Assembly (NCBI GenBank): GCA_038231455.1 | Contig: JBBRLI010000003.1 | Coordinates: 96,001 to 160,000, forward strand | Direction of reading: 5' to 3' | From: Vulcanimicrobiales bacterium | Lineage (GTDB): Bacteria; Vulcanimicrobiota; Vulcanimicrobiia; Vulcanimicrobiales; Vulcanimicrobiaceae | Length of the DNA stretch: 64,000 bases | Shown: in pieces, positions 1 through 64,000 of the stretch | Layout of the letters: the number at the start of each line of letters is the position of its first letter | Numbering within the stretch: position 1 is the stretch's first letter | Notes under the pieces: generated by a model | The model's database searches: none | Seen by the model: only the letters and a program-made list of their open reading frames with translations | Told to the model about the DNA's origin: nothing | Translations under genes and position numbers: made by a program

Positions 1-2
1 CG

Positions 3-428
3 GGCGAGTCGCTCAACTTCACGCAAAGCGACCTGCACCCGGTCGGCCATGCCATCGAAGTGCGCGTCAATGCCGAAGATCCGAGTAACAACTTCGCGCC
101 GGCAGCCGGTACGCTGACGCGCGTCGAGTTTCCCGGCGGACCGGGCGTGCGCGTCGATACGCACATGTTCTCGGGTGCGCAGATTCCGCCGTATTACGAT
201 TCGATGATTGCGAAGATCATCGCGCATGCGCGCACGCGCGAGGCGGCGATCGCGCGCATGGAACGCGCACTTGCGGAAACGCGTATTGAGGGTGTGAAGA
301 CGACCATCGATTTCGCGCGCGATGTGCTCCGCGATCCCAACTTCATCGCCGGCGGCGTGGGCGTTGAATATTTGGCGACATCGTTTTTGCCGAATTGGAC
401 CGCACCCGGCGAGCCGGCCAGCGTTTAG
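3..428 (+). CDS. accC: Acetyl-CoA carboxylase biotin carboxylase subunit, C-terminal part (5' truncated by window)
   Basis: The frame is open from base 3 (GHAIEVRVNAED). It carries the PGGPGVRVDTH and YYDSMIAKII motifs. Confidence 0.93.
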   Translation, partial: GESLNFTQSDLHPVGHAIEVRVNAEDPSNNFAPAAGTLTRVEFPGGPGVRVDTHMFSGAQIPPYYDSMIAKIIAHARTREAAIARMERALAETRIEGVKTTIDFARDVLRDPNFIAGGVGVEYLATSFLPNWTAPGEPASV

Positions 429-823
429 TGGCGGCCCGTCGGTTCGCGCGGGAACTCGCGCTGCAAGCACTCTACTCGAGTGAAATCGGACACCGTCCGC
501 CCGAAGATGTTTTAGCGGAGGCACTGCTTGGCGCAAAGACCGAGGAGTCGCGTATCTTCGTCAAAGACCTGGTGTATGGAACGCTCGAACACGCCGCTGA
601 GAGCGACGGCATCATCGCCCCGCTGCTCGAAGGCTGGACGCTCGATCGGCTGCCGACGATCGACCGCATCGTGCTGCGCATGAGCATGTTCGAATTGCGC
701 TTCCGGCCCGAGACGCCGCGTCCGGTCGTCATCAACGAGGCCGTGGAACTCGCGAAAAAATTCTCGACCGAAGATTCCGGACGTTTCATCAACGGCGTGC
801 TCGCCAAGGCTAGCCCCGCCTGA
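428..823 (+). CDS. nusB: Transcription antitermination factor NusB
   Basis: RRFARELALQALY, INEAVELAKKFS and FINGVL motifs. The GTG start overlaps the accC TAG. Confidence 0.95.
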   Translation: MAARRFARELALQALYSSEIGHRPPEDVLAEALLGAKTEESRIFVKDLVYGTLEHAAESDGIIAPLLEGWTLDRLPTIDRIVLRMSMFELRFRPETPRPVVINEAVELAKKFSTEDSGRFINGVLAKASPA

Positions 824-3003
824 TGCAGCGCAAGCCGGGAGCAAAGAAAGCGAAGCGCGCCGTCGGTCCGTGGCGTCGCTTCTTTACGATCGCGGCCGTC
901 GTCGCTGTGTTTCTCATCCTTGGATCGGTCGGGGTCGTTGCGGGGATCGTGGCGTCGTATTCCAACGATTTGCCCGATATCAACCGCATGGCGGATTATC
1001 AGCCGTCGCGTTCGACGCGGGTCTTCGCACGTGACGGATCGCTGCTTGCGAATCTCTACCGGCAAAATCGCACGTGGATCACGATCGATAAGATCCCGGT
1101 CTACGTGCGTAACTCGTTCGTGGCAACCGAAGACCGCAATTTCTACCACCATCACGGCGTGGATTTTGGCGGTATCGCACGCGCGGCGTTCGCCGACTGG
1201 CGCCACGAGCGCTTTCAAGGTGCCTCGACGATCACGCAGCAGTTGGCTCGTGCGCTCTTTCTCTCAAACGAAGTCTCGATCTCGCGCAAAGTCCAAGAAG
1301 CACTGCTCGCAATTGAGATCGAGCGCTACTATACCAAAGACGAAATTCTCGAGCGCTACCTCAACCTGATCTACTTTGGGTCGGGCGCGTACGGCGTGGA
1401 AGCCGCGGCGCATACTTATTTCGGTACCGATACCGGTCATCTAACCATCGGACAAGCCGCGATGCTCGCCGGCATGCCCGCTGCGCCGTCCGACTACTCG
1501 CCGTACGTGAACCTGCAGCACGCAAAAGAGCGCCAAGCGCACGTGCTCGAACGCATGGTCGCCGCGCATTACATTACCAGCACGCAGCTGCGCGATGAAG
1601 AAACACGCTCGCTCGGCCTCATCGGCGAGCGTCCGGCCGGACTGCAGTCATACGTGCATCCGTATTTCACGACCTATGTCACGCATCAGCTCGAATCGCA
1701 GTTCGGAACGCAGTCGACCTTCGAGGGCGGCTTGCAAGTCTACACCACGCTCGATCCTGCAATGCAGACGATCGCGGAGAACGCGGTCATCTGGGGCATT
1801 GGCCGCGCGAAGGCCGAGGGCATCGGAGCGCATCAAGCGGCGCTCGTCTCGATCCGTCCATCGACCGGCGAGATTCTCGCCATGGTCGGCGGCGCGACGC
1901 CATTTTCGCTGACGAATCAGTTCAATCGTGCCTGGCAAGCGCGCCGCCAACCGGGCTCGTCGTTCAAAGTCTACGTTTACACGGCGGCCGTCGACAGCGG
2001 CATGCCGCCGTCGACGCTGCTTGAGGATACGCCGGTTTCGTATCCGATGGGTGATGGCACGCGCTGGTCGCCGATGGACGACGACAACCGCTTCTTCGGC
2101 GCGATTACGATGCGCTACGCGCTCGCGCAGTCGCGCAACGTCGTCGCCGTAAAGCTTGCCTCGCAGCTCGGCATCGATCGCGTGATCGAGTACGCCAAGC
2201 GCATGGGAATCAAAGAAGAACTCGGAGCGAATCTCTCGCTTGCGCTGGGATCGTCGGTCGTCTCGCCGCTCGATCAAGCGACGGGTTATGCAACGCTTGC
2301 CAATGGCGGCATTCACATCGATCCCTCGCCGATCCGCGTCGTGCGCGACTCGCTCGGCACGCCGATTTTGGACAACTCGTATCCGCAGCAGACCGAGGTC
2401 GTGAGTGCGGGAACCGCATACGTCGTGACATCGATGCTCGAGAGCGTGATCAAAGAGGGCACCGGCTATCCCAATGCCATCATCGGGCGCCCGGCTGCGG
2501 GTAAAACCGGGACCACATCCGATTTTCGCGATGCCTGGTTCGTCGGCTACACGCCGGACCTGGTGACGGCGGTCTGGATCGGCAATGACGACTATAAGCG
2601 CATGAACGAATCGTTCGGCGGCAACATTCCCGCGCGCATCTGGGCACGCTACATGAAAGCCGCGCTTGCAAAAACGCCCAAGCACGAATTCGCGTTCCCG
2701 CGCGATGAAGTGCGCAAGCTGGTGCTTTGCGGAACGGGCAAAGAAGAAGTTTTCTTGATCGGCACCGAGCCCGCGAAATCGTGCGGCGATTCGCGCTTTG
2801 CGAAGAAGAAGATCGCCAAAGGCGACGCCGTGCTCCCCGAACCCATCGCGACGGTCGATCCCGAGCTCAAAGGTTCCGCGATCGTCACCGCGCCGCCCGT
2901 GAAGCCGGCAAAACCCGATGCGGTACCGACGGACTCGATCGGCGATGGAACGAACTTCGAGACGCTCTCGACGCAAACGCCAAAGCCTAAGAAGACGCCG
3001 TAG
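823..3003 (+). CDS. Class A penicillin-binding protein (PBP1A family)
   Basis: N-terminal TM helix. Transglycosylase motifs EDRNFYHH and GASTITQQL. Transpeptidase motifs SSFK, SRN and KTGT. Confidence 0.95.
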   Translation: MQRKPGAKKAKRAVGPWRRFFTIAAVVAVFLILGSVGVVAGIVASYSNDLPDINRMADYQPSRSTRVFARDGSLLANLYRQNRTWITIDKIPVYVRNSFVATEDRNFYHHHGVDFGGIARAAFADWRHERFQGASTITQQLARALFLSNEVSISRKVQEALLAIEIERYYTKDEILERYLNLIYFGSGAYGVEAAAHTYFGTDTGHLTIGQAAMLAGMPAAPSDYSPYVNLQHAKERQAHVLERMVAAHYITSTQLRDEETRSLGLIGERPAGLQSYVHPYFTTYVTHQLESQFGTQSTFEGGLQVYTTLDPAMQTIAENAVIWGIGRAKAEGIGAHQAALVSIRPSTGEILAMVGGATPFSLTNQFNRAWQARRQPGSSFKVYVYTAAVDSGMPPSTLLEDTPVSYPMGDGTRWSPMDDDNRFFGAITMRYALAQSRNVVAVKLASQLGIDRVIEYAKRMGIKEELGANLSLALGSSVVSPLDQATGYATLANGGIHIDPSPIRVVRDSLGTPILDNSYPQQTEVVSAGTAYVVTSMLESVIKEGTGYPNAIIGRPAAGKTGTTSDFRDAWFVGYTPDLVTAVWIGNDDYKRMNESFGGNIPARIWARYMKAALAKTPKHEFAFPRDEVRKLVLCGTGKEEVFLIGTEPAKSCGDSRFAKKKIAKGDAVLPEPIATVDPELKGSAIVTAPPVKPAKPDAVPTDSIGDGTNFETLSTQTPKPKKTP

Positions 3004-4421
3004 TGCGCACGGTGTCCGCTCCGACACCCTCACCCGTCTCGGTCGGCCGTCTCGCGCGGTACATCAAATCGCGACTCGGCGACGATCCGAAGCTGCGATT
3101 CATCGCGGTACGCGGTGAAGTTTCGAATTTGCGCGTGCAGGAAGCCGGGCACGTGTATTTCGACCTCAAAGATGCGGAGGCGTTGATCAACGTCGTCGTC
3201 TGGTCCGATGCCGCCGTGCTGCTCCCGCCGCTCAAGAACGGCGCATCGGTCATCGCGGTGGGCGGCGTGATGACGTATCCTAAACGCAGTACGTATCAGC
3301 TCAGCGCCGTGCGGGTCGAGCTTGACGGCGTCGGCCGCTTGCACGAACTATACGAGCGTCTGCGCGAACAACTCAGGAGCGAAGGGCTCTTCGAGCCCGC
3401 CCGCAAGCGCGCTCTTCCACGCTATCCGTTCGCAATCGCGCTGATCTCATCGGCGACCTCCGATGGAGCGCGCGACTTCATTGCCAACGCCCGCCGACGC
3501 GCGCCGCACGTACGCGTACACCTCGTCGAGACGGCCGTGCAAGGGCCGAACGCGCCGGGTGAGATCGTCGCGGCGATCAAGCGCGCGGAGCGACTTCCGG
3601 TCGATGCGATCGTACTGGCACGCGGCGGCGGCTCGTACGAGGATCTCTTCGTCTTTAGCGACGAGCGCGTCGTGCGCGCGCTCGCGGCCGCCAAGCTGCC
3701 GACGGTCTCGGCGATCGGGCACGAGTCTGACTCGCCGCTGACGGATTTCGTCGCGGACGTTCGCGCGCTGACTCCCACGGCGGCGACCGAATTGATCTTG
3801 CCCGATCGGAGGCAGTTACTCGGCGAGATTCGCCGGGCGAGCCGGTCGCTCGAAACATCGCTCTATCGCAAATCCGCCAACGCGCGCTTACTGGTCGAAC
3901 GCTTCGTGCTCCATTCGGTGCTCGGTCGACCGAGCGCGGCGTTTGGACCGCGACGCCAGCTCGTCGATGACTTGCGCGAACGCATCGGCAAGCGCGTGGG
4001 CGAACGATTCCGCGCGCAGTCGGTGCGATTGAACGCGCTCGAACGGCGGCTTGCGGCGCGCGATCCGCGCGTGCGGCTCGGTGAAGAACAGCGCCGTGTT
4101 GTCGGACTCGCGCATCGCATGGATCTCGCCGTAACCTCGCGCATCGGCGGCGGGAGACTGCGCTTCGATCGCGCAGTCCCGCGCCTGCGTCCGGCGCTCG
4201 AGCGCGCCCTCACCTCGCGCATGCATACGCTGGCACTCGCAACGAGCGAGCTAAACGGCAAAGATCCGACAGCAATTCTCTCACGCGGCTATGCGATGGT
4301 GCTCTACGGCGGCCGTGCGGTCACGGACCCCTCCGCCGTGCCCCGCGGTGCCGAGATCGTCGCACAGGTCGCTCGCGGAACGATTACGGCCCGCGTCGAA
4401 TCAACGGAGACCAATGGCTGA
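3003..4421 (+). CDS. xseA: Exodeoxyribonuclease VII large subunit
   Basis: GEVSN, GHVYFDLKD, ARGGGSYEDL, SAIGHESD and ILSRGYA motifs. Confidence 0.95.
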   Translation: MRTVSAPTPSPVSVGRLARYIKSRLGDDPKLRFIAVRGEVSNLRVQEAGHVYFDLKDAEALINVVVWSDAAVLLPPLKNGASVIAVGGVMTYPKRSTYQLSAVRVELDGVGRLHELYERLREQLRSEGLFEPARKRALPRYPFAIALISSATSDGARDFIANARRRAPHVRVHLVETAVQGPNAPGEIVAAIKRAERLPVDAIVLARGGGSYEDLFVFSDERVVRALAAAKLPTVSAIGHESDSPLTDFVADVRALTPTAATELILPDRRQLLGEIRRASRSLETSLYRKSANARLLVERFVLHSVLGRPSAAFGPRRQLVDDLRERIGKRVGERFRAQSVRLNALERRLAARDPRVRLGEEQRRVVGLAHRMDLAVTSRIGGGRLRFDRAVPRLRPALERALTSRMHTLALATSELNGKDPTAILSRGYAMVLYGGRAVTDPSAVPRGAEIVAQVARGTITARVESTETNG

Positions 4422-4689
4422 ACAACAATCCGGTGAATTCGAAGCCGCGCTCGTGAAGCTCGAGCAAATCGTCAAGCAGCTCGAAGGCAACGAAGTGGGT
4501 CTGGACAAGTCCGTCGAGCTCTTCAAGCAAGGGCGCGAGCTTGCCGCGCGCTGCGAAAAGCTGCTCGCCGATGCGCAATCGGCGATCGATAAAGCAACGA
4601 ACGGCGCGGCCGCCGAGCCGGAACGTCGGCCCGCGCCGGCGCCGAGCTCTTCGCTCTTCGACGATGACCTCGTGGACGATGGGGAATGA
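4414..4689 (+). CDS. xseB: Exodeoxyribonuclease VII small subunit
   Basis: FEAALVKLEQIVKQLE...LDKSVELFKQG. ATG at 4414 follows a GGAG site. Confidence 0.92.
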   Translation: MAEQQSGEFEAALVKLEQIVKQLEGNEVGLDKSVELFKQGRELAARCEKLLADAQSAIDKATNGAAAEPERRPAPAPSSSLFDDDLVDDGE

Positions 4690-5467
4690 TCGCCGGCTCG
4701 ATACGGCCGTCGTCGCGCTGACCGGTCTGACGCGCTCGCAAGCGCGCGGGCTGATCCTCGCCGGACGCGTTCGCGTCGACGGCAATCCGCACGTCAAACC
4801 TGGTTCGAACCTCCGCGTCGGCGCGCACGTCGACGTCGAGCGCCCGGCGCCGTACGTGAGTCGCGGCGGCGAAAAACTCGAAGGCGCGCTGCACGATTTC
4901 AACCTCGATGCGCGCGGCCTCGAAGCGCTCGATGTCGGTGCATCGACGGGCGGTTTTACCGATTGTCTCCTGCAGCAGGGCGCATCGAGCGTCGTTGCGC
5001 TCGATGTCGGCTACGGTCAACTGGCATGGAAGCTACGCAGCGACGACCGCGTAACGATCGTCGAACGCACGAATTTTCGCACGCTGCCGGACGATGCGTA
5101 TCCGGCAGGCTTCGATCTCATCGTGATCGATGCGTCGTTCATTTCGCTGCGCACGATCGTCGCGCGGGCTGTCGCGTATCTGCGTCCGGGCGGCCGAATC
5201 GTGGCGCTCGTCAAACCGCAGTTCGAAGCGGGTCGCGACCGAATCGGCGGCGGCGGGGTCGTTCGCGATCCCGAAATTCATTCAGCGATCATGCGCGAAG
5301 TCCGGGACGCGCTGATGCCGCTTGGCGTTCATGCGATCGCCGCGGCGCGCTCGGGGCTCGTCGGTCCGGCGGGCAACGTCGAGTTCTTTTATCTGATCGC
5401 GCGCGAAGGACCCAGCGTCGATGACGAGCGGATCGACGCGCTCGTTGCGGAAGCGCACGCTCAATGA
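4679..5467 (+). CDS. tlyA: TlyA family rRNA methyltransferase
   Basis: S4 domain (RLD...TRSQAR), YVSRGGEKL, DVGASTGGFTD and LVKPQFE. Confidence 0.94.
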   Translation: MGNDRRLDTAVVALTGLTRSQARGLILAGRVRVDGNPHVKPGSNLRVGAHVDVERPAPYVSRGGEKLEGALHDFNLDARGLEALDVGASTGGFTDCLLQQGASSVVALDVGYGQLAWKLRSDDRVTIVERTNFRTLPDDAYPAGFDLIVIDASFISLRTIVARAVAYLRPGGRIVALVKPQFEAGRDRIGGGGVVRDPEIHSAIMREVRDALMPLGVHAIAAARSGLVGPAGNVEFFYLIAREGPSVDDERIDALVAEAHAQ

Positions 5468-6330
5468 TACACGAGAAGACCCGGACGATCGCCTTCTACG
5501 TCAACATGCACCGGGACAACGCGCGCGAGATCGCCGCGCGCGCCGCCGAGATCGCACGCGAAATTGGTTTCGCCGTTGCCCTGCCGCAAGACCAAGACGC
5601 CGTGCTGCACCTCGCCTCGGCCGGCGCCCAAGTCCAAGGTTCCGAATTACTTGTGACGATCGGCGGCGACGGGACGCTGCTGCGCGGCGTACATCTCGCC
5701 GCGCCGTTCGGCGTTCCGGTGCTCGGGATCAATACCGGGCGACTCGGATTTCTCACGGAATTCGAAGGCGATCTTGCCCTCGTCGATCTGCGCGCCGCAC
5801 TCGAAGGCGGCTTCTTCACCGAGACACGCGCCGCGCTCACCGCCTGTATCAACGGCGGCGAAAAACACTTTGCGCTCAACGACGTTGTCGTACGCCGCTC
5901 GGCAAACGCGCGCATGGCGCCCTTCGGTCTTTCGCTCGACGGTGAGATCGTCGCGCACATTCCGGCCGACGGAATCATCGTCGCAACCGCCACGGGCTCG
6001 ACGGCATACTTTCTTTCCGCCGGTGGTCCGATTATTTCACCGGGCGTCGATGCCTTTGGGATCATTGCCCTCTTGCCGCATACGCTCTTCGCGCGACCGC
6101 TCATCGTGCCGACGACCTCCAAGATCGAGATCATTTGCGACCCCGAAAACGTCCGTGCGACACTCGAAGTCGACGGCATGGTCGTCGCAGAACTCCATCC
6201 CAACGACGTCGTGAGCGTGCAGCGGACCTCAAAACCCGTTCGATTTGCCCGCATCCGCCCACAAGCGTTTTTCTCGCGTCTGCAAGAGAAACTCCAGTGG
6301 GGCGTTCCCATCAAACGCCAAGGCGAGTGA
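5464..6330 (+). CDS. nadK: NAD(+) kinase
   Basis: GGDGT, GRLGFL, ALND and DGIIVATATGSTAY motifs. Confidence 0.95.
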   Translation: MIHEKTRTIAFYVNMHRDNAREIAARAAEIAREIGFAVALPQDQDAVLHLASAGAQVQGSELLVTIGGDGTLLRGVHLAAPFGVPVLGINTGRLGFLTEFEGDLALVDLRAALEGGFFTETRAALTACINGGEKHFALNDVVVRRSANARMAPFGLSLDGEIVAHIPADGIIVATATGSTAYFLSAGGPIISPGVDAFGIIALLPHTLFARPLIVPTTSKIEIICDPENVRATLEVDGMVVAELHPNDVVSVQRTSKPVRFARIRPQAFFSRLQEKLQWGVPIKRQGE

Positions 6331-6334
6331 GCGC

Positions 6335-8005
6335 GTGCGACTCGGACGTCTGGCAATCGAGGATTTCGGCCTGATCGCACACGCGGCGTTCGCGTTTGCC
6401 GATGGTCTCACGATCGTGAGCGGCGAGACGGGCTCGGGCAAGACGATGCTGCTCGGAGCGCTTGGATTTGCGCTCGGCGATCGGGTCGGCGCGGAGATGA
6501 TCCGTAGCGGCGCCGAACGCGCGCGGGTGACGCTCGAAGTCGAGCCGGACGCAGCGCTTCGCGCGCTACTCGCCGAGCAAGGCATCGTCCTTGCCGACGA
6601 TGACGACGCGATTCTAACGCGCGAAATCGCGGCTGGGGGACGCTCGCAGGCGCGCGTGAATGGCACGGCTGTAAGTGCGAGCCAACTGCGCGAAATCGGT
6701 CGAGCCGTCGTCGATATCGTCGGTCAGCACGAAGCGCAGCGGCTGCTCTCACCGGGCTACGCACTCGAACTCGTCGACCGGCTCGGCGAGACCACGGTGC
6801 TGCGCGAACGCGTCGCCGTCATCGTGCACGAGCGCAACGCCATCGTAGCGGAAATTGCTGCGAGCCGAGCTGATGAAGGGCGCGCGCTTGCCGCGGCCGA
6901 CTATGCCGCTTTTGCCGTGCGCGAAATCGACGAAGCCCGCCTCGCTCTTGGGGAAGATGAGAAGCTTCGCGAACGACGCGACTATCTTGCGAACATCGAG
7001 AAGATCGCCGCCGCCCTCGGCACGGCGCACGATGCGCTTGAAGATGAAAATGGTGCCGTTGACGCACTCGGAACGGCGAGCGCAGCGCTTGCAAGCGTAG
7101 CGCGCTACGATGCAGCGCTCGACGAATTAGCGGCGACGCTTGCCGCGCTTCAATCCGATCTCACGGAGAGCGCGGGGCGAATTGCGCGCGAGCGTGAGGC
7201 GGCAGACTTCGATCCGGCGGAGCTCGAGGGAATCGTCGCGCGGCTCGAATTGCTCGACCGACTCAAGAAAAAATTCGGCGGTAGTCTCGCAAGCGTGCTT
7301 GCTGCCCGCGAAGAATTCGCGCAGACGCACGATGGTTTCGTCAATCGCGATCGCCGCTTAGCCGAACTCGAAGCCGCTCGGCTCGCGCGTGAAACCGCGT
7401 TGATCGAGCGTGCCGGCGCCCTCACCAAGGCGCGCACGGCGGCGGCGAAATTGCTTGAAAAGCGCGTCAGCGAAGAACTCGCCGAACTCGCGATGCCCGC
7501 TGCGCGCTTGCAGATCGCCTTCGTCCCGGTCGATCCGATCGGCACCAGCGGCGCCGAACGTGCGGACCTTTTGCTCGCCGCCAACCCCGGCGAACCGTTT
7601 CGCCCGCTCGGCAAGAGCGCTTCAGGCGGCGAACTCTCCCGCGTGTTGCTCGCGCTGATCGTCGCGCTTGCGGACCGCCGTGAGCGCACGGCACTCGTCT
7701 TCGATGAGATCGACGCGGGGATCGGCGGCGCAACGGCAAGCGCCGTTGGAACGCGGCTCGGTCGCTTGTCGTCTGCAGGACAGGTCGTCTGCGTGACGCA
7801 TTTGGCTCAAATTGCGTCGTGGGCCGACGCGCATTACGCGCTGCGTAAGCGCGAGGACCGCGGTACGACGGTCGTCGAGCTCGAAACGCTTGCGACCGAA
7901 CGAACACGACTCGAGGAGATTGCACGAATGCTTTCCGGCGAAACGGGCGACGTCGCGCTCGAACATGCGGCGACGCTCGTTCGCGGGGTTGCCGCTAAGC
8001 GATGA
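6335..8005 (+). CDS. recN: DNA repair protein RecN
   Basis: Walker A GETGSGKT, signature ASGGELSR and FDEIDAG. Likely GTG start at 6335. Confidence 0.95.
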   Translation: MRLGRLAIEDFGLIAHAAFAFADGLTIVSGETGSGKTMLLGALGFALGDRVGAEMIRSGAERARVTLEVEPDAALRALLAEQGIVLADDDDAILTREIAAGGRSQARVNGTAVSASQLREIGRAVVDIVGQHEAQRLLSPGYALELVDRLGETTVLRERVAVIVHERNAIVAEIAASRADEGRALAAADYAAFAVREIDEARLALGEDEKLRERRDYLANIEKIAAALGTAHDALEDENGAVDALGTASAALASVARYDAALDELAATLAALQSDLTESAGRIAREREAADFDPAELEGIVARLELLDRLKKKFGGSLASVLAAREEFAQTHDGFVNRDRRLAELEAARLARETALIERAGALTKARTAAAKLLEKRVSEELAELAMPAARLQIAFVPVDPIGTSGAERADLLLAANPGEPFRPLGKSASGGELSRVLLALIVALADRRERTALVFDEIDAGIGGATASAVGTRLGRLSSAGQVVCVTHLAQIASWADAHYALRKREDRGTTVVELETLATERTRLEEIARMLSGETGDVALEHAATLVRGVAAKR

Positions 8006-9096
8006 AAGAAAAAGTTCTGGTTCTGCTCTCGTCCGGCGGTGAGGCGATGCGGCGGAGCGTGCGCGCCTATATCGGCGCCGCACGCGAACGATACGAACTA
8101 CGCATGCTCGCGCCGGACAGCGAAGCGAAGGCCTTTCGCGATCTCGGCATCCCGATTGAATCGTGGAAACCGGCGGGTCTTTTCAACGTGCTCCGATCGA
8201 TCGGCGCGCTGCGTCGTGCGGTCGAACGCGACGATCCGGCGATCGTGCAGTGCTTTGGCTGGACGGCCACGGCCGTTGCGATGGGTGCGATGCCCACGCG
8301 CTACGCGGCGCGCACGGTCGTCTCGCTGCAAGATCCGATTCGCGATAACGAAATGCCGAAGGCCTTCGTCGACAAGCGTCTGCCGGAGTTGATGACGCGT
8401 CCGGGCGCGATCGTCGTTGCGTACGCGGGGATCAAACGCGCGCTCGTCAACGGTTTCGGCGTCGACGAATCGCGCGTGAGCCTGCTGGGCTATCCGGTCG
8501 TCTCGAACACGCCGCGCGATCTTGCTCGGCCGCCGGGCCGGCGCGGTCCGATCGTCGGCTGGTCGGGTCCTCTGGTCGCCGACCGTTCGTGGGAAGTCGC
8601 AATCGATGCGGTGGCACTGCTCGTGCCCGAGATGTCCGAAGTCGACCTGTGGATCGCAGGGGACGGCCCGGTGAAGACGCTGGTGAAGGCGCACGCGCGC
8701 GAACGCGGCGCGCAAAACGCGGTCACGTTTTTCGGCCCGATGCCGACGCCCGAACTCATCTCGGGGATCGATTTGTTGCTCGTGCCGCAGTCGCGCGACG
8801 GCTTACCGTATCAGCTGATCGAGGGTCTCGTCGGCGGCGTTCCGATCGTTGCATCGAACACCGGCGGCATCGCCGACACGCTCATCGACCGTCCGACCGC
8901 GTGGCTCGTGCCAAACGACGCCGAGGGTTTCGCCGCGGGCATACGCGATGCGTGGGCACGAATCGATGATGCCTGGCTCGACGCGCAAGCGCAGCGCGGC
9001 AGCGCGATCGCCGAATACGATCCCGAACGCATCCACGGCGAACTTTTCGCCGTCTACGATCGCCTGATCGCAAGCAACGCCGTCGCCGCGGAATAG
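8002..9096 (+). CDS. Glycosyltransferase, GT4-like
   Basis: GT-B C-terminal motif DGLPYQLIEGLVGGVPIVASNTGG. ATGA overlap with recN. Confidence 0.75.
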   Translation: MKEKVLVLLSSGGEAMRRSVRAYIGAARERYELRMLAPDSEAKAFRDLGIPIESWKPAGLFNVLRSIGALRRAVERDDPAIVQCFGWTATAVAMGAMPTRYAARTVVSLQDPIRDNEMPKAFVDKRLPELMTRPGAIVVAYAGIKRALVNGFGVDESRVSLLGYPVVSNTPRDLARPPGRRGPIVGWSGPLVADRSWEVAIDAVALLVPEMSEVDLWIAGDGPVKTLVKAHARERGAQNAVTFFGPMPTPELISGIDLLLVPQSRDGLPYQLIEGLVGGVPIVASNTGGIADTLIDRPTAWLVPNDAEGFAAGIRDAWARIDDAWLDAQAQRGSAIAEYDPERIHGELFAVYDRLIASNAVAAE

Positions 9097-9099
9097 CGA

Positions 9100-10551
9100 T
9101 TAGGGCAAGAGGTGGACTTTCATCACGTTGGTGCCGCCGGCACCGACGGGCATGCCGCTCGTGATCACGATTGTCTCGCCGGCTTTGGCGAGGCCTTCTG
9201 CAACGACGCGCTGTTCGGCAATTTCGATTAGCGTCTCGATATAGCGGTAACTCTGCACGACCAGCGACTCGACGCCCCAGACGACGGCGAGGCGGCGTGC
9301 GACTTCGATCAGCGGCGTCATCGCGACAATTTGCGCGCGCGGGCGGAACGATGAGATATGCCGCGCCGTGTTGCCGGTCGTCGTTCCGGTCAAGATCATA
9401 TCGAGTTTGAGCGCTTCGGTCGTGCGGGCGGCGGCTTCGGCGATCGAGGTTCCAACGGCGTCTTCGCCCCCTTGGAAAACGTCGGTAATTTCGATGCGTC
9501 GCTCTTGTAAATCGTCGTGCGGGTAGCGTTTCTCGATCGTTCGTGCGATCGTGGCCATCGTTTTGACGGCTTCGAGCGGATACGCACCACGTGCGGTTTC
9601 GCCCGAGAGCATGACGGCGTCGGTGCCGTCGAGGATGGCATTTGCAACGTCGTTCGCCTCGGCCCGCGTCGGACGCGCAGCGGAGATCATCGATTCGAGC
9701 ATCTGCGTTGCGGTGATGACGGGCTTGCTCGCGCGATTGGTTCGCGCGATTAAATCTTTTTGAACCATCGGCACTTCTTCGAGTGGAATCTCGATCCCAA
9801 GATCCCCGCGCGCGACCATGATGCCATCGGAGATCGCGATGATCTCATCGATGCAGTCGAGTGCCTCGTGTTTTTCGATTTTCGAGAACACCGGGATCGT
9901 CTTACCGGCCGCTGCGATCGCGTCTTTCACGCGTGCGACATCGGATGGACCGCGCACGAACGAAACCGCGACCCAGTCGACGTTTTGTTCGATGCCAAAG
10001 GCCAAGTGCACGAGATCGCGATCGGTGACCGCTTCGATGTTGAGCGTGCCGTCGGGATAGTTGATGCCCTGCGTCGGGCGCAGTTCGCCGCCGACTTCCA
10101 CAACGGTGTGGATGACGTCGCCTTTGACCTCGCTGATGCGCAGCGCGATTGCGCCGTCAGCAAGATAGATCCGTTTACCCGCTTCGACATCGCGTGCTAG
10201 GTCGACGTACGAGACGGACACACCGTGGACGTCGCCGATCGTTTCCGCGGTCGTGAGCGTGAACGGTTCGCCCGGGACGAGCGTGACCGAGGTGACGCCC
10301 TCGGCGAGTTTGCCGGTACGGACCTTGGGTCCGGGCAAATCTTGCAAGACCGCGATGTGTAAACTGAGTTCGGCTGCAATCGAGCGGACGTCCGCAATCA
10401 CCGCCCGGTGTTCGTCGTGCGTACCGTGCGAGAAATTGAGTCGGACGACGTTCACGCCGGCGCGGAAGAGTTCGCGCAGCATAGCCGGTTCGCGTGAGGC
10501 CGGCCCGATCGTGGCGACAATTTTCGTTCGTTTGAGTGTGGGTGCGATCAT
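9100..10551 (-). CDS. pyk: Pyruvate kinase
   Basis: TKIVATIGP, RLNFSHG, MVARGDLG, ATQMLESM and MLSGET motifs. Confidence 0.97.
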   Translation of the reverse strand: MIAPTLKRTKIVATIGPASREPAMLRELFRAGVNVVRLNFSHGTHDEHRAVIADVRSIAAELSLHIAVLQDLPGPKVRTGKLAEGVTSVTLVPGEPFTLTTAETIGDVHGVSVSYVDLARDVEAGKRIYLADGAIALRISEVKGDVIHTVVEVGGELRPTQGINYPDGTLNIEAVTDRDLVHLAFGIEQNVDWVAVSFVRGPSDVARVKDAIAAAGKTIPVFSKIEKHEALDCIDEIIAISDGIMVARGDLGIEIPLEEVPMVQKDLIARTNRASKPVITATQMLESMISAARPTRAEANDVANAILDGTDAVMLSGETARGAYPLEAVKTMATIARTIEKRYPHDDLQERRIEITDVFQGGEDAVGTSIAEAAARTTEALKLDMILTGTTTGNTARHISSFRPRAQIVAMTPLIEVARRLAVVWGVESLVVQSYRYIETLIEIAEQRVVAEGLAKAGETIVITSGMPVGAGGTNVMKVHLLP

Positions 10552-10608
10552 CGGATGATCGCGTTGCCGCCCGCGCCGGGCGGGACCTGCGAAGGGAAAT
10601 TGTTTCCC

Positions 10609-11262
10609 TTAAGCCATGCCGGTCTTGATTGCGTAGACCGCCGCTTGCGTGCGAGCTTGGACGTTGAGCTTCGAGAAGATCCGGCTGATGTGGTTCTTGA
10701 TGGTTTTCTCGGAAAGCTTGAGCTTGCCACCGATTTCTTTATTCGAAAGTCCGTGGGCGATGAGGCGCAGGATATCGGCCTCGCGTCCGGTCAGCTCGCC
10801 GACCCCGGCCGTCGAACCGCCGCCGGCGACGACGTACCGGCGTTTGAGCATGCGCCCGGCGACCCGGGGATCGACGTAAGACGAACCGCCAGCCAGCACG
10901 CGGAACGCGAGGTCGAGCTCGTTTGGCGACATATCCTTGACGAGAAAACCGTCGGCGCCTGAGGCGATGCTACGCTGCATGACATCGGCGTTGGCGAAGC
11001 TCGAAAGAACCGCAACGCGGATATCCGGATCGACCCCATGAGCGATCGCAATCGCCTCAGCGACGTCGTGGAGCGCGTTATCGAGCCCGAAGACGATCAA
11101 TTCGGGACGTGTGCGGCGCAGATCGTCCGCCTTGATCTCGGATGCATCGCCGACGACGCGCACGAGCGGATTGCCTGCGAAATACACGTGCAATGCCCGC
11201 GCAATGAGCGCTTGACGCTCCACCACGAAGACACGAATCGGTACCAGGTCATGCGCGATCAA
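10609..11262 (-). CDS. NarL/LuxR-family response regulator with degenerate receiver domain
   Basis: C-terminal LuxR HTH (LTGREADIL...SNKEIG...TIKNH). TTG start with GGAGG upstream. Confidence 0.88.
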   Translation of the reverse strand: MIAHDLVPIRVFVVERQALIARALHVYFAGNPLVRVVGDASEIKADDLRRTRPELIVFGLDNALHDVAEAIAIAHGVDPDIRVAVLSSFANADVMQRSIASGADGFLVKDMSPNELDLAFRVLAGGSSYVDPRVAGRMLKRRYVVAGGGSTAGVGELTGREADILRLIAHGLSNKEIGGKLKLSEKTIKNHISRIFSKLNVQARTQAAVYAIKTGMA

Positions 11263-11376
11263 GAAGTCCCTCCGGTGATTTGTCGATAGGCCGTCAGTCC
11301 CAAGTTACCCGGGCCTACTACGTTATGGCTAATTAAGATTCGATTTAAACGTGCGGGAACCGGATTTTGACAATTG

Positions 11377-11408
11377 AAAAACCCGGCAGTTCTGCGCTGC
11401 CGGGTTTT
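11377..11408 (-). terminator. Intrinsic terminator of the EPS operon (possibly bidirectional)
   Basis: AAAACCCGGCAG-loop-CTGCCGGGTTTT stem with A/T tracts, just past the wzc stop. Confidence 0.8.
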
Positions 11409-11430
11409 GGCCAAGTGCTCGGTTCCTCGA

Positions 11431-13626
11431 CTAGGCGGGGAGCGAGACGGTGTGGCCGGCGCCTAGGTAATACTCCGAGTACGCGCGGCGTTCGGGTTTG
11501 GTGCGGTTGAGCACGACGCCGATGAGGTTAAGACTTCCAACTGAGCCGAGTTTTTCGAGGGCGATATTCGCCGCGCGCCCGTCGGTTTGCGCAGCCGAGA
11601 TTACTAGCACCGTTCCGTCGGCTTTCATTCCGAGTACGGCTCCGTCGATGATCGGCTCGAGTGCGGGCGCATCGATGATGACGAAGTCGAATTGATCGCG
11701 TGCTGTTTTGAGGAGTCGGTCGAACGCCTCGCCTTGGATAAGCGCGAGAGGATTTGGTGCGCGCGTACCGCTCGTGAGCGTCCACACGCCGTCGTGTCCG
11801 CTCGGACGCACGGCGTCCTCAAAGGTCGCTAGCCCGACGAGGACATCGGAGAGACCCGCGTTGTTCGCAAGATCGAGTTTGGTGTGGATCGTCGGACGAC
11901 GAAGGTCGGCATCGATGATGAGTACGCGCGCGTTGAGCTGCGCCATACTTACGGCGATGTTAACGGCGATCGTTGATTTCCCATCGCCCTTGTGCGGCGA
12001 GGTAATCGCGATCGAGCGAGGCGCGGTGGCTGAGGAATAGCGTAGTGCGGTAACGAGTTCCAGGTACGATTCCACCGCCATCGCATCGAGCCATGAATCG
12101 GTGCTACCATCCGGCTTGCCATCTGCCGATTTTTTGCCTGCGCCAAGACCCAGGGCCGGAATCGACGCGAGCACCGGAACGCCGAGGCGTTCTTTTACGT
12201 CTTCTTCGGTGCGGAAGCGATCGTCGAGGAATTCCAGACCGAAAACGGCGCCGAGACCCAGGATCAAACCGACGAGCAAAGCCGCGCCGATGTTGAGTGG
12301 GACATTCGGCGTAACGCGCGCAAAATTCGGATCCGCTTGCTGCGTGATCGTCACATCGCTGAGGGCTGTCGTGCTCGAGAGCGATGCATCGGCGTATTTC
12401 TTTTCGAGTGTATTGTACACGTCTTCGGCGGCTTTGGCATCGCGCTGAAGCGATGCGATGCGCTGTTGGCGCTCGGGGAGCGCGGTAACGTTCGATTGCA
12501 TTGCGCCGCGTTGCCCGCGGGCGGTTGCGGCCTGCGATTGCGCTGACTGCACTTGCGCGCGAAGCGTCGCGGCTTGCTGCGAGAGCTGCTGCCACAGGGG
12601 ATTGGGAATGCTTTGCGTTCCTGAGACGACCGTCGCGCTCTGTTTTGCCGCCTGTGCTTGCAGCGCGGCGAGCTGGCGCTCACCGGCGATCACCGTCGGA
12701 TGCGATTCCGTATATTGTTTGCGAGCGGCATCGAGGTTAGCTTGCGCCTGTGCGATTTGCTGCGCGAGCGCTTGTGCAACGGGATTTGCAGCGACGCTGC
12801 TCTGCCCGACGATCGTCCGGGGCGTCGCAGCGAGTTGGCTCTGCACGCTTGCGAGCTGCGCGGTTGCCATACGGCCGTCCATATCAGCCTGCGATGCTTT
12901 GGCATCGAGCGTTGCGGCTTGACCCAACTGTGCGCTGATCTGCGTTGGCAAATCGGCGATCCCGTAGCGCTGTTCGTACGAACGGAGTGCGTTTTGGGCT
13001 CCGCGCATTTTCTGTTCGGCGATCGGGATCTGCGTTTGCAAAAAACTAATGGCGGAATCTGCCTGGTGGGCGACGAGCCCCCGTTCGCGGTCGACGAAGA
13101 CGCTCGCAAACGTGTTCGCGATTTTGGCCGACTCTTCGGCTGAATTCCACGACACATCGACGCCAATAATTGCGGTATTGGTGATCGGTTTGATCGCAAC
13201 GTGGTGGAGCAAATCATCGGGGGAAACCTTGAGATTAAGGCGATTGACCACTTCGCGTGCGATCGGCGATTCGTGCAATAGCTCGGCATAGGTCTCAGAA
13301 GACTGGACGCCGCTAGCGCTGAGTAAAGCGTTGAGAACCGGTAAGCTCGTATCGGTATTTTGTGCGCTCGCTGTCGCGCTATTATTACCCGCAATCATCT
13401 TCACGCCGGTCGTGTACGATTTGTGCTTGAGCAGCGTGAGCACAGCAACGAGTGCGACGACGCCGACGACGATCGAGAAGAAGAGCACGCGCCGACGTAC
13501 GAGCACGTTCCAAAGGCGCGGGACATCGATGTCGCGCGGAGCCGCGCCAAAGGCGTTGGCGTTAGCGAACGCTGCAGGCTGCGGTACATCCGCGGGCGTC
13601 GCGAGCGCGTAGTTGTTGCGTTTCAT
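11431..13626 (-). CDS. Wzc/GumC-type polysaccharide co-polymerase with BY-kinase domain
   Basis: Two TM helices flank a long coiled coil. Walker A GDGKST, DADLRRP and a Tyr-rich tail (YSEYY). Confidence 0.9.
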   Translation of the reverse strand: MKRNNYALATPADVPQPAAFANANAFGAAPRDIDVPRLWNVLVRRRVLFFSIVVGVVALVAVLTLLKHKSYTTGVKMIAGNNSATASAQNTDTSLPVLNALLSASGVQSSETYAELLHESPIAREVVNRLNLKVSPDDLLHHVAIKPITNTAIIGVDVSWNSAEESAKIANTFASVFVDRERGLVAHQADSAISFLQTQIPIAEQKMRGAQNALRSYEQRYGIADLPTQISAQLGQAATLDAKASQADMDGRMATAQLASVQSQLAATPRTIVGQSSVAANPVAQALAQQIAQAQANLDAARKQYTESHPTVIAGERQLAALQAQAAKQSATVVSGTQSIPNPLWQQLSQQAATLRAQVQSAQSQAATARGQRGAMQSNVTALPERQQRIASLQRDAKAAEDVYNTLEKKYADASLSSTTALSDVTITQQADPNFARVTPNVPLNIGAALLVGLILGLGAVFGLEFLDDRFRTEEDVKERLGVPVLASIPALGLGAGKKSADGKPDGSTDSWLDAMAVESYLELVTALRYSSATAPRSIAITSPHKGDGKSTIAVNIAVSMAQLNARVLIIDADLRRPTIHTKLDLANNAGLSDVLVGLATFEDAVRPSGHDGVWTLTSGTRAPNPLALIQGEAFDRLLKTARDQFDFVIIDAPALEPIIDGAVLGMKADGTVLVISAAQTDGRAANIALEKLGSVGSLNLIGVVLNRTKPERRAYSEYYLGAGHTVSLPA

Positions 13627-13644
13627 GTACAGCGAGTCTCCGGT

Positions 13645-14529
13645 TTACGGCAAGCCGACGAGATGTCGTAGTGAGAAGAGGACTCCCAGCGGACCCGAGA
13701 CGCCATCGCGGCGCCCGCCGGCGGCGGGGACATAGACCAAATCGTTTTTCTGCATCACGATGTCGCGTGCGACATCGCCGTTTTTGAGCACGTCGTAGAG
13801 ATTGACGCTCATCGTTTCCGGCGTGCCGTCCGCGCGCAGGCGTCGGATGGTGATGTGGTTAAGGTCGGCGTTCGAATTCACGCCGTTGCCCGCACGCGCA
13901 AGCGCCATCGAAAGTCGGTCACCTTCGCGCACGGTGACGTCGCCGGGGTGATCCACCGCGCCGAGGACTTGGACGTTCAGGGTGAGCGGGCTTGGCACGT
14001 AGACCGTCGTCTTATCGCTTAGCTCGAGATTTTGCGTGACATCGCCGGTGTGCAAGAGCCCCTGCAACGAGGCTTCTTTTACCACGCCGCCGTCAGTCGA
14101 GAGGCGCGCGGTCGGCAGGTCGCCGTCGGTGATGCCAAGCCCTCCGGCGCTTGCGAGGGCATCCGTGAGATGGCTGCGCGAACGTAATTCGTATTTGCCG
14201 GGCGTCTTGACGTTGCCGAGCACCAAGACCTCGATCGGGCCTTCAAGCGCTACCGCCACGGTGACGTTTGGCTTGCGAATAAATTTGCTCAATTTGCCCG
14301 CGATCCGCTCGGAGGCTTGCGTCGGTGTAAGCCCGTCGAGCGAGACTTCTCCGATAAGCGGATACGCGATCGAGCCGCCCGGGAGGACTTTGACCGTTTG
14401 CGTTAGCGACGTATCGCCATACACAACCACGCTGAGCTGGTCGCCCGGATGGATGCGATAGGCGTCATCGGCCAGGGCGGGGAGACATGTCAGCGCGAGG
14501 ACGGCGGTAAGCGAAAGAAGTCGTTTCAC
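13645..14529 (-). CDS. Wza-like polysaccharide export protein (Poly_export + SLBB)
   Basis: Signal peptide, YRIHPGDQL...YPLIG and SLBB repeats (VLGNVKTPG, VLGAVDHPG). Confidence 0.88.
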   Translation of the reverse strand: MKRLLSLTAVLALTCLPALADDAYRIHPGDQLSVVVYGDTSLTQTVKVLPGGSIAYPLIGEVSLDGLTPTQASERIAGKLSKFIRKPNVTVAVALEGPIEVLVLGNVKTPGKYELRSRSHLTDALASAGGLGITDGDLPTARLSTDGGVVKEASLQGLLHTGDVTQNLELSDKTTVYVPSPLTLNVQVLGAVDHPGDVTVREGDRLSMALARAGNGVNSNADLNHITIRRLRADGTPETMSVNLYDVLKNGDVARDIVMQKNDLVYVPAAGGRRDGVSGPLGVLFSLRHLVGLP

Positions 14530-14561
14530 GTTAGCAAGCGTACCGCGCCTTGGCTGCCAAC

Positions 14562-15818
14562 TTACGTCCGGCTATTCCCTGTGCGTCGGGACTTCGGTCC
14601 CAATCCGGCAGGAACGCCGCGAACCACCGGTGTTGCCGCGTCGATCAGCGCGGCGAGCGCGCGTGTCGTCGCCCCGGTGGAGAACTCTTGCTCGACACGA
14701 GCCCTCCCGGCGGCGCCTAGCTTGAGCCGGAGGTCCCGGTCTTCGGCGAGCGTATCGATTGCGGCCGCCAGCTGCGAGGGGTCGCGCTGTTCGACGAGGA
14801 TGCCGCAAGAAGCATCCACGAGTTCGACCGTACTGCCGGTGCGTGTCGCGACGACCGGAAGTCCCGCGCCCATCGCCTCCATCATTGCAACCGGGATGCC
14901 TTCGTGTTCGCCCGGCGTCTCGGTGCTCGCTAAGACCGAGCAGTCGTACGTGCCATCGGCGAGCGCGCGCATCATCTGCGCGTGCGGGAAATTTCCGAGC
15001 AGCCGTATGCGATCGGCGAGCCCCGCGCGTTCGATGTGCGCTTGGATCTCGTCGTGGAGTTCGCCGACACCCGCGAAATCGCACGTAAAATCCAGCCCCC
15101 GATCGCGCAGCGCGTGGAGCGCATCGATGAGATATCGGTGGCCTTTCCAGTGCACGAGGCGTGCGGCGCTGAGGATGCGGAAGGATGCGCGCGGCGGGGG
15201 CGGCGTGCAGAGATCGGGGAGGTCGATCCCCAAGTGGACGACGGTACACCGTCGCGCGGCGGCCGGCGTGAGTTGTTCTTGAAGATGGAAGCAGTTGCGT
15301 TTGGAAATTACCCGCGTGAACGCAGCGCTGAGAACTTTTTCTTCGAGCATGTTGCCCGCGAAGATGTCGTGTTGGTGTGCGGTGATGCTCCAGGGAATAC
15401 CGGTTAGCCGGTGGGCGACGTATCCGAGCGTCGCGGGCGTCGTGATCCACTGCACGTGGATATGCTCGATTCCCAACCGCCGGACGTCCGCGGCGAACGC
15501 CAGGGCTTTTGGAAATATAACGAGGTTTTTTAGCTTCGCATCAAGTCGGTATGATGAAATTAGTACGTTTGTAAACGTAGCGATCACCCGGTACGGGTTG
15601 CGGGCGAATTCTGCAAGTGCGAGCTGCACGACCGATCGATCGAATGTCGCACGTGGATGCGCCGCTACCCCTAAATCGTCGTAGAGCGGCGTTGCTTGTG
15701 TCGGACGCGTTGCGAAAAGCGTCACGTCCGCGTATGATGCCAGCGACTTCACTTCTGGTCGGAAAAACGTCTCCGTTATCCCAAAGGGGAACGTCGTTGC
15801 AAGATACGCGAGTTTCAT
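14562..15818 (-). CDS. GT4 glycosyltransferase (WcaL-like)
   Basis: EGIPVAMMEAM and ARLVHWKG motifs. Confidence 0.88.
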   Translation of the reverse strand: MKLAYLATTFPFGITETFFRPEVKSLASYADVTLFATRPTQATPLYDDLGVAAHPRATFDRSVVQLALAEFARNPYRVIATFTNVLISSYRLDAKLKNLVIFPKALAFAADVRRLGIEHIHVQWITTPATLGYVAHRLTGIPWSITAHQHDIFAGNMLEEKVLSAAFTRVISKRNCFHLQEQLTPAAARRCTVVHLGIDLPDLCTPPPPRASFRILSAARLVHWKGHRYLIDALHALRDRGLDFTCDFAGVGELHDEIQAHIERAGLADRIRLLGNFPHAQMMRALADGTYDCSVLASTETPGEHEGIPVAMMEAMGAGLPVVATRTGSTVELVDASCGILVEQRDPSQLAAAIDTLAEDRDLRLKLGAAGRARVEQEFSTGATTRALAALIDAATPVVRGVPAGLGPKSRRTGNSRT

Positions 15819-16936
15819 CTTCCGGCAAGCTCGTGGTAGAGATCGGCGTGGGCGCGCGCGGTGCGCCGCAAGTCGAAGCGCGCGGCGGCATAGCGTCGCG
15901 CGTTCGAACGTACGCGAACGCGCAAGGCATCATCGAGGGCGGCGCGATCGAAGGCCGCTGCGAGCGCCGTCGGCGTAAAGTCCCGCGCGAGATAGCCCGT
16001 TTCGCCGTCGGTAATGAAGTCCGAGGCGCCCTCCCAGGGTGTCGAGATCGCCGGAAGTCCGTCGAACATCGCCTCGCCGAGCGCCAGCGGCATGCGTTCC
16101 CATAGTGAGGGAAGCACGTAGGCGTCCATCGCGCCGCCGATCCGTCGCACGTCCGTACGATAGCCGAGGAAGTGGACGCGCTCGGCAACGCCGCTTTCCG
16201 CCGCGATCTCGCGCAGCATCGCTGCGTCCGGTCCGTCGCCTGCGAGCACGAGGTGCAACCGACCGACGCGCGATTCTCGCAATGCCGCAATCGCCAAGCG
16301 TTGGTTTTTCTGCGTTGCAAGTCGAGCGGGGGCGAAAAGCGCGAAAGCATCGCGTGGAATGCCGAGTTCATCGCGCAAAACATTCCGATCGGCGATCGCA
16401 CCCGGTGGTGCGATGCCGTTGGGGATCACGGCAATCCGTGCGTCGGCCACGTGTTCGCTTGCGCCAAACGCGCGCCGCTGCGATTCGGTAAAAACGACGA
16501 ATCGCGCCGTTTGTGGATGTAAGAAGCGATTGATCGCGTCTCGGAGCGGTCCACCGGCCTCATCGCCATGTTCGGTGAAAACGATTGCTGGAACGCGCGC
16601 GACTAGCGCCGCAAGTCGGCCCGCATACTTTCCGGTGTGGAGATGGGCGTGCACCACATCGGGCCGAAGCGCGCGCAACGTTGCGACAAGACGCGGCCAA
16701 TATCCGTAATCACCGCGTTTCGTGCGACCGATTTCGACGATAGGCACGCCGAGTTCCGCGCGTTCGCTCTCGCTAAGGCGCGAACCATAGACCGAGACGA
16801 GCGTGACATCGACGCCTTCGTCGATCAAGCGCGGCGCGAGCGCGCGGACGAGTGCCTCGGCTCCGCCTTCACGCAAATTGGCGCAGAGATGAACGACGTG
16901 CAGCCGCCGCTGCGGCGGCAGTTCGGAGGCAATCAT
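15815..16936 (-). CDS. GT4 glycosyltransferase
   Basis: GGAE, VVHAH, IPNG and PSLWERMPLALGEAM motifs. Confidence 0.88.
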   Translation of the reverse strand: MIASELPPQRRLHVVHLCANLREGGAEALVRALAPRLIDEGVDVTLVSVYGSRLSESERAELGVPIVEIGRTKRGDYGYWPRLVATLRALRPDVVHAHLHTGKYAGRLAALVARVPAIVFTEHGDEAGGPLRDAINRFLHPQTARFVVFTESQRRAFGASEHVADARIAVIPNGIAPPGAIADRNVLRDELGIPRDAFALFAPARLATQKNQRLAIAALRESRVGRLHLVLAGDGPDAAMLREIAAESGVAERVHFLGYRTDVRRIGGAMDAYVLPSLWERMPLALGEAMFDGLPAISTPWEGASDFITDGETGYLARDFTPTALAAAFDRAALDDALRVRVRSNARRYAAARFDLRRTARAHADLYHELAGR

Positions 16937-17048
16937 AGATGAACGGACCGTACCGCTGCTTGCTCGTACTCAAAGCGTCGCTACGCCTGAGGCGACGAGG
17001 ACTTTGGTCCCAGCGGCGCTCGCTTGATTGTGGGTATGTCGATCGGGC

Positions 17049-18011
17049 ATGAACCGGCTTGCCATCGTCATTCCGGCGCACAATGAGGCCGCGCATCTTC
17101 CCTCAGTCCTCGCGAGCATTGCGGCACAAACGTTCGACCGCGAGCGTTTGCGCGTAATTATCGTCGACGATTCGTCGAGCGATGCGACCGGAGCGATCGC
17201 TCGGGACTGGCTGGTACGTGAGGGAGTAGCGGGTGATGTCGTCCGCGTCGAAGCGCGGTCGATACCGAGAACGCTGAACGCCGGGATCGCCCGGGCGCAT
17301 GACGATGAGATCGTCGTGCGGCTCGACGCGCATACGACATATGCCCCGGACTACCTCGCTTGCATCGATGCAGCATTCGACGCTTTCGGTGCGACCGTCT
17401 GGGTTGTTGGGGGCGCGCAACGTCCATCGCCCGGCACGACCCCCGCGGAGCGTCTTATCGTCTCGCTGATGACCTCACGCATGGGGCTCGGCGGCGCCGC
17501 ATTCCGTACCGCGACGCAAGCGCAGCAAGCGACGAGCGTCTACCTCGGCGCGTTCCGCGCGGGCGTGCTTCAGCGGATCAGCGGTTACGACGAGACGTGG
17601 CTTGCCAATGAAGATGCCGAACTTGCCGCGCGGGTCGCCGCGGCGGGAGGCGAGATTTGGTGGATCCCGCTCGAGAGTGCGTACCGCGTCAATCGGGGGC
17701 CGCGGCGGACACTCGTCCAACTCGCACGTTACGGCTATTGGCGCGGGCGAACGTTACGCCGTCATCCGCGGCTGGCACGCCTCCGGCATGTAGCTCCGCC
17801 GCTAGCACTCATTGCCGCAACGACCCTTGCCATGCGCGGCGCTTGGCGCATGCTCGCGTTCGGTGCGCTTGTCTATTCGGCCGGCGTGATCGCGCAGCGT
17901 CCGCGTGACGAACGTCGTGGGACGACGGCGGCCGCGTTGGTGTTCTTTCCGCTCGCGCACGCCGCATTCGCCCTGGGGCTCATTCGGGGACTCGCTACCG
18001 CGCAGGCGTGA
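17049..18011 (+). CDS. GT2 glycosyltransferase (ExoA-like)
   Basis: IVIPAHNE, VDDSSSD, RLDAH and NEDAEL motifs with C-terminal TM helices. It lies on the opposite strand to its neighbours. Confidence 0.85.
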   Translation: MNRLAIVIPAHNEAAHLPSVLASIAAQTFDRERLRVIIVDDSSSDATGAIARDWLVREGVAGDVVRVEARSIPRTLNAGIARAHDDEIVVRLDAHTTYAPDYLACIDAAFDAFGATVWVVGGAQRPSPGTTPAERLIVSLMTSRMGLGGAAFRTATQAQQATSVYLGAFRAGVLQRISGYDETWLANEDAELAARVAAAGGEIWWIPLESAYRVNRGPRRTLVQLARYGYWRGRTLRRHPRLARLRHVAPPLALIAATTLAMRGAWRMLAFGALVYSAGVIAQRPRDERRGTTAAALVFFPLAHAAFALGLIRGLATAQA

Positions 18012-19323
18012 GGGCCGGTTTCCGCTCTTGTGGCGGGTCGGCGGATCTGGCGAATGGCGCCCGCGCCATCTGCGTGCGCGCGCGAGCACGAGTGAACAGG
18101 CGCGGCATCGCGGCGTTCGTTGCGAGTGCCGACATCGAGAGCGCGAGCCATAAGTATTTGAACGTCAACGTGTCGAGGAAGAACGACGCCACAAAGAGTG
18201 CGAAAACCGCAGCTTCGATCCCAACGCGTGTCGGCATGCCGTCGAACGCGACGGGAACGCGGCGCATATCGCGCCACGACGAGTACCACGCGTACACTAA
18301 AAGCGCAACGCCGAGCAGTCCGAGTTCCACCGATGTTCCGATGAGGACGTTGTGTGAGGGACGCGACCAGCCTTGAAACACGGCTTGATAGCCGTTTAAG
18401 AACATGCGATCGTATGCGGTTGGGAATGCGCCGATCCCAGCACCAATCAGCCAATGATCGGCGAGCGCTTTGAGCCCGATATTCCAGATGAACACGCGGC
18501 CCGCGCCCATCCCTTGAGTCGGATCGGAGAAGCGTTGCCACACGGTCGGAAAAGCGGCACTGATCGCCAGTGCGATCAGTCCCAGCCCGACGATTTGCAA
18601 CCGCCGGCGCGAACGCCAAGCGATGTACACGAGCATCATGCCAAGCGAAATGAACGCACCGCGCGAGCCGCTCAGGAGCAAACCGCCCGTCATCACGACG
18701 ACGGCCACAAGGCTCAGGACGCGGCCAAGAACCTTTCCGCGCGCAAGCGCAATGACGAGCGCAAGGGCAATGGGGAGGAGCAACGCTGCGGCATAGTGAT
18801 TCGGATCTACGGTGAGCCCGGTGGAACTCGTAATCGAAAGCCGCTCTTCAAAGCGGTTGCCTTGCGTGTATAAATAGAGACCGTAACATGCCGAGCCGAT
18901 CCCGCTAAGAATAACGACCGTCGTAAGGCGCTTGAATTCGCCAGGCGTGACCGGATAGATCGCGAGGAGCGAAAAGAGCAAGAAGAGCTGGAAGATCTGT
19001 CCGAAGGTCGTCGTCGTCAGCGCACTGTCGATCGTCCAGATGGCCGTCAGCGCCATCCAACCGACGAGTACGAGCCAAAAATACCACGCCCGCGGCGGAG
19101 CGACCGCGCGACGCAAGAGCGCGATTCGGAAAACCAGCGCGAGCGCGCTTACGATTGCGAGACCGCGGACCAGCGTCGCGCCGTTATTGCCGAGCACGTT
19201 GTCGAATGGAATGAGCGCTACGTAGACGCCGAACGGCACGATCAGCGGCGCGCGCAATGCAAAAAGAAAAGCCAACGGCACGAGGATCGCGGCAGCGACG
19301 ATTTCGGGGGCGATTAAGTCCAT
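17995..19323 (-). CDS. O-antigen ligase/Wzy polymerase family membrane protein
   Basis: Multi-TM protein with DPN, SGSRG, R..IW...GAGIGAF and SHN motifs. Confidence 0.85.
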   Translation of the reverse strand: MDLIAPEIVAAAILVPLAFLFALRAPLIVPFGVYVALIPFDNVLGNNGATLVRGLAIVSALALVFRIALLRRAVAPPRAWYFWLVLVGWMALTAIWTIDSALTTTTFGQIFQLFLLFSLLAIYPVTPGEFKRLTTVVILSGIGSACYGLYLYTQGNRFEERLSITSSTGLTVDPNHYAAALLLPIALALVIALARGKVLGRVLSLVAVVVMTGGLLLSGSRGAFISLGMMLVYIAWRSRRRLQIVGLGLIALAISAAFPTVWQRFSDPTQGMGAGRVFIWNIGLKALADHWLIGAGIGAFPTAYDRMFLNGYQAVFQGWSRPSHNVLIGTSVELGLLGVALLVYAWYSSWRDMRRVPVAFDGMPTRVGIEAAVFALFVASFFLDTLTFKYLWLALSMSALATNAAMPRLFTRARARTQMARAPFARSADPPQERKPALTPAR

Positions 19324-19369
19324 GGCGACTTTCTAGAAGCGGGCGAACGCACGTCGAACGTACCCCGGA

Positions 19370-20518
19370 TCAGCGAGCGCCAACCGCAGCTGGACCTTGG
19401 TTGGGAAGTAGCGCCGTCGTTTGAGCGATGATGCGAGCCGCCCGGTCCCAGCCGAAGTGGCGTGCATACCGCTCGCTCGCCGCGCGTCCCATGCGAGCAC
19501 GCAGTTCGCTGCTTGCCAGAAGCGCACGCAACGAGCGTGTTAGCTCCGGCACATCGCCCTGCGTGTGAACGAAACCCGTTTCGCCGGCCTCGACGATCTC
19601 CGGCATCGCGCACTGATCCGAGACGACGCAGGGCAGTGCATGTGCCATCGCTTCGAGGAAGACGATTCCGAACGGTTCGTAGAGCGAGGGCATCGCAAAA
19701 ATCGTCGCTCGTCCGTACTCGTGTAAGAGCCGGTTGAGTCCGGCATCGGTATCCGTATCAAGCGGTCCGATGAACGCGACCCCATCGGGCAAACGTCCGA
19801 TCGTTTTTGGCCCGACGATCGTGAGTGTCGCCTCGGGCACGTCGCGACGAGCGCGTTCGAATGCACGCAGCAACACATCGCCGCCTTTCCGATTGAATTC
19901 TTTGCCGACGAAGAGGATCGCCGGATCTTCGTACGATTTGCCGTCCGTCGCCGCTAGCTGCCGGAGGTTCACGCCGGCGCCCGCGACCGTGATCTTTTCC
20001 GGAGGTACGTCAAAATCGGAAACGAGGGTGCCTTTCGCCCACGCACTCATGGTGAAGAGATGATCGACCTCGGCGTAGAGTCGCCGCTCGTAGGCAAGAC
20101 CGTCGGCGAAATCCGATCGGTTCGGATCACCGGCGTAAGGACTCTTGAGATAGGTCGCTAGCGTCGCGTCGTGATACGAAATGGTCAAACGTCCCGGGAG
20201 TCGCGCGAGGTTATAGAACGCGGCGATCTGCAGGACAACATCGTAGCGTTCGGGATCGAACTCGCGCAGACGTCCTTTTGCAACGCTACTGTTGTGCCGA
20301 AAAAGGTCGGTGCGCTGGCGATAACGCTGCACCCACTTCGCGCGGTCGCGCCGGAAGCTGAGCGCTTTGTAGTAGAGTTGCGCTGCCGCCGACGGCTGTG
20401 CAGAGACCGCGCCGAACGCAGCATCGCGATCGCGAAGTGCGCGAAAAAGCCCCGCACTCGAACCCGAGAACGTCTTGGAACTGTACGGATCGCCGAGCGT
20501 GACCCCGACGATGCTCAT
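19370..20518 (-). CDS. GT4 glycosyltransferase
   Basis: RKGG and EPFGIVFLEAM motifs. Confidence 0.88.
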   Translation of the reverse strand: MSIVGVTLGDPYSSKTFSGSSAGLFRALRDRDAAFGAVSAQPSAAAQLYYKALSFRRDRAKWVQRYRQRTDLFRHNSSVAKGRLREFDPERYDVVLQIAAFYNLARLPGRLTISYHDATLATYLKSPYAGDPNRSDFADGLAYERRLYAEVDHLFTMSAWAKGTLVSDFDVPPEKITVAGAGVNLRQLAATDGKSYEDPAILFVGKEFNRKGGDVLLRAFERARRDVPEATLTIVGPKTIGRLPDGVAFIGPLDTDTDAGLNRLLHEYGRATIFAMPSLYEPFGIVFLEAMAHALPCVVSDQCAMPEIVEAGETGFVHTQGDVPELTRSLRALLASSELRARMGRAASERYARHFGWDRAARIIAQTTALLPNQGPAAVGAR

Positions 20519-21810
20519 ACGGCAGCGGGCGCTTCGACCGCCCGCGGCGACCCGCGTAGTGCCGCTAAGTCATCTCGTCGCACAAGAAAAAGATCGCGTG
20601 TCGGCGTCTTGGTGAGGCGCGCGAATATCCAAACTTTCGCGCCGAATGAGAACATATACGCAAGTGTCGTTGCGATCGCCGGTCCGATGATACCGTACCG
20701 ACCCACGGTCGCAAACGTCGCGAGAGCGCACAGCGAGAACGTGAGGATCTCGATGCGTAAAACGAGTCCCGGTCGATTTGCACGAACGGAAAGGAAGTAT
20801 GTGAGGATCGCATCCGCCGCATAAACCGTCATGCCGGGGAGCAGAAAGCGTAGCGCGATTCCCGCGGGAGAAAACGCCGAGCCGTATACGAGCCTCACCA
20901 GCCACGGTCCAAGCGTGAAAGCGACCACCGCGGAGACGACCTCGATTGCGATGACCAGGCGCGTAATGCGCGCGGTAATTGCCGCCCCGTCTTGAAACGA
21001 GGCGGTCGCCACGCGTCCGTACGCCGACCACGAAATCGCGCGGCTGACCTGGAACATCAGTTCGCCACAAGCGATTGCCAGCGTGTAGTTTCCGAGCGCG
21101 ACCGGTGAGAGCAGCGCGCTTACAATGAAGACGTCGACACGAAAGGAGAGGTACGCCGCAACCGCCGAGAGCGAGGTCATCCGCGCGAAACGCACCATTT
21201 CGTGAAGCAGTCGCGCGACTTCGGATGGGACGGCGCTGCGTGCGAGTTGATGGAGACCGCGCGCGACGACGATCGCTCCCGTTACATATCCGAGCACCCA
21301 AATCGCAAGGATACCATCGATTCCAACGTGGCGCGTCGCCATCGCCAGGAGCATTGCGATTCCGGTGCCGGCATTCGTGGCAAGCGATGCAACGTTCGTC
21401 CGTTCGACGCGTAGATTGATCAGGTGAAACGCGTTCATCGTCTGGAGATAAAGCGCGAACGGGAGTGCGATTGCGACCGCGAGGAGCGCGTGCTGCGACG
21501 GTACGAACCAGCCGATCAGCGCGATGATGGGCGAGGCGATGGCGCTTACGATTGCCACGATCCGCCGGGCGGCGACGTAGGCCGAGGCAATCCGCTCGGG
21601 TTCCTCGCCCGCGGTTCGCGCGACCGCGGATGAAATGCCGTCGCCGATCGCGATGAACGCCATGATCGCGATGCCGGCATAGCTGACGACGCCCTTCCCG
21701 ACCGGGCCGTACACGCGCGATATCGCGATGCCCGCGACGATCATCGCCCCTTGGCCCAGCAGAATCGAGACGAGCGTGTGGATGGTCTGCGCGAAGAGGC
21801 TGCGTTTCAT
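20515..21810 (-). CDS. Wzx-type oligosaccharide flippase
   Basis: About 12 TM helices. SRVYGPVGKG and RVDVFIV...LGNY are typical of the MOP superfamily. Confidence 0.82.
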   Translation of the reverse strand: MKRSLFAQTIHTLVSILLGQGAMIVAGIAISRVYGPVGKGVVSYAGIAIMAFIAIGDGISSAVARTAGEEPERIASAYVAARRIVAIVSAIASPIIALIGWFVPSQHALLAVAIALPFALYLQTMNAFHLINLRVERTNVASLATNAGTGIAMLLAMATRHVGIDGILAIWVLGYVTGAIVVARGLHQLARSAVPSEVARLLHEMVRFARMTSLSAVAAYLSFRVDVFIVSALLSPVALGNYTLAIACGELMFQVSRAISWSAYGRVATASFQDGAAITARITRLVIAIEVVSAVVAFTLGPWLVRLVYGSAFSPAGIALRFLLPGMTVYAADAILTYFLSVRANRPGLVLRIEILTFSLCALATFATVGRYGIIGPAIATTLAYMFSFGAKVWIFARLTKTPTRDLFLVRRDDLAALRGSPRAVEAPAAV

Positions 21811-23297
21811 CGCGGGACGAGCTCCGCGATCGACGATTCGAAATACGGATGTTCTGCGATTACCCGATACTCGCGGCGCACGACTTCATCCAGATACGCA
21901 CAGCCGTAATCCGGGTGGCGAAACGTGCATGCGTTGTTCCGAACGAGCCACAATCGATGATGGCCGAGGCGAGCCCTGCCGATCACGCCATCGACTTCGG
22001 CGCTCGAATGAATGACGAAGGCGTTCGCGCGAAAGACATCTGTCTGGGGACTGCGCGGCACGCGAACGAGCGATCCTACGTAGTACCGCTGCAGCGGCAA
22101 GGCGGCGTCGCTATCGAAAACCGCGACAGCATCCCCGGGTGCAACCTCGCGCGTGAGCGCGGCTCCGACGCGCTTCCAATCGCCGGTTTTCGCGCCGTGC
22201 CCGTAGAGTGAGCCGAGCGATAGCGCGCAAACAAGCGCGTATGCACCGCCAAACGCGATGGCACTTAGCGGACGGCGTGCGGTTGCGAGGAGCGCGGCGA
22301 CCGCGAGCATCAGCGGCGCGAAAAGGACAACGGTTTGACGGGGCGCGATCACGTACACGTGCGCGAATGCGCCGACGAGCGTGAAGAGTAACGCCGAGAC
22401 CGCAGCGACGATCGCGAATGCACCGAACGCGCGATTCGGGCGCGGCTGCGCGGCAACAATCGAGCCGATCGCCACGAGACCAACGATTGCGTACGCGGCG
22501 CGACCGACGATGCCGCGCGCCCAGTGCAGCGGCATCACGTAGTCGGCAGAGGCGGCAAGCGGAATGCGAGCCGCGCCGATCAATCCCAACCGGCTCGGCT
22601 CGTCGACACCGACTTGCTCACGCACGATCCCGACGAGCGGAACCATCGCAAGAGCAACGAGCGCGCAGCTCGCCAGAAACGCTAGCAGCCCCTGACGCCG
22701 GTAGACGAGGAGTGCTGCACCGAATCCGACTAGAGCGAACATCAAATAATATTGAAGATACGCGGCCGCGATCGCGGAGAGGACGAAACCCGTGCGGGCG
22801 ATCCAAACGCCACGCGAAATGTCGCAAGCCACGAAAAATCCGTCATAAAACGTCAGCGCGAGTAGCGACGAAACGAGCAGAGCGAAGGCATACAGGCGAA
22901 TTTCGGTGCCGGCGTAGACCACGAACGGGTTGAAGGCGATGGCGGCAAAGACGAGCGTTGAAGCGTTCGGCCAGACGCGGCGTAGCAGCGCCGCCATCGT
23001 TATAAGAAATCCGGCGATGCACGCAACCGAAAAGAGCCGCGCGACGAAGACCGAGCTATCGAACGTCCGCCAGAGCGCGAGCAACACGAAATAGAGCGGC
23101 GCTTGCTTTTCAAAGCCGATCGCTCGGCCGTAGGCGAAGGCGGCGCCGTGCGCCGTGGTTGCGAGCGAGTATTCTTCATCGGTCCACGTTGCAAAGATTG
23201 CACCCAGGCCGACCAGGATCGCGATTGCGACCATTCCGACAACTAGGGAGCGCGACATCGCGAAGCCGCTCGGTCGCTCGAGTGCGAGGTCCCTCAT
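21807..23297 (-). CDS. GT-C fold (PMT/ArnT-like) membrane glycosyltransferase
   Basis: WTDE acidic motif after TM1, QAPLYF, EIRLYA and many TM helices. Confidence 0.75.
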   Translation of the reverse strand: MRDLALERPSGFAMSRSLVVGMVAIAILVGLGAIFATWTDEEYSLATTAHGAAFAYGRAIGFEKQAPLYFVLLALWRTFDSSVFVARLFSVACIAGFLITMAALLRRVWPNASTLVFAAIAFNPFVVYAGTEIRLYAFALLVSSLLALTFYDGFFVACDISRGVWIARTGFVLSAIAAAYLQYYLMFALVGFGAALLVYRRQGLLAFLASCALVALAMVPLVGIVREQVGVDEPSRLGLIGAARIPLAASADYVMPLHWARGIVGRAAYAIVGLVAIGSIVAAQPRPNRAFGAFAIVAAVSALLFTLVGAFAHVYVIAPRQTVVLFAPLMLAVAALLATARRPLSAIAFGGAYALVCALSLGSLYGHGAKTGDWKRVGAALTREVAPGDAVAVFDSDAALPLQRYYVGSLVRVPRSPQTDVFRANAFVIHSSAEVDGVIGRARLGHHRLWLVRNNACTFRHPDYGCAYLDEVVRREYRVIAEHPYFESSIAELVPR

Positions 23298-23298
23298 G

Positions 23299-24720
23299 CT
23301 AGGCGACGCGGTGGAAGAGCACTTCGACGAACGTTTTCACGAGGATCGAGAGATCCATCAGCGGCGACCAATTCTCGATGTAGTAGATATCGCACGCAAG
23401 TTTATCGCCGGCATCGGCCGGCGTGAGGATACGCGCGAGCGTCAGCTGTGCCCAGCCGGTGATTCCCGGCGAAATTAAATGGCGGTCGTCGTAGCGCGGG
23501 ATCGTGCGCTGGAATTCCTCAACGAAGTGCGGTCGTTCCGGCCGCGGACCGATCAGACTCATGTCGCCGCGCGCGACGTTGAGCAACTGCGGCAGTTCGT
23601 CGATGCTCAAACGACGCAAGAATTTGCCCACGCGCGTGGCGCGCGGCTGCGCGAGATTCGCCCAAACGGGTCCCGTTTTCGCTTCGGCATCGACCGGCAT
23701 CGAGCGGAACTTGAGCATCTCGAAGGGACGGCCGCCGCGCCCGATACGGATCTGGCGGAAGATGATCGGTCCCGGGGTGTCGAGCCGGATCGCGAGTGCA
23801 ACAATCGCAAAGAGCGGTGCGAGCGCGAACAGCGTCGGTATCGAGATCAAGAGATCCAGCGCGCGGCGAAAGAGCATTCCCTCCGGCGTGCAGATTGGCA
23901 GACTGCGCGGCCGGATGAGGGAGAGGTTGCCCGTTCGCTCGATCGTGAGTTCGTAGGCATGCGTGCGGATGCGCGGTGGGGCGAAGGCCAGCATGATGCG
24001 GCGCGACTCGGTTTCTTGCAGGAGCGCGCTCATATATTCAGGCTCGACCATCTCGGTCACGATGATCTGCGATGCACCCCATTCAAGCGCCCCGCGCATC
24101 CACGGGACGAACGCCGGTCGCTCGGCCGTACGCATCGTATCATCGAAATTATTTACGACGATGCGGAGGACGGCATCACGCCGACGCGGGTGCAGCGATG
24201 CGACGACGCTCGCGATACGTTCCTTCGTACCCACGATTGCGATGCGGCGTTCCGCGTGCGCGCGAATACGGTCGCCTGCAAGGCGGAGGACCGCGCGCGC
24301 GCTTGCATCACCAACAAGAGCGATGGCAGCGAACGCAAGTAACGTCAACCGCGACGGCGAGATGTCTGGAATAACGGTGAAGATCGCAAGCTCGGGAACC
24401 AAACCAAGTGCAAGCGCCGTGATGACCGTGTAAATTTCGTCTTTCGCCGTACCTGCAAACGTCCCGCGGTAAAGTCCGACGGCGCGAAAAACGAAAAGCC
24501 AGATGAGGGCAGCGACCGCGAGCGCTGCGAGCAACGTCGGTCGCTGACCCGCAAGACCAAAGCCTAAATGCCAGCGGCACGCGAGGTTCGCGGCAAGCGC
24601 GAACACGGCAACGTCGACGCACAAAAGGAGAAGCGCGCTGAAGCGACCGTAGCGTTGCGGGGTCTGCTGCGACTCCTCGCCGCGCGCTGACGAGCGAATC
24701 GCTCGCGCGATCGTTGACAT
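23299..24720 (-). CDS. Priming polyprenyl-phosphate glycosylphosphotransferase (WcaJ/WbaP family)
   Basis: KFRSM, DELPQL, MSLIGPRPE and PGITGWAQ motifs. Confidence 0.92.
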   Translation of the reverse strand: MSTIARAIRSSARGEESQQTPQRYGRFSALLLLCVDVAVFALAANLACRWHLGFGLAGQRPTLLAALAVAALIWLFVFRAVGLYRGTFAGTAKDEIYTVITALALGLVPELAIFTVIPDISPSRLTLLAFAAIALVGDASARAVLRLAGDRIRAHAERRIAIVGTKERIASVVASLHPRRRDAVLRIVVNNFDDTMRTAERPAFVPWMRGALEWGASQIIVTEMVEPEYMSALLQETESRRIMLAFAPPRIRTHAYELTIERTGNLSLIRPRSLPICTPEGMLFRRALDLLISIPTLFALAPLFAIVALAIRLDTPGPIIFRQIRIGRGGRPFEMLKFRSMPVDAEAKTGPVWANLAQPRATRVGKFLRRLSIDELPQLLNVARGDMSLIGPRPERPHFVEEFQRTIPRYDDRHLISPGITGWAQLTLARILTPADAGDKLACDIYYIENWSPLMDLSILVKTFVEVLFHRVA

Positions 24721-24750
24721 ATCGAGCCAGTTCTACCCGTGACATGCAAC

Positions 24751-24768
24751 CGTTCGTCGGGACGAACG
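24751..24768. promoter_or_regulatory. 18-bp inverted repeat, candidate operator in the divergent wcaJ intergenic region
   Basis: CGTTCGTC-GG-GACGAACG has perfect 8-bp arms and lies 30 bp upstream of the wcaJ start. Confidence 0.4.
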
Positions 24769-24829
24769 TCCCTCGGAACAGCCCCGCTGGGCCAGTTTGT
24801 TACGACGCCGATAAACGCATAACCAATCC

Positions 24830-25312
24830 ATGGAACGCATGATGGACGAAGTCGAGAATGGTACCGGAAATCGCGTCGCGGTTCTCGGCGAAGGCGTTGC
24901 CGCGCTGATCTTGGCTCTGCGATTTGCACAAGCGGGTCGCACGGTGACATTAGTCGGTCGTTTCAATCCGCTGGCACGCAGCCGCTCGCTCGTCGTTCGG
25001 GCAAACGATCGCAACGCGATTCGGATGCTCGATGAACTCGGTCTCAGCAATGAAATCGACTGGAATCGTCGTCTTCAAGCCTTCGGCGGTTTCGGTTCGC
25101 GTACGGAAGGTTCGCTTATCGACGGCCACTCGCGTGTGGCCCATGCGCTTCGCGATCGCTTAATCGCACTCGGCGTTATCTTTCGACCGACCATCGAATC
25201 GCTGGATGTCGATGAGATCGTCGCAGCTCCTCTGGCCGTCCCGGATTTCGAAACGGCCGTCGTCCTCGCCACTTCCGCATATCGCGCGCGCTGCGCCGAC
25301 AAGATCGCTTAG
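24830..25312 (+). CDS. Small protein resembling a collapsed FAD-dependent oxidoreductase
   Basis: Degenerate Rossmann start VAVLGEGVAAL, plus LDELGL and GHSRVAHAL segments. Confidence 0.5.
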   Translation: MERMMDEVENGTGNRVAVLGEGVAALILALRFAQAGRTVTLVGRFNPLARSRSLVVRANDRNAIRMLDELGLSNEIDWNRRLQAFGGFGSRTEGSLIDGHSRVAHALRDRLIALGVIFRPTIESLDVDEIVAAPLAVPDFETAVVLATSAYRARCADKIA

Positions 25313-25332
25313 GCGAAGGAGTACTTACTGAC

Positions 25333-26013
25333 ATGCCGATTCCCGTCAATCTCTACGTCGATCGCCTCGCGTATACCTCACCCACCTCGCAGCACGAAGT
25401 GTGGAACGACACCAACGATCAAGCTGCGGTCTACCGCAGTGCGGCGCAGAAAATCGGCATGACGCCGAGCGAATACCAGCAGTTTCGTCAGGCATTGATG
25501 GAAGGCCGCGCGGTCTACGTGAAGGTGCCCCGCGTGATCGGCTCGATGGCCGGCCGCCACCGCAACGGTCAAGCGTACGCGCTCAACAACGTACGCGTTC
25601 CGGAAAATACGATGGGCTGGGAAGTGGATCTCGCCGATGGCGCCAGCGTGTACGTCCCGCGCATCTGCGGCAATCTGTCGTTAACGCGCAACAAGCCGCG
25701 CAAAATCGCACAGGCGCCGCGCCCGTCGCTTCCCTCGCCGCGCCACTACGCTGCGGTGCCGATGCCTCCGCCGCAGCCCGCGATCGCTGAAACACCCGTA
25801 ACGTTCGCCCCACCGCCGCAGGTCGTCGCCGCTGCCCCGGCCGCAGCGCCGGTCGCCGCCGCTGCCACCCATAGCGGACTGCTCGCGCTCGCGGCGCCGT
25901 TCATCGGGTTCCTCTTCCCGCACGGCGGGTCCAATTCGACCCCCGGAACGAACACCGTTATCGCTCCGCCCTGCTCGCAAGGCTCGAATAGCTCCGGCAT
26001 CTGCCAGCGGTAG
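25333..26013 (+). CDS. Hypothetical protein with Pro/Ala linker and C-terminal hydrophobic segment
   Basis: AAGGAG SD, host-like codon usage and a VYVPRICGNLS motif. Confidence 0.7.
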   Translation: MPIPVNLYVDRLAYTSPTSQHEVWNDTNDQAAVYRSAAQKIGMTPSEYQQFRQALMEGRAVYVKVPRVIGSMAGRHRNGQAYALNNVRVPENTMGWEVDLADGASVYVPRICGNLSLTRNKPRKIAQAPRPSLPSPRHYAAVPMPPPQPAIAETPVTFAPPPQVVAAAPAAAPVAAAATHSGLLALAAPFIGFLFPHGGSNSTPGTNTVIAPPCSQGSNSSGICQR

Positions 26014-26018
26014 CGCTC

Positions 26019-26047
26019 TTGCATCCCCGCGGATTTAGGGGTACACT
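26019..26047 (+). promoter_or_regulatory. Sigma70-type promoter of the rimP-nusA-infB operon
   Basis: TTGCAT (26019-26024), 17-bp spacer, TACACT (26042-26047). Confidence 0.7.
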
Positions 26048-26064
26048 GAGCGGCGGTATCTAGA

Positions 26065-26090
26065 AGAAGCGTGGGCGTGCCCGCGCTTCT
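26065..26090 (+). promoter_or_regulatory. rimP leader hairpin (attenuator-like)
   Basis: AGAAGCGTGGGC-GT-GCCCGCGCTTCT followed by T-rich sequence. It resembles the GUGGG-stem leader known upstream of rimP/ylxS. Confidence 0.7.
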
Positions 26091-26120
26091 CTTGTGTTTC
26101 GGGGAAAGGAGCGGCGGCGA

Positions 26121-26627
26121 ATGGCAGATGTTCTAGCGGACGTTTTCGAACGAACCGTCGCCGAATTGACGTTTTCGCCCGAATTCCGCGAGATCGAAAT
26201 CGTCCATCACTCCTTGCGTAAGCAAGGAAAGACGACGGCACTTGCGGTGATGCTCGACCGCGAAGGCGGGATCGATATGATCTCGTGCGAGCGCGTCGCC
26301 TCCAAAATCAACGATGCGCTCGAAGGTATCGAAGACATGTATACGCTCGAAGTCGAGTCAGCGGGCGTCGACCGGCCGCTCTTCAAACCGGCCGACTACG
26401 AGCGTTTTACCGGCAAGAACGTCCGCGTCCTCACCACCCTCCCCATCGCCTCACATAAGACGTTCCGCGGCCGCCTCGAGGGCGTGCGGGGAACGAGCGT
26501 CATTCTTACCACGGAGTCTGGCGAGTTGCCGATTCCCCTGGACATCATCAAATCGGCGAACATCGAATTCGATATTCGCGAGGACCTCAGTCGCGTCAAA
26601 CGCGAGAAGAAGAAAGGCAAGTCATGA
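26121..26627 (+). CDS. rimP: Ribosome maturation factor RimP
   Basis: YTLEVESAGVDRPL motif, AAGGAG SD and operon position. Confidence 0.93.
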   Translation: MADVLADVFERTVAELTFSPEFREIEIVHHSLRKQGKTTALAVMLDREGGIDMISCERVASKINDALEGIEDMYTLEVESAGVDRPLFKPADYERFTGKNVRVLTTLPIASHKTFRGRLEGVRGTSVILTTESGELPIPLDIIKSANIEFDIREDLSRVKREKKKGKS

Positions 26628-27838
26628 ACGCAGAGATGATCGCCGCGCTCAAAGAGATCGAAACCGAGCGCAACATCAGTTTCGAGATGCTGCTTGAGGC
26701 GCTCGAAGCCGCGCTGATCTCGGCGTACAAACGGAACTTCGGCGGCGAGGCCAACGCCATCGTCACGATCGACCGTCAGAGCGGTGAGTACAAAGTGTAC
26801 AACCGCCGCGTCGTCGTCGACGAAGTGGCCGATCCCAAAATCGAAGTCTCGAAAAAAGAAGCCGGTTCGCGTTACGAGCCCGGCGACTATTACGATGAAG
26901 AAGTGACGCCCAAAGACTTCGGCCGCATCGCCGCGCAGACCGCAAAACAGGTCATCGTGCAGCGCATCCGCGAGGCCGAACGCGACACCGTTTTCAACAC
27001 GTATTCTGCGAAACTGCACGACGTCATTATGGGGATCGTGCAGCGCTACGAGCAGCGCAATATGTACGTGCTGCTCGATAATAAGAACGAAGCGCTGCTG
27101 CCGTTCTCGGAGCAAGTCCCGCGCGAAAACTACCGCATCAACGACCGCATCCGCGCCTACGTGCTCGACGTGCGCAAGACCAACAAAGGTCCGCTGGTCG
27201 TGCTCTCGCGCGCGGCCGAGGGACTCGTTCAACGCCTGCTCGAGTTCGAAGTGCCCGAGATTCAAGACGACATCGTTGAGATCATGGCGATCGCGCGCGA
27301 ACCCGGTAGCCGCTCGAAGGTCGCCGTCAACTCGACGCGTCCGGAGATCGACCCCGTGGGCGCGTGTCTTGGACCCAAGTCCAGCCGCATCGCGAACGTC
27401 TCGGACGAGCTGCGCGGCGAGAAGATCGACGTCATCCGTTGGGCGCCCGATGCGATCACGTTCATTAGTAATGCGCTCGCCCCGGCCAAGGTACTCAGCG
27501 TGGAGCTCTTTGAAGACGAAGGCGTTGCGCTTGTCACCGTCCCCGACTATCAGCTTTCCCTTGCCATCGGCCGCGAAGGCCAAAACGTGCGTCTTGCCGC
27601 TCGCCTAACCGGCTGGCGCCTGGATATCACAAGCGAAGCCGAGGCGGAGGAAACGCGGGCGCGTTATCTCACCGAACGCGACGAACGCGGCGCCGAAACC
27701 GTTGTTGAGGCGGGCGAAGAAGACGTTGTTTCCGCGGAGGCCGAAGAGGGCGAAGCGACTCCGGCGGTCGACGAAGACCTCTTGCGCAAGCTCGAAGAGT
27801 TCAAGCGCGAGATGTTCAGCTCGAAAACGGACGACTAA
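26624..27838 (+). CDS. nusA: Transcription factor NusA
   Basis: FGRIAAQTAKQ, AREPGSRSK and AIGREGQNVRLA motifs. Confidence 0.97.
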   Translation: MNAEMIAALKEIETERNISFEMLLEALEAALISAYKRNFGGEANAIVTIDRQSGEYKVYNRRVVVDEVADPKIEVSKKEAGSRYEPGDYYDEEVTPKDFGRIAAQTAKQVIVQRIREAERDTVFNTYSAKLHDVIMGIVQRYEQRNMYVLLDNKNEALLPFSEQVPRENYRINDRIRAYVLDVRKTNKGPLVVLSRAAEGLVQRLLEFEVPEIQDDIVEIMAIAREPGSRSKVAVNSTRPEIDPVGACLGPKSSRIANVSDELRGEKIDVIRWAPDAITFISNALAPAKVLSVELFEDEGVALVTVPDYQLSLAIGREGQNVRLAARLTGWRLDITSEAEAEETRARYLTERDERGAETVVEAGEEDVVSAEAEEGEATPAVDEDLLRKLEEFKREMFSSKTDD

Positions 27839-28074
27839 TTTCCACTCCCATCCGGACCTGTGTCGGCTGCCGCAAGCGGTCGCCGCAGTCCGACCTCCGT
27901 CGCTTCCGAAAAGCGGCGGAGGGGTGGGAACCCGACGATCGACGTCGGTTCCCCGGGCGCGGGGCCTACCTGTGCTCGCTTGGCTGTGCGGAGCGGGTCG
28001 CAAAGAATCGCCGCTATCCTGGGTTAAGTAGTTCGGCTCTGCTACAATGGAATCTCATAGAGGTCTCATCTTGA
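27838..28074 (+). CDS. ylxR: YlxR/DUF448 RNA-binding protein with putative ATT start; absent from the ORF track
   Basis: My translation: (I/M)STPIRTCVGCRKR...PGRGAYLCSLGC...*. It sits at the canonical position after nusA. Confidence 0.85.
   Translation: MSTPIRTCVGCRKRSPQSDLRRFRKAAEGWEPDDRRRFPGRGAYLCSLGCAERVAKNRRYPGLSSSALLQWNLIEVSS
28040..28048 (+). promoter_or_regulatory. Possible extended -10 promoter for infB inside ylxR
   Basis: TGCTACAAT (TGn + TACAAT), about 140 bp upstream of the infB ATG. Confidence 0.45.
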
Positions 28075-28188
28075 GGTGGGCCCTCGGGGAATCAACGAAT
28101 GAAATAATCAATTTGCACGTCCGGGCCTGGGCCCGAGCGCGCCACATGGGAGTCGACGCCGTCGGCAGTGCTCCTAAGAAAGCTATGA

Positions 28189-31104
<2,916 letters not shown>

Positions 31105-31188
31105 CATGCAAAACGCGATGCTCGCGAGCGTCTCACCTGGTGTGGGATGCTCGCGAATTTCCGTTGACAACCCGGCGGTTACATTCGC

Positions 31189-31464
31189 ATGACTCCGGAA
31201 GCGTGGTTCCGCGGTTCCTGGTCGGAACGCCTAGTGGCGGTTCCAAATGCGATTTCCCCGACGGTGCTCTTTGGGATGTACGTCGTCCTGATGGGTTTGA
31301 TCGTACCGGCGCTTAAACCAAGAAACCCGTACTCGTCGATTGCCGTCTATTTCGCCTTTATGGCCCTGATGAGTTTTGCAGCTCCCGGTCTATCGGACCG
31401 ATTTTCGTCTTGGAAAAGACTTTTCGCCGCGATTCGGCCTGCGACAATTCGGGCGCGTAATTGA
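31189..31464 (+). CDS. Small membrane protein, paralog A
   Basis: Two hydrophobic helices. Shares FRG...ERL.AV and SF.AP with the next ORF. Confidence 0.55.
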   Translation: MTPEAWFRGSWSERLVAVPNAISPTVLFGMYVVLMGLIVPALKPRNPYSSIAVYFAFMALMSFAAPGLSDRFSSWKRLFAAIRPATIRARN

Positions 31465-31492
31465 AGCCGTATACGATGTCGGTGGTTGCCTG

Positions 31493-31747
31493 ATGCTTCC
31501 CTGGCCGTTTCGCGGGGCGCTGCGAGAGCGTTTACATGCGGTGCGCTCCACTTTGCTGACAATCGGTACGTTTGTGGTAATGAACTTTATCGCGGACCGC
31601 ATTTGGAAAGTAGGCTTCGATCTGAACATCGCCTGGCTTATGATCGGGCTCTTCGCGCTAGGATCGTTCGTCGCGCCGTCTGTTGAGAAGTATGCCCCGC
31701 GGAAGTCCACCGGGACCGCGTCGAATTTATCAGGAAAGATCGGATAA
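31493..31747 (+). CDS. Small membrane protein, paralog B
   Basis: FRGALRERLHAV...LGSFVAP with two hydrophobic helices. The start is uncertain. Confidence 0.55.
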   Translation: MLPWPFRGALRERLHAVRSTLLTIGTFVVMNFIADRIWKVGFDLNIAWLMIGLFALGSFVAPSVEKYAPRKSTGTASNLSGKIG

Positions 31748-31751
31748 CGGT

Positions 31752-32102
31752 ATGAAACGCGAGCGGCAGGGCCGGATCGATAGCGCGTTACAACGCGCGC
31801 TCTCAAAAATTATTTCCCAGGATGTGCGCGATGTTCGTTTAGGTTTTACGACCGTGACGCGCGTTGAGATCACGCAAGACATGCATCACGCTAAAGTGTT
31901 CGTGTCCATCATCGGCGATCGCCATGTGGCGCGCCAGTCGATGGATGCCTTGCAGAATGCCGCGGGTTTTATTCGTGGCGAGCTAGGCTCGGCTGTCGAT
32001 TTGCGGCATACGCCCGAGCTTATTTTTGTTGAAGATCGGTCGACCGAGAAGGCGATCGAGTTATCCCAAACCCTTGAGAAAGCGAAGGTTATCGATGAGT
32101 AG
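31752..32102 (+). CDS. rbfA: 30S ribosome-binding factor A
   Basis: TVTRVEIT.D..HAKVFVS, AAGFIR and LRHTPELIF.D motifs. Confidence 0.95.
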   Translation: MKRERQGRIDSALQRALSKIISQDVRDVRLGFTTVTRVEITQDMHHAKVFVSIIGDRHVARQSMDALQNAAGFIRGELGSAVDLRHTPELIFVEDRSTEKAIELSQTLEKAKVIDE

Positions 32103-33078
32103 TACGACAGTTGCCCGGTCTGCTTCGACCGAAGAAGTGGTTGCCGAGTTACGTCGTCGCTCGTCGTTCATGTTCGTCTCGCACGTGAAACCCGATGGCG
32201 ATACGCTCGGGGCCGGACTTGCGCTCGGCAGCGCGCTCAAGTCGCTTGGAAAACGCGTTGGCTACTTCCAGCAAGACCCGGTGCCGCGTAATTTGCGCTT
32301 CCTGGTCGACTCGGAACTCTGCTCGCGTGAAATACCCGCAGACTTGCCCGCCGATACCCTCTGGGTTTTTGGCGACATGAGCGATACGTCGCGCGCCGGT
32401 GAGTACTTGCCCGCAATCGACCGCGCAAATGTCCTCAACATCGATCATCACCTTGGGAACTCGCGTTTCGGTGCACTCAACTACGTACTCGAAACCGAAG
32501 CCTCGACCGGAACGTGCGTGATGCATTTGCTGCGCGCGCTCAACGTGAAGATTACGCCGGCCATCGCCACGGCGCTCCTTACGACCATCATGACGGACAC
32601 GGGTGCGTTCATGCATACGAACACAACGACTGCCGTGCTCGCGCTCTCGGCCGAATTGATGGAACTGGGTGCTGATAAGCCGCTGATCACTGAGGAAATT
32701 TTCGCGAACAAACGCTTTGCCGCGATCAAGATCCTCGGCCTTGCGCTCTCCAAAGCCAAAGTCGAAGACAACGGTCGCTACTGCTATACCTACGTCACGC
32801 AAGCAATGCTCGATGAGTGCGGTGCGGATGGCGAAGACACCGAAGAGATCGTGCAGCATCTGCGCTCGGTCGAAGGCGTGGAAGCGGCCGCACTGTTCAA
32901 AGATTACGACGGCGCGATTCGCGTGAGCTTACGCAGTTCGGGCAAGATCAACGTCATGGAGGCTGCCGCAGCACTGAACGGCGGCGGACACTTCATGGCC
33001 GCCGGCCTGACATACGATGGCGATTTGCAAGCGGCGTTCGCGGGCGTGCACGCCGCACTCGTCGCGCAAGGACTCTAG
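32095..33078 (+). CDS. nrnA: DHH-family oligoribonuclease/pAp phosphatase
   Basis: HVKPDGD, IDHH, TDTG, SLRS and GGGH motifs. Confidence 0.9.
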   Translation: MSSTTVARSASTEEVVAELRRRSSFMFVSHVKPDGDTLGAGLALGSALKSLGKRVGYFQQDPVPRNLRFLVDSELCSREIPADLPADTLWVFGDMSDTSRAGEYLPAIDRANVLNIDHHLGNSRFGALNYVLETEASTGTCVMHLLRALNVKITPAIATALLTTIMTDTGAFMHTNTTTAVLALSAELMELGADKPLITEEIFANKRFAAIKILGLALSKAKVEDNGRYCYTYVTQAMLDECGADGEDTEEIVQHLRSVEGVEAAALFKDYDGAIRVSLRSSGKINVMEAAAALNGGGHFMAAGLTYDGDLQAAFAGVHAALVAQGL

Positions 33079-33087
33079 CGGCCCGCT

Positions 33088-33957
33088 ATCCTCGGCTTCG
33101 TCAATCTCTTCAAACCCGCCGGGCCGACATCGACGCAGTTCGGTGCGCGCCTGCGGCGGATTTATGGCACGCGCGACGGCGGAAAGCTGGCCGTCGGCCA
33201 TTTGGGGACGCTCGATCCGCAAGCTGCGGGTGTTTTGCCAATCGCGCTCGGCAAGGCAACGCGACTCTTGCCGCTCATCACGGATCGGCGCAAGGCGTAC
33301 GTCTGCACGCTCGTTCTCGGACGCGCGACCGACACGGGCGATGCCGTCGGCGCGACGATTGCGACCGCCGATGTTCCACGCGACTTTGCCGAACGATTCG
33401 AGGCCTTAGCGGGTGCGTTTACCGGACCGATCGATCAAATTCCGCCGATGTATAGCGCGGTCCAGATCGGCGGCGAGCGGCTCTACGATCTGGCGCGTGC
33501 CGGAAAGACCGTCGAACGTGCCGCGCGGCACGTCACGATTTATGCGCTGACGTTACTGGGTATCGACGACGATTTGCTGCGCCTGCGCATCGCGTGCAGC
33601 GAGGGAACGTACATTCGCACACTCTGCGAAGACATCGCCAAAGCCATCGGGACGGTCGGTCACATGGGTGCGCTGCTTCGTGAGGCCTCGGGGCCGTTCG
33701 TGCTCTATGAATCGAAGCTCATCGAAGACGTCATCGCCGATCCCGGCGGCGCGCTCGTGTCGCCGGAGAGCGTGATCCCAATTCCAACGATCGTTCTCGA
33801 CGGGCGCGATGCGACGGACTTTCGCGCCGGACGGACCGTGGCTCTTGCTGTCGCGCCGGCAGAGAAGCACGTCTTCGTTCGCGATCAGGCGCGACTGCTT
33901 GTCGGCGTCGGTGAGACGGTGGGAACGTTGCTTGCGCCGCGGAAAGTTTTCGTGTGA
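33088..33957 (+). CDS. truB: tRNA pseudouridine(55) synthase; no canonical start before the conserved N-terminus
   Basis: ILGFVNLFKPAGPTS...VGHLGTLDP, PPMYSA and CSEGTYIR. The first TTG (33202) falls inside the catalytic motif. Confidence 0.9.
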   Translation: MLGFVNLFKPAGPTSTQFGARLRRIYGTRDGGKLAVGHLGTLDPQAAGVLPIALGKATRLLPLITDRRKAYVCTLVLGRATDTGDAVGATIATADVPRDFAERFEALAGAFTGPIDQIPPMYSAVQIGGERLYDLARAGKTVERAARHVTIYALTLLGIDDDLLRLRIACSEGTYIRTLCEDIAKAIGTVGHMGALLREASGPFVLYESKLIEDVIADPGGALVSPESVIPIPTIVLDGRDATDFRAGRTVALAVAPAEKHVFVRDQARLLVGVGETVGTLLAPRKVFV

Positions 33958-34892
33958 AGATTCACCACACGATTCCTACGGACGATGCGTATCGGGCGGC
34001 GCGCGCGGCGCATCCGCTCGTCGTCGCGATTGGATTTTTCGACGGGTTCCACCGCGGACATCGCGCAATCGTGCGTGCGCTTCTTGAGGAACGCCGCCCG
34101 GGCGAACGCGCCGCGGTCCTCACGTTCCGCAATCACCCAAGCACGCTGCTGCGTCCCGGAACGGAGCCGCCCCTCATCACGACGCTCGATGAGCGTGTGA
34201 ACAATCTTGCAAATGCCGGTGTCGATGAAGCCTTCGTGCTGAGGTTCGATCACCAGATCGCCTCGCAGTCGCCCAATGAGTTCATCGATACGATGCTCGT
34301 CGACAAAATCGGCGCGCGCGCGATGATCGTCGGTGAGAACTTCCGCTTTGGCGCACGACGTGCGGGCGACGTGGCCTTCGCGCGCACCCAGCTCGAGCTC
34401 CGCGGCGGCAAGCTCGTCGCCGTACCGAACGCCATGGACGATGGCGAGCGCGTCTCCAGCACGCGCGTGCGCTCCGCCCTCAACGAGGGAAACGGCGAGC
34501 TTGCAGATCGGCTCCTTGGGGCGCCGTACACGGTTCGCGGGCTGGTGACATTCGGTGCCGGACGCGGTCACGATCTCGGCTTTCCCACCGCCAATATCGC
34601 GGTCCCGCCCGAGAAACTGCTGCCGCCCGACGGCGTCTATCAGATCGTCGGCCGCTCGGACGGGCGCGATTATCGCGGCCTCGTGTCGATTGGGACAAAC
34701 CCGACCTTCGATGGCCGCAAACGGACCGTCGAGGCCTGGTTACTCGATTTCAACGGTTCGCTCTACGGTCACGAACTTGCGCTGCGCGATTTTCGTTTCT
34801 TACGCGGACAGATCAAATTCGATTCGGTGGAAGCGCTCCTCGAACAAATCCACGCTGACGCCAAAACCGTCCACTTTCCGTCGTTCATCTAG
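33954..34892 (+). CDS. ribF: Bifunctional riboflavin kinase/FAD synthetase
   Basis: GFFDGFHRGH, VSSTRVR, LGFPTAN and GTNPTF motifs. Confidence 0.95.
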   Translation: MKIHHTIPTDDAYRAARAAHPLVVAIGFFDGFHRGHRAIVRALLEERRPGERAAVLTFRNHPSTLLRPGTEPPLITTLDERVNNLANAGVDEAFVLRFDHQIASQSPNEFIDTMLVDKIGARAMIVGENFRFGARRAGDVAFARTQLELRGGKLVAVPNAMDDGERVSSTRVRSALNEGNGELADRLLGAPYTVRGLVTFGAGRGHDLGFPTANIAVPPEKLLPPDGVYQIVGRSDGRDYRGLVSIGTNPTFDGRKRTVEAWLLDFNGSLYGHELALRDFRFLRGQIKFDSVEALLEQIHADAKTVHFPSFI

Positions 34893-34899
34893 GAGCCCC

Positions 34900-35376
34900 A
34901 TGAAACGCCTCGCCGTCACGCTCGCCGCTCTCATCGCATTCGCCCCGGTCGCGGCACTTGCGATTCCGCAAGTAAATAAGCCCGCACCCGAGTTCAAGCT
35001 GAAGAACACGGCCGGAAAAGAGATCTCGCTCTCGAGCCTCAAGGGCAAAGCGGTGTATGTCAATTTCTTCGCAACGTGGTGTGGTCCGTGCAATGAAGAA
35101 GCCCCCGATATCGCGCGTTTGGCGAAAAAATACAAGGCGAAGCTCGTCACCTACGGCATCGACGAACAGGAGAGTCGCGACAAAGCACTCGGCTTCATCA
35201 AACAGTATAAACTCCCGTACGGTGTGCTCCTCGACGACACGCAAGTCGGAAATGCGTATGGAGCACTCGGACTCCCCGTGCACGTCTTCATCGACCGGAA
35301 CGGCGTTGTGAAGACCTACCGCATCGGCGAGATGAACAAGGACGAGATCGAAACGGCGATCAAAGGGGCGATCTAA
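34900..35376 (+). CDS. TlpA/ResA-family thiol-disulfide oxidoreductase
   Basis: Signal peptide, NFFATWCGPC and AGGAG SD. Confidence 0.9.
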   Translation: MKRLAVTLAALIAFAPVAALAIPQVNKPAPEFKLKNTAGKEISLSSLKGKAVYVNFFATWCGPCNEEAPDIARLAKKYKAKLVTYGIDEQESRDKALGFIKQYKLPYGVLLDDTQVGNAYGALGLPVHVFIDRNGVVKTYRIGEMNKDEIETAIKGAI

Positions 35377-35411
35377 ACTTCTCGCGAGCTAAATCGGGGT
35401 TTTAGTTCTTG

Positions 35412-36437
35412 ATGACCTTCGCTTTTGGGCCCTTCGGTCGGGCAATGCTCTTGCTCTTCGCCGCGATCGCTTTCTCTGTCGCCCCTGGAAAAGCCAAGGC
35501 GGACGAATCTGCCTATGCAAGCTGGGGACACGATCCGTATGCCGCTCGCATTATTACGGGAGACATCGATCGCTTTTGGCTTGCGTACGACGCCTCATCA
35601 CGGGGTCGCCGAATCGACGCCATGCGATCCTACGTTGCAAATGGATCGCCAGGCGAACACGACTTCATCCCAAACCGGATCAGAAGCGGCGATCATCTTG
35701 CATCGGTCGTTGACGATCACGAAGCGTATTATCAGACGGTTCGACCGTGGACACTTCGCGCCCGTAGTTATGTGCCGCAGATCCGCCGGATTTTTTCGAC
35801 GGCGCGCAAGCTGATCGGCGACGAAGCTGTTTTTCCGGACGTGTATTTTGTGATTGGAGCCCTAAGCTCTGGAGGTACTGCCGGGGAACACGGCTTGATC
35901 ATGGGTACCGAGGTTGACACACTTCCGACCAAGCGCGATCAGAGCGCCTGTCAGGGACTTACTTGGTTATGTTCTGCAGCGCAGCCGATCGACCGCGTGC
36001 CCTTCATCGTGGCGCACGAGCTAATGCACGCGGAGCAATGGGCGCTGAATCGTGACCGCGTCGAGGAAGCCGACAACGCAACATTGTTGCAACTTGCGCT
36101 CGCGGAAGGCGTCGCCGACTATCTCGGCGAGCGACTCAGTGGATTGCGGCGCGTCGCTCCCTATGTGCCGTTCGGAGAGGCACATCGGGCAGAGGTACGC
36201 GACGTGTTCTTGGCAGCGCGGACGTCAACAAAACAGCGCGAGATTGCGGAGTTTTTGTACAACGACCCGGCGCTTCACCCGGGCTGGCCTCACGATCTGG
36301 GGTACGACGTCGGCTATCGAATCGCTCAAGGATACGTTCTCAATCGAGCGGACGAGCGCGCCGCAATCCGAGAACTGCTTGCGATGAAAGATGCAGAAAA
36401 AATTCTCACGATTAGCGGTTACGCCGGAAAACCCTGA
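35412..36437 (+). CDS. Secreted putative Zn-dependent protease (DUF2268-like)
   Basis: Signal peptide, SSGGT, HELMH...EGVAD and DLGY.VGY motifs. Confidence 0.72.
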   Translation: MTFAFGPFGRAMLLLFAAIAFSVAPGKAKADESAYASWGHDPYAARIITGDIDRFWLAYDASSRGRRIDAMRSYVANGSPGEHDFIPNRIRSGDHLASVVDDHEAYYQTVRPWTLRARSYVPQIRRIFSTARKLIGDEAVFPDVYFVIGALSSGGTAGEHGLIMGTEVDTLPTKRDQSACQGLTWLCSAAQPIDRVPFIVAHELMHAEQWALNRDRVEEADNATLLQLALAEGVADYLGERLSGLRRVAPYVPFGEAHRAEVRDVFLAARTSTKQREIAEFLYNDPALHPGWPHDLGYDVGYRIAQGYVLNRADERAAIRELLAMKDAEKILTISGYAGKP

Positions 36438-36446
36438 GGTGTTTGG

Positions 36447-36815
36447 TTATGCCGTTTTTCGTTTATGAAAGAGAAACGTGTTGCCGTCAGGATCTTCGCA
36501 GATCGACATAAAGCACACCGTCGTCGCGAAGGAATCTATCTCGACCTTGTGACCGGCTGCGCGTCGTTTCTCGGTTGCCGCCGCTACATCGGGTACGGAG
36601 AACATGATGCCTTGTGATTTCGTCCAAGCATCTTGCAGTTCTCCGATTGCAAACGTCGCGCCGTCGGCAAGGTCATACTCGACGAAAGCGCCATCCATGA
36701 ATTCGCGTGCCACCGTCATGCTAATGTCATCGCGATAGAATGCTTTCGCTCGGGGCACATCGGTAACCGCGTACGAGACGCCATCGATTCCAGTCGGGCC
36801 AATATGCTTGTCCAT
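36447..36815 (-). CDS. VOC/glyoxalase family protein
   Basis: VTDVPRAKAFY, FSVPDV and DPDGN motifs. Confidence 0.85.
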   Translation of the reverse strand: MDKHIGPTGIDGVSYAVTDVPRAKAFYRDDISMTVAREFMDGAFVEYDLADGATFAIGELQDAWTKSQGIMFSVPDVAAATEKRRAAGHKVEIDSFATTVCFMSICEDPDGNTFLFHKRKTA

Positions 36816-36850
36816 CGTGGTTGCGGTTAAGCCGTCACCGAGGCATTCCC

Positions 36851-37330
36851 CTACTTGAGCGGCCTAACGGCTCGCTGGCACGCATCGCGGAGCTCGCCTA
36901 CGCTTAACGAAGCGCATGGGTTTCCGGTCGCGCGCGGACCCAGATCATGGCGCGGATCGGTGAAAGGCACGAAGAGGATCGGATGTTCGAGCGCGCGTAG
37001 CGGTGCGGCGATCGCATCGATGGCGCTTGCGCCAATCGGAATCGTCGTTGTCGTTAGACCGAGTTGCCCAAGCGCGTAGCCAGCCTCTCGCCTCGCGCCG
37101 GAGACATCACCGCGCTGCAAGCGTTGAATGGCGGCTTGATACGAGAGTGATGCTGCGGTTGAAGCCGTCGGACTTTGAATGTTCGATCGTGCGATTGCGA
37201 GCATCGAGTCGAAGAGCAAGCTGCGGGTCTGAGCGTCCGTATTCGATGGTGGCGTTGTAAGGGGGATGGCTTGCGCATTTGCCGCGACCGGCGCGAGCCC
37301 GAGCATCAGTGCGAGTAGCAGACGTTTCAT
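36851..37330 (-). CDS. Hypothetical secreted protein coupled to the Clp ATPase
   Basis: Signal peptide [23 protein letters not shown] overlap with the clp stop. Confidence 0.65.
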   Translation of the reverse strand: MKRLLLALMLGLAPVAANAQAIPLTTPPSNTDAQTRSLLFDSMLAIARSNIQSPTASTAASLSYQAAIQRLQRGDVSGARREAGYALGQLGLTTTTIPIGASAIDAIAAPLRALEHPILFVPFTDPRHDLGPRATGNPCASLSVGELRDACQRAVRPLK

Positions 37331-39303
37331 GCAGCGGCTTCGACGGTAATCGAGCGGCCGTCGGAGTCGACGCGCGCGGTTGTTCCCGTCGCGAAATCAC
37401 CGCGCAATAAAGCGTTTGAGAGCGGGCTCGTCACGTGCCGCGCGATCGAGCGGGCCACGTAGCGCGCCCCGCTTCCCGAAGCGAGACTCTCTTTTGCAAG
37501 GAAGCTCAGCGCGGCTGGCGTTAAGGCGAGCGTGACGGACTGCGTACCGAGCCGCTCGACTAAGTGGTGGATTTGCAACGAGACGATTTTCTCGATGTCT
37601 TTTGCATCCAGTTCGCGGAACACGACGACATCGTCGATGCGGTCGACGAGTTCCGGTCGCAAGTTGCCTTCGACTTCATCGGGTTCGAGATTGCTCGTCA
37701 TGACGAGGAGCGCGTGACGGAAATCGATCGACCGTCCCTTGGCATCCGTAACGCGGCCGTCGTCGAGAATCTGGAGCAGAATTGCTGCGACATCGGGGTG
37801 CGCTTTTTCGATCTCATCGAACAAGATTACGGAATACGGGCGACGGCGTACGGCTTCCGTAAGTTGGCCGGGCTCATCGTGGCCGGCGTAACCGGGCGGT
37901 GCGCCGAGTAGGCGCGAGACGGTGTGCGACTCGGTATATTCCGAGAGGTCGAGTCGGATGAGAGCGTCGTCCGTGCCGAAGAGCGAATGCGCGAGCGTGC
38001 GGGCAAGTTCGGTCTTGCCGACGCCGCTCGGCCCAATAAAGAGAAATCCGCCAACCGGTTTCCGCGGATCCTTGAGGCCCGCGCGGGCACGGCGGATGGC
38101 CTCTGCGACGACGCGGACGGCTTCGCTTTGACCGATCACGCGTTCTTCTAGCTCGGCTTCAAGTGCGAGCAGACCCGCGCGCTGCGCTTCGGTGAGCGTC
38201 GAGACCGGTATGCCGGTCGCCGACGAAATCACGGTCGCGATATTTTCGGCCGTTACCCGCGGACGCGTTCCGGTACTACCGATCGCGGCTTTCGCCGATG
38301 CTTCATCGAGTACGTCGATCGCTTTGTCGGGAAGAAAGCGGTCGGCGATGTAGCGCGCCGAAAGCGTCGCCGCAGCGGTTATCGCTTCGTCGGTGATCTC
38401 GACGTTGTGGTGCGCGCCGTATTTCGGGCGAAGTCCGCGCAGGATACCGATTGTCTGTTCCACCGTCGGCTCTTCGACCATCACGGGTTGAAAACGCCGC
38501 TCGAGCGCAGCGTCGGCCTCGACATACTTACGGTATTCATCGAAGGTCGTCGCGCCGATGCACTGCAGTTCGCCGCGCGCCAGTTCCGGTTTGATCATCG
38601 AGGAGAGATCGAGTGATCCCTCGGCTGCGCCCGCACCGACGAGTGTATGCAACTCGTCGATAAAGAGAATGACGTCGCGCGCACTGCGCTTGACCTCATC
38701 GAGAATTTTCTTGACCCGGCCTTCAAATTCGCCGCGGTACTTCGTTCCCGCGACGAGCGGCCCGAGCGAGAGCGCGAGTACTTTTTTATCTTTGAGCGCG
38801 GCGGGAACGTCGCCTGAGGCGATCCGCTGCGCGAGTCCTTCGACGATCGCGGTTTTGCCGACGCCGGGTTCGCCGACGAGGACGGGATTATTCTTACTGC
38901 GCCGTGCGAGAATCGCGACCACGCGTTCGATTTCTTCATCGCGCCCGATTACGGGGTCGAGTTCGCCGGCAACGGCCGCAGCCGTCAAGTCACGCGAATA
39001 CTGCGAGAGCACCGGTGTGGCACCGCGAAGACGCTTAGTCCAGTCGAGTGCCTGATTTGCCGGGCTCTCGCCGCCTGTGCCGCCGCTTCCCCCGCGATTG
39101 AGCCGCTCGTACGCGAAGGCGGCGCCAGCGAACAGTGCGGCAGCCGAGAGCGCCGCGCCCACGAACGGAGCGATCGCCCCGCGCCGAGCCCGAGCGCATG
39201 TCTCGCAAACGGCAGCATCCGTCCACTTGCCGTTCCGCAGCGCATAATCGCGCGTGCTCGCCGGACGCTCGTTACAGACCTCGCATGTCGCTGCTACCAT
39301 CAT
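37327..39303 (-). CDS. Hsp100/Clp ATPase with N-terminal CxxC...CxxC finger and a hydrophobic segment
   Basis: Two AAA+ modules ([14 protein letters not shown] and [16 protein letters not shown]) with pore loops KYRGEF and GYAG. Confidence 0.9.
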
Positions 39304-39342
39304 ACCCTCCCTACCCGGTGGAGGGCGGCCGAGTTTCGGCAG

Positions 39343-40056
39343 CTATGGAGCGATGATGTAAACGACGTTGACCGTCGCTGTGACCGTCAGACCGCTAGGC
39401 AAGACTTCGGTCGGCAATTGGACCTCTTTCGCAGCGCTCGCGCGTGCCATCGCTTGTATTTGCGGACGAAAGATGGGCGGATTCGAGAACGTTGCGATCG
39501 ATTTGATCCGAACGATTTTCTCGTGCGCCGCATCGGCGAGCACGCGGCTGTTCGCCTGAGCCGTGTTCATCGCATCGGTAAGTGCCGCGCGATACGCCGC
39601 CTGCGGATCCCGCAGTCCGTAGGACACGCCGCCGATATTCGATACGTTCGCCGCGGTGCCGGCATCGATGACTTTGCCGGCGTTATCGATGTTCTCGATG
39701 CGAATCGAGACTGTCCGGGTCACGTTGAATGTCTTTTTCGCGCCATCCATATACGTGTTGAGCTGGTAGGACGTCGTCTTAACCGCGTCGCGGGCGAGAC
39801 CGAGGGCGAGCACTTTCCCGACTAAGCCGTTGTAGCGATTGTTGTTGTCGAGCGTGGCTTTCGCCGCGGTATCCTCCGTGCTGTCGATCGTCATATCGAC
39901 GGTCGCCAGGTCCGGCGCGCGTGTCACGCTTCCCGTCGCCGAGAGCGTAATCGTGGAATCATCCGGGGTCGATGTCGTAACGGTGGCAGCACCGGCAACG
40001 CCCATGAGGGAGAGCGCCAGTGAAGCGGTCAGGGCAGCAAACGTGATGTGCTTCAT
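39343..40056 (-). CDS. SIMPL (DUF541) domain periplasmic protein
   Basis: Signal peptide, TGSVTRAPD, KVIDAG and AYRAALTDA motifs. Confidence 0.85.
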   Translation of the reverse strand: MKHITFAALTASLALSLMGVAGAATVTTSTPDDSTITLSATGSVTRAPDLATVDMTIDSTEDTAAKATLDNNNRYNGLVGKVLALGLARDAVKTTSYQLNTYMDGAKKTFNVTRTVSIRIENIDNAGKVIDAGTAANVSNIGGVSYGLRDPQAAYRAALTDAMNTAQANSRVLADAAHEKIVRIKSIATFSNPPIFRPQIQAMARASAAKEVQLPTEVLPSGLTVTATVNVVYIIAP

Positions 40057-40093
40057 AGTTCCTCAACGCAACCGGGTGCAAGTTCGTTATCTG

Positions 40094-40120
40094 GGTTTCG
40101 ACCAAGATTTCTCGGGGAAG
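40094..40120 (+). promoter_or_regulatory. SigB/SigF-like promoter upstream of the GlsB/YeaQ gene
   Basis: GGTTT-N16-GGGAAG. Confidence 0.5.
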
Positions 40121-40185
40121 GATTCTCCCTGTCAGGCGGCCGCTTCGAGCCTCCGAAAAACTCCGAAAGGGAACGACTCGAAATT

Positions 40186-40443
40186 ATGGATCTCTTATTT
40201 TGGCTGATCGTCGGACTCATCGCAGGCTTCCTCGCGAAATACGTCGTCCCCGGTGAGGGCCCCGGCGGTGCCATCGGCGATATCATCGTCGGCGTGATCG
40301 GCGCCTTCATCGGCGGCTTCGTGTTCAACGCCTTCGGCCACGCCGGTTCGGGCGGCTTCATCTACAGCACGCTCGTCGCGTTCGTTGGAGCGGTCATCCT
40401 GCTCTTCGTACTCCGCGCGTTCTCGGGCCGTCGCGTCGCCTAA
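40186..40443 (+). CDS. GlsB/YeaQ/YmgE family stress-response membrane protein
   Basis: WLIVGLIAGFLA...DIIVGVIGAFIGG...GAVILL. Confidence 0.9.
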   Translation: MDLLFWLIVGLIAGFLAKYVVPGEGPGGAIGDIIVGVIGAFIGGFVFNAFGHAGSGGFIYSTLVAFVGAVILLFVLRAFSGRRVA

Positions 40444-40462
40444 CCCCTGCGACAAATCCCGC

Positions 40463-40495
40463 AAGGCGTCCCTCAGAGATGATGGGCGCCTTTTT
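40463..40495 (+). terminator. Intrinsic terminator
   Basis: AAGGCGTCC...GGGCGCCTT stem followed by a T-tract. Confidence 0.6.
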
Positions 40496-40583
40496 CATTC
40501 TCACGATGTGACCAGGACCATCGGGAGTGCGCTCCGTAAAAGAACCCCTTCACCGAGCGCAGAGAGGTCTTGTAAACACCCAA

Positions 40584-40826
40584 ATGGCGTATGTCATTAC
40601 GGAACCTTGCATCGGCACGAAAGACAAATCGTGCGTTGATGTGTGCCCCGTCGATTGTATCCACGGCGGCGACGACGAAAAACAGCTCTTCATCGACCCC
40701 GAAGTCTGCATCGATTGCGGCGCGTGCGTATCGGCATGCCCGGTCGAGGCGATTTATGCGGATTCCGACGTCCCCGATAAATGGAAAAATTTTATCGACG
40801 TCAATGCGGAATTCTTCAAGAACTAG
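40584..40826 (+). CDS. Dicluster (7Fe-type) ferredoxin
   Basis: AYVITEPC...CVDVCPVDCI...CIDCGACVSACPV. Confidence 0.93.
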   Translation: MAYVITEPCIGTKDKSCVDVCPVDCIHGGDDEKQLFIDPEVCIDCGACVSACPVEAIYADSDVPDKWKNFIDVNAEFFKN

Positions 40827-40845
40827 GACGCGCTTGCGTTCAACT

Positions 40846-40877
40846 GCGAAGGGCGGTCGCTTGCGGCCGCCTTTCGT
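40846..40877 (+). terminator. Strong hairpin, probable terminator
   Basis: GCGAAGGGCGGTCGC-TT-GCGGCCGCCTTTCGT. Confidence 0.55.
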
Positions 40878-40890
40878 CGTCTAAGCCCAC

Positions 40891-41568
40891 GTGGAACGCA
40901 TCGTCGCGCGCGAGCTGATGGACGACCCGGTCGAGTCGCTCGCCGAACTCGAAGGGAACCTGCGCGATATCGCCTTCGCGAACGCCGTCTTTAATGGAAC
41001 CGCACCGGTTGTCCGTGCTGTGCGCGCGAGCGCTGCGACGAGCGTTCTCGACGTGGGCTGCGGCCTCGCCGATATCCCGCTTGCGCTCGTACGCGATGCG
41101 GATCGGCGCGGAGCGCCTTTGCACGTGACGTGTCTCGATCACAGCGAACAGATGCTCGCTCTCGCGCGCAAGGCAACGCGGGATCACCCCGCGCTCGACT
41201 TTGTGCACGGTAAAGGCGAGTCGTTGCCGTATCCGGATGACGCCTTTGATGTTGTGATGTGTAGTCTTGCGCTCCATCATTTCGAACCGACGTCCGCGGA
41301 GCGGCTCTTGCGCGAACTGCGTCGCGTCTCCAAGATCACGCCGGTTCTTTGCGATATGTATCGTTCGCGGCTGGCGTATATCGGCGCGCGAGTCTGGACG
41401 ACGGTTGCCACGCGTAATCGGCTCACACGCAACGATGCTCCACTCTCCGTGCGCCGTTCGTATACTCCCGTCGAAGCGCTCGCGCTCGCACGCGGTGCCG
41501 GCTGGGTGAAGCCGGTTCTGGAGACCTCGGCGTTCTTTCGCATGACCCTCACGGATGGGCCGAAGTGA
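40891..41568 (+). CDS. SAM-dependent methyltransferase
   Basis: ELMDD N-terminal motif, VLDVGCG, CSLALHHF and DAPLSVRRSY. Confidence 0.88.
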   Translation: MERIVARELMDDPVESLAELEGNLRDIAFANAVFNGTAPVVRAVRASAATSVLDVGCGLADIPLALVRDADRRGAPLHVTCLDHSEQMLALARKATRDHPALDFVHGKGESLPYPDDAFDVVMCSLALHHFEPTSAERLLRELRRVSKITPVLCDMYRSRLAYIGARVWTTVATRNRLTRNDAPLSVRRSYTPVEALALARGAGWVKPVLETSAFFRMTLTDGPK

Positions 41569-42737
41569 GCGTTGTGATCGCGGGCGGCGGCCCGGCCGGA
41601 TCGGCAACGGCGCTCACCCTCGCGCGCGCCGGGATCGACGTGACAATCGTCGAGCGTGCCGCTTTTCCGCGCCGAAAAGTTTGCGGCGAATATCTCAATA
41701 GCGGCGCGGTCGCCGCACTCGATGCACTGGGACTCGGCGAAGCGATTCGCGCGATCGCGAAACCACTGCGCGGAATTCGTCTCGTCCCGCCGCACGCCGC
41801 ATCGCTCGAACTGCCCTTTCCGCGCGCGGCGCTCGCCTGCGCGCGCGCCGATCTGGATGCGATGCTGCTTGCTGCCGCGCGCGATGCGGGTGCAAACGTC
41901 ATTCACGCACGTGTCGAGGAAATCGCGTTTGCCGACGATCGCGCCGTTGGTCTCGTCGTACGCGATGAATCGGGCGATCGCCGCACCATTACCGCGCAAA
42001 CGATCGTCGGCGCCGATGGCAGCGGCTCGCTTGTCGCAAAGAAGCTCGGTCTCACGATGGCTACGAGCGGCACGCGCCGTTTCGCGGTTGGTGGGCATTA
42101 TAGCGGATTCGGCGACTTAGGTGGGTACGTGGAGATGTATGTCGGAACGGGCGCATACTTTGCCATCAATCCGCTCGATGCCGCACGTGCGAACGTGATG
42201 GTCGTTGTGCCGGATCGCGCCCTCGCGCAGTGGTCGAGCGATGTCGATGAGGGCGTCCGCGGCAAGGCCGCCGATCTTGGCCGCGGACACCGTTCGTTTG
42301 CGCATACGGCTCGCATCGGTGCGCGTGTCTCGGTCGGACCGCTCGCGCACCGCGTTCGCGCGCCGATCGCTCCCGGTGCCATCCTCGTTGGCGATGCTGC
42401 CGGTTTTCTCAATCCGTTCACCGGGCAAGGCGTCTTTCTAGCGCTCAGCGGTGCTGCGCGTGCTTCCGCGGCGATCGTCCGGTCATTCGAATGTCGCGAC
42501 CAAGAAGAGGCAGCATTCGCCGCGTATGCCGATTGGCGCACGAGCGACTTCCGCGCTCGCAAGCGACTCTCGCAACTCGTGAATCTCATGATCGACGTCC
42601 CCCCGCTCGCAAAGCGCGCGGTTAGCCGTCTGCGCCAGTTGCCGGATTTGGGGACGACCCTCATCGACTCTCTTGCCGGCGCCCGTGCGCCTCAATCGGC
42701 CTTCCATCCGCTGGTTTTGGGCCGATTACTCGTATGA
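41565..42737 (+). CDS. FAD-dependent oxidoreductase (geranylgeranyl reductase/monooxygenase-like)
   Basis: GGGPAG, FPRRKVCGE, GADG and GDAAGFLNPFTGQG motifs. Confidence 0.88.
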   Translation: MSVVIAGGGPAGSATALTLARAGIDVTIVERAAFPRRKVCGEYLNSGAVAALDALGLGEAIRAIAKPLRGIRLVPPHAASLELPFPRAALACARADLDAMLLAAARDAGANVIHARVEEIAFADDRAVGLVVRDESGDRRTITAQTIVGADGSGSLVAKKLGLTMATSGTRRFAVGGHYSGFGDLGGYVEMYVGTGAYFAINPLDAARANVMVVVPDRALAQWSSDVDEGVRGKAADLGRGHRSFAHTARIGARVSVGPLAHRVRAPIAPGAILVGDAAGFLNPFTGQGVFLALSGAARASAAIVRSFECRDQEEAAFAAYADWRTSDFRARKRLSQLVNLMIDVPPLAKRAVSRLRQLPDLGTTLIDSLAGARAPQSAFHPLVLGRLLV

Positions 42738-43180
42738 TCGTCACGCGGAACTCGATCGACATCAACGCGCCCGCGCTCCGGATTTACGGCTTTGCGGCCC
42801 CGACCGAACGCTGGCCGCAGATTCTGCCGCACTACCGTGACGTGCGCATCCTCTCGCGCGAGGGCAACAAGCGCATCGTCGCGATGGAGGCGTGGCGCGA
42901 CATGATTCCGATCGCGTGGGTCGCCGAACAAGTCAACGACCCCGCGCGACCGCACATCTTTTTTCATCACATTAAAGGCTGGACGCGCGGCATGGATGTG
43001 GATTGGATCTTCGAGCCGATCGCGGGCGGCACGCGAGTGACGATCGAACATCGACTCGATTTTGCATTTCCATTCGCGAGCGATTGGATCGGACGCCACG
43101 TCGTGTCGGATTTCTTCGTGCACGCCGTGGCTAGCCGAACGCTCGCGCGTATCAAAATCCTCGCCGAAGGGACCGAATGA
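42734..43180 (+). CDS. SRPBCC/START-fold polyketide cyclase/aromatase-like protein
   Basis: SIDINAP...WPQILPHY...GMDVDW.F...GTRVTIEH. Confidence 0.8.
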   Translation: MIVTRNSIDINAPALRIYGFAAPTERWPQILPHYRDVRILSREGNKRIVAMEAWRDMIPIAWVAEQVNDPARPHIFFHHIKGWTRGMDVDWIFEPIAGGTRVTIEHRLDFAFPFASDWIGRHVVSDFFVHAVASRTLARIKILAEGTE

Positions 43181-44412
43181 CCCATCGCGTTGTCGTCACC
43201 GGGATTGGCGTCGTTACGCCGATCGGCATCGGAGTCGATGCCCTCTGGGAGGCGACACTCGCCGAACGGATCGCGATCAAGCCGATCACCCGATTCCCGA
43301 CCGACGGCTACCGCTCGAAACTTGCCGCTCAGGTCGAAAATTTCGATGCGGCGAACTTCATGAGCGCGCGCCGCATCCGTTGGACGGATCGTTTTTCGCA
43401 ATTTGCCGTCGCCGCTACCCGCCTTGCGATCGACGATGCCAAGGTTGCACCGACCGTCGATGATGATGAAGTCGGCGTTTTCATGGGTTCTGCACTCGGC
43501 GGCCTTGCCTATGCCGACGAACAACACGACGTCTTCCGCGAGAAAGGTCTCGAGGCGATTCGCCCGTTGCTCGCGATCTCGGTGTTCGGTGGTGCATCGA
43601 CGTGCAACGTCGCGATGGAATTCGGCTTTTCCGGACCCAATGTCGCAAATGGCAACTCGTGCGCCTCGGGAGCCGTCGCGATCGGCGATGCGTACCGCGC
43701 GATCGCGCGCGGCGAAATACGTGCCGCAGTCGCCGGAGGTGTCGAGGCTCCGCTGGCACCGTTGATCTTCGGTGCGTTTACCGTGATTCGCGCGATGTCC
43801 ACACGCAACGATGATCCCGAGCACGCAAGCCGACCGTTCGATCTGAACCGCGATGGTTTTGTGATGGCCGAGGGCAGCGGCGTGCTCTATCTCGAGCGTT
43901 ATGAGGATGCCGTGCGACGCGGTGCGCGGATCTACGGCGAGATCGTCGGCTACGGTCTCACCAACGACGCGCACCATATGTCGGCACCACGACCCGACGG
44001 CGTAATGGCGGCACGCGCGATGACAAAGGCAATGCACGAGGCGCACGTCACGCCGAACGACGTTGACCTCATCAACGCGCACGGCTCTGGGACGGCGATC
44101 GGAGATGCCAGCGAGACGCTGGCCTTCGGGCGCGCGTTCGGTGACGCGCTCCCGGGGATCCCCGTGACCGCGACCAAAGGCCAGCACGGCCACGCGCTGG
44201 GTGCCACCGGCGCCTGGGAGGCAGCGCTTTCTTTGCTCTCGATTGCGCACCAAACCGTGCCGAAGAGCGTCAATTCAACTGATGAAGACCCCGATTGCCG
44301 GCTCCCCATTACCCGGGAACGCCTCGACCTCGCCCCACGCGTTATCCTCAGCAACTCCGCCGGATTCGGCGGCATCAACGCCGCGCTCGTCTTCCAACGC
44401 GTCGATGCATGA
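43177..44412 (+). CDS. FabF-like beta-ketoacyl synthase
   Basis: RVVVTGIG, catalytic NSCASG, HGSGT, KGQHGH and GFGGIN. Confidence 0.9.
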   Translation: MTHRVVVTGIGVVTPIGIGVDALWEATLAERIAIKPITRFPTDGYRSKLAAQVENFDAANFMSARRIRWTDRFSQFAVAATRLAIDDAKVAPTVDDDEVGVFMGSALGGLAYADEQHDVFREKGLEAIRPLLAISVFGGASTCNVAMEFGFSGPNVANGNSCASGAVAIGDAYRAIARGEIRAAVAGGVEAPLAPLIFGAFTVIRAMSTRNDDPEHASRPFDLNRDGFVMAEGSGVLYLERYEDAVRRGARIYGEIVGYGLTNDAHHMSAPRPDGVMAARAMTKAMHEAHVTPNDVDLINAHGSGTAIGDASETLAFGRAFGDALPGIPVTATKGQHGHALGATGAWEAALSLLSIAHQTVPKSVNSTDEDPDCRLPITRERLDLAPRVILSNSAGFGGINAALVFQRVDA

Positions 44413-45076
44413 TCCGGTCGTCGTCCGCGACGCGCGCAAAGTCTACGCGGGCGAAGGCGCGGAGGTAATCGCGCTTGCGGGCGTCTCGCTTACGGTGAAA
44501 GCCGGCGAGATCGTCGCTCTGGTCGGACCCAGTGGCTGTGGCAAATCCACGTTGCTCAACCTCGTTGGCTGTGTCGATTTACCGTCGAGCGGCGAGATTC
44601 TCGTTGACGGCCGCAACACAAGCGACCTCGACGACGATGCGCTGACGCTCTTGCGGCGCGATCGCGTCGGCACGATCTTCCAGTTTTTCAATCTCTTACC
44701 CGCACTCACGGTCGAAGCGAATGTCGGATTACCGCTGGTCTTGCAGCGCGTTCCCCCTGCCGATGTCGCGAAGCGCGTCGCGCGTGCGCTCGAAGAAGTC
44801 GGGATCACCGACAAAGCGCGCGTCTATCCGCCACAAATTTCCGGTGGACAAATGCAGCGCGTGGCGATTGCCCGCGCCATGGTCCACGATCCGGCGATTC
44901 TGCTCGCTGATGAACCGACCGGAAATCTCGATACGCAGAACGGTGCAAACGTGCTGCGGATGCTGCGCGATCTCGCCGATCGCGGTCAGGCGATTCTGAT
45001 GGCAACGCACAGTCTCGAGGCGGCCGCAATCTGCGACCGCACGATCCGCATGCAAGACGGTCGTATCGTCGGATGA
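44405..45076 (+). CDS. ABC transporter ATP-binding protein (LolD/MacB-like)
   Basis: [16 protein letters not shown] and ADEPTGNLD motifs. Confidence 0.93.
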
Positions 45077-47655
45077 ACGCGCTCTTTCGGGCGCTGGTTC
45101 TCGGGCATCTGCGCGGTAACAAACTTCGTACCGGCGTGACGATCCTTGCCGTCGCGCTTGGCGTGGCAATCGCGCTTGCCATCGATCTTGCCAACGCCAC
45201 CGCCGTCTCGTCGTTTGCCTCATCGGTCAACATTATCTCGAGCAAAGTCAACCTCCAAGTCTTGGGTGTCGGTCGCGGCTTCGACGAGAACACCATCCTG
45301 CGCGTGCAAGACGTGCCGGGTGTGCAGTATGCGAGCCCGACGATCGAAGACTCGCTCGTGGTCGGCGCCAAACCCGGCGATCCGCTCTCGGGCGAGATTT
45401 TGCACGTACTCGGCATCGACTTGCTGCGTCCGCTTCCCGGCGATACGACGGCGGGCGGGCTTCCCGGTACCGTCGCCGAGTCCGCAACCACCACCGCGCC
45501 CGATCCGTACGCACTCGTGAACGCTCACGGCGCGTTCTTAAGCGAACGCGTCGCCGCGAAATATCATCTGAAAGTCGGCGATCCGATCGTCGGCCTTGCG
45601 GGCGATCGTCCCGTCACGCTGCGCGTCTCGGCAATCGTTCCCAAGGCCGTCGCGGGTATCGATTCATCGGTCGTCTTCGTCGACATCGCGACGGCGCAAG
45701 AACTCTTTGAAAAAATCGGCCGTCTCGACCGTATCGATCTCGTCATCGACCCGGCGCAACTGCCCGCTGCAATCGCCGCCGTGCGCAAAGTCATCCCGGC
45801 GGGAACGCGCGCGATCGAGCCGGCCGTGCGGACGAGCGAAATCAAACGCATGCTGCGGAGCTTCCAGCTCAATTTGGCCGCGCTCTCGTACATCGCGATG
45901 CTCGTTGGCATGTATCTGATCTACAACACCGTCGCGATCTCCGTCGTCCAGCGTCGCCCGGAAGTCGGGACGCTTCGCGCGCTTGGCGCAACGCGCGGCC
46001 AGATCTTTAAGACCTTCCTTACCGAAGGCGCGCTCTTCGGCATCATCGGGTCGGTCGCCGGGCTCGTGCTAGGCGGTTTGCTCGCGCAGCTTTCGGTCGG
46101 CGCGGTTTCGCGCACCGTCGACGCGCTTTACGTCGCAAGCCACGCCGATCACGTGAACTACGCGCCGCTGGTCTTGCTCAAGGCGTTCGTCGTCGGGGTG
46201 GTCCTTGCGACGATCTCGGCGGTCTTTCCGGCGATCGATGCCGCACGCACGGTTCCGGCGCTCACGATGCGTTCGCAAGGCTTCGAGCGCCGCTCGCCGT
46301 CGCTCGCGCGCAACGCCGCATTCATTGGTGTCGCGCTGCTCCTGGCAGCGTACGCATGCACGTTCGTTCCCGCAATCGATGACATTCCGGTCTTCGGCTA
46401 CGCCGCCGGCCTCTTGATCATCTTTGGCGGTACGCTTTTCGCGCCGATCGCGATCACCACGCTCGCGCACGTGGGCACGCGCCTGCTCGAAAAACGCTCG
46501 CCCGCCGGGACGCTGGCCGTCGCCAACCTCGGATCGTCGCTCATCCGCAATAGCGTTGCGGTGGCATCGCTCATGATCGCGATTGCGATGATGGTGTCGG
46601 TTGCGATCCTCATCGGGTCGTTTCGCACCACCGTCGTTGCGTGGGCCGACGATACGCTGCGGGCCGATTTATTCGTGCGACCGCTCGGGCTTGCCGATGC
46701 ATCGTACGACTCGCGTTTCTCGCCCTCGATCGTCCCTAAAATTCAGAAGCTCGCGGGTGTCGATGCCGTCGACACGTTCCGCGGGATTTCGATTCCGTTC
46801 CGCGACCGCCTCACGACGCTGGGTGCGACCGACTTTTATTCAGCTGCGGATCGAAACAAGCTGCGTTTCATCGGGGCGACCGATATGCGCGCGCTCGCGC
46901 ATCAGTTACCCGGCAACAACGCCGTGGTGATTAGCGAACCGTTTGCGACGCGGTTCAAACTCGACCGTGGGGATTCGTTCGTCCTCAACACGCCCGCGGG
47001 GAACGTCTCGCTCAAGATTTTGGCGATCTATAACGACTATTCCAGCGACTCGGGCATCATGCTCATGGACAAGCGGACGTTCGCGCGTCTCTACCACGAT
47101 GACTCGATCAACTCGATTGCCATTTACGCGAAACCCGGCGTCGATCTTGCGCAACTACGGAGCGATGTCGTGCGGTCCGTGTTGCCGCTCAAGGTTGACG
47201 CCCAGACGACGCGTGAATTGCGCGGTCTTGTTATCCAAATCTTCAATCGGACGTTTGCGATTACGTACGCGCTCTACATCATCTCCATTACGATTGCCGT
47301 GCTTGGCGTCGTGTCCACGCTCTTTGCGCTCGTGCTCGAACGGAAACGGGAGATTGGGCTCATGCGGTATCTTGGGCTCCGGGCGCGTGATGTTCGGCGG
47401 ATGGTGTATTACGAAGCGGGGTTCATTGGGTTTCTTGGGGGCTTAGGTGGGGTTGTCGTCGGGGTGCTGCTTGCGCTGCTGTTGATTTTTGTCATTAATC
47501 GCCAGGCGTTTGGGTGGCTCATCGAGTTGCATATGCCATACGATTTTCTTGGCGAGGCTATTGCGCTTGTTATTGTGGCGGCGCTTATTGCCGGGATTTA
47601 TCCGGCTGGGGTTGCTGCTCGTATTCGTACCGCTGAGGCTGTTCGTGCTGAATAA
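45073..47655 (+). CDS. Double FtsX/MacB-type ABC permease
   Basis: Two repeats of TM, periplasmic domain and RRPEVGTLRALG / RKREIGLMRYLG motifs. Confidence 0.9.
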   Translation: MNALFRALVLGHLRGNKLRTGVTILAVALGVAIALAIDLANATAVSSFASSVNIISSKVNLQVLGVGRGFDENTILRVQDVPGVQYASPTIEDSLVVGAKPGDPLSGEILHVLGIDLLRPLPGDTTAGGLPGTVAESATTTAPDPYALVNAHGAFLSERVAAKYHLKVGDPIVGLAGDRPVTLRVSAIVPKAVAGIDSSVVFVDIATAQELFEKIGRLDRIDLVIDPAQLPAAIAAVRKVIPAGTRAIEPAVRTSEIKRMLRSFQLNLAALSYIAMLVGMYLIYNTVAISVVQRRPEVGTLRALGATRGQIFKTFLTEGALFGIIGSVAGLVLGGLLAQLSVGAVSRTVDALYVASHADHVNYAPLVLLKAFVVGVVLATISAVFPAIDAARTVPALTMRSQGFERRSPSLARNAAFIGVALLLAAYACTFVPAIDDIPVFGYAAGLLIIFGGTLFAPIAITTLAHVGTRLLEKRSPAGTLAVANLGSSLIRNSVAVASLMIAIAMMVSVAILIGSFRTTVVAWADDTLRADLFVRPLGLADASYDSRFSPSIVPKIQKLAGVDAVDTFRGISIPFRDRLTTLGATDFYSAADRNKLRFIGATDMRALAHQLPGNNAVVISEPFATRFKLDRGDSFVLNTPAGNVSLKILAIYNDYSSDSGIMLMDKRTFARLYHDDSINSIAIYAKPGVDLAQLRSDVVRSVLPLKVDAQTTRELRGLVIQIFNRTFAITYALYIISITIAVLGVVSTLFALVLERKREIGLMRYLGLRARDVRRMVYYEAGFIGFLGGLGGVVVGVLLALLLIFVINRQAFGWLIELHMPYDFLGEAIALVIVAALIAGIYPAGVAARIRTAEAVRAE

Positions 47656-48874
47656 AATCGTTAAACAATTGTGGCTGGCGGTGGGGGCTGATAGTGCAGC
47701 TCCGGGGACGCTCGTTTCGCCCATCCATGGGCGAAACATCGCTGCGTGCGGAGTTGCTCTCGCCATCCTGGCTTCGCAACTCCTTACAGCCCCCGGAGCT
47801 GCACTATCAGCCCCCACCGCTGGGCACGATCATTTAGCCGCTTCTTCTAAGCCGTTTACTGCTGCCTTGGCACCATTTCGGTTTTCATTTCCTCGAGATC
47901 ATGCCGCGCATACCGATTATCAATCGGAGTGGTGGTACTACACGGGCCACGTCAAGGCGAAAGATGGGCGTCGGTTTGGTTATGAGCTTACGTTTTTTCG
48001 TGTGGGGTTGAAGCCCGGCGATCCGGCTACGCAAAAGTTGCAGTCGAAGTGGCGTGGGAATGAGTTATATCCCGCGCATTTTGCACTCACCGATGAGCGT
48101 GGCAAGACGTTCGTGCATTACGAGCGGTTTGCTCGGGAGGCGCTTGGGGCTGGGCGGGCTTCGACGAAGGATCTGGATGTTCGCGTTGGGGATTGGTTTG
48201 TGAAGGGTGATGGGCCGATGCAGATGCATGCTTCGGCTGGTGGTGCTTCGATTTCGTTTTCGCAAGCCTCTGAGAAACCGCCGGCTGTTCATGGGCATGA
48301 TGGGGTTTCGAAGAAGGGGCCTTGTCGTTCGTGTGCTTCGCACTACTACTCGCTTACACGGTTGCATACGACGGGGACGCTTGTTGTTGGGGGGCAGTCG
48401 CTTGCGGTTGACGGGCTTTCTTGGATGGACCATGAGTTTGGCTCTGATGAATTGCAGAAGACGCAGGCTGGGTGGGATTGGTTTGCCATTCAGCTTGATG
48501 ATAAGCGTGAGGTGATGCTCTACCGTCTTCGTCAGAAAGATGGGAGCGTTACGCCGCAGTCTTCGGGGTCCGTTGTTGCTCAAAATGGAGCCGTGTCGTA
48601 TCTTCCGCTCGATGCGTTTTCGATAGCGGCGAATGGGTCGTGGAAATCGCCGCACACCGGTGGCACGTATCCATCGGGGTGGCGCGTCACCGTTCCGGGT
48701 TCGAAGATGGATCTTACGATTGTGCCGACCGTCCTCGATCAGGAATTGAGTAATACGACCGGCGGCATTTCGTATTGGGAAGGCGCCGTTGATGTCAAAG
48801 ACACCGCTACGGGACGCGTTATCGGCGTTGGTTATGTCGAGCTCACCGGGTACGCGGGGGCGATCAGTCTTTAG
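47645..48874 (+). CDS. Secreted lipocalin-like / CrtC-AttH family protein
   Basis: FPRDH...EWWYYTG, WMDHEF, GWDWF, YWEG and GYVELTGY motifs. GTG 47645 overlaps the permease stop. Confidence 0.85.
   Translation: MLNKIVKQLWLAVGADSAAPGTLVSPIHGRNIAACGVALAILASQLLTAPGAALSAPTAGHDHLAASSKPFTAALAPFRFSFPRDHAAHTDYQSEWWYYTGHVKAKDGRRFGYELTFFRVGLKPGDPATQKLQSKWRGNELYPAHFALTDERGKTFVHYERFAREALGAGRASTKDLDVRVGDWFVKGDGPMQMHASAGGASISFSQASEKPPAVHGHDGVSKKGPCRSCASHYYSLTRLHTTGTLVVGGQSLAVDGLSWMDHEFGSDELQKTQAGWDWFAIQLDDKREVMLYRLRQKDGSVTPQSSGSVVAQNGAVSYLPLDAFSIAANGSWKSPHTGGTYPSGWRVTVPGSKMDLTIVPTVLDQELSNTTGGISYWEGAVDVKDTATGRVIGVGYVELTGYAGAISL
47678..47820. repeat. 143-bp branched palindromic (REP/MITE-like) element inside a CDS
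   Basis: Perfect 30-bp inverted repeats at 47678-47707 and 47791-47820 enclose hairpins at 47714-47737 and 47750-47783. Confidence 0.85.
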
Positions 48875-50434
48875 CTAGGCGGCGCTGGATTCGCCCTCTT
48901 CGGCTTTTACCGATTTGCGTAAGGCGACGATCGTGCTTTTTGCGTCGGAGCGGATTTCGACGCCGTCCATGAGTGCGCGCATCATCGGGAGGCCGCGGCC
49001 GCGTTCTTCGCGTTTTTGCGATGGGCGCCACTTGCCGTGGTCTTCGATCTTGATGTGGAGTTCGTCGTTTTCGAACGTGGCCTCGACGCGAGCTAAGCCC
49101 GGGCGCTCGTTGCCGTATGCGTGTTCGACGGCGTTTGCGATCGCTTCACCGACGGCCGTAAGCACACCGAAGCGCGTGTCTTCGCTCAAGTTGACGGACT
49201 CAAGCCAGCGCGAGAGAGAACGGCGCACCATGGGGACGGCCATTGGGAGCGCGGAGAATTCGAAGAAGAACGCTTTACGTTCGTGCGGTCCTATGCTTAC
49301 CGTGAGGGTAGCCACGTCATCGGTGTTTTCTTGGTCGGCGAATATCCGCCGCTGCAGAGCGCGCGCCGGCTCGAGTGGTGCCGGCACATCCATCATCTGT
49401 GCGCGCAGGGCATCGAGGAGCATCGCCTCGCCGGCGAGGACGTCGCGCGAATATTCGATGAGTCCGTCGGTGTAGAGTGTGAGAAGCGAGCCGGCCGGAA
49501 GTGTGAACGTCCAGTCCGTCGCGTCCACGCTCTCCGCAATTCCAAGCGGGATGCCATCGGCGGGGAGTCGCTCGGCAAGTCCGGAGGGCAACGTCAGGAT
49601 CGGCGGGGGATGGCCGGCGCTCGCGTACGATAGCGTACACGTGTGCGGATCGATAATCCCGAAGAGCGCGGTGACCATGACCGGGTTCGAACGCATGTTG
49701 ACGATGGTGTTGGCGCGTTCGATGACGAGTGATGGCGATTTTGGATTGATCGCCGATGCGCGGAAGGCTTGGCGGACCTCGCCCATCACCACGGCCGCGC
49801 GTAGTCCGTGTCCGGCCACATCGCCGATCGAAATCGCGATGCGACCGTCGGGGAGTTCGAAGGCGTCGTACCAGTCGCCGCCGACGATTGCTTCCTGCGC
49901 GCCGGGGCGGTAGGCCGCGTCGTAAAGCATGTTTTCGTGCGTTGGGAGCCGCTCGGGAAGCAGCGCTCGCTGAAGCGTATCGGCGACGAGGTGCTCGCGG
50001 GCATAGGCGCGGGCGCTGTCGATTGCAAGCGCCGCCCTTAGTGCGAGTTCTTCGAACAGGACGATTTCGGCGCCATCGAAACCCGCCAAGCGCGCGACGC
50101 GCAGCACGCCGAAGAATTGATCGCGTGCGACGAGCGGAATGTCGACGGCGAGCGGCGCGTCGGGAGGGCCATGAAAGACGAAGCGGCGGTCGCTCAGCGA
50201 AAGCGCGATCGGATGCGTGGCAAAGCTGTTCTCCACATCGCCCGCGTGGGCGAGTGAGATGAAGCCCGGCGGCTCGTCTTCAATCAGCGCAACGGCGAAT
50301 GCGTCGGCGTGATGGGGAACCGTGAAGGCGGCAACCCCGGCAAGCGCCGCAGAGAAATCGAAGGAGGACGCGAGTGTTTTCGTCGCGTGGGAGAGATACC
50401 GTAGCGTCGCCGACAAGCGATCGGCATCGGTCAT
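48875..50434 (-). CDS. GAF + SpoIIE/PP2C phosphatase + anti-sigma HATPase fusion
   Basis: VGGDWYD, GDVAGHG, YTDGL, DDVA, EAIANAVEH and GRGL motifs. The start is uncertain (50434-50482). Confidence 0.9.
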   Translation of the reverse strand: MTDADRLSATLRYLSHATKTLASSFDFSAALAGVAAFTVPHHADAFAVALIEDEPPGFISLAHAGDVENSFATHPIALSLSDRRFVFHGPPDAPLAVDIPLVARDQFFGVLRVARLAGFDGAEIVLFEELALRAALAIDSARAYAREHLVADTLQRALLPERLPTHENMLYDAAYRPGAQEAIVGGDWYDAFELPDGRIAISIGDVAGHGLRAAVVMGEVRQAFRASAINPKSPSLVIERANTIVNMRSNPVMVTALFGIIDPHTCTLSYASAGHPPPILTLPSGLAERLPADGIPLGIAESVDATDWTFTLPAGSLLTLYTDGLIEYSRDVLAGEAMLLDALRAQMMDVPAPLEPARALQRRIFADQENTDDVATLTVSIGPHERKAFFFEFSALPMAVPMVRRSLSRWLESVNLSEDTRFGVLTAVGEAIANAVEHAYGNERPGLARVEATFENDELHIKIEDHGKWRPSQKREERGRGLPMMRALMDGVEIRSDAKSTIVALRKSVKAEEGESSAA

Positions 50435-50484
50435 CGAAACCAAGCCGTGTACATCCCTGATTGCCGTCCTCCGTGGGCCCAATT

Positions 50485-50511
50485 GTTCCCTTGCTTTACC
50501 GTCGCTAAACC
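50485..50511 (-). promoter_or_regulatory. SigB/SigF-like promoter for the SpoIIE gene
   Basis: GGTTT-N16-GGGAAC on the minus strand. Confidence 0.6.
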
Positions 50512-50535
50512 ACGGCCGATGAGTTACGCTTTCGA

Positions 50536-50562
50536 GGTTTTAGAGATCAACCTTTTGGGAAC
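50536..50562 (+). promoter_or_regulatory. SigB/SigF-like promoter for the hybrid kinase
   Basis: GGTTT-N16-GGGAAC. Confidence 0.6.
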
Positions 50563-50652
50563 TTCGTCCCAGAAGCGCTTGCTTGAATCCGGATAGCTCA
50601 ACGATAGCTATACGGCGTCTCGTTTTTCGATACCGCGTAGGAGAGAGTATAC

Positions 50653-53600
50653 ATGGCCTCTGCCACCACGGAAAAGCCCAAGTCCCAAACAAACGGGACT
50701 CGCGCTGCTGTATCACCGCCGGAGAACGGGAAGCCGAAAAACGGCAAACCGCCGGCTGCGAAAGCCGCAGAAGCAAAATCTGGGAACGGAAAAGCGGCCG
50801 TCGGTAAACCCGCGGCCGCCAAGCCGACCGTGGTGAAGATCCCCGACTCGCCGGACTTCGCCGCGCGACAGCTGCTCGCGGCGCTGCGATCGATGGCCAA
50901 AGGCGACTTCTCGGTGCGCGTTTCGACGGCGTTGCCCGGAATCGACGCCGACATCGCGGAGGCATTCAACGATGTCGTCTCGCTCAACGCGCGCATGGTC
51001 AAAGAGTTCGAACGCATCTCCGATGTCGTGGGTATCGACGGCCGGATTAAAGAGCGCGCCGAACTGACGCAGGCGCCGGGTTCGTGGGCCGATTACATGC
51101 GCTCGCTCAACTCCCTCATCGACGATCTCACGCATCCGATCGCAGAAACGAGCCGCGTACTTGGCGCCGTCTCGCGCGGCGATCTCTCGCAACAGATGGC
51201 GCTCGAAATCGATGGTCGCGCTCTCAAAGGCGAGTTCCTACGGTCTTCCAAGACGATTAACGCCATGGTCGATCAGCTCAACGCCTTCGCGTTCGAAGTG
51301 ACGCGCGTCGCGCGCGAAGTCGGTTCGGAAGGCAAACTCGGCGGTCAAGCGCAGGTCAAGGGTGTCGCCGGTACGTGGAAAGATCTTACGGACTCGGTCA
51401 ACTCGATGGCCGGTACGCTCACAAACCAAATTCGAAACATCGCCGACGTGACGACGGCCGTTGCCAACGGCGATCTTTCGAAGAAGATCACGGTCGAGGC
51501 GCGCGGCGAGATTCTGCAGCTCAAAGACACGATCAACGTCATGGTCGATCAGCTCAACGGCTTCGCCTCCGAAGTCACGCGCGTCGCTCGTGAAGTCGGT
51601 TCCGAAGGTCGTCTCGGCGGACAAGCCGACGTTCGCGGCGTCGCCGGTACCTGGAAAGATCTTACGGACTCGGTCAACTCGATGGCCGGTAATCTGACGA
51701 GCCAAGTTCGTAACATCGCTGAAGTCACGACCGCCGTCGCCAAAGGCGATCTTACGAAGAAGATCACCGTCGATGTTCGCGGTGAGATGCTCGAACTTAA
51801 AGCCACCGTCAACGTCATGGTCGACCAATTGAACGCCTTCGCATCGGAGGTTACGCGCGTCGCTCGTGAAGTCGGTTCCGAAGGAAAGCTCGGCGGCCAG
51901 GCGCGCGTTGAAGGCGTCGCCGGAACGTGGAAGGATCTCACCGACAACGTCAACTCGATGGCCGGTAATCTGACGAACCAGGTTCGTAACATCGCCGAAG
52001 TCACGACGGCCGTTGCCAAAGGCGATCTTAGTAAGAAGATCACGGTCGACGTTCGCGGCGAAATGCTCGAACTCAAAGGCACCGTCAACGTCATGGTCGA
52101 CCAGCTGAACGCCTTCGCATCGGAGGTCACGCGCGTCGCTCGTGAAGTCGGTACGGAAGGTCGACTCGGCGGTCAGGCGCAGGTCGAAGGCGTCGCCGGT
52201 ACGTGGAAAGATCTTACGGACTCGGTCAACTCGATGGCCGGTAACCTCACCAACCAAGTGCGAAACATCGCTGAAGTTACGACGGCCGTTGCCAACGGCG
52301 ATCTTTCAAAGAAGATCACGGTGTCCGTTCGCGGCGAAATGGCAGAGCTCAAAGGCACGATCAACACGATGGTCGATCAGCTCAACGGTTTCGCATCGGA
52401 GGTCACGCGCGTCGCGCGCGAAGTGGGTTCCGAAGGCAAACTCGGCGGCCAAGCGCAGGTGCAAGGCGTCGCCGGAACGTGGAAAGATCTCACGGACTCG
52501 GTCAACTCGATGGCCGGTAATCTCACGGACCAAGTCCGAAACATCGCTGCCGTTACCACCGCCGTCGCTCGAGGCGATCTTTCAAAGAAGATCACCGTCG
52601 ACGTGCGCGGCGAAATGGCCGAGCTCAAGTCGACCGTCAACGTCATGGTCGATTAGCTGAACGGTTTCGCATCGGAAGTCACGCGCGTCGCTCGCGAGGT
52701 GGGTTCGGATGGAAAACTTGGCGGTCAAGCCCAGGTGCTCGGCGTGGCCGGTACGTGGAAAGATCTCACGGACTCGGTCAACTCGATGGCCGGTAACCTT
52801 ACGAACCAGGTTCGTAACATCGCCGAAGTCACGACGGCCGTTGCCAACGGCGATCTTTCAAAGAAGATTACCGTCGACGTTCGCGGTGAGATGGCCGAAC
52901 TCAAGAACACCGTTAACACGATGGTCGATCAGTTGAACGCCTTTGCATCCGAAGTGACGCGAGTTGCGCGCGAAGTCGGTTCGGACGGAAAACTCGGCGG
53001 TCAGGCCCAGGTGCAAGGCGTCGCCGGCACGTGGAAAGATCTCACGGATAACGTGAACTTCATGGCCTCGAATCTCACCTCTCAGGTACGAAACGTCGCC
53101 GACGTTACGACCGCCGTTGCGAAGGGCGATCTGAGTAAAAAGATTACCGTCGACGTTAAAGGCGAGATGCTCGAACTCAAGGGCACGATCAACACGATGG
53201 TCGATCAGCTCTCCGCCTTCGCATCAGAAGTCACCCGCGTCGCGCGCGAAGTCGGCACGGAAGGCAAACTCGGCGGTCAGGCTCGCGTCGAAGGCGTCGC
53301 CGGTACGTGGAAAGATCTTACGGACTCGGTCAACTCGATGGCCGGTAACCTCACCGCTCAGGTGCGTAACATCGCAGAAGTCACGACCGCCGTTGCGAAG
53401 GGCGACTTGAGTAAGAAGATCACCGTTGACGTTCGCGGCGAAATGCTCGAACTCAAAGGCACGGTCAACGTCATGGTCGACCAGCTGAACGCCTTCGCAT
53501 CGGAGGTCACGCGCGTCGCTCGTGAAGTGGGTTCCGAAGGTATCCTCGGCGGTCAAGCCCAGGTGCAAGGCGTCGGCGGCACGTGGAAAGATCTCACCGA

Positions 53601-56600
53601 CAACGTTAACTCGATGGCCTCGAACCTGACCAACCAAGTGCGAAACATCGCGAAGGTGACGACGGCCGTTGCCAACGGCGATCTTTCAAAGAAAATCACC
53701 GTTGACGTTCGCGGCGAAATGCTCGAACTCAAAGACACGATCAACGTCATGGTCGATCAACTCAACGCCTTCGCATCGGAAGTCACGCGCGTCGCCCGAG
53801 AAGTCGGTTCCGAAGGAAAGCTCGGCGGTCAGGCCGTCGTGCTCGGTGTCGGCGGCACGTGGAAAGATCTCACGGACTCCGTGAACTCGATGGCCGGTAA
53901 TTTGACGAACCAAGTGCGCGGTATCGCGAAGGTCGTCACGGGTGTCGCCAACGGCGATCTCAAGCGCAAACTCACGCTCGATGCCAAAGGCGAAATCGCC
54001 GAACTTGCGGACACGATCAACGGGATGATCGATACGCTCGCAACGTTCGCCGATCAGGTGACGAACGTCGCCAAGGACGTCGGCTTCGAAGGCAAACTCG
54101 GCGGTCAGGCCGAGGTCCCCGGTGCTGCCGGCCTGTGGCGCGACCTTACGGACTCGGTCAACCAGCTCGCCGCGCAGCTCACCTCGCAGATTCGCGCGAT
54201 CGGTGAAGTTGCAACGGCCGTTACCAAGGGCGACCTTTCGCGAACGATCGAAGTCGGCGCGCAAGGCGAGGTCGCACAGCTCACCGAGAACGTCAACGAA
54301 ATGATCCGGAACTTGCGCGACACGACGCGTAAGAATCAGGAACAGGACTGGCTGAAGACCAACCTCGCGCGCTTCACCGGTATGCTCCAGGGTCAAAAAG
54401 ATATCAAGACCGTTGCGAAGCTCATCATGTCGGAGCTCGCACCGCTCGTCTCGGCGCATACCGGCGTCTTCTATCTCAACGAGCCGGTCGATGAGACGCC
54501 GCTGCTCAAACTGCTAGCGGGTTACGCGTTCAACCGCCGCAAGAACATCACATCGCAGTTCGGTCTTGGCGAAGGGCTCGTCGGCCAGTGTGTTTTCGAA
54601 AAAGAACGCATCCTCGTCACCAACGCCCCCGCCGACTACATTGAAATCAGCTCGGGTCTAGGCTCGTCGTCACCGTTTAACATCATCGTGCTGCCGGTGC
54701 TTTTCGAGGGCGACGTCAAAGCCGTCATCGAGCTTGCCAGCTTTGAGAAATTCAGCGAAATCCACTTACTCTTCTTGGATCAGCTGACAGAATCGATCGG
54801 TATCGTTCTCAATACGATCGCCGCCAACATGCGCACGGAAGAACTGCTCAAACAGTCGCAGTCGCTCACCTCGGAACTCCAGAGCCAGCAGCTCGAACTC
54901 CAGCAGACCAACGAAGAGCTGGAAGAAAAAGCCCGCCTGCTCTCGGAGCAAAACGAAGAGGTCGAACGACGCACGCGCGAGATCGACGAAGCCCGTCGCG
55001 CGCTCGAACAAAAGGCCGAGCAACTCGCTCTCACCTCGAAATACAAATCCCAGTTCCTCGCGAACATGTCGCACGAGTTACGCACACCGCTCAACTCGCT
55101 GCTACTGCTCTCAAAGCAACTCGCGGACAACAAAGAGAACAACCTCACGAGCAAACAAGTCGAGTTCGCCTCGACGATCCGCCGCTCGGGTACGGATCTG
55201 CTCACCCTCATCAACGATATTCTCGACCTCTCGAAGATCGAATCGGGAACGACGTCGGTGGACTTCGCCGAACAGCGCATCCACGACATTGCCGATGACG
55301 TGGAACGCACGTTCCGCTCGCTCTCGCTCGAACGGGGTCTTGCCTTCGGGATCTCCGTCGATGACAACGTCCCGCCGGCGATCGAAACGGACTCCACGCG
55401 CCTCATGCAGATCATTAAAAATCTGCTCTCGAACGCGTTCAAGTTCACGCAAGAAGGCCACGTCGAGTTGCGTATTAGCCAAATCGACCGGACCGACACG
55501 ATGGGGAACACGGGACCGTTTGTTGCCTTCTCGGTCTCGGATACCGGCATCGGCATTCCGACGGACAAGCACAACGTGATCTTCGAGGCCTTCCAACAAG
55601 CCGACATGAGCACGGCCCGCAAATACGGCGGGACGGGCCTCGGCCTTGCGATTTCGCGTGAAATCGCCGGCTTGCTCGGCGGCGATATGACCGTTGAGAG
55701 CGAACCGGGCGTCGGCTCGACGTTTACGTTCTTCCATCCGCTTGGCGCACGCAAAGAACGTACGAACGACAACGCGATCATGCTCCCGCCGAAGCCCGCC
55801 AAGGCCGGCGGAGCTGACGCGCCGTTCCGTGCACTCCCGCCGCGACCCGTGGTGGAACGTGCGGCGCAGATCGCGAACGCACGCGCCGGCGAAATCGAAG
55901 TCGACGACGATCGCAATGCGATCAAGCCGACGGACCGCACCGTCCTCATCATTGAAGACGACGCCACGTTCGCGCGGATTCTGCTCGGACTCGCACGCGA
56001 TCGCGGCTTCAAAGGCATCACCGCACACACCGGGGCCGACGGTATCGCGCTTGCACGTGCCTACATGCCCGATGCCATCACGCTGGATATTCGTTTGCCC
56101 GATATCGACGGCTGGCAGCTGCTTGACGCCATCAAAAAAGACCCGACCACGCGCAACATCGCGGTACACGTGATCTCGGGCGAAGAACAGTGGCAGCGCG
56201 CGCTCGACTCGGGCGCGGTCGCGCACTTGAAGAAACCCGCAAGCGAAGATGCGCTGACGGAGGCCTTCGACAACCTGCTCGGTTTCGCGGATAACACGAC
56301 GCGCAATCTGCTTGTCATCGAAGACGACGTCACGCAACTCTCAGCGATGGCCAATCTCGTCTCATCGGGCGAAGTCACCGTCACGGCGGTGAGCACCGGC
56401 AGCGAGGCGCTCGCAGCGCTCGATCGCGGTCGTTTCGACTGCGTCGTCGTTGACCTTGGTTTGCCCGATATCGACGGCATCCAACTCATCGAGCAGATCA
56501 AAGCACATCCGGCGCACGTGCGCGTCCCCGTCATCGTCTATACGGGCCGGGAACTCGACGAACAACAGGAGTCCGCCCTGCGGCGCCTGAGTCAATCGAT

Positions 56601-57099
56601 CATCATCAAAGACGCGATGTCACCCGAACGCCTGATCGATGAGACGAGTTACTTCCTCAACCAAGTCGAGGCGCGACTGCCGAAACGTCCACAAGCCCAG
56701 ATCGGAACGGCAGCGAGCCTCGAGGGGAAGATGGTGATCATTGTCGACGATGACGTACGTAACATCTACGCACTCAAATCGGCACTCGAAGAATTCCGCA
56801 TGAACGTTCTCACCGCGGAGAGCGGAATGGAGTGCATCGAAACGCTGCGCGGGCGCACGGACGTCGACGTCGTTTTGATGGACATCATGATGCCGGAGAT
56901 GGACGGCTACGAGACGATCCGTCGTATCCGAGCCGACAATCAGTGGGTTGCGCTCCCGATCATCGCCCTCACCGCAAAAGCGATGAAAGGCGACCGCGAG
57001 AGCTGCCTTGCTGCCGGTGCATCGGAGTACATCAGTAAACCGGTCGATGTGGATCAGCTCGTTTCGCTGATCCGTGTCTGGCTTGATGTGACCGTGTGA
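50653..57099 (+). pseudogene. Giant poly-HAMP hybrid histidine kinase (HAMP array-GAF-HisKA-HATPase-3xREC; OsaA/group III-like) interrupted by one in-frame TAG at 52654-52656
   Basis: ORFs 50653-52656 and 52699-57099 are in the same frame. [15 protein letters not shown] and three receivers with Asp. Confidence 0.8.
51260..54300 (+). repeat. Tandem 276-bp (92-aa) HAMP coding repeats, about 11 copies
   Basis: ATGGTCGA recurs at 51541, 51817, 52093, 52369, 52645, 52921, 53197, 53473 and 53749. Confidence 0.9.
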
Positions 57100-57938
57100 T
57101 CGAGGCCCGCCCGACCGCACCCGCGATTGCCGAAATCGAGCTTCAATTGATGCTCGAAGCGGTGTACCGCGTGGCGGGTTACGACTTCCGCGAATACGCT
57201 CCTGGCACGCTCAAGCGGCGTGTTGCGGAGCGCGTGCGCGCTGAAGGCGTGAACACGTTCTCCGGACTCCAGGAGCGGCTGCTTCACGATCCGGAGGCGC
57301 TTGGCCGGTTTGTGTACGCGATGAGCGTCACGACCCCGGATGGGCTCTTTCGTGACCCCAATTTCTTCCTTACGTTCCGCGGCGACGTCATCCCGATGTT
57401 ACGCACGTTTCCGTTCTTGCGGATCTGGTGCGCGAATGCGGGTGCCGGCGATGACGCATACGCGCTTGCGATCATTTTGCGCGAGGAAGGCCTCGCACAC
57501 CGTTCGCGCATTTACGCCACCGACGCAAGCGAGATGGCGATCGACCAAGCCAAGGCGGGTCGCTTCCCCGCCGACCTCATTGAAGAATACGAATCGCGCT
57601 ATCGTGAAACGGGCGGGACCGGAGACTTCTCGCGCTACTATGCACGCGACGGCGTATGGGCGACGTTCGATCCGACTCTGCGTCAGACGATTCTTTTTGC
57701 CCAGCACAACCTCGCGACGGACGCATCGTTTAATGAATTCCACGCGATCCTCGCGCGCAACGTGCTCGGTCATTTCTCGAAGTCGCTCTCGTATCGCGTC
57801 CACCAAATATTGCTTGAGAGCTTGGTGCGTCTGGGGTATCTGGGTCTTGGCGCAAACGAATCGCTGCGCTATACGCCACACCAGCGGTGCTACGAAGAAG
57901 TGACCGAAAACGGAAAGATTTACCGCCGCATCCGCTAA
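57096..57938 (+). CDS. CheR-family methyltransferase (divergent)
   Basis: YDFREYA...LKRR, FRDP, RIYATD, HNL and RNVL motifs. GTGA overlap with the kinase. Confidence 0.85.
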
Positions 57939-57992
57939 GACGTCATCGTGCGTTCTCGGTTGCCCCGGGTCTCCTCGAAATTGCTGACGACG

Positions 57993-58868
57993 ATGTCGAC
58001 TCCGCCGCCTTCTGCGGTGGTCTCGCCCGCCGCCAAACGCGCGAACGGCATCGCCTCGGAGCCGACGATCGGTTCCGCTGCAGCGCCTCCGAAAACGATG
58101 CGCGAGGTCCTTGGCAGAGCGTATATGCTGCGCGGATCGATCGCCTGGACGCATGCTGCGAGTGAAATGTTGGGGATCGCCGAGCGCAGCGAGCCAAGCG
58201 GCATCGACGTTCGCGAAGTCATCGAATTGACTGCCGTCGTTCCGAATGGCTCGGGGACGACGACGGTCGGTGCCTTCGCGCCGGTGTCCGACTTTGCATC
58301 GGTGCTCGCGAACGGCTCGATCGCTACGGAGTCGCTTGCGGCAATTCGCTTGCGGCTCGCGCTTAGCGGCGCACGTTTGCGGGTTGTGCGCGACGGCGTG
58401 CTCGCAACGATTGCGCTCGATGCATACAAATCTGACTCACCGTTGCTACCGGTGTCGCTTGAAATCCCGTCGCCTACGCGCGGGATGGGCATCGCCGAAC
58501 GTCGCCGCGCGACGACCGACGGCACGGCATCGTACGAGCTTTCGGTCATGACCTCGCTTCGAATCTCGCAGCTTCATCGTTTCGAGGACGTCCGAATCTT
58601 CGTCTCGCTCGATGGCATCGTCCAGCGTGCCACCGAAGCGGAAGCCGTACTCGATTCACAGCGATTCGGGCTCGGCGCCCTCGTCGAGGCGGCGCGCGTA
58701 AGCGCACATGCAATCGAATCGATCGATGCGCGCACATCCGCCGCTGCGCGAGCGGTCGCGCCGCTGGTTCTTGCCGCGCTTCGAGAATCCGTTGCCATTG
58801 CAAAACCGAAAGAAGAAGAACCCCGACGACGAGCCTTGGGAAAGCCAAGAAAAAACAAGAAGTCGTAA
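57993..58868 (+). CDS. Divergent CoxM/XdhB-like FAD-binding subunit (tentative)
   Basis: IDVREVIEL...TVGA and VRI...RATEAEAVL...ID.RTSA resemble this family. The start is uncertain. Confidence 0.45.
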   Translation: MSTPPPSAVVSPAAKRANGIASEPTIGSAAAPPKTMREVLGRAYMLRGSIAWTHAASEMLGIAERSEPSGIDVREVIELTAVVPNGSGTTTVGAFAPVSDFASVLANGSIATESLAAIRLRLALSGARLRVVRDGVLATIALDAYKSDSPLLPVSLEIPSPTRGMGIAERRRATTDGTASYELSVMTSLRISQLHRFEDVRIFVSLDGIVQRATEAEAVLDSQRFGLGALVEAARVSAHAIESIDARTSAAARAVAPLVLAALRESVAIAKPKEEEPRRRALGKPRKNKKS

Positions 58869-58870
58869 CC

Positions 58871-59986
58871 ATGCGTTTCGCCGGTCTGCTCGCTCTTTTG
58901 TTCCTTCTCGCCTCTTACGAAAGAGCCAATGCCGCGACGCTTCGAATCTTGACGCTACCCTCGAACGCAACGATCGATTTATACTCCGAGCAACGTGCCG
59001 TGAGCGTGAATGCACGAGGTGACGTGGTTGTAAATGTCGTGACGGATCGCGGGTCGAGAATCGTTGCTTGGGATCGAATCGGTAATCGTCGATTGCTCGA
59101 TCCTCCAATCGAAAACGTCCCTGGCGAACCTCGGGTTGACGTAAAGCGCGCCGAGACTGCTTGGGGCGTCATGGCAACCGATGGCCGGGTCTTCGGCGTG
59201 GAAACCTACCCGTTTGAGGGTGCATACATTGGGACCGTGGTCAGGCCATACATTTGGGATCGTGCAAAAAAGCAGATCTTTCAACGCGCACGCTGCGGGG
59301 GTGTCGGTGGTTTTCTGTTTCCCACGGCTAATTCGAGTGACGATCGGATCGCGATGTCGACGCGATCGGTCGATCCCGTGTCCTCGAGAACGTTTGACGA
59401 TGCAACACCGCCCGCGGCATTTATTATTCAAGGCGAGCGGTGCGACGCTCTGGAGATCGGTTGGATCAATTCAATCGCTGGCGTTTATGCATCCGGCTAT
59501 CGTACCTATGAAGGGTCGACGATCGTGTCGGTGCATCCGAACGCGAATCATGCCTTTACGTTTCGAGCAGTTCGCTGGAACGGCAAACGCGCATTGGAAC
59601 TGGGGGCTGGGATTTCTTTTGGCGTGAATGCCCATGGTGATTGCGTGGGAGCAAGTCGTTTGCTTGAGATCGGCGCAGCTTTGCCCGTTCGAGCGATCGT
59701 TTGGCACGGATCTCGCGCGACTACGCTAGCGACGAAATCCCGTAATTCCGTCGCCTATGCGATTAACGAAACGGGCAGGACAATCGTCGGATCGGTGTGG
59801 GACGATCGCGCCCGACACGCCGTTCGATGGCGAAATGGGCGTGAGGAGCGGCTGGAATCGTTCCTGCACGCTCAGGATCCTCCGCAGCTCGAAGTTGCAT
59901 ACGGAATCACGCCCGACGGCTGGATTTACGGAATTGGGCGAAGGCACGGCAGTACGGTTATCTTTTTTTTGAGCGTTTCGAGATAG
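58871..59986 (+). CDS. Secreted protein with HAF-like extracellular repeats
   Basis: Signal peptide. Repeated A..VN..G.VVG / A..W units (SVAYAINETG, SFGVNAHG). Confidence 0.6.
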   Translation: MRFAGLLALLFLLASYERANAATLRILTLPSNATIDLYSEQRAVSVNARGDVVVNVVTDRGSRIVAWDRIGNRRLLDPPIENVPGEPRVDVKRAETAWGVMATDGRVFGVETYPFEGAYIGTVVRPYIWDRAKKQIFQRARCGGVGGFLFPTANSSDDRIAMSTRSVDPVSSRTFDDATPPAAFIIQGERCDALEIGWINSIAGVYASGYRTYEGSTIVSVHPNANHAFTFRAVRWNGKRALELGAGISFGVNAHGDCVGASRLLEIGAALPVRAIVWHGSRATTLATKSRNSVAYAINETGRTIVGSVWDDRARHAVRWRNGREERLESFLHAQDPPQLEVAYGITPDGWIYGIGRRHGSTVIFFLSVSR

Positions 59987-59987
59987 C

Positions 59988-60557
59988 GTGAACGCCTATG
60001 ACATCGCCGGTTTCATCACCGGCGCCATCAACGTTTGGCTTGTCGTCCGCAACAATCCATGGAACTGGCCATGGGGCATCGTCAATGCCGCGATCTTCCT
60101 CACATCTTTTTGGCTCTCCGGGCTCTTTGCCGATTCGGCGCTCCAGGTCGTCTACATCGTTCTTGGCGCGTACGGATGGTGGGCTTGGCTGCGCGGGGGA
60201 AACGCCGCAACCGCGCTGCCAATTACGCGTGCTAGTGCGCGCGTGATCGAACTCTCGCTCGTCGTCGTCGCAGTGATGACCGCCGTCTTTGCTACCGTTC
60301 TCGCGCACGCGCTCGGATCGACCGTCCCGTTCTTCGACGGAATTACGACCGCGCTCTCGCTTGTCGCGCAAGTGCTGCTCACTCGCCGCATGATCGAAAA
60401 CTGGTATTTCTGGATCGTAGCCGACTGCATATATGTACCGCTCTATTTCACGAAAGGTCTGCCGCTCACCAGCGCGCTCTACGCGATTTTTCTCGTCATG
60501 TGCATCGTGGGCGTCGTTCAATGGCAGCGCGAACTGCGAGCGACTGCCCTTTCATGA
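59988..60557 (+). CDS. pnuC: Nicotinamide riboside transporter PnuC
   Basis: WNWPWG, YGWWAW and ENWYFWIVAD motifs in a multi-TM protein. Confidence 0.9.
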   Translation: MNAYDIAGFITGAINVWLVVRNNPWNWPWGIVNAAIFLTSFWLSGLFADSALQVVYIVLGAYGWWAWLRGGNAATALPITRASARVIELSLVVVAVMTAVFATVLAHALGSTVPFFDGITTALSLVAQVLLTRRMIENWYFWIVADCIYVPLYFTKGLPLTSALYAIFLVMCIVGVVQWQRELRATALS

Positions 60558-61555
60558 GGCGCGGCCTCGTCTTCGGAAAATTCCATCCGCCGCATCGTGG
60601 CCACAAGTACCTCATCGATGAAGCGGCCGCCCGTTGCGATACGCTCACCGTCTTGCTCATGGCCTCCGAACGTGAATCAATTCCGTGCGACCTCCGGCTC
60701 GCATGGCTGCGCGAAATGCATCCGCGTACGGACATCCGGCTCGTGCCCGATGAGATGCCGACTGCGTGGTCGCTCGAACGCGAAGATCTTTGGGAAGCAT
60801 TTTCGACGCTCGTACGCAGCGCTCACCCGGAGCCGATCGATCGGCTCTTCACCTCCGAATGGTATGGAGAACGGACGGCGCAGGCTCTACACTGTGAGCA
60901 TGTGGCGATCGATCCGATGCGCCGGACGTTCTCGGTCAGCTCATCACTCGTGCGCGCGAATCCGACCACCTACCTCGATCTGCTGGCGCCCAGCGTTCGC
61001 GCCTGGATCGTTCCGCGCATCGTGATTGTTGGCGCTGAATCCACAGGAAAAACGACGCTCGCTCAAGCACTAACCGCGCATTTTTCCACCGTGTGGGTGT
61101 CAGAATTTGGCCGCGAGTACACGCGCTGGGTCGGCCAAACCCAGACGATCCCATACCGGTGGACGAACGAAGATTTCGTGGTCATTGCCGCCGAACAGCA
61201 AGCGCGCGAAGATACGGCTGCTCGGGCAGCGGCTCCCGTTTTGATCTGCGATACTGATGCATTCGCGACGGATCTTTGGCGGAGACGTTATCTTGACGTT
61301 CGCGACGGTGTTGTGCCGCACGATCTTCCCGGTCGCCGGTTCTATTTGCTCACGCGGAACGACGTGCCGTTCGTGCAGGATGGGAGCCGCGACGGAGAGC
61401 ATCGTCGCACGGAGATGACCGCCTGGTTTGCATCCGCGTTCGCGGTGTCAAACACAGACGTAAATATCGTCGAAGGCCCGTACGAAGGCCGACTGGCGCA
61501 AGCGATCACCGCCGTCGAGCGCGCCCGTAGCGCTGTCATTCCGCTCGAACGCTGA
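60554..61555 (+). CDS. nadR: NadR-like NMN adenylyltransferase / ribosylnicotinamide kinase (no HTH)
   Basis: GKFHPPHRGH, GAESTGKTT, EFGREY, CDTD and VQDGSR motifs. Confidence 0.85.
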   Translation: MRRGLVFGKFHPPHRGHKYLIDEAAARCDTLTVLLMASERESIPCDLRLAWLREMHPRTDIRLVPDEMPTAWSLEREDLWEAFSTLVRSAHPEPIDRLFTSEWYGERTAQALHCEHVAIDPMRRTFSVSSSLVRANPTTYLDLLAPSVRAWIVPRIVIVGAESTGKTTLAQALTAHFSTVWVSEFGREYTRWVGQTQTIPYRWTNEDFVVIAAEQQAREDTAARAAAPVLICDTDAFATDLWRRRYLDVRDGVVPHDLPGRRFYLLTRNDVPFVQDGSRDGEHRRTEMTAWFASAFAVSNTDVNIVEGPYEGRLAQAITAVERARSAVIPLER

Positions 61556-61593
61556 GTCGCTTCGCGTCGTCGAGATCGCGTGCGAATTCGGTG

Positions 61594-61851
61594 TTAAATC
61601 TGCTCGACGCTCGTAATCTCATCGCAAGCATCGCAGACCACGGTCTCGATCATGCCTTTGAGCGTCATCGTTGAGGCGGGACAGCCCCCGCATGCACCGA
61701 GCATCTGGACGTAGGCAACGCCGTTCTCGGCTTTGACGAACCAGACTTCACCGCCGTCCGATGCGATCATCGGGCGGACGCGGTCGAGCGCTTTTTCGAT
61801 CCGTGCGCGTAAGTCGGCGTCTTCGATGGTAGCGGGTTGTTCTATCGCCAT
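61594..61851 (-). CDS. NifU/NfuA-like Fe-S carrier domain protein
   Basis: VRP.IASDGG, GACGGCP and TLK motifs. Confidence 0.9.
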   Translation of the reverse strand: MAIEQPATIEDADLRARIEKALDRVRPMIASDGGEVWFVKAENGVAYVQMLGACGGCPASTMTLKGMIETVVCDACDEITSVEQI

Positions 61852-61926
61852 TGCAGTTTCTTCCGACCGGTCGCGGGTGGTGAAGGTTTCGCCGTACTGG
61901 CGCTTAGGCGAAGGCGCATCACACGC

Positions 61927-62826
61927 CTACGTGAGCGCCAAGCTGACGTAGGCGAGGAGGGCCGCAAGGACGGTACTGATATAGAGCGCGACGCCACGAA
62001 AGGCGATCGCCGCGTTCTCGCGCGGCGTCGTGTAGCGTCCCATCGCAAGCGCGCGCCAGAGCGCCCCGCCGCCGATTACAACGACCGCGACGACGATTGC
62101 CAGACGCGTCGGCGCGCCGAGTGCCACTGCGATTCCGGCGGCCACGGCGACGGCGACGATCGCGCCATAAATGAGGCGGACGCTGCCCGCCCGCCCGAGC
62201 CGCACGACAAGGTTGCGCTTCCCGGTCGCCGCATCGGCTTCAACGTCAGGAAACTCGACACAAAGCATCATCGCGATCATGGCGGCCGCGAGCGGCAGTG
62301 TGGAAGCGACGGCGAGTACGTCGATCTTCCCCATGAAGGTCGCGTAGCCCGCCAATGGCACCAGGACCGCCACCACGAGTGCCGTCGTTATCTCGCCGGC
62401 GCCGATTGCGAGTAAGCGGAGCGGCGGCGAAGAGTAAGACCAGGCAAAAATGGCGATCGCCACGCCGATGAACGCCATCGACCATTCCCCGATGAGCGCA
62501 AAGACGGCAGTGAGCGCAAGGCCTACCGCAAGGCATACGAGCGCGGCGACGAGCCCGACGATGGGCGGGAGCGAACCGTCGACGAGCGCTCCGCTGCCGC
62601 CCGAGAAGGCCGTTCGCGTCGTGCGCGCATCGCCGGCCCGGTCGAAGTAATCATTCGAATAATGAGTCATCAGGTGGAAGGCCGTTACGAGCGCCTGGCC
62701 GAGGGCATAGCGGGCCGGGGTTAACGCGGCGCCCTCATACGAAGCGATCGCCGCGCCAAGACCGAATCCGAGGAACCCGCCGACGAGAAACTTCAGACGA
62801 GAGAGCCGGAGAAAGGCGAGGATCAT
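61927..62826 (-). CDS. UbiA/MenA-family prenyltransferase
   Basis: NDYFD, GGSG, YSSPP and PDVEADAATGKRNLVVRLG motifs. Confidence 0.85.
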   Translation of the reverse strand: MILAFLRLSRLKFLVGGFLGFGLGAAIASYEGAALTPARYALGQALVTAFHLMTHYSNDYFDRAGDARTTRTAFSGGSGALVDGSLPPIVGLVAALVCLAVGLALTAVFALIGEWSMAFIGVAIAIFAWSYSSPPLRLLAIGAGEITTALVVAVLVPLAGYATFMGKIDVLAVASTLPLAAAMIAMMLCVEFPDVEADAATGKRNLVVRLGRAGSVRLIYGAIVAVAVAAGIAVALGAPTRLAIVVAVVVIGGGALWRALAMGRYTTPRENAAIAFRGVALYISTVLAALLAYVSLALT

Positions 62827-62878
62827 GGCCCGCCATGGTTGCGACAAGAGGAGGGTTCAACCCGTCTTGATAAGGCCG

Positions 62879-62893
62879 TTTCGCCATTCGAAA
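62879..62893. promoter_or_regulatory. Candidate IclR-family operator
   Basis: TTTCG-CCATT-CGAAA palindrome adjoining the AGGAGG SD of the IclR gene. Confidence 0.4.
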
Positions 62894-62906
62894 GGAGGAC
62901 GCGAGT

Positions 62907-63734
62907 TTGAAAGAACGGCGGCGAACGGCATTTGGTCGTCCCACCGTGCAGTCGGTAGACCGCACGCTCGATGTCTTAGAGGCGCTCTCGACGCGCCGCA
63001 CCCCAACCGGTATTAGTGACCTCGCGCATCACGTCGGGCTGCACGTCAGTACCGTCCACCGATTGCTCGCGACGCTCGTCGACCGCGGCTACGTTCGGCA
63101 AGACCCGGATAGTTCGCGTTACCATTTAGGATCGCGGATATTCGCACTTGCGAGTGCTGCCGACATCCATCTGGACTTGCGTTTGGTTGCGCGTCCGTTT
63201 CTGGAACGCCTCATGCGCATCGCGGGTGAGACGGCGAACCTCGTCACCTACGGCGAGGGCGAGGTCGTCTATCTCGAGCAAGTCGAGAGCATGCATCTGG
63301 TGAAGATGTTCACGCAACCCGGAATGCGAGCTCCGCTTTATTGCACGGCAAGCGGAAAATTATTCCTCGCATTTGGCGGCGATGCTCCGAAGGCGATGCT
63401 TAAAGAACCGTTGACGCGACACACCGCAAATACGATCACGTCGCTCCCCGCGCTCGACGCGCAGCTCAAGCAAATTCGTCGCGACGGCTACGCGATCGAC
63501 AATGAAGAAATGGAAGAGGGTGTGCGGTGTCTTGCGGTTCCGATCTACGACCGACGCGGCGAACTCTGCGGTGCGCTCTCGATTTCCGGCCCGACGACGC
63601 GTATGACGCCAGCCCGCGTCACGACGATTGTCAATCAAGTGCGCGACGTCGCAAAGGAACTCTCGCGACAACTCGGATACGATGCGTCAGCGGTCGGTGT
63701 CGCGCCGGCTCTGAACGGAGCACATGTCAACTAA
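62907..63734 (+). CDS. IclR-family transcriptional regulator
   Basis: VQSVDRTLDVLE, STVHRLL.TL, TASGK and GVRCLAVP motifs. Confidence 0.93.
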   Translation: MKERRRTAFGRPTVQSVDRTLDVLEALSTRRTPTGISDLAHHVGLHVSTVHRLLATLVDRGYVRQDPDSSRYHLGSRIFALASAADIHLDLRLVARPFLERLMRIAGETANLVTYGEGEVVYLEQVESMHLVKMFTQPGMRAPLYCTASGKLFLAFGGDAPKAMLKEPLTRHTANTITSLPALDAQLKQIRRDGYAIDNEEMEEGVRCLAVPIYDRRGELCGALSISGPTTRMTPARVTTIVNQVRDVAKELSRQLGYDASAVGVAPALNGAHVN

Positions 63735-64000
63735 GGTCGGATTGATCGGCGTCGGCGCCATGGGCGAACCCATGGCTGCCGCGCTACTGGCAAAAGGATT
63801 TGCCGTCACCGTTTGCGCGCATAAGAATCGCGCCCCACTCGACCGGCTCGTCGCCGTAGGCGCGCACGACGGCGGAACGCCCGCGGGTGTCGCTCGTGCA
63901 AGTGATGTCGTTATCACGATGGTGCCTGATGCACCGCAAGTAGAAGAATCGATCTTCGGCGAGAACGGTGCGCTCGGCGGTGCGAAACCCGGCACGCTTT
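63724..64000 (+). CDS. NAD(P)-dependent beta-hydroxyacid dehydrogenase (tartronate semialdehyde reductase/HIBADH family), 3' truncated
   Basis: My translation: MSTKVGLIGVGAMGEPMA...SDVVITMVPDAPQVEE. Confidence 0.85.
   Translation, partial: MSTKVGLIGVGAMGEPMAAALLAKGFAVTVCAHKNRAPLDRLVAVGAHDGGTPAGVARASDVVITMVPDAPQVEESIFGENGALGGAKPGTL

What the first reader, a model, noticed from the sequence alone, without database searches (positions are those of the whole stretch)
47300..48600. Strand-specific cytosine-loss halo around the palindromic element
Seen, by hand count: C-ending codons are 51/100 in the permease at 45901-46200, 15/100 in the same gene at 47341-47640, and 6/100 in the lipocalin at 48122-48421. 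They are replaced by T- and G-ending codons (GGG, CGG, CTT, GTT, GCT). The shift begins within a gene, crosses a gene boundary and leaves protein motifs intact, which is not what whole-gene transfer would give. rbfA shows a milder version. Inference: recurrent local C->T/C->G mutagenesis of one strand, for example ssDNA exposed by nicking or cruciform processing at the element. This would be an element-linked localized hypermutation process.
Basis: partly seen in the sequence, partly recalled or inferred. Interest (0 to 1): 0.85.

Follow-up and report, generated by a model that had tools for sequence, protein, structure and literature searches.

The report
Polar G+T halo beside palindromic repeat
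A 166-base palindromic repeat found in many copies in this bacterium and its relatives has, on one strand of the roughly 1 kb of host genes next to it, cytosines replaced mainly by thymines, whichever way those genes point, which suggests a local one-strand mutation bias tied to a repeat element.

Summary
Window 47201-48600 is the strongest and longest (G+T)-excess tract in the 3.71 Mb genome.

The tract is anchored to a 166-nt palindromic repeat at 47668-47833 (+). That repeat has 10 copies in this genome. Eight carry the same outlier tract directly downstream, in element orientation.

The skew follows the element's strand, not the gene's. Opposite-strand genes become C3/A3-rich.

The state is derived. 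gatA and permease/lipocalin orthologues in other genera are normal. In G015 an inverted copy at the same intergenic site puts the skew on the other side. Where only one congener has the element, differences run toward T and G (C>T 30:7 and 10:0).

The skew is weaker but significant in 79 copies from 8 other genera.

Transfer, assembly artefact, codon selection and replication skew are rejected or not supported. A raised ongoing rate ("hypermutation") is not shown in the shared tracts.

Best reading: an element-linked, polar, strand-asymmetric substitution bias caused by recurrent single-strandedness. The machinery is unknown.

rbfA is not part of it.

The parts
45073..47655 (+). ABC-type permease gene (860 aa; two FtsX and two MacB_PCD stretches). 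Its last ~110 codons carry the upstream part of the tract.
   Evidence: ORF, translation, Pfam. Orthologous and syntenic with the lipocalin gene in relatives.
47320..47655 (+). Upstream arm of the tract. C3 drops from ~0.43 to 0.07-0.2, and T3 rises to 0.67 next to the element.
   Evidence: 30-codon sliding third-position counts. The maximum of the genome-wide (G+T) excess lies here.
47668..47833 (+). Palindromic repeat element, 166 nt. It has a 35-40 bp outer stem (inverted-repeat arms at 47662-47707 and 47791-47836), a three-way junction and two inner hairpins with CATCC(A/T)TG-type loops. Its conserved ends are TGTGGCT... and ...GGCACGAT.
   Evidence: Covariance model R1 scores it at 147 bits. 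In 51 aligned copies, 95.9% of cells are paired, with 578 two-sided changes and 18 one-sided changes.
47834..48700 (+). Downstream arm of the tract. C3 is 0.03-0.23 and T3+G3 about 0.8-0.95. It decays back to C3 0.3-0.4 by 48650-48800.
47876..48874 (+). Secreted CrtC/lipocalin-like (AttH-type) protein, mature part. The reading frame stays open back through the element to 47489. The start codon is inferred to be TTG or GTG in the element's left arm.
   Evidence: Pfam PF07143 and PF17186, translation. Orthologues have signal peptides in the stretch the element occupies here.

Best explanation
What is shown. The cytosine loss is one instance of a general property of a repeated, DNA-level palindromic element in this Vulcanimicrobiota/Eremiobacterota lineage. 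From a few hundred bases upstream to about 1-1.5 kb downstream of each copy, in the element's own orientation, the element-sense strand has been driven toward T and G. The changes are mostly C>T, with A>G and C>G as well. They fall largely on synonymous sites of resident host genes, whichever strand those genes lie on.

What is inferred. I read this as a polar, strand-asymmetric substitution bias created by the element. Most likely the element-sense strand is repeatedly left single-stranded, or is the strand whose lesions get fixed. Amino bases (C, A) on it would then deaminate to keto bases (T, G).

Candidate machines, all untested here:
- transcription or R-loops running out of or through the element (about 0.3);
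- a site-specific nick or a helicase loaded at the asymmetric core, followed by strand displacement or nick-directed repair (about 0.25);
- a hairpin-induced replication gap (about 0.1).
For: 1. Association. R1 finds 10 copies. Eight have a |(G+T) excess|>=0.25 region directly downstream. The mean profile in 200-nt bins is 0.29, 0.20, 0.17, 0.19, 0.13, 0.13, 0.09, then about 0.05.

2. The skew follows the element, not the gene. Opposite-strand downstream genes at C12:58865, C10:77138 and C1:314420 have C3 0.50-0.54, A3 about 0.2 and T3 0.07-0.09.

3. The state is derived.
- gatA has C3 0.16 and T3 0.39 here, and 0.21/0.36 in the congener. In 28 of 28 other relatives' loci C3 is 0.32-0.49 and T3 0.04-0.21, and none has the element.
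- Of 21 lipocalin loci, only G000 and G001 show the loss.

4. An orientation flip. In G015 the element sits in the same intergenic site but inverted. There the last 100 permease codons have C3 0.64 and G3 0.21, which is G-rich on the element strand. The lipocalin gene is near normal.

5. Presence versus absence between congeners.
- Where G001 has the element and G000 does not: 0-500 nt downstream, C>T 30:7, A>G 22:11, C>G 20:12; 500-1000 nt, C>T 10:0, A>G 19:5, C>G 17:5. Counts are symmetric beyond 1 kb.
- The reciprocal locus (gcvPB) shows changes toward G/T versus away at 19:5 and 32:13.

6. A keto skew without a purine skew. T/(T+C) goes from 0.39 to 0.58, G/(G+A) from 0.62 to 0.68, and A+G stays at about 0.50.

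7. Generality. In 79 copies from 8 other genera the excess is +0.055 downstream against -0.014 upstream (paired Wilcoxon 3e-8). It holds for co-oriented downstream genes (0.040, n=32) and anti-oriented ones (0.066, n=47).

8. The element's pairing is almost purely Watson-Crick, with G.U in about 1% of cells. That points to a DNA hairpin or cruciform rather than an RNA.
Against: - No rise in third-position divergence between G000 and G001 inside the shared tracts: 0.24-0.37, against 0.32-0.44 in the other gene stretches tabulated. In the tract, T3 sites are more conserved than outside (27% of 141 differ, against 52% of 106). This is compatible with a new mutational equilibrium, but equally with a changed fixation bias, meaning selection.
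- G>T differences are also in excess (30:7:4). Deamination alone does not explain that.
- Three genomes show no effect: G003 (2 of 6 copies higher downstream than upstream), G027 (3 of 6) and G026 (0 of 1).
- In G005 the effect is weak: 0.047 against -0.022, with 27 of 38 copies higher downstream.
- The tract persists in G001 where the element has been deleted at gatC. The element's continued presence is therefore not needed on that time scale.
- G000's tracts are generally a little stronger than G001's. This lineage effect could account for the asymmetry at gcvPB.
- No promoter-like site was found in or beside the element.
- No Y1/HUH transposase was found.
- No RNA data exist, so no mechanism step is shown.
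- The raised divergence at the G001-only locus could also reflect an imported segment.
Confidence: 0.68

Rival explanations
1. Selection on composition. The ~1 kb downstream of the element must be G+T-rich and C-poor on the element strand for a function of the DNA or of a transcript read out of the element. Examples would be escape from Rho, which loads on C-rich and G-poor RNA, or stable R-loop or G-rich structures. In this reading synonymous sites are held there by selection, not by mutation.
For: - Rates inside the established tracts look like a reversed preference rather than an added mutation. Divergence is not raised. T3 sites are more stable and C3 sites less stable than outside: 27% against 52% for T3, and 43% of 51 against 28.5% of 319 for C3.
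- All four amino>keto changes are in excess, transversions included.
- GGG, TGG, GGT and TTG are about 2.1-2.3 times the genome frequency.
Against: - It would have to override codon usage in core genes (gatA, gcvPB) and act on antisense strands of convergent genes.
- No function is known for such a tract.
- The tract persists unchanged after the element is deleted in G001.
- G>T exceeds T>G (30:7), which selection for G+T content does not predict.
Confidence: 0.14
2. Replacement by recombination or transfer from a donor with low-C3 codon usage.
For: - GC falls by about 5-8 points in the tract.
- The boundary inside the permease gene is fairly sharp, at 47320-47350.
- Divergence is raised in the first 1 kb at the locus where only G001 has the element.
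Against: - No donor's codon usage can be T3/G3-rich in genes on one strand and C3/A3-rich in genes on the other, with the sign set by the orientation of a neighbouring repeat.
- The genes are syntenic orthologues with ordinary protein identity to relatives: gatA 70-79% within the family, permease-lipocalin synteny in 16 loci.
- Divergence at first and second codon positions is not raised.
Confidence: 0.04
3. Reverse causation. The element inserts preferentially, and in a fixed orientation, next to G+T-rich tracts that already exist.
For: Elements do show positional preferences. The upstream gene is co-oriented in 52 of 79 copies, and elements often sit between convergent genes.
Against: - Only 33 such tracts exist in the genome, and 10 of them lie within 2.5 kb downstream of a copy.
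- Orthologous genes without the element are normal in all other genera.
- At the G001-only locus the G000 orthologue has no tract.
- Young, numerous copies in G005 have weak tracts.
Confidence: 0.04
4. Sequencing or assembly artefact, for example damage-type C>T in a sediment sample.
For: The genome is a metagenome-assembled one at about 10-14x depth.
Against: - An independent assembly of the run is identical.
- A separate congeneric genome has the same tracts at orthologous loci.
- The pattern respects codon position and element orientation.
Confidence: 0.01

Closest known systems
Transcription-associated strand asymmetry and promoter-proximal GC skew with R-loops. Examples are the excess of G+T on the non-template strand of genes and the GC skew in the first ~1 kb after CpG-island promoters.
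   Same: One strand gains G and T. The effect starts at a fixed point, is polar and fades over about 1-2 kb. Single-strandedness of the non-template strand is the accepted cause.
   Different: Here the sign ignores the host gene's direction and is set by a repeat element. No promoter was detected. The magnitude, (G+T) excess up to 0.39 with C3 down to 0.03, is far above ordinary bacterial transcription skew.
Replication-associated GC/TA skew of bacterial chromosomes, and the strand gradients of mitochondrial genomes that depend on time spent single-stranded. (Recalled.)
   Same: A keto (G+T) excess without a purine excess. C>T is dominant and A>G secondary. The effect grades with exposure.
   Different: Here it is local (about 1.5 kb), anchored to 10 dispersed elements in both chromosomal orientations. 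There is no consistent relation to the weak background skew of the contigs: sd 0.013, with 6 negative and 4 positive of 10.
Repeat-linked or targeted C>T mutagenesis that spreads into flanks: fungal RIP leakage, AID somatic hypermutation downstream of promoters, APOBEC clusters on resected DNA. (Recalled.)
   Same: Clustered C>T on one strand, reaching about 1 kb from an anchoring feature.
   Different: Those are eukaryotic and enzyme-driven, and they raise the rate. Here no deaminase link, sequence context or raised steady-state divergence was found. The changes are fixed, mostly synonymous, and shared between species.
Bacterial intergenic palindromic repeats: REP/REPIN with RAYT transposases, ERIC, Correia-type MITEs. 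(Search listings and abstracts only, of PMC3733652 and PMC3184786.)
   Same: Multi-copy, intergenic, hairpin-forming, non-autonomous, and often placed after gene ends.
   Different: This element is 166 nt with a 35-40 bp stem and a conserved three-way core, against 20-40 bp for REPs. No Y1 transposase is present in the genome. I know of no flank-composition effect reported for those families, and searches found none.

Membership tests
Horizontally transferred or recombined island | Composition uniform for the donor's genes irrespective of a neighbouring repeat; genes not orthologous or syntenic with relatives | tested here: not met
   The sign of the skew flips with gene strand and follows the element. 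gatA and the permease-lipocalin pair are syntenic orthologues.
Host-gene transcription-associated strand asymmetry | G+T excess lies on the coding (non-template) strand of the affected gene | tested here: not met
   At C12:58865, C10:77138 and C1:314420 the affected gene's coding strand is C/A-rich. In 79 other copies the excess is 0.066 for anti-oriented downstream genes and 0.040 for co-oriented ones.
Replication (leading/lagging) strand skew | Sign follows the replication direction over long distances | tested here: not met
   Background GC skew 4-30 kb around the 10 copies, read in element orientation, ranges from -0.030 to +0.031 with no consistent sign. The genome-wide sd is 0.013. This is a weak test, because the genome is in 106 contigs.
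REP/REPIN-RAYT elements | Short (20-40 bp) tagged palindromes, plus a RAYT (Y1 transposase, PF01797) gene in the genome | tested here: not met
   The element is 166 nt. PF01797 was not found in G000, which is 93.67% complete; the control search found it in 6 of 14 control genomes.
MITE | Multi-copy non-autonomous element with terminal inverted repeats, target-site duplications and a related autonomous IS | tested here: inconclusive
   Multi-copy status is met. The arms are inverted repeats, but they differ between copies with compensating changes. No target duplication was recognised. No protein family recurs beside more than 4 of 34 G005 loci.
Known structured RNA family (Rfam) | Match reaching a family's gathering score; covariation that tolerates G.U pairs | tested here: not met
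   The best Rfam matches are plant miRNA precursors at 48 bits against a cut-off of 168. The long copy gives no match. G.U pairs make up about 1% of 2,897 cells.
Element-linked strand-specific substitution halo (the kind proposed here) | Skew co-locates with copies, follows their orientation, is derived, and differences between near relatives are directional | tested here: met

The most novel reading that the evidence does not exclude
The palindromic repeat is an active DNA-level device. Its asymmetric core would recruit a strand-specific enzyme, such as a nickase, a helicase or an outward transcription complex. That enzyme would repeatedly peel the element-sense strand off about 1 kb of neighbouring chromosome. 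A mobile repeat would then rewrite the synonymous-site composition of resident core genes (gatA, gcvPB, a secreted lipocalin), in a direction set only by the repeat's orientation. This would be a bacterial, repeat-anchored analogue of promoter-proximal somatic hypermutation or RIP leakage. It would also be a previously unrecognised source of atypical codon usage that mimics horizontal transfer.
Probability: 0.3. Interest if true: 0.9.

Novelty: new variant of a known kind. Interest (0 to 1): 0.8.

Why it matters
If the bias is mutational, it shows that a small non-coding repeat can impose a strong, polar, strand-specific mutation regime on neighbouring essential genes. C3 in gatA falls from about 0.45 to 0.16.

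That has three consequences:
- Atypical codon usage and local GC or skew anomalies, routinely read as horizontal transfer, can have a purely local cause.
- The tracts are a natural, replicated read-out of single-strand exposure in an almost uncultivated phylum. Copies in both orientations, gains and losses between congeners, and an inverted copy at one site make the mutation-versus-selection question for bacterial base composition directly testable.
- Whatever acts at the element (transcription, nicking or unwinding) is a candidate new activity at DNA hairpins.

Tried and rejected
- Rfam scans of the element, in its short and long forms, gave nothing near a gathering score.
- The promoter/terminator scan of 47000-48300 found no promoter-like site in or beside the element. 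The counts were no higher than in shuffled sequence.
- The sequencing-run search listed no RNA holder, so expression could not be examined.
- Trinucleotide context of the lost cytosines showed no single deaminase-type context. The ranking simply mirrors the G/T richness of neighbouring bases.
- The bare end motif GGCACGAT (550 sites) carries no tract on its own: mean (G+T) excess -0.004.
- I looked for a palindrome upstream of the other 23 outlier regions. Only one (contig C7, near 33800-34000) has a comparable long hairpin at -133.6 kcal/mol. The rest look like low-complexity or ordinary coding sequence.
- I looked for a recurrent neighbouring gene, such as a transposase or nuclease, beside 34 G005 copies. 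None was found.
- I first took the rate argument against mutation (no raised divergence) as decisive. I withdrew that, because a two-state equilibrium calculation made by hand from the counts predicts about the observed flux once some remaining C3 sites are assumed to be constrained.
- Two look-ups of earlier scan notes returned nothing.
- Literature searches found no report of flank-composition effects of bacterial palindromic repeats, and nothing on repeats in Eremiobacterota. I saw only listings and abstracts, and supplements were not available.
Full report
OBSERVATION

In-frame third positions give C 51/100 at 45901-46200, 15/100 at 47341-47640 and 6/100 at 48122-48421. The lost C is replaced by T (40-42) and G (41-49).

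I laid the whole genome (3.71 Mb, 106 contigs; the window is contig C3:96001-160000). I scored (G+T-A-C)/N in 73,633 windows of 300 nt. The sd is 0.073 and the genome maximum, 0.393, is window 47351-47650. After merging, the longest of 33 regions with |x|>=0.25 is window 47201-48600.

C3 collapses at 47320-47350 inside the permease gene. It recovers at 48650-48800 inside the lipocalin gene.

Logan's independent contigs of run X1 match both flanks with no difference and break only inside the palindrome. A separate congeneric genome shows the same state (below). It is therefore not an artefact.

THE ELEMENT

Between the two genes lies a 166-nt element, 47668-47833 (+).
- It has 46-nt inverted-repeat arms.
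- A 201-nt stretch around it folds at -130 kcal/mol.
- Inside is a three-way junction with two hairpins whose loops read CATCC(A/T)TG.
- The ends are conserved: TGTGGCT... and ...GGCACGAT.

A covariance model built from four copies (R1) finds 10 copies in this genome. It finds matches in 27 of 41 genomes of the same class, G000 included. A complete genome, G005, has at least 53 matches. Record titles of relatives place the lineage in Vulcanimicrobiota/Eremiobacterota.

I aligned 51 copies from G000, G001, G005 and G015:
- 95.9% of 2,897 pair cells are paired.
- 578 cells are changed on both sides.
- Only 18 are changed on one side.
- G.U makes up about 1% of cells.

Covariation that is almost purely Watson-Crick points to a DNA-level palindrome (hairpin or cruciform, or arm-to-arm copying) rather than a structured RNA. 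Rfam has nothing for it. No Y1 transposase is present in the genome. No gene family recurs beside the copies in G005.

Eight of the 10 copies have one of the 33 outlier regions directly downstream, in element orientation. Ten of the 33 regions lie within 2.5 kb downstream of a copy.

The mean (G+T) excess in 200-nt bins downstream is 0.29, 0.20, 0.17, 0.19, 0.13, 0.13, 0.09, then about 0.05. Upstream, only the last 200-400 nt are raised (0.15 and 0.06).

Over 0-1000 nt downstream the 10 copies average 0.195. The null has mean 0 and sd 0.053, and none of 200,000 random sets of 10 places exceeded 0.075. Seven copies are individually beyond the 0.1% tail.

The congener G001 repeats the profile: 7 copies, 0.23, 0.17, 0.18, 0.17, 0.10, 0.13.

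IT FOLLOWS THE ELEMENT, NOT THE GENE

Downstream genes are unrelated to one another: a CrtC/lipocalin protein, gatC-gatA, a beta-lactamase-family protein, glycine dehydrogenase subunit 2, and a Vgb-lyase-family protein.

Where the gene runs with the element, its third positions are T/G-rich. gatA has A 0.05, C 0.16, G 0.40, T 0.39. Where the gene lies on the other strand (C12:58865, C10:77138, C1:314420), its third positions are C 0.50-0.54, A about 0.2, T 0.07-0.09. That is the same G+T enrichment read on the element's strand.

This excludes codon-usage or translational explanations. It also excludes asymmetry caused by the host gene's own transcription.

Background skew around the copies has no consistent sign, so ordinary replication skew is not the cause either.

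IT IS DERIVED

gatA was found in all 41 genomes. I examined 30 loci.
- Only G000 (C3 0.16, T3 0.39) and G001 (0.21, 0.36) deviate.
- The other 28 have C3 0.32-0.49 and T3 0.04-0.21.
- R1 finds the element upstream in G000 only.
- In G001 the element has been deleted, leaving about 20 nt of the left arm, yet the tract persists.

Permease and lipocalin lie together in 16 of the 19 lipocalin loci examined from other genera. Among all 21 lipocalin loci, only G000 and G001 show the loss. Rows from genomes flagged unpublished (G020 and G022 for gatA; G009, G020 and G036 for the lipocalin) do not change this.

In G015 the element sits in the same intergenic spot but inverted. There the last 100 permease codons, now downstream in element orientation, have C3 0.64 and G3 0.21, which is G-rich on the element strand. 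The lipocalin is near normal.

DIRECTION OF CHANGE

At one locus G001 has the element and G000 does not (G000 has a 1.2-kb gene there instead). Differences below are written as G000 base > G001 base on the element strand.

| Distance downstream | Divergence | C>T | A>G | C>G | A>T | G>T |
|---|---|---|---|---|---|---|
| 0-500 nt | 0.315 | 30:7 | 22:11 | 20:12 | 9:2 | 30:7 |
| 500-1000 nt | 0.158 | 10:0 | 19:5 | 17:5 | not tabulated | not tabulated |
| beyond 1 kb | about 0.11 | symmetric | symmetric | symmetric | symmetric | symmetric |

A mild bias of the same sign is seen up to 1 kb upstream.

At the reciprocal locus (gcvPB; G000 has the element, G001 does not), changes toward G/T versus away are 19:5 and 32:13 within 1 kb, then symmetric. 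G000's tracts are in general a little stronger than G001's, so this second case is weaker evidence.

Pooled over 16 copies, T/(T+C) rises from 0.39 to 0.54 in the last 200 nt upstream and to 0.58 in the first 200 nt downstream. It returns to baseline by about 1.4 kb. G/(G+A) rises from 0.62 to 0.68, downstream only. The purine fraction stays at 0.50. This is an amino-to-keto shift, as deamination of C and A on one strand would give.

RATE

In the tracts shared by G000 and G001 at the finding's locus, third-position divergence is 0.24-0.37. The other gene stretches tabulated give 0.32-0.44, with 0.49 in the 47 codons just before the tract. First and second positions are not raised.

T3 sites are more conserved inside the tract than outside (27% of 141 differ, against 52% of 106). 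C3 sites are less conserved (43% of 51 differ, against 28.5% of 319).

So an ongoing 'hypermutation' is not shown. The tract behaves as a stable, shifted state. By my own two-state calculation from these counts, a mutational equilibrium with some constrained C3 sites fits about as well as a reversed fixation bias. This does not decide between mutation and selection.

GENERALITY

I examined 79 copies from 8 other genera (G003, G005, G012, G015, G017, G019, G026, G027).
- The excess is +0.055 over 0-1000 nt downstream and -0.014 upstream (paired Wilcoxon 3e-8; 62 of 79 positive).
- It is clear in G019 (7 of 7 copies higher downstream than upstream), G012 (6 of 6), G017 (9 of 11), G015 (4 of 4) and G005 (27 of 38).
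- It is absent in G003 (2 of 6), G027 (3 of 6) and G026 (0 of 1).
- It holds for co-oriented downstream genes (0.040, n=32) and anti-oriented ones (0.066, n=47), so gene orientation does not explain it.

Kin are not independent, so these P values overstate the evidence.

MECHANISM

Shown: a polar, strand-specific, element-oriented, derived substitution bias toward T and G.

Inferred: recurrent single-strandedness, or preferential lesion fixation, on the element-sense strand.

Three machines would each give polarity set by the asymmetric core: outward or read-through transcription with R-loops; a site-specific nick or a loaded helicase with strand displacement or nick-directed repair; or a replication gap next to a one-strand hairpin. 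None could be tested. No promoter-like site was found, and no RNA run is listed.

The main rival is selection for a G/U-rich, C-poor transcript or DNA tract.

Transfer, insertion preference and artefact are rejected on the evidence above.

The rbfA remark is not supported. rbfA is 15.6 kb away, only mildly atypical, and has no palindrome nearby.

Noticed in passing
window 47656-47890; L082 (G015) 2529-2790: Lipocalin orthologues carry an N-terminal signal peptide encoded between the permease stop and the FPRDH..EWWY motif. In G000 and G001 the element occupies that stretch. It is read through in frame and gives a signal-peptide-like segment (..GRNIAACGVALAILASQLLTAPGAA..). In G015 the inverted element is an in-frame insert of about 52 codons after an intact signal peptide. 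The repeat can therefore sit inside coding sequence without breaking it.
   Followed up: partly
A4 (51 copies); window 47668-47833: Covariation in all seven helices is almost purely Watson-Crick to Watson-Crick: 578 two-sided against 18 one-sided changes. The arms differ strongly between copies of one genome while the core is conserved. This suggests arm-to-arm correction or a DNA hairpin or cruciform function.
   Followed up: partly
G000 C11:35959-36155, C4:164493-164687, C10:77138-77336: Three copies share a 32-nt insertion, itself a small hairpin, in the loop of the second inner hairpin. This marks a sub-family and argues that copies spread by copying. A hammerhead-like CTGATGAG word there gave no Rfam match.
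   Followed up: partly
L050/L051 (gatC upstream); G000 C9:88975-88995: In G001 the gatC-upstream copy is deleted, leaving a 20-nt left-arm remnant. In both species, 45 nt downstream, stands GGGTGGTGGCACGAT. It reads like the element's two ends joined, possibly a scar of a second, excised copy. A recurring CTTCTTCT(T/A)AGCCGTTT word follows four copies.
   Followed up: no
G000 C7: about 33800-34000: A different long palindrome (-133.6 kcal/mol over 200 nt, with GATCGTGCC/GCACGATC-type ends) lies just upstream, in skew orientation, of another (G+T)-excess outlier (C7:33351-33800). R1 does not detect it. It may be a diverged relative with the same effect.
   Followed up: no
L004 4812-7672 (G000 C12) versus G001 C4:195223-195373: The element copy plus the adjacent Vgb-lyase-family gene (about 2.8 kb) are absent from the congener, which has about 150 nt there. 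This is an indel whose edge coincides with the element.
   Followed up: no
window 54801-55200: A separate A+C-rich outlier (-0.29) lies inside a 1,466-aa hybrid histidine kinase with six HAMP stretches, a GAF domain and three receiver stretches (52699-57099 +). No element is nearby. It is probably due to amino-acid composition.
   Followed up: partly
relatives' contigs; window 47663-47753: Many copies in relatives lie at contig ends, and Logan's contigs break inside the window's copy. The repeat fragments short-read assemblies, so copy numbers in draft genomes are underestimates.
   Followed up: no
79 copies in 8 genera: The upstream gene is co-oriented with the element in 52 of 79 copies, and the downstream gene is anti-oriented in 47 of 79. 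The element often sits just after a stop codon between convergent genes.
   Followed up: no

Follow-up and report, generated by a model that had tools for sequence, protein, structure and literature searches.

Where does a presumably exported protein obtain its targeting signal when the DNA ahead of its mature part is taken up by a palindrome? This question is raised by an operon in the window (the whole stretch of 64,000 nucleotides of DNA that was analysed), in which a branched inverted repeat sits between a permease gene and a lipocalin gene and lies in the lipocalin frame. The first-pass annotation of this DNA had proposed that the repeat is a REP/MITE-like element that has been domesticated as an export signal. 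Below, G000 denotes the genome of the window and G001 its sister species, with other G-numbers for related genomes and L-numbers for loci.

An operon with a palindrome in the lipocalin frame

The genes of the operon, together with the candidate start codons of the lipocalin, are located as follows.

44201..45076, + strand: ABC transporter ATPase gene, the first of the operon (Pfam ABC_tran, 1.5e-34), with a 4-nt overlap with the permease start
45073..47655, + strand: FtsX/MacB-like permease gene, 860 aa (Pfam FtsX, 7.3e-38; MacB_PCD, 1.9e-20), ending in the stop codon TAA at 47653-47655
47645..48874, + strand: lipocalin (CrtC/AttH-like) gene counted from GTG 47645, 409 aa (Pfam CrtC, 7.8e-53, residues 95-267; Lipocalin_9, 4.8e-44, residues 270-403)
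47635..47647, + strand: candidate start region, with GAGG at 47635-47638, a 6-nt spacer and the in-frame GTG 47645; the same in G001
47867..47869, + strand: TTG, the sole alternative start downstream of the element, in frame; the codon is ACG in a third species

The most likely start of the lipocalin, judging from the sequence, is GTG 47645, which lies 8 nt ahead of the permease stop, upstream of and outside the stem of the palindrome. The only other in-frame starts ahead of the mature part are TTG 47669 and GTG 47681, both within the stem, and TTG 47867, which lacks a visible purine-rich Shine-Dalgarno-like stretch in the 20 nt ahead of it. The ATG with which orthologs overlap the permease stop (ATGA) reads ATA in G000. 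From the permease stop to the residues FPRDH of the lipocalin, the lipocalin frame (codons congruent to 2 mod 3) contains 0 stops, and the other two frames contain 4 and 1.

The palindrome is built from the perfectly complementary arms GCGGTGGGGGCTGATAGTGCAGCTCCGGGG (47678-47707) and CCCCGGAGCTGCACTATCAGCCCCCACCGC (47791-47820), a 30-bp inverted repeat that encloses two hairpins with a CCATCC(A)TGG-like centre in common. Its parts, with the peptides that they encode in the lipocalin frame, are the following.

47662..47836, + strand: whole inverted repeat with its imperfect outer part, seen by repeat finding and in the fold; arms 47662-47707 and 47791-47836, 46 nt, 87% complementary
47669..47830, + strand: element as delimited by the family profile, with 5' motif TTGTGGCTGG and 3' motif GGGCACGAT (nhmmer match C3:143669-143830, E 1.5e-34)
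47678..47707, + strand: 5' arm of the perfect stem, encoding part of AVGADSAAPG
47714..47737, + strand: hairpin 1, an 11-bp perfect stem (47714-47724 with 47727-47737) with the family loop motif CATCC(A/T)TG
47738..47791, + strand: hydrophobic stretch IAACGVALAILASQLLTA, encoded by the junction and hairpin 2, the sole hydrophobic stretch of the precursor
47750..47783, + strand: hairpin 2, formed by GGAGTTGC (47750-47757) and GCAACTCC (47776-47783), with an inner GCCA-TCC-TGGC at 47762-47772
47791..47820, + strand: 3' arm of the perfect stem, encoding part of APGAALSAPTA
47841..47855, + strand: CTTCTTCTAAGCCGT motif, read as SSKP in the window copy, with 4 genome matches

A covariance model of the family matches the core of the window copy at 47688-47810 with 105 bits. 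Among the modules of the family, hairpin 2 is conserved best, and the sequence of the 5' arm varies across copies and species while its pairing is kept; in G001, hairpin 1 carries a compensatory change from T-A to A-T. The CTTCTTCTAAGCCGT motif lies just downstream of element copies, C9 and C10a among them, at 3 of its 4 genome matches, and possibly extends the inserted unit on its 3' side. The RNA fold of the + strand reaches -129.8 kcal/mol, compared with -65.9 +/- 4.2 kcal/mol in 200 shuffles (z -15.1, 0 shuffles as good), and the - strand has a z of -12.7. The description given in the first-pass annotation is thus borne out at this level: the perfect 30-bp repeat, the two hairpins with related centres, the stop-free lipocalin frame and the hydrophobic stretch with no in-frame ATG between it and FPRDH are all present, and the folding that it had suggested gives the element a stability well beyond that of shuffles (z -15). 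The in-frame TTG 47867, which lies between IAACGVALAILASQLLTA and FPRDH, does not appear in that annotation.

As in a Sec signal, the window precursor has a hydrophobic core near its N-terminus after basic residues, ahead of a domain whose orthologs are exported; the core IAACGVALAILA has a Kyte-Doolittle 12-mer score of 2.66 and is preceded by K, K and R. It differs from an ordinary Sec signal in that its coding DNA is a repeat element with a very stable hairpin fold, and in its n-region, which places 31 residues before the hydrophobic core and is atypically long. A clean small-x-small cleavage site is not visible by eye in G000, where the sequence reads ALSA and then P.

A dispersed family of palindromic elements

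A BLASTN search of the G000 genome with the element returns only the element itself and short matches to hairpin 2. These short matches led to the family, because folding revealed the same architecture around them, built from other stem sequences. A profile then identifies 10 diverged copies in the 3.7-Mb genome, and the same 10 are found by R1, a covariance model of the element core. Matches to R1 occur in 26 of 41 related genomes, at 1 to 53 per genome. They are present in 18 of 24 genomes of the same family, in 5 of 5 genomes of a second family within the order, and in 2 of 11 of a third. G000 has 10 copies, G001 9, G005 53, G003 19, G017 14, G019 13 and G027 29, and the named relatives of the neighbouring gene belong to Vulcanimicrobiota/Eremiobacterota genomes assembled from metagenomes. 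The element is therefore a member of a previously undescribed dispersed repeat family in Eremiobacterota/Vulcanimicrobiota. The earlier expectation that BLASTN would reveal dispersed copies held only in part, with the element single-copy by BLASTN and the 10 copies emerging by profile and covariance model; a truly single-copy element, which the first-pass annotation had named as contrary evidence, is not what these searches find. Four unpublished genomes (G009, G020, G022 and G036) enter only the tallies, the tree, alignment A3 and one Pfam query (L064), and no conclusion rests on them.

Copies are ~160-190 nt in size and non-coding, and each has a long G+C-rich stem closing a three-way junction from which two short hairpins branch. 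Compensatory changes occur at 41 of 57 predicted pairs when 11 sequences are aligned in full, and an alignment of 74 matches drawn from many genomes, 70 of them distinct, has double changes at all 46 modelled pairs. The latter alignment is fitted to the model, which favours pairing; in it, paired cells make up 94.1%, a share that falls to 62.8% in shuffles and to 38-45% with the partners slid, and G-U pairs number 40 and A-C 55 among 3171 cells. G-U pairs are thus not above A-C; the pairing is essentially Watson-Crick, and nothing indicates that it is made in RNA from one of the two strands rather than in DNA.

The arms and the core of the element evolve differently. Among 22 copies fetched from G005, the core is near-identical and the arms differ with compensated changes, and in intergenic pairs of G000 and G001, the core is kept at 45-52 of 52-54 positions (three pairs without loop insert) and the arms at 12-19 of 20 positions, still paired. 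Only short end motifs (TTGTGGC / GGCACGAT in G000) are common to the arms of different copies, which otherwise differ in sequence. The strictly Watson-Crick-paired variable arms and the conserved core point to a function of the family at the nucleic-acid level. We considered that the arms could have been copied from the target flank at insertion, and dropped this idea because arm divergence between orthologous copies (6-7 of 20 positions) is similar to synonymous divergence (dS 0.6), for which ordinary compensatory evolution is sufficient.

Copies in G000 lie between unrelated housekeeping genes in either orientation, several of them 8-61 nt past a stop codon. Their sites include the dnaA-dnaN and gcvP-NUDIX intervals and positions downstream of glnA and upstream of thiC and dnaX, and all 9 copies other than the window copy are intergenic. 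Besides the window copy, five copies have orthologous sites in G001, and copy C9 is precisely missing at its orthologous G001 site. In this only filled/empty pair (C9 and G001:C33), GTCGC(C), a candidate target-site duplication, flanks the missing segment and the empty site retains the 5' end motif, so that insertion and deletion are indistinguishable here and the empty site could be a deletion scar. A candidate for a common empty target motif, GTGGCACGAT, was rejected, with 11 occurrences that are mostly inside genes.

At a permissive threshold, Rfam offers nothing closer to the element than hairpin models of plant miRNAs, which score 48 and 37 bits where the gathering thresholds are 168 and 137. 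The Y1/RAYT transposase family PF01797 has 0 matches in G000, G001, G005, G003, G017, G019 and G027 and is present in 6 of the 41 genomes. The part of the first-pass annotation that invoked REP elements and a RAYT/IS200-type HUH transposase is thus unsupported, with the transposase lacking from G000, G001 and G005 alike. Between two inverted copies in G005 (L183) lies a 143-aa ORF, which by eye is not transposase-like.

The element among lipocalin orthologs

Lipocalin orthologs are found in 19 of the 41 relatives (G000 included) and in many named genomes. Comparison of the mature lipocalin between G000 and G001 gives a dN/dS of 0.055 at a dS of 0.60, which indicates that the mature part is under strong purifying selection and that the gene is alive. 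Orthologs without the element start at the ATG that overlaps the permease stop and have ordinary signal peptides that are unrelated to the element-encoded one. Had these orthologs shared the N-terminal peptide of G000 without the palindrome, this would have spoken against domestication, as the first-pass annotation had pointed out; instead, they have signal peptides of their own at the ATGA overlap. An in-frame hydrophobic 12-mer (Kyte-Doolittle score at least 2.0) lies upstream of the mature part at 33 of 39 ortholog loci. Four of the six loci below 2.0 are cut by contig ends, and the other two are L083 and L097. At L018, the top 12-mer window falls upstream of the start, in the permease overlap, and the element-encoded core is identical to that of G000 (2.66).

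R1 also matches the same position in other lipocalin orthologs, among them members of a second clade. At L125, L089 and L087, the element has the same orientation and frame as in the window and there is no other signal peptide; hairpin 2 of these loci again reads A-L-A-I-L-A-S/P, and in this clade VHA-A or VRA-A follows the hydrophobic core (by eye). At four more loci (L084, L086, L088 and L090), the contig breaks off within this sequence. Two further members of the clade, L085 and L092, are without the 5' arm and hairpin 1, and retain a segment that extends from hairpin 2 through the 3' arm. Over 72 nt, L085 aligns with L089 at 80.6% identity (E 2e-16), the alignment of L092 covers 59 nt at 74.6% identity (E 1e-7), and a profile made from G000 copies matches L085 with an E of 5e-6. 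A relaxed covariance-model search of L085, L092, L079 and L081 returned noise and a local hairpin-2 match in L085 (E 0.11), and the homology of L085 and L092 to the element is therefore taken from direct alignment. In L085, the retained segment is predicted to form an ordinary-length signal peptide, MKIIRWASTGFALAILATLTVVVPPNGVRAA, from an ATGA start. In G015 and L095, the element is antisense, with a native signal peptide before it and the mature part after it, and is again read in frame.

In a phylogenetic tree of the orthologs, from which the third species was left out, G000 and G001 group together (support 100/100) separately from an 11-row clade (100/97), with an unresolved backbone. L079 and L081 fall inside the 11-row clade and have unrelated signal peptides, and each antisense row is sister to an element-free row. 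On this tree, the history of the element in the lipocalin gene would need several gains, or gains and losses; the two sense-oriented groups could still have a single origin.

Signs of translation in the window lineage come from three species, the third of which is known from four metagenome contigs of identical sequence (L189-L192). The orthologous element of G001 has an open frame and a 3-nt indel upstream of it, and over the 18 codons of NIAACGVALAILASQLLT G001 differs from G000 by one synonymous change and none other. In the third species, the permease ends in TAG, followed by GGAG, 8 nt and an ATG that opens a basic n-region, MLIRRLWR; the region encoding IAACGVALAILASQLLTA is identical from 47741, and insertions of 18 nt and 30 nt downstream of the element leave the frame open. 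Three of the four indels among the three species are multiples of three, the exception being a 7-nt indel at or before the start codon of the third species. In all three, start codons lie upstream of the element and no frame but that of the lipocalin is open. Between the permease stop and FPRDH, stops are absent (0) from the lipocalin frame at each of the 5 full sense-oriented loci, and 1-4 of them occur in every other frame.

We also compared the peptides that copies of the family would encode in the frame anchored on hairpin 2, using 39 copies (40 rows, from which one false match was dropped). The 4 gene-embedded sense copies rank at the top for hydrophobicity, with 15-residue scores of 2.09-2.78 against at most 1.65 elsewhere. 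An in-frame TGA occurs in the junction of 7 of 35 other copies; the window copy reads C-G-V there and is the most divergent from the family consensus in the junction segments, with pairing kept. The nucleotide conservation of hairpin 2 extends across the family, with 48-52 of 52-53 positions kept in intergenic orthologous pairs, and is thus not evidence for coding, and because the element is G+C-rich, open frames are likelier by chance.

Competing readings and known repeats

The family, its structure, the open frame, the comparative pattern and the truncated derivative are observed, and from them we infer which start codon is used, that the stem is translated and that the protein is exported. 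On balance, the window element probably supplies the export signal of the lipocalin, in place of the ordinary signal peptide of its orthologs. The domestication proposed in the first-pass annotation thus gains support from the dispersed family, the ortholog pattern, the second clade and the truncated derivatives, with export as its predicted outcome. In this process, translation would be coupled to permease termination and begin ahead of the stem, at GTG 47645, and the ribosome would read through the whole element. The 5' arm and hairpin 1 would become the long n-region, the junction and hairpin 2 the hydrophobic core IAACGVALAILASQLLTA, and the 3' arm a small-residue linker. The element-encoded peptide would then replace the ordinary signal peptide, and would be cleaved like a signal or stay in place as an anchor.

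However, a near-perfect stem of ~46 bp (-130 kcal/mol) should hinder ribosomes. Such a stem is a likely RNase III substrate, and an RNase III homolog is encoded in the genome. The element could instead be an untranslated intercistronic structure (an RNase III site, mRNA stabiliser or attenuator), with the lipocalin starting downstream at TTG 47867 without a signal peptide and the open frame a by-product of G+C content. The extreme stability of the stem and the RNase III homolog would fit this explanation, as would the intergenic position of the other 9 G000 copies, several of them shortly (8-61 nt) after a stop codon, and the conservation of the core in intergenic copies too, which argues for a nucleic-acid-level role of its own. 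We nevertheless consider an untranslated structure quite unlikely. The third species has ACG in place of TTG 47867, and its sole in-frame ATG farther downstream is at another position and has no hydrophobic stretch after it, so that there is no conserved downstream start, and no start downstream of 47820 precedes a hydrophobic stretch; a start beyond that position, the other outcome that would have spoken against domestication, is accordingly improbable. Nearly all orthologs have a signal peptide ahead of a strongly constrained mature part, three indels preserve the frame, only the lipocalin frame is stop-free at the five loci, and the element-derived stretch is the only signal peptide of L085 and L092.

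If the element is translated, the 18-residue stretch might serve as an uncleaved N-terminal membrane anchor that tethers the lipocalin beside the permease. By general signal-peptide rules, a hydrophobic run of 18 residues is long for a cleaved signal, the n-region is long as well, and a small-x-small site with a permitted +1 residue after it is not clearly present. In contrast, the VHA-A or VRA-A of the second clade fits the -3/-1 rule, and the signals of element-free orthologs look cleaved or lipoprotein-type, which makes an anchor a possible but rather doubtful outcome. A further alternative reverses the direction of events, with the repeat family or its hairpin 2 module born from the signal-peptide-coding 5' end of the lipocalin gene and spread from there. 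The presence of the element in the same gene in several lineages would agree with such an origin, but we regard it as most improbable: the family consensus encodes charged residues in the lipocalin frame, with a stop in G000/G001 copies; copies far outnumber and outrange the gene-embedded state; most ortholog clades have unrelated signal peptides; and the element is antisense in two lineages. Starting again from a translated element that supplies the export signal, we tentatively propose a broader history, to which we give somewhat less than an even chance. The palindromic family, conserved by its hosts, may carry a ready-made hydrophobic core (A-L/P-A-I-L-A-S/P) in one reading frame of its best-conserved hairpin, and the lipocalin gene may have captured this core as an export signal at least twice, so that the captured element would be a structurally selected hairpin and a signal peptide at the same time, later stripped to a plain signal peptide in some lineages.

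The family can be compared with several known classes of repeats. In its small size, lack of coding capacity of its own and many dispersed copies, it is MITE-like. It resembles MITE/ERIC-like elements in its intergenic sites in either orientation, a copy number that varies between relatives and presence or absence at an orthologous site, and possibly in its inverted-repeat ends, every copy having long complementary arms that share only short end motifs with other copies. Unlike the usual MITE, its arms differ and its interior is conserved, orthologous copies are kept with compensatory changes, as if under selection, and a search with PF01797 identified no partner insertion sequence. With REP/BIME sequences it shares the form of an extragenic palindrome, often just downstream of genes, but REPs are 20-40 bp in the account consulted from PMC3733652, whereas the element is ~165 nt with a three-way junction, and PF01797 is absent from G005 with its 53 copies. 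Membership in the REP/RAYT group was therefore rejected on size and transposase.

The closest parallel is with Rickettsia palindromic elements (RPEs), which the relevant passages of a review describe as in-frame palindromic repeats of about 100-150 nt in many unrelated genes, translated with the product and adding a peptide without an assigned role (PMC10969869). By that description, rather than by sequence, the window palindrome is alike in lying in frame within a gene. It differs in that only the lipocalin-gene copies, among 70 distinct copies, have support for a genic position, and in that a role can be assigned to the peptide. The predicted function of the added peptide is specific and testable, unlike that of the RPE peptides as those passages present them (PMC10969869). 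The term 'signal peptide' is absent from this 2024 review of prokaryotic MITEs (PMC10969869), and a literature search of limited coverage returned no paper on the element family or on a repeat-derived bacterial signal peptide. In-frame palindromic repeats are thus already known from Rickettsia, and what is new here is the repeat family, which matches no Rfam family and is defined in a largely uncultured phylum, and the use to which an in-frame palindromic element would be put. If this reading is true, a repeat element has given rise to a bacterial signal peptide, and living lineages preserve the intermediates. The stages that can be compared are a native signal peptide, a full element in frame and a truncated element that is just a signal peptide, and it would become possible to test directly how a targeting signal originates in selfish or structural DNA.

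Among the 70 distinct copies, no other in-gene copy is convincing. Pfam was run on 18 of 67 long-open-frame combinations of copy and frame, picked by hand, of which 3 contained a domain. In two of these, the DnaX and DJ-1 domains begin well downstream of the element, and the third is an NAD-GH frame with the element at its 3' end, NAD-GH being a family suspected to be an antisense artefact.

Insert in the loop of hairpin 2

Three of the ten copies of the palindromic element in the source genome (G000) carry an identical 33-nt hairpin-forming insert, placed precisely in the loop of hairpin 2.

33-nt inserts in hairpin 2 of G000 element copies L039, L045 and L046
C11:36022-36054, hairpin 2 loop insert
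C4:164555-164587, hairpin 2 loop insert
C10:77202-77234, hairpin 2 loop insert

The insert has no occurrence in the G000 genome outside these three copies, and for two of them the orthologous copies in the sister species G001 are without it, with lengths of 122-124 nt compared with 156 nt. Longer variants were also found in the related genomes G008, G009, G017, G019, and G024.

End motifs and downstream sequence

The copies from the related genome G005 (L169-L188) have conserved end motifs, 5' GATCGCNGGGC and 3' GCTACCT, which are similar to the reverse complements of the G000 3' and 5' end motifs, respectively. Compared in this way, the G005 core looks as if it has been inverted relative to the ends, as would result from recombination between the arms.

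A further motif, CTTCTTCT(T)(A)GCCGT, lies 20-45 nt 3' of three G000 copies, including the window copy at the start of the lipocalin gene.

CTTCTTCT(T)(A)GCCGT motif sites
window 47841-47855, 3' of the window copy
G000 C9:88962-88999, 3' of the copy on contig C9
G000 C10:~101880-101924, 3' of copy C10a

At the C9 and C10a copies the motif is followed by GGGTGGTGG, which is similar to the 5' end of the element, and the C9 site reads GGGTGGTGGCACGAT, resembling a fusion of the element's two end motifs. The downstream motif could be a deletion scar or part of a longer repeat unit.

Contig ends and copy counts

Many contigs of related assemblies stop within or beside an element copy, including the lipocalin ortholog loci L084, L086, L087, L088, and L090, G001:C36:15-138, and several contig ends in G003. 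Contigs would be expected to end in this way if the repeat interrupts assembly, so the number of element copies counted in a draft genome is a minimum.

Neighboring genes and a second hairpin repeat

One G000 copy (L041, C4:199773-199933) sits between dnaA and dnaN, in antisense orientation relative to each of them. Copy C10a lies 118 nt from an HNH endonuclease ORF (L042:3279-3878, equivalent to G000 C10:102231-102830; Pfam 3.9e-15), a neighbor found at no other G000 copy. A lipocalin paralog, with 34% identity over residues 19-330, is encoded outside the window at G000 C3:48266-49165.

L087 and the flanks of many G005 element copies contain another short hairpin repeat, which resembles CACCCTGAGCTTGTCGAAGGGTG or GTCGAAGGGTGAGC. 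In L087 it sits in frame within the lipocalin linker (~207-236), with a conceptual translation of VTLSLSKG. In G005 it is found 15-25 nt 5' of many copies (L173, L176, L178, L180, L184, and L188).
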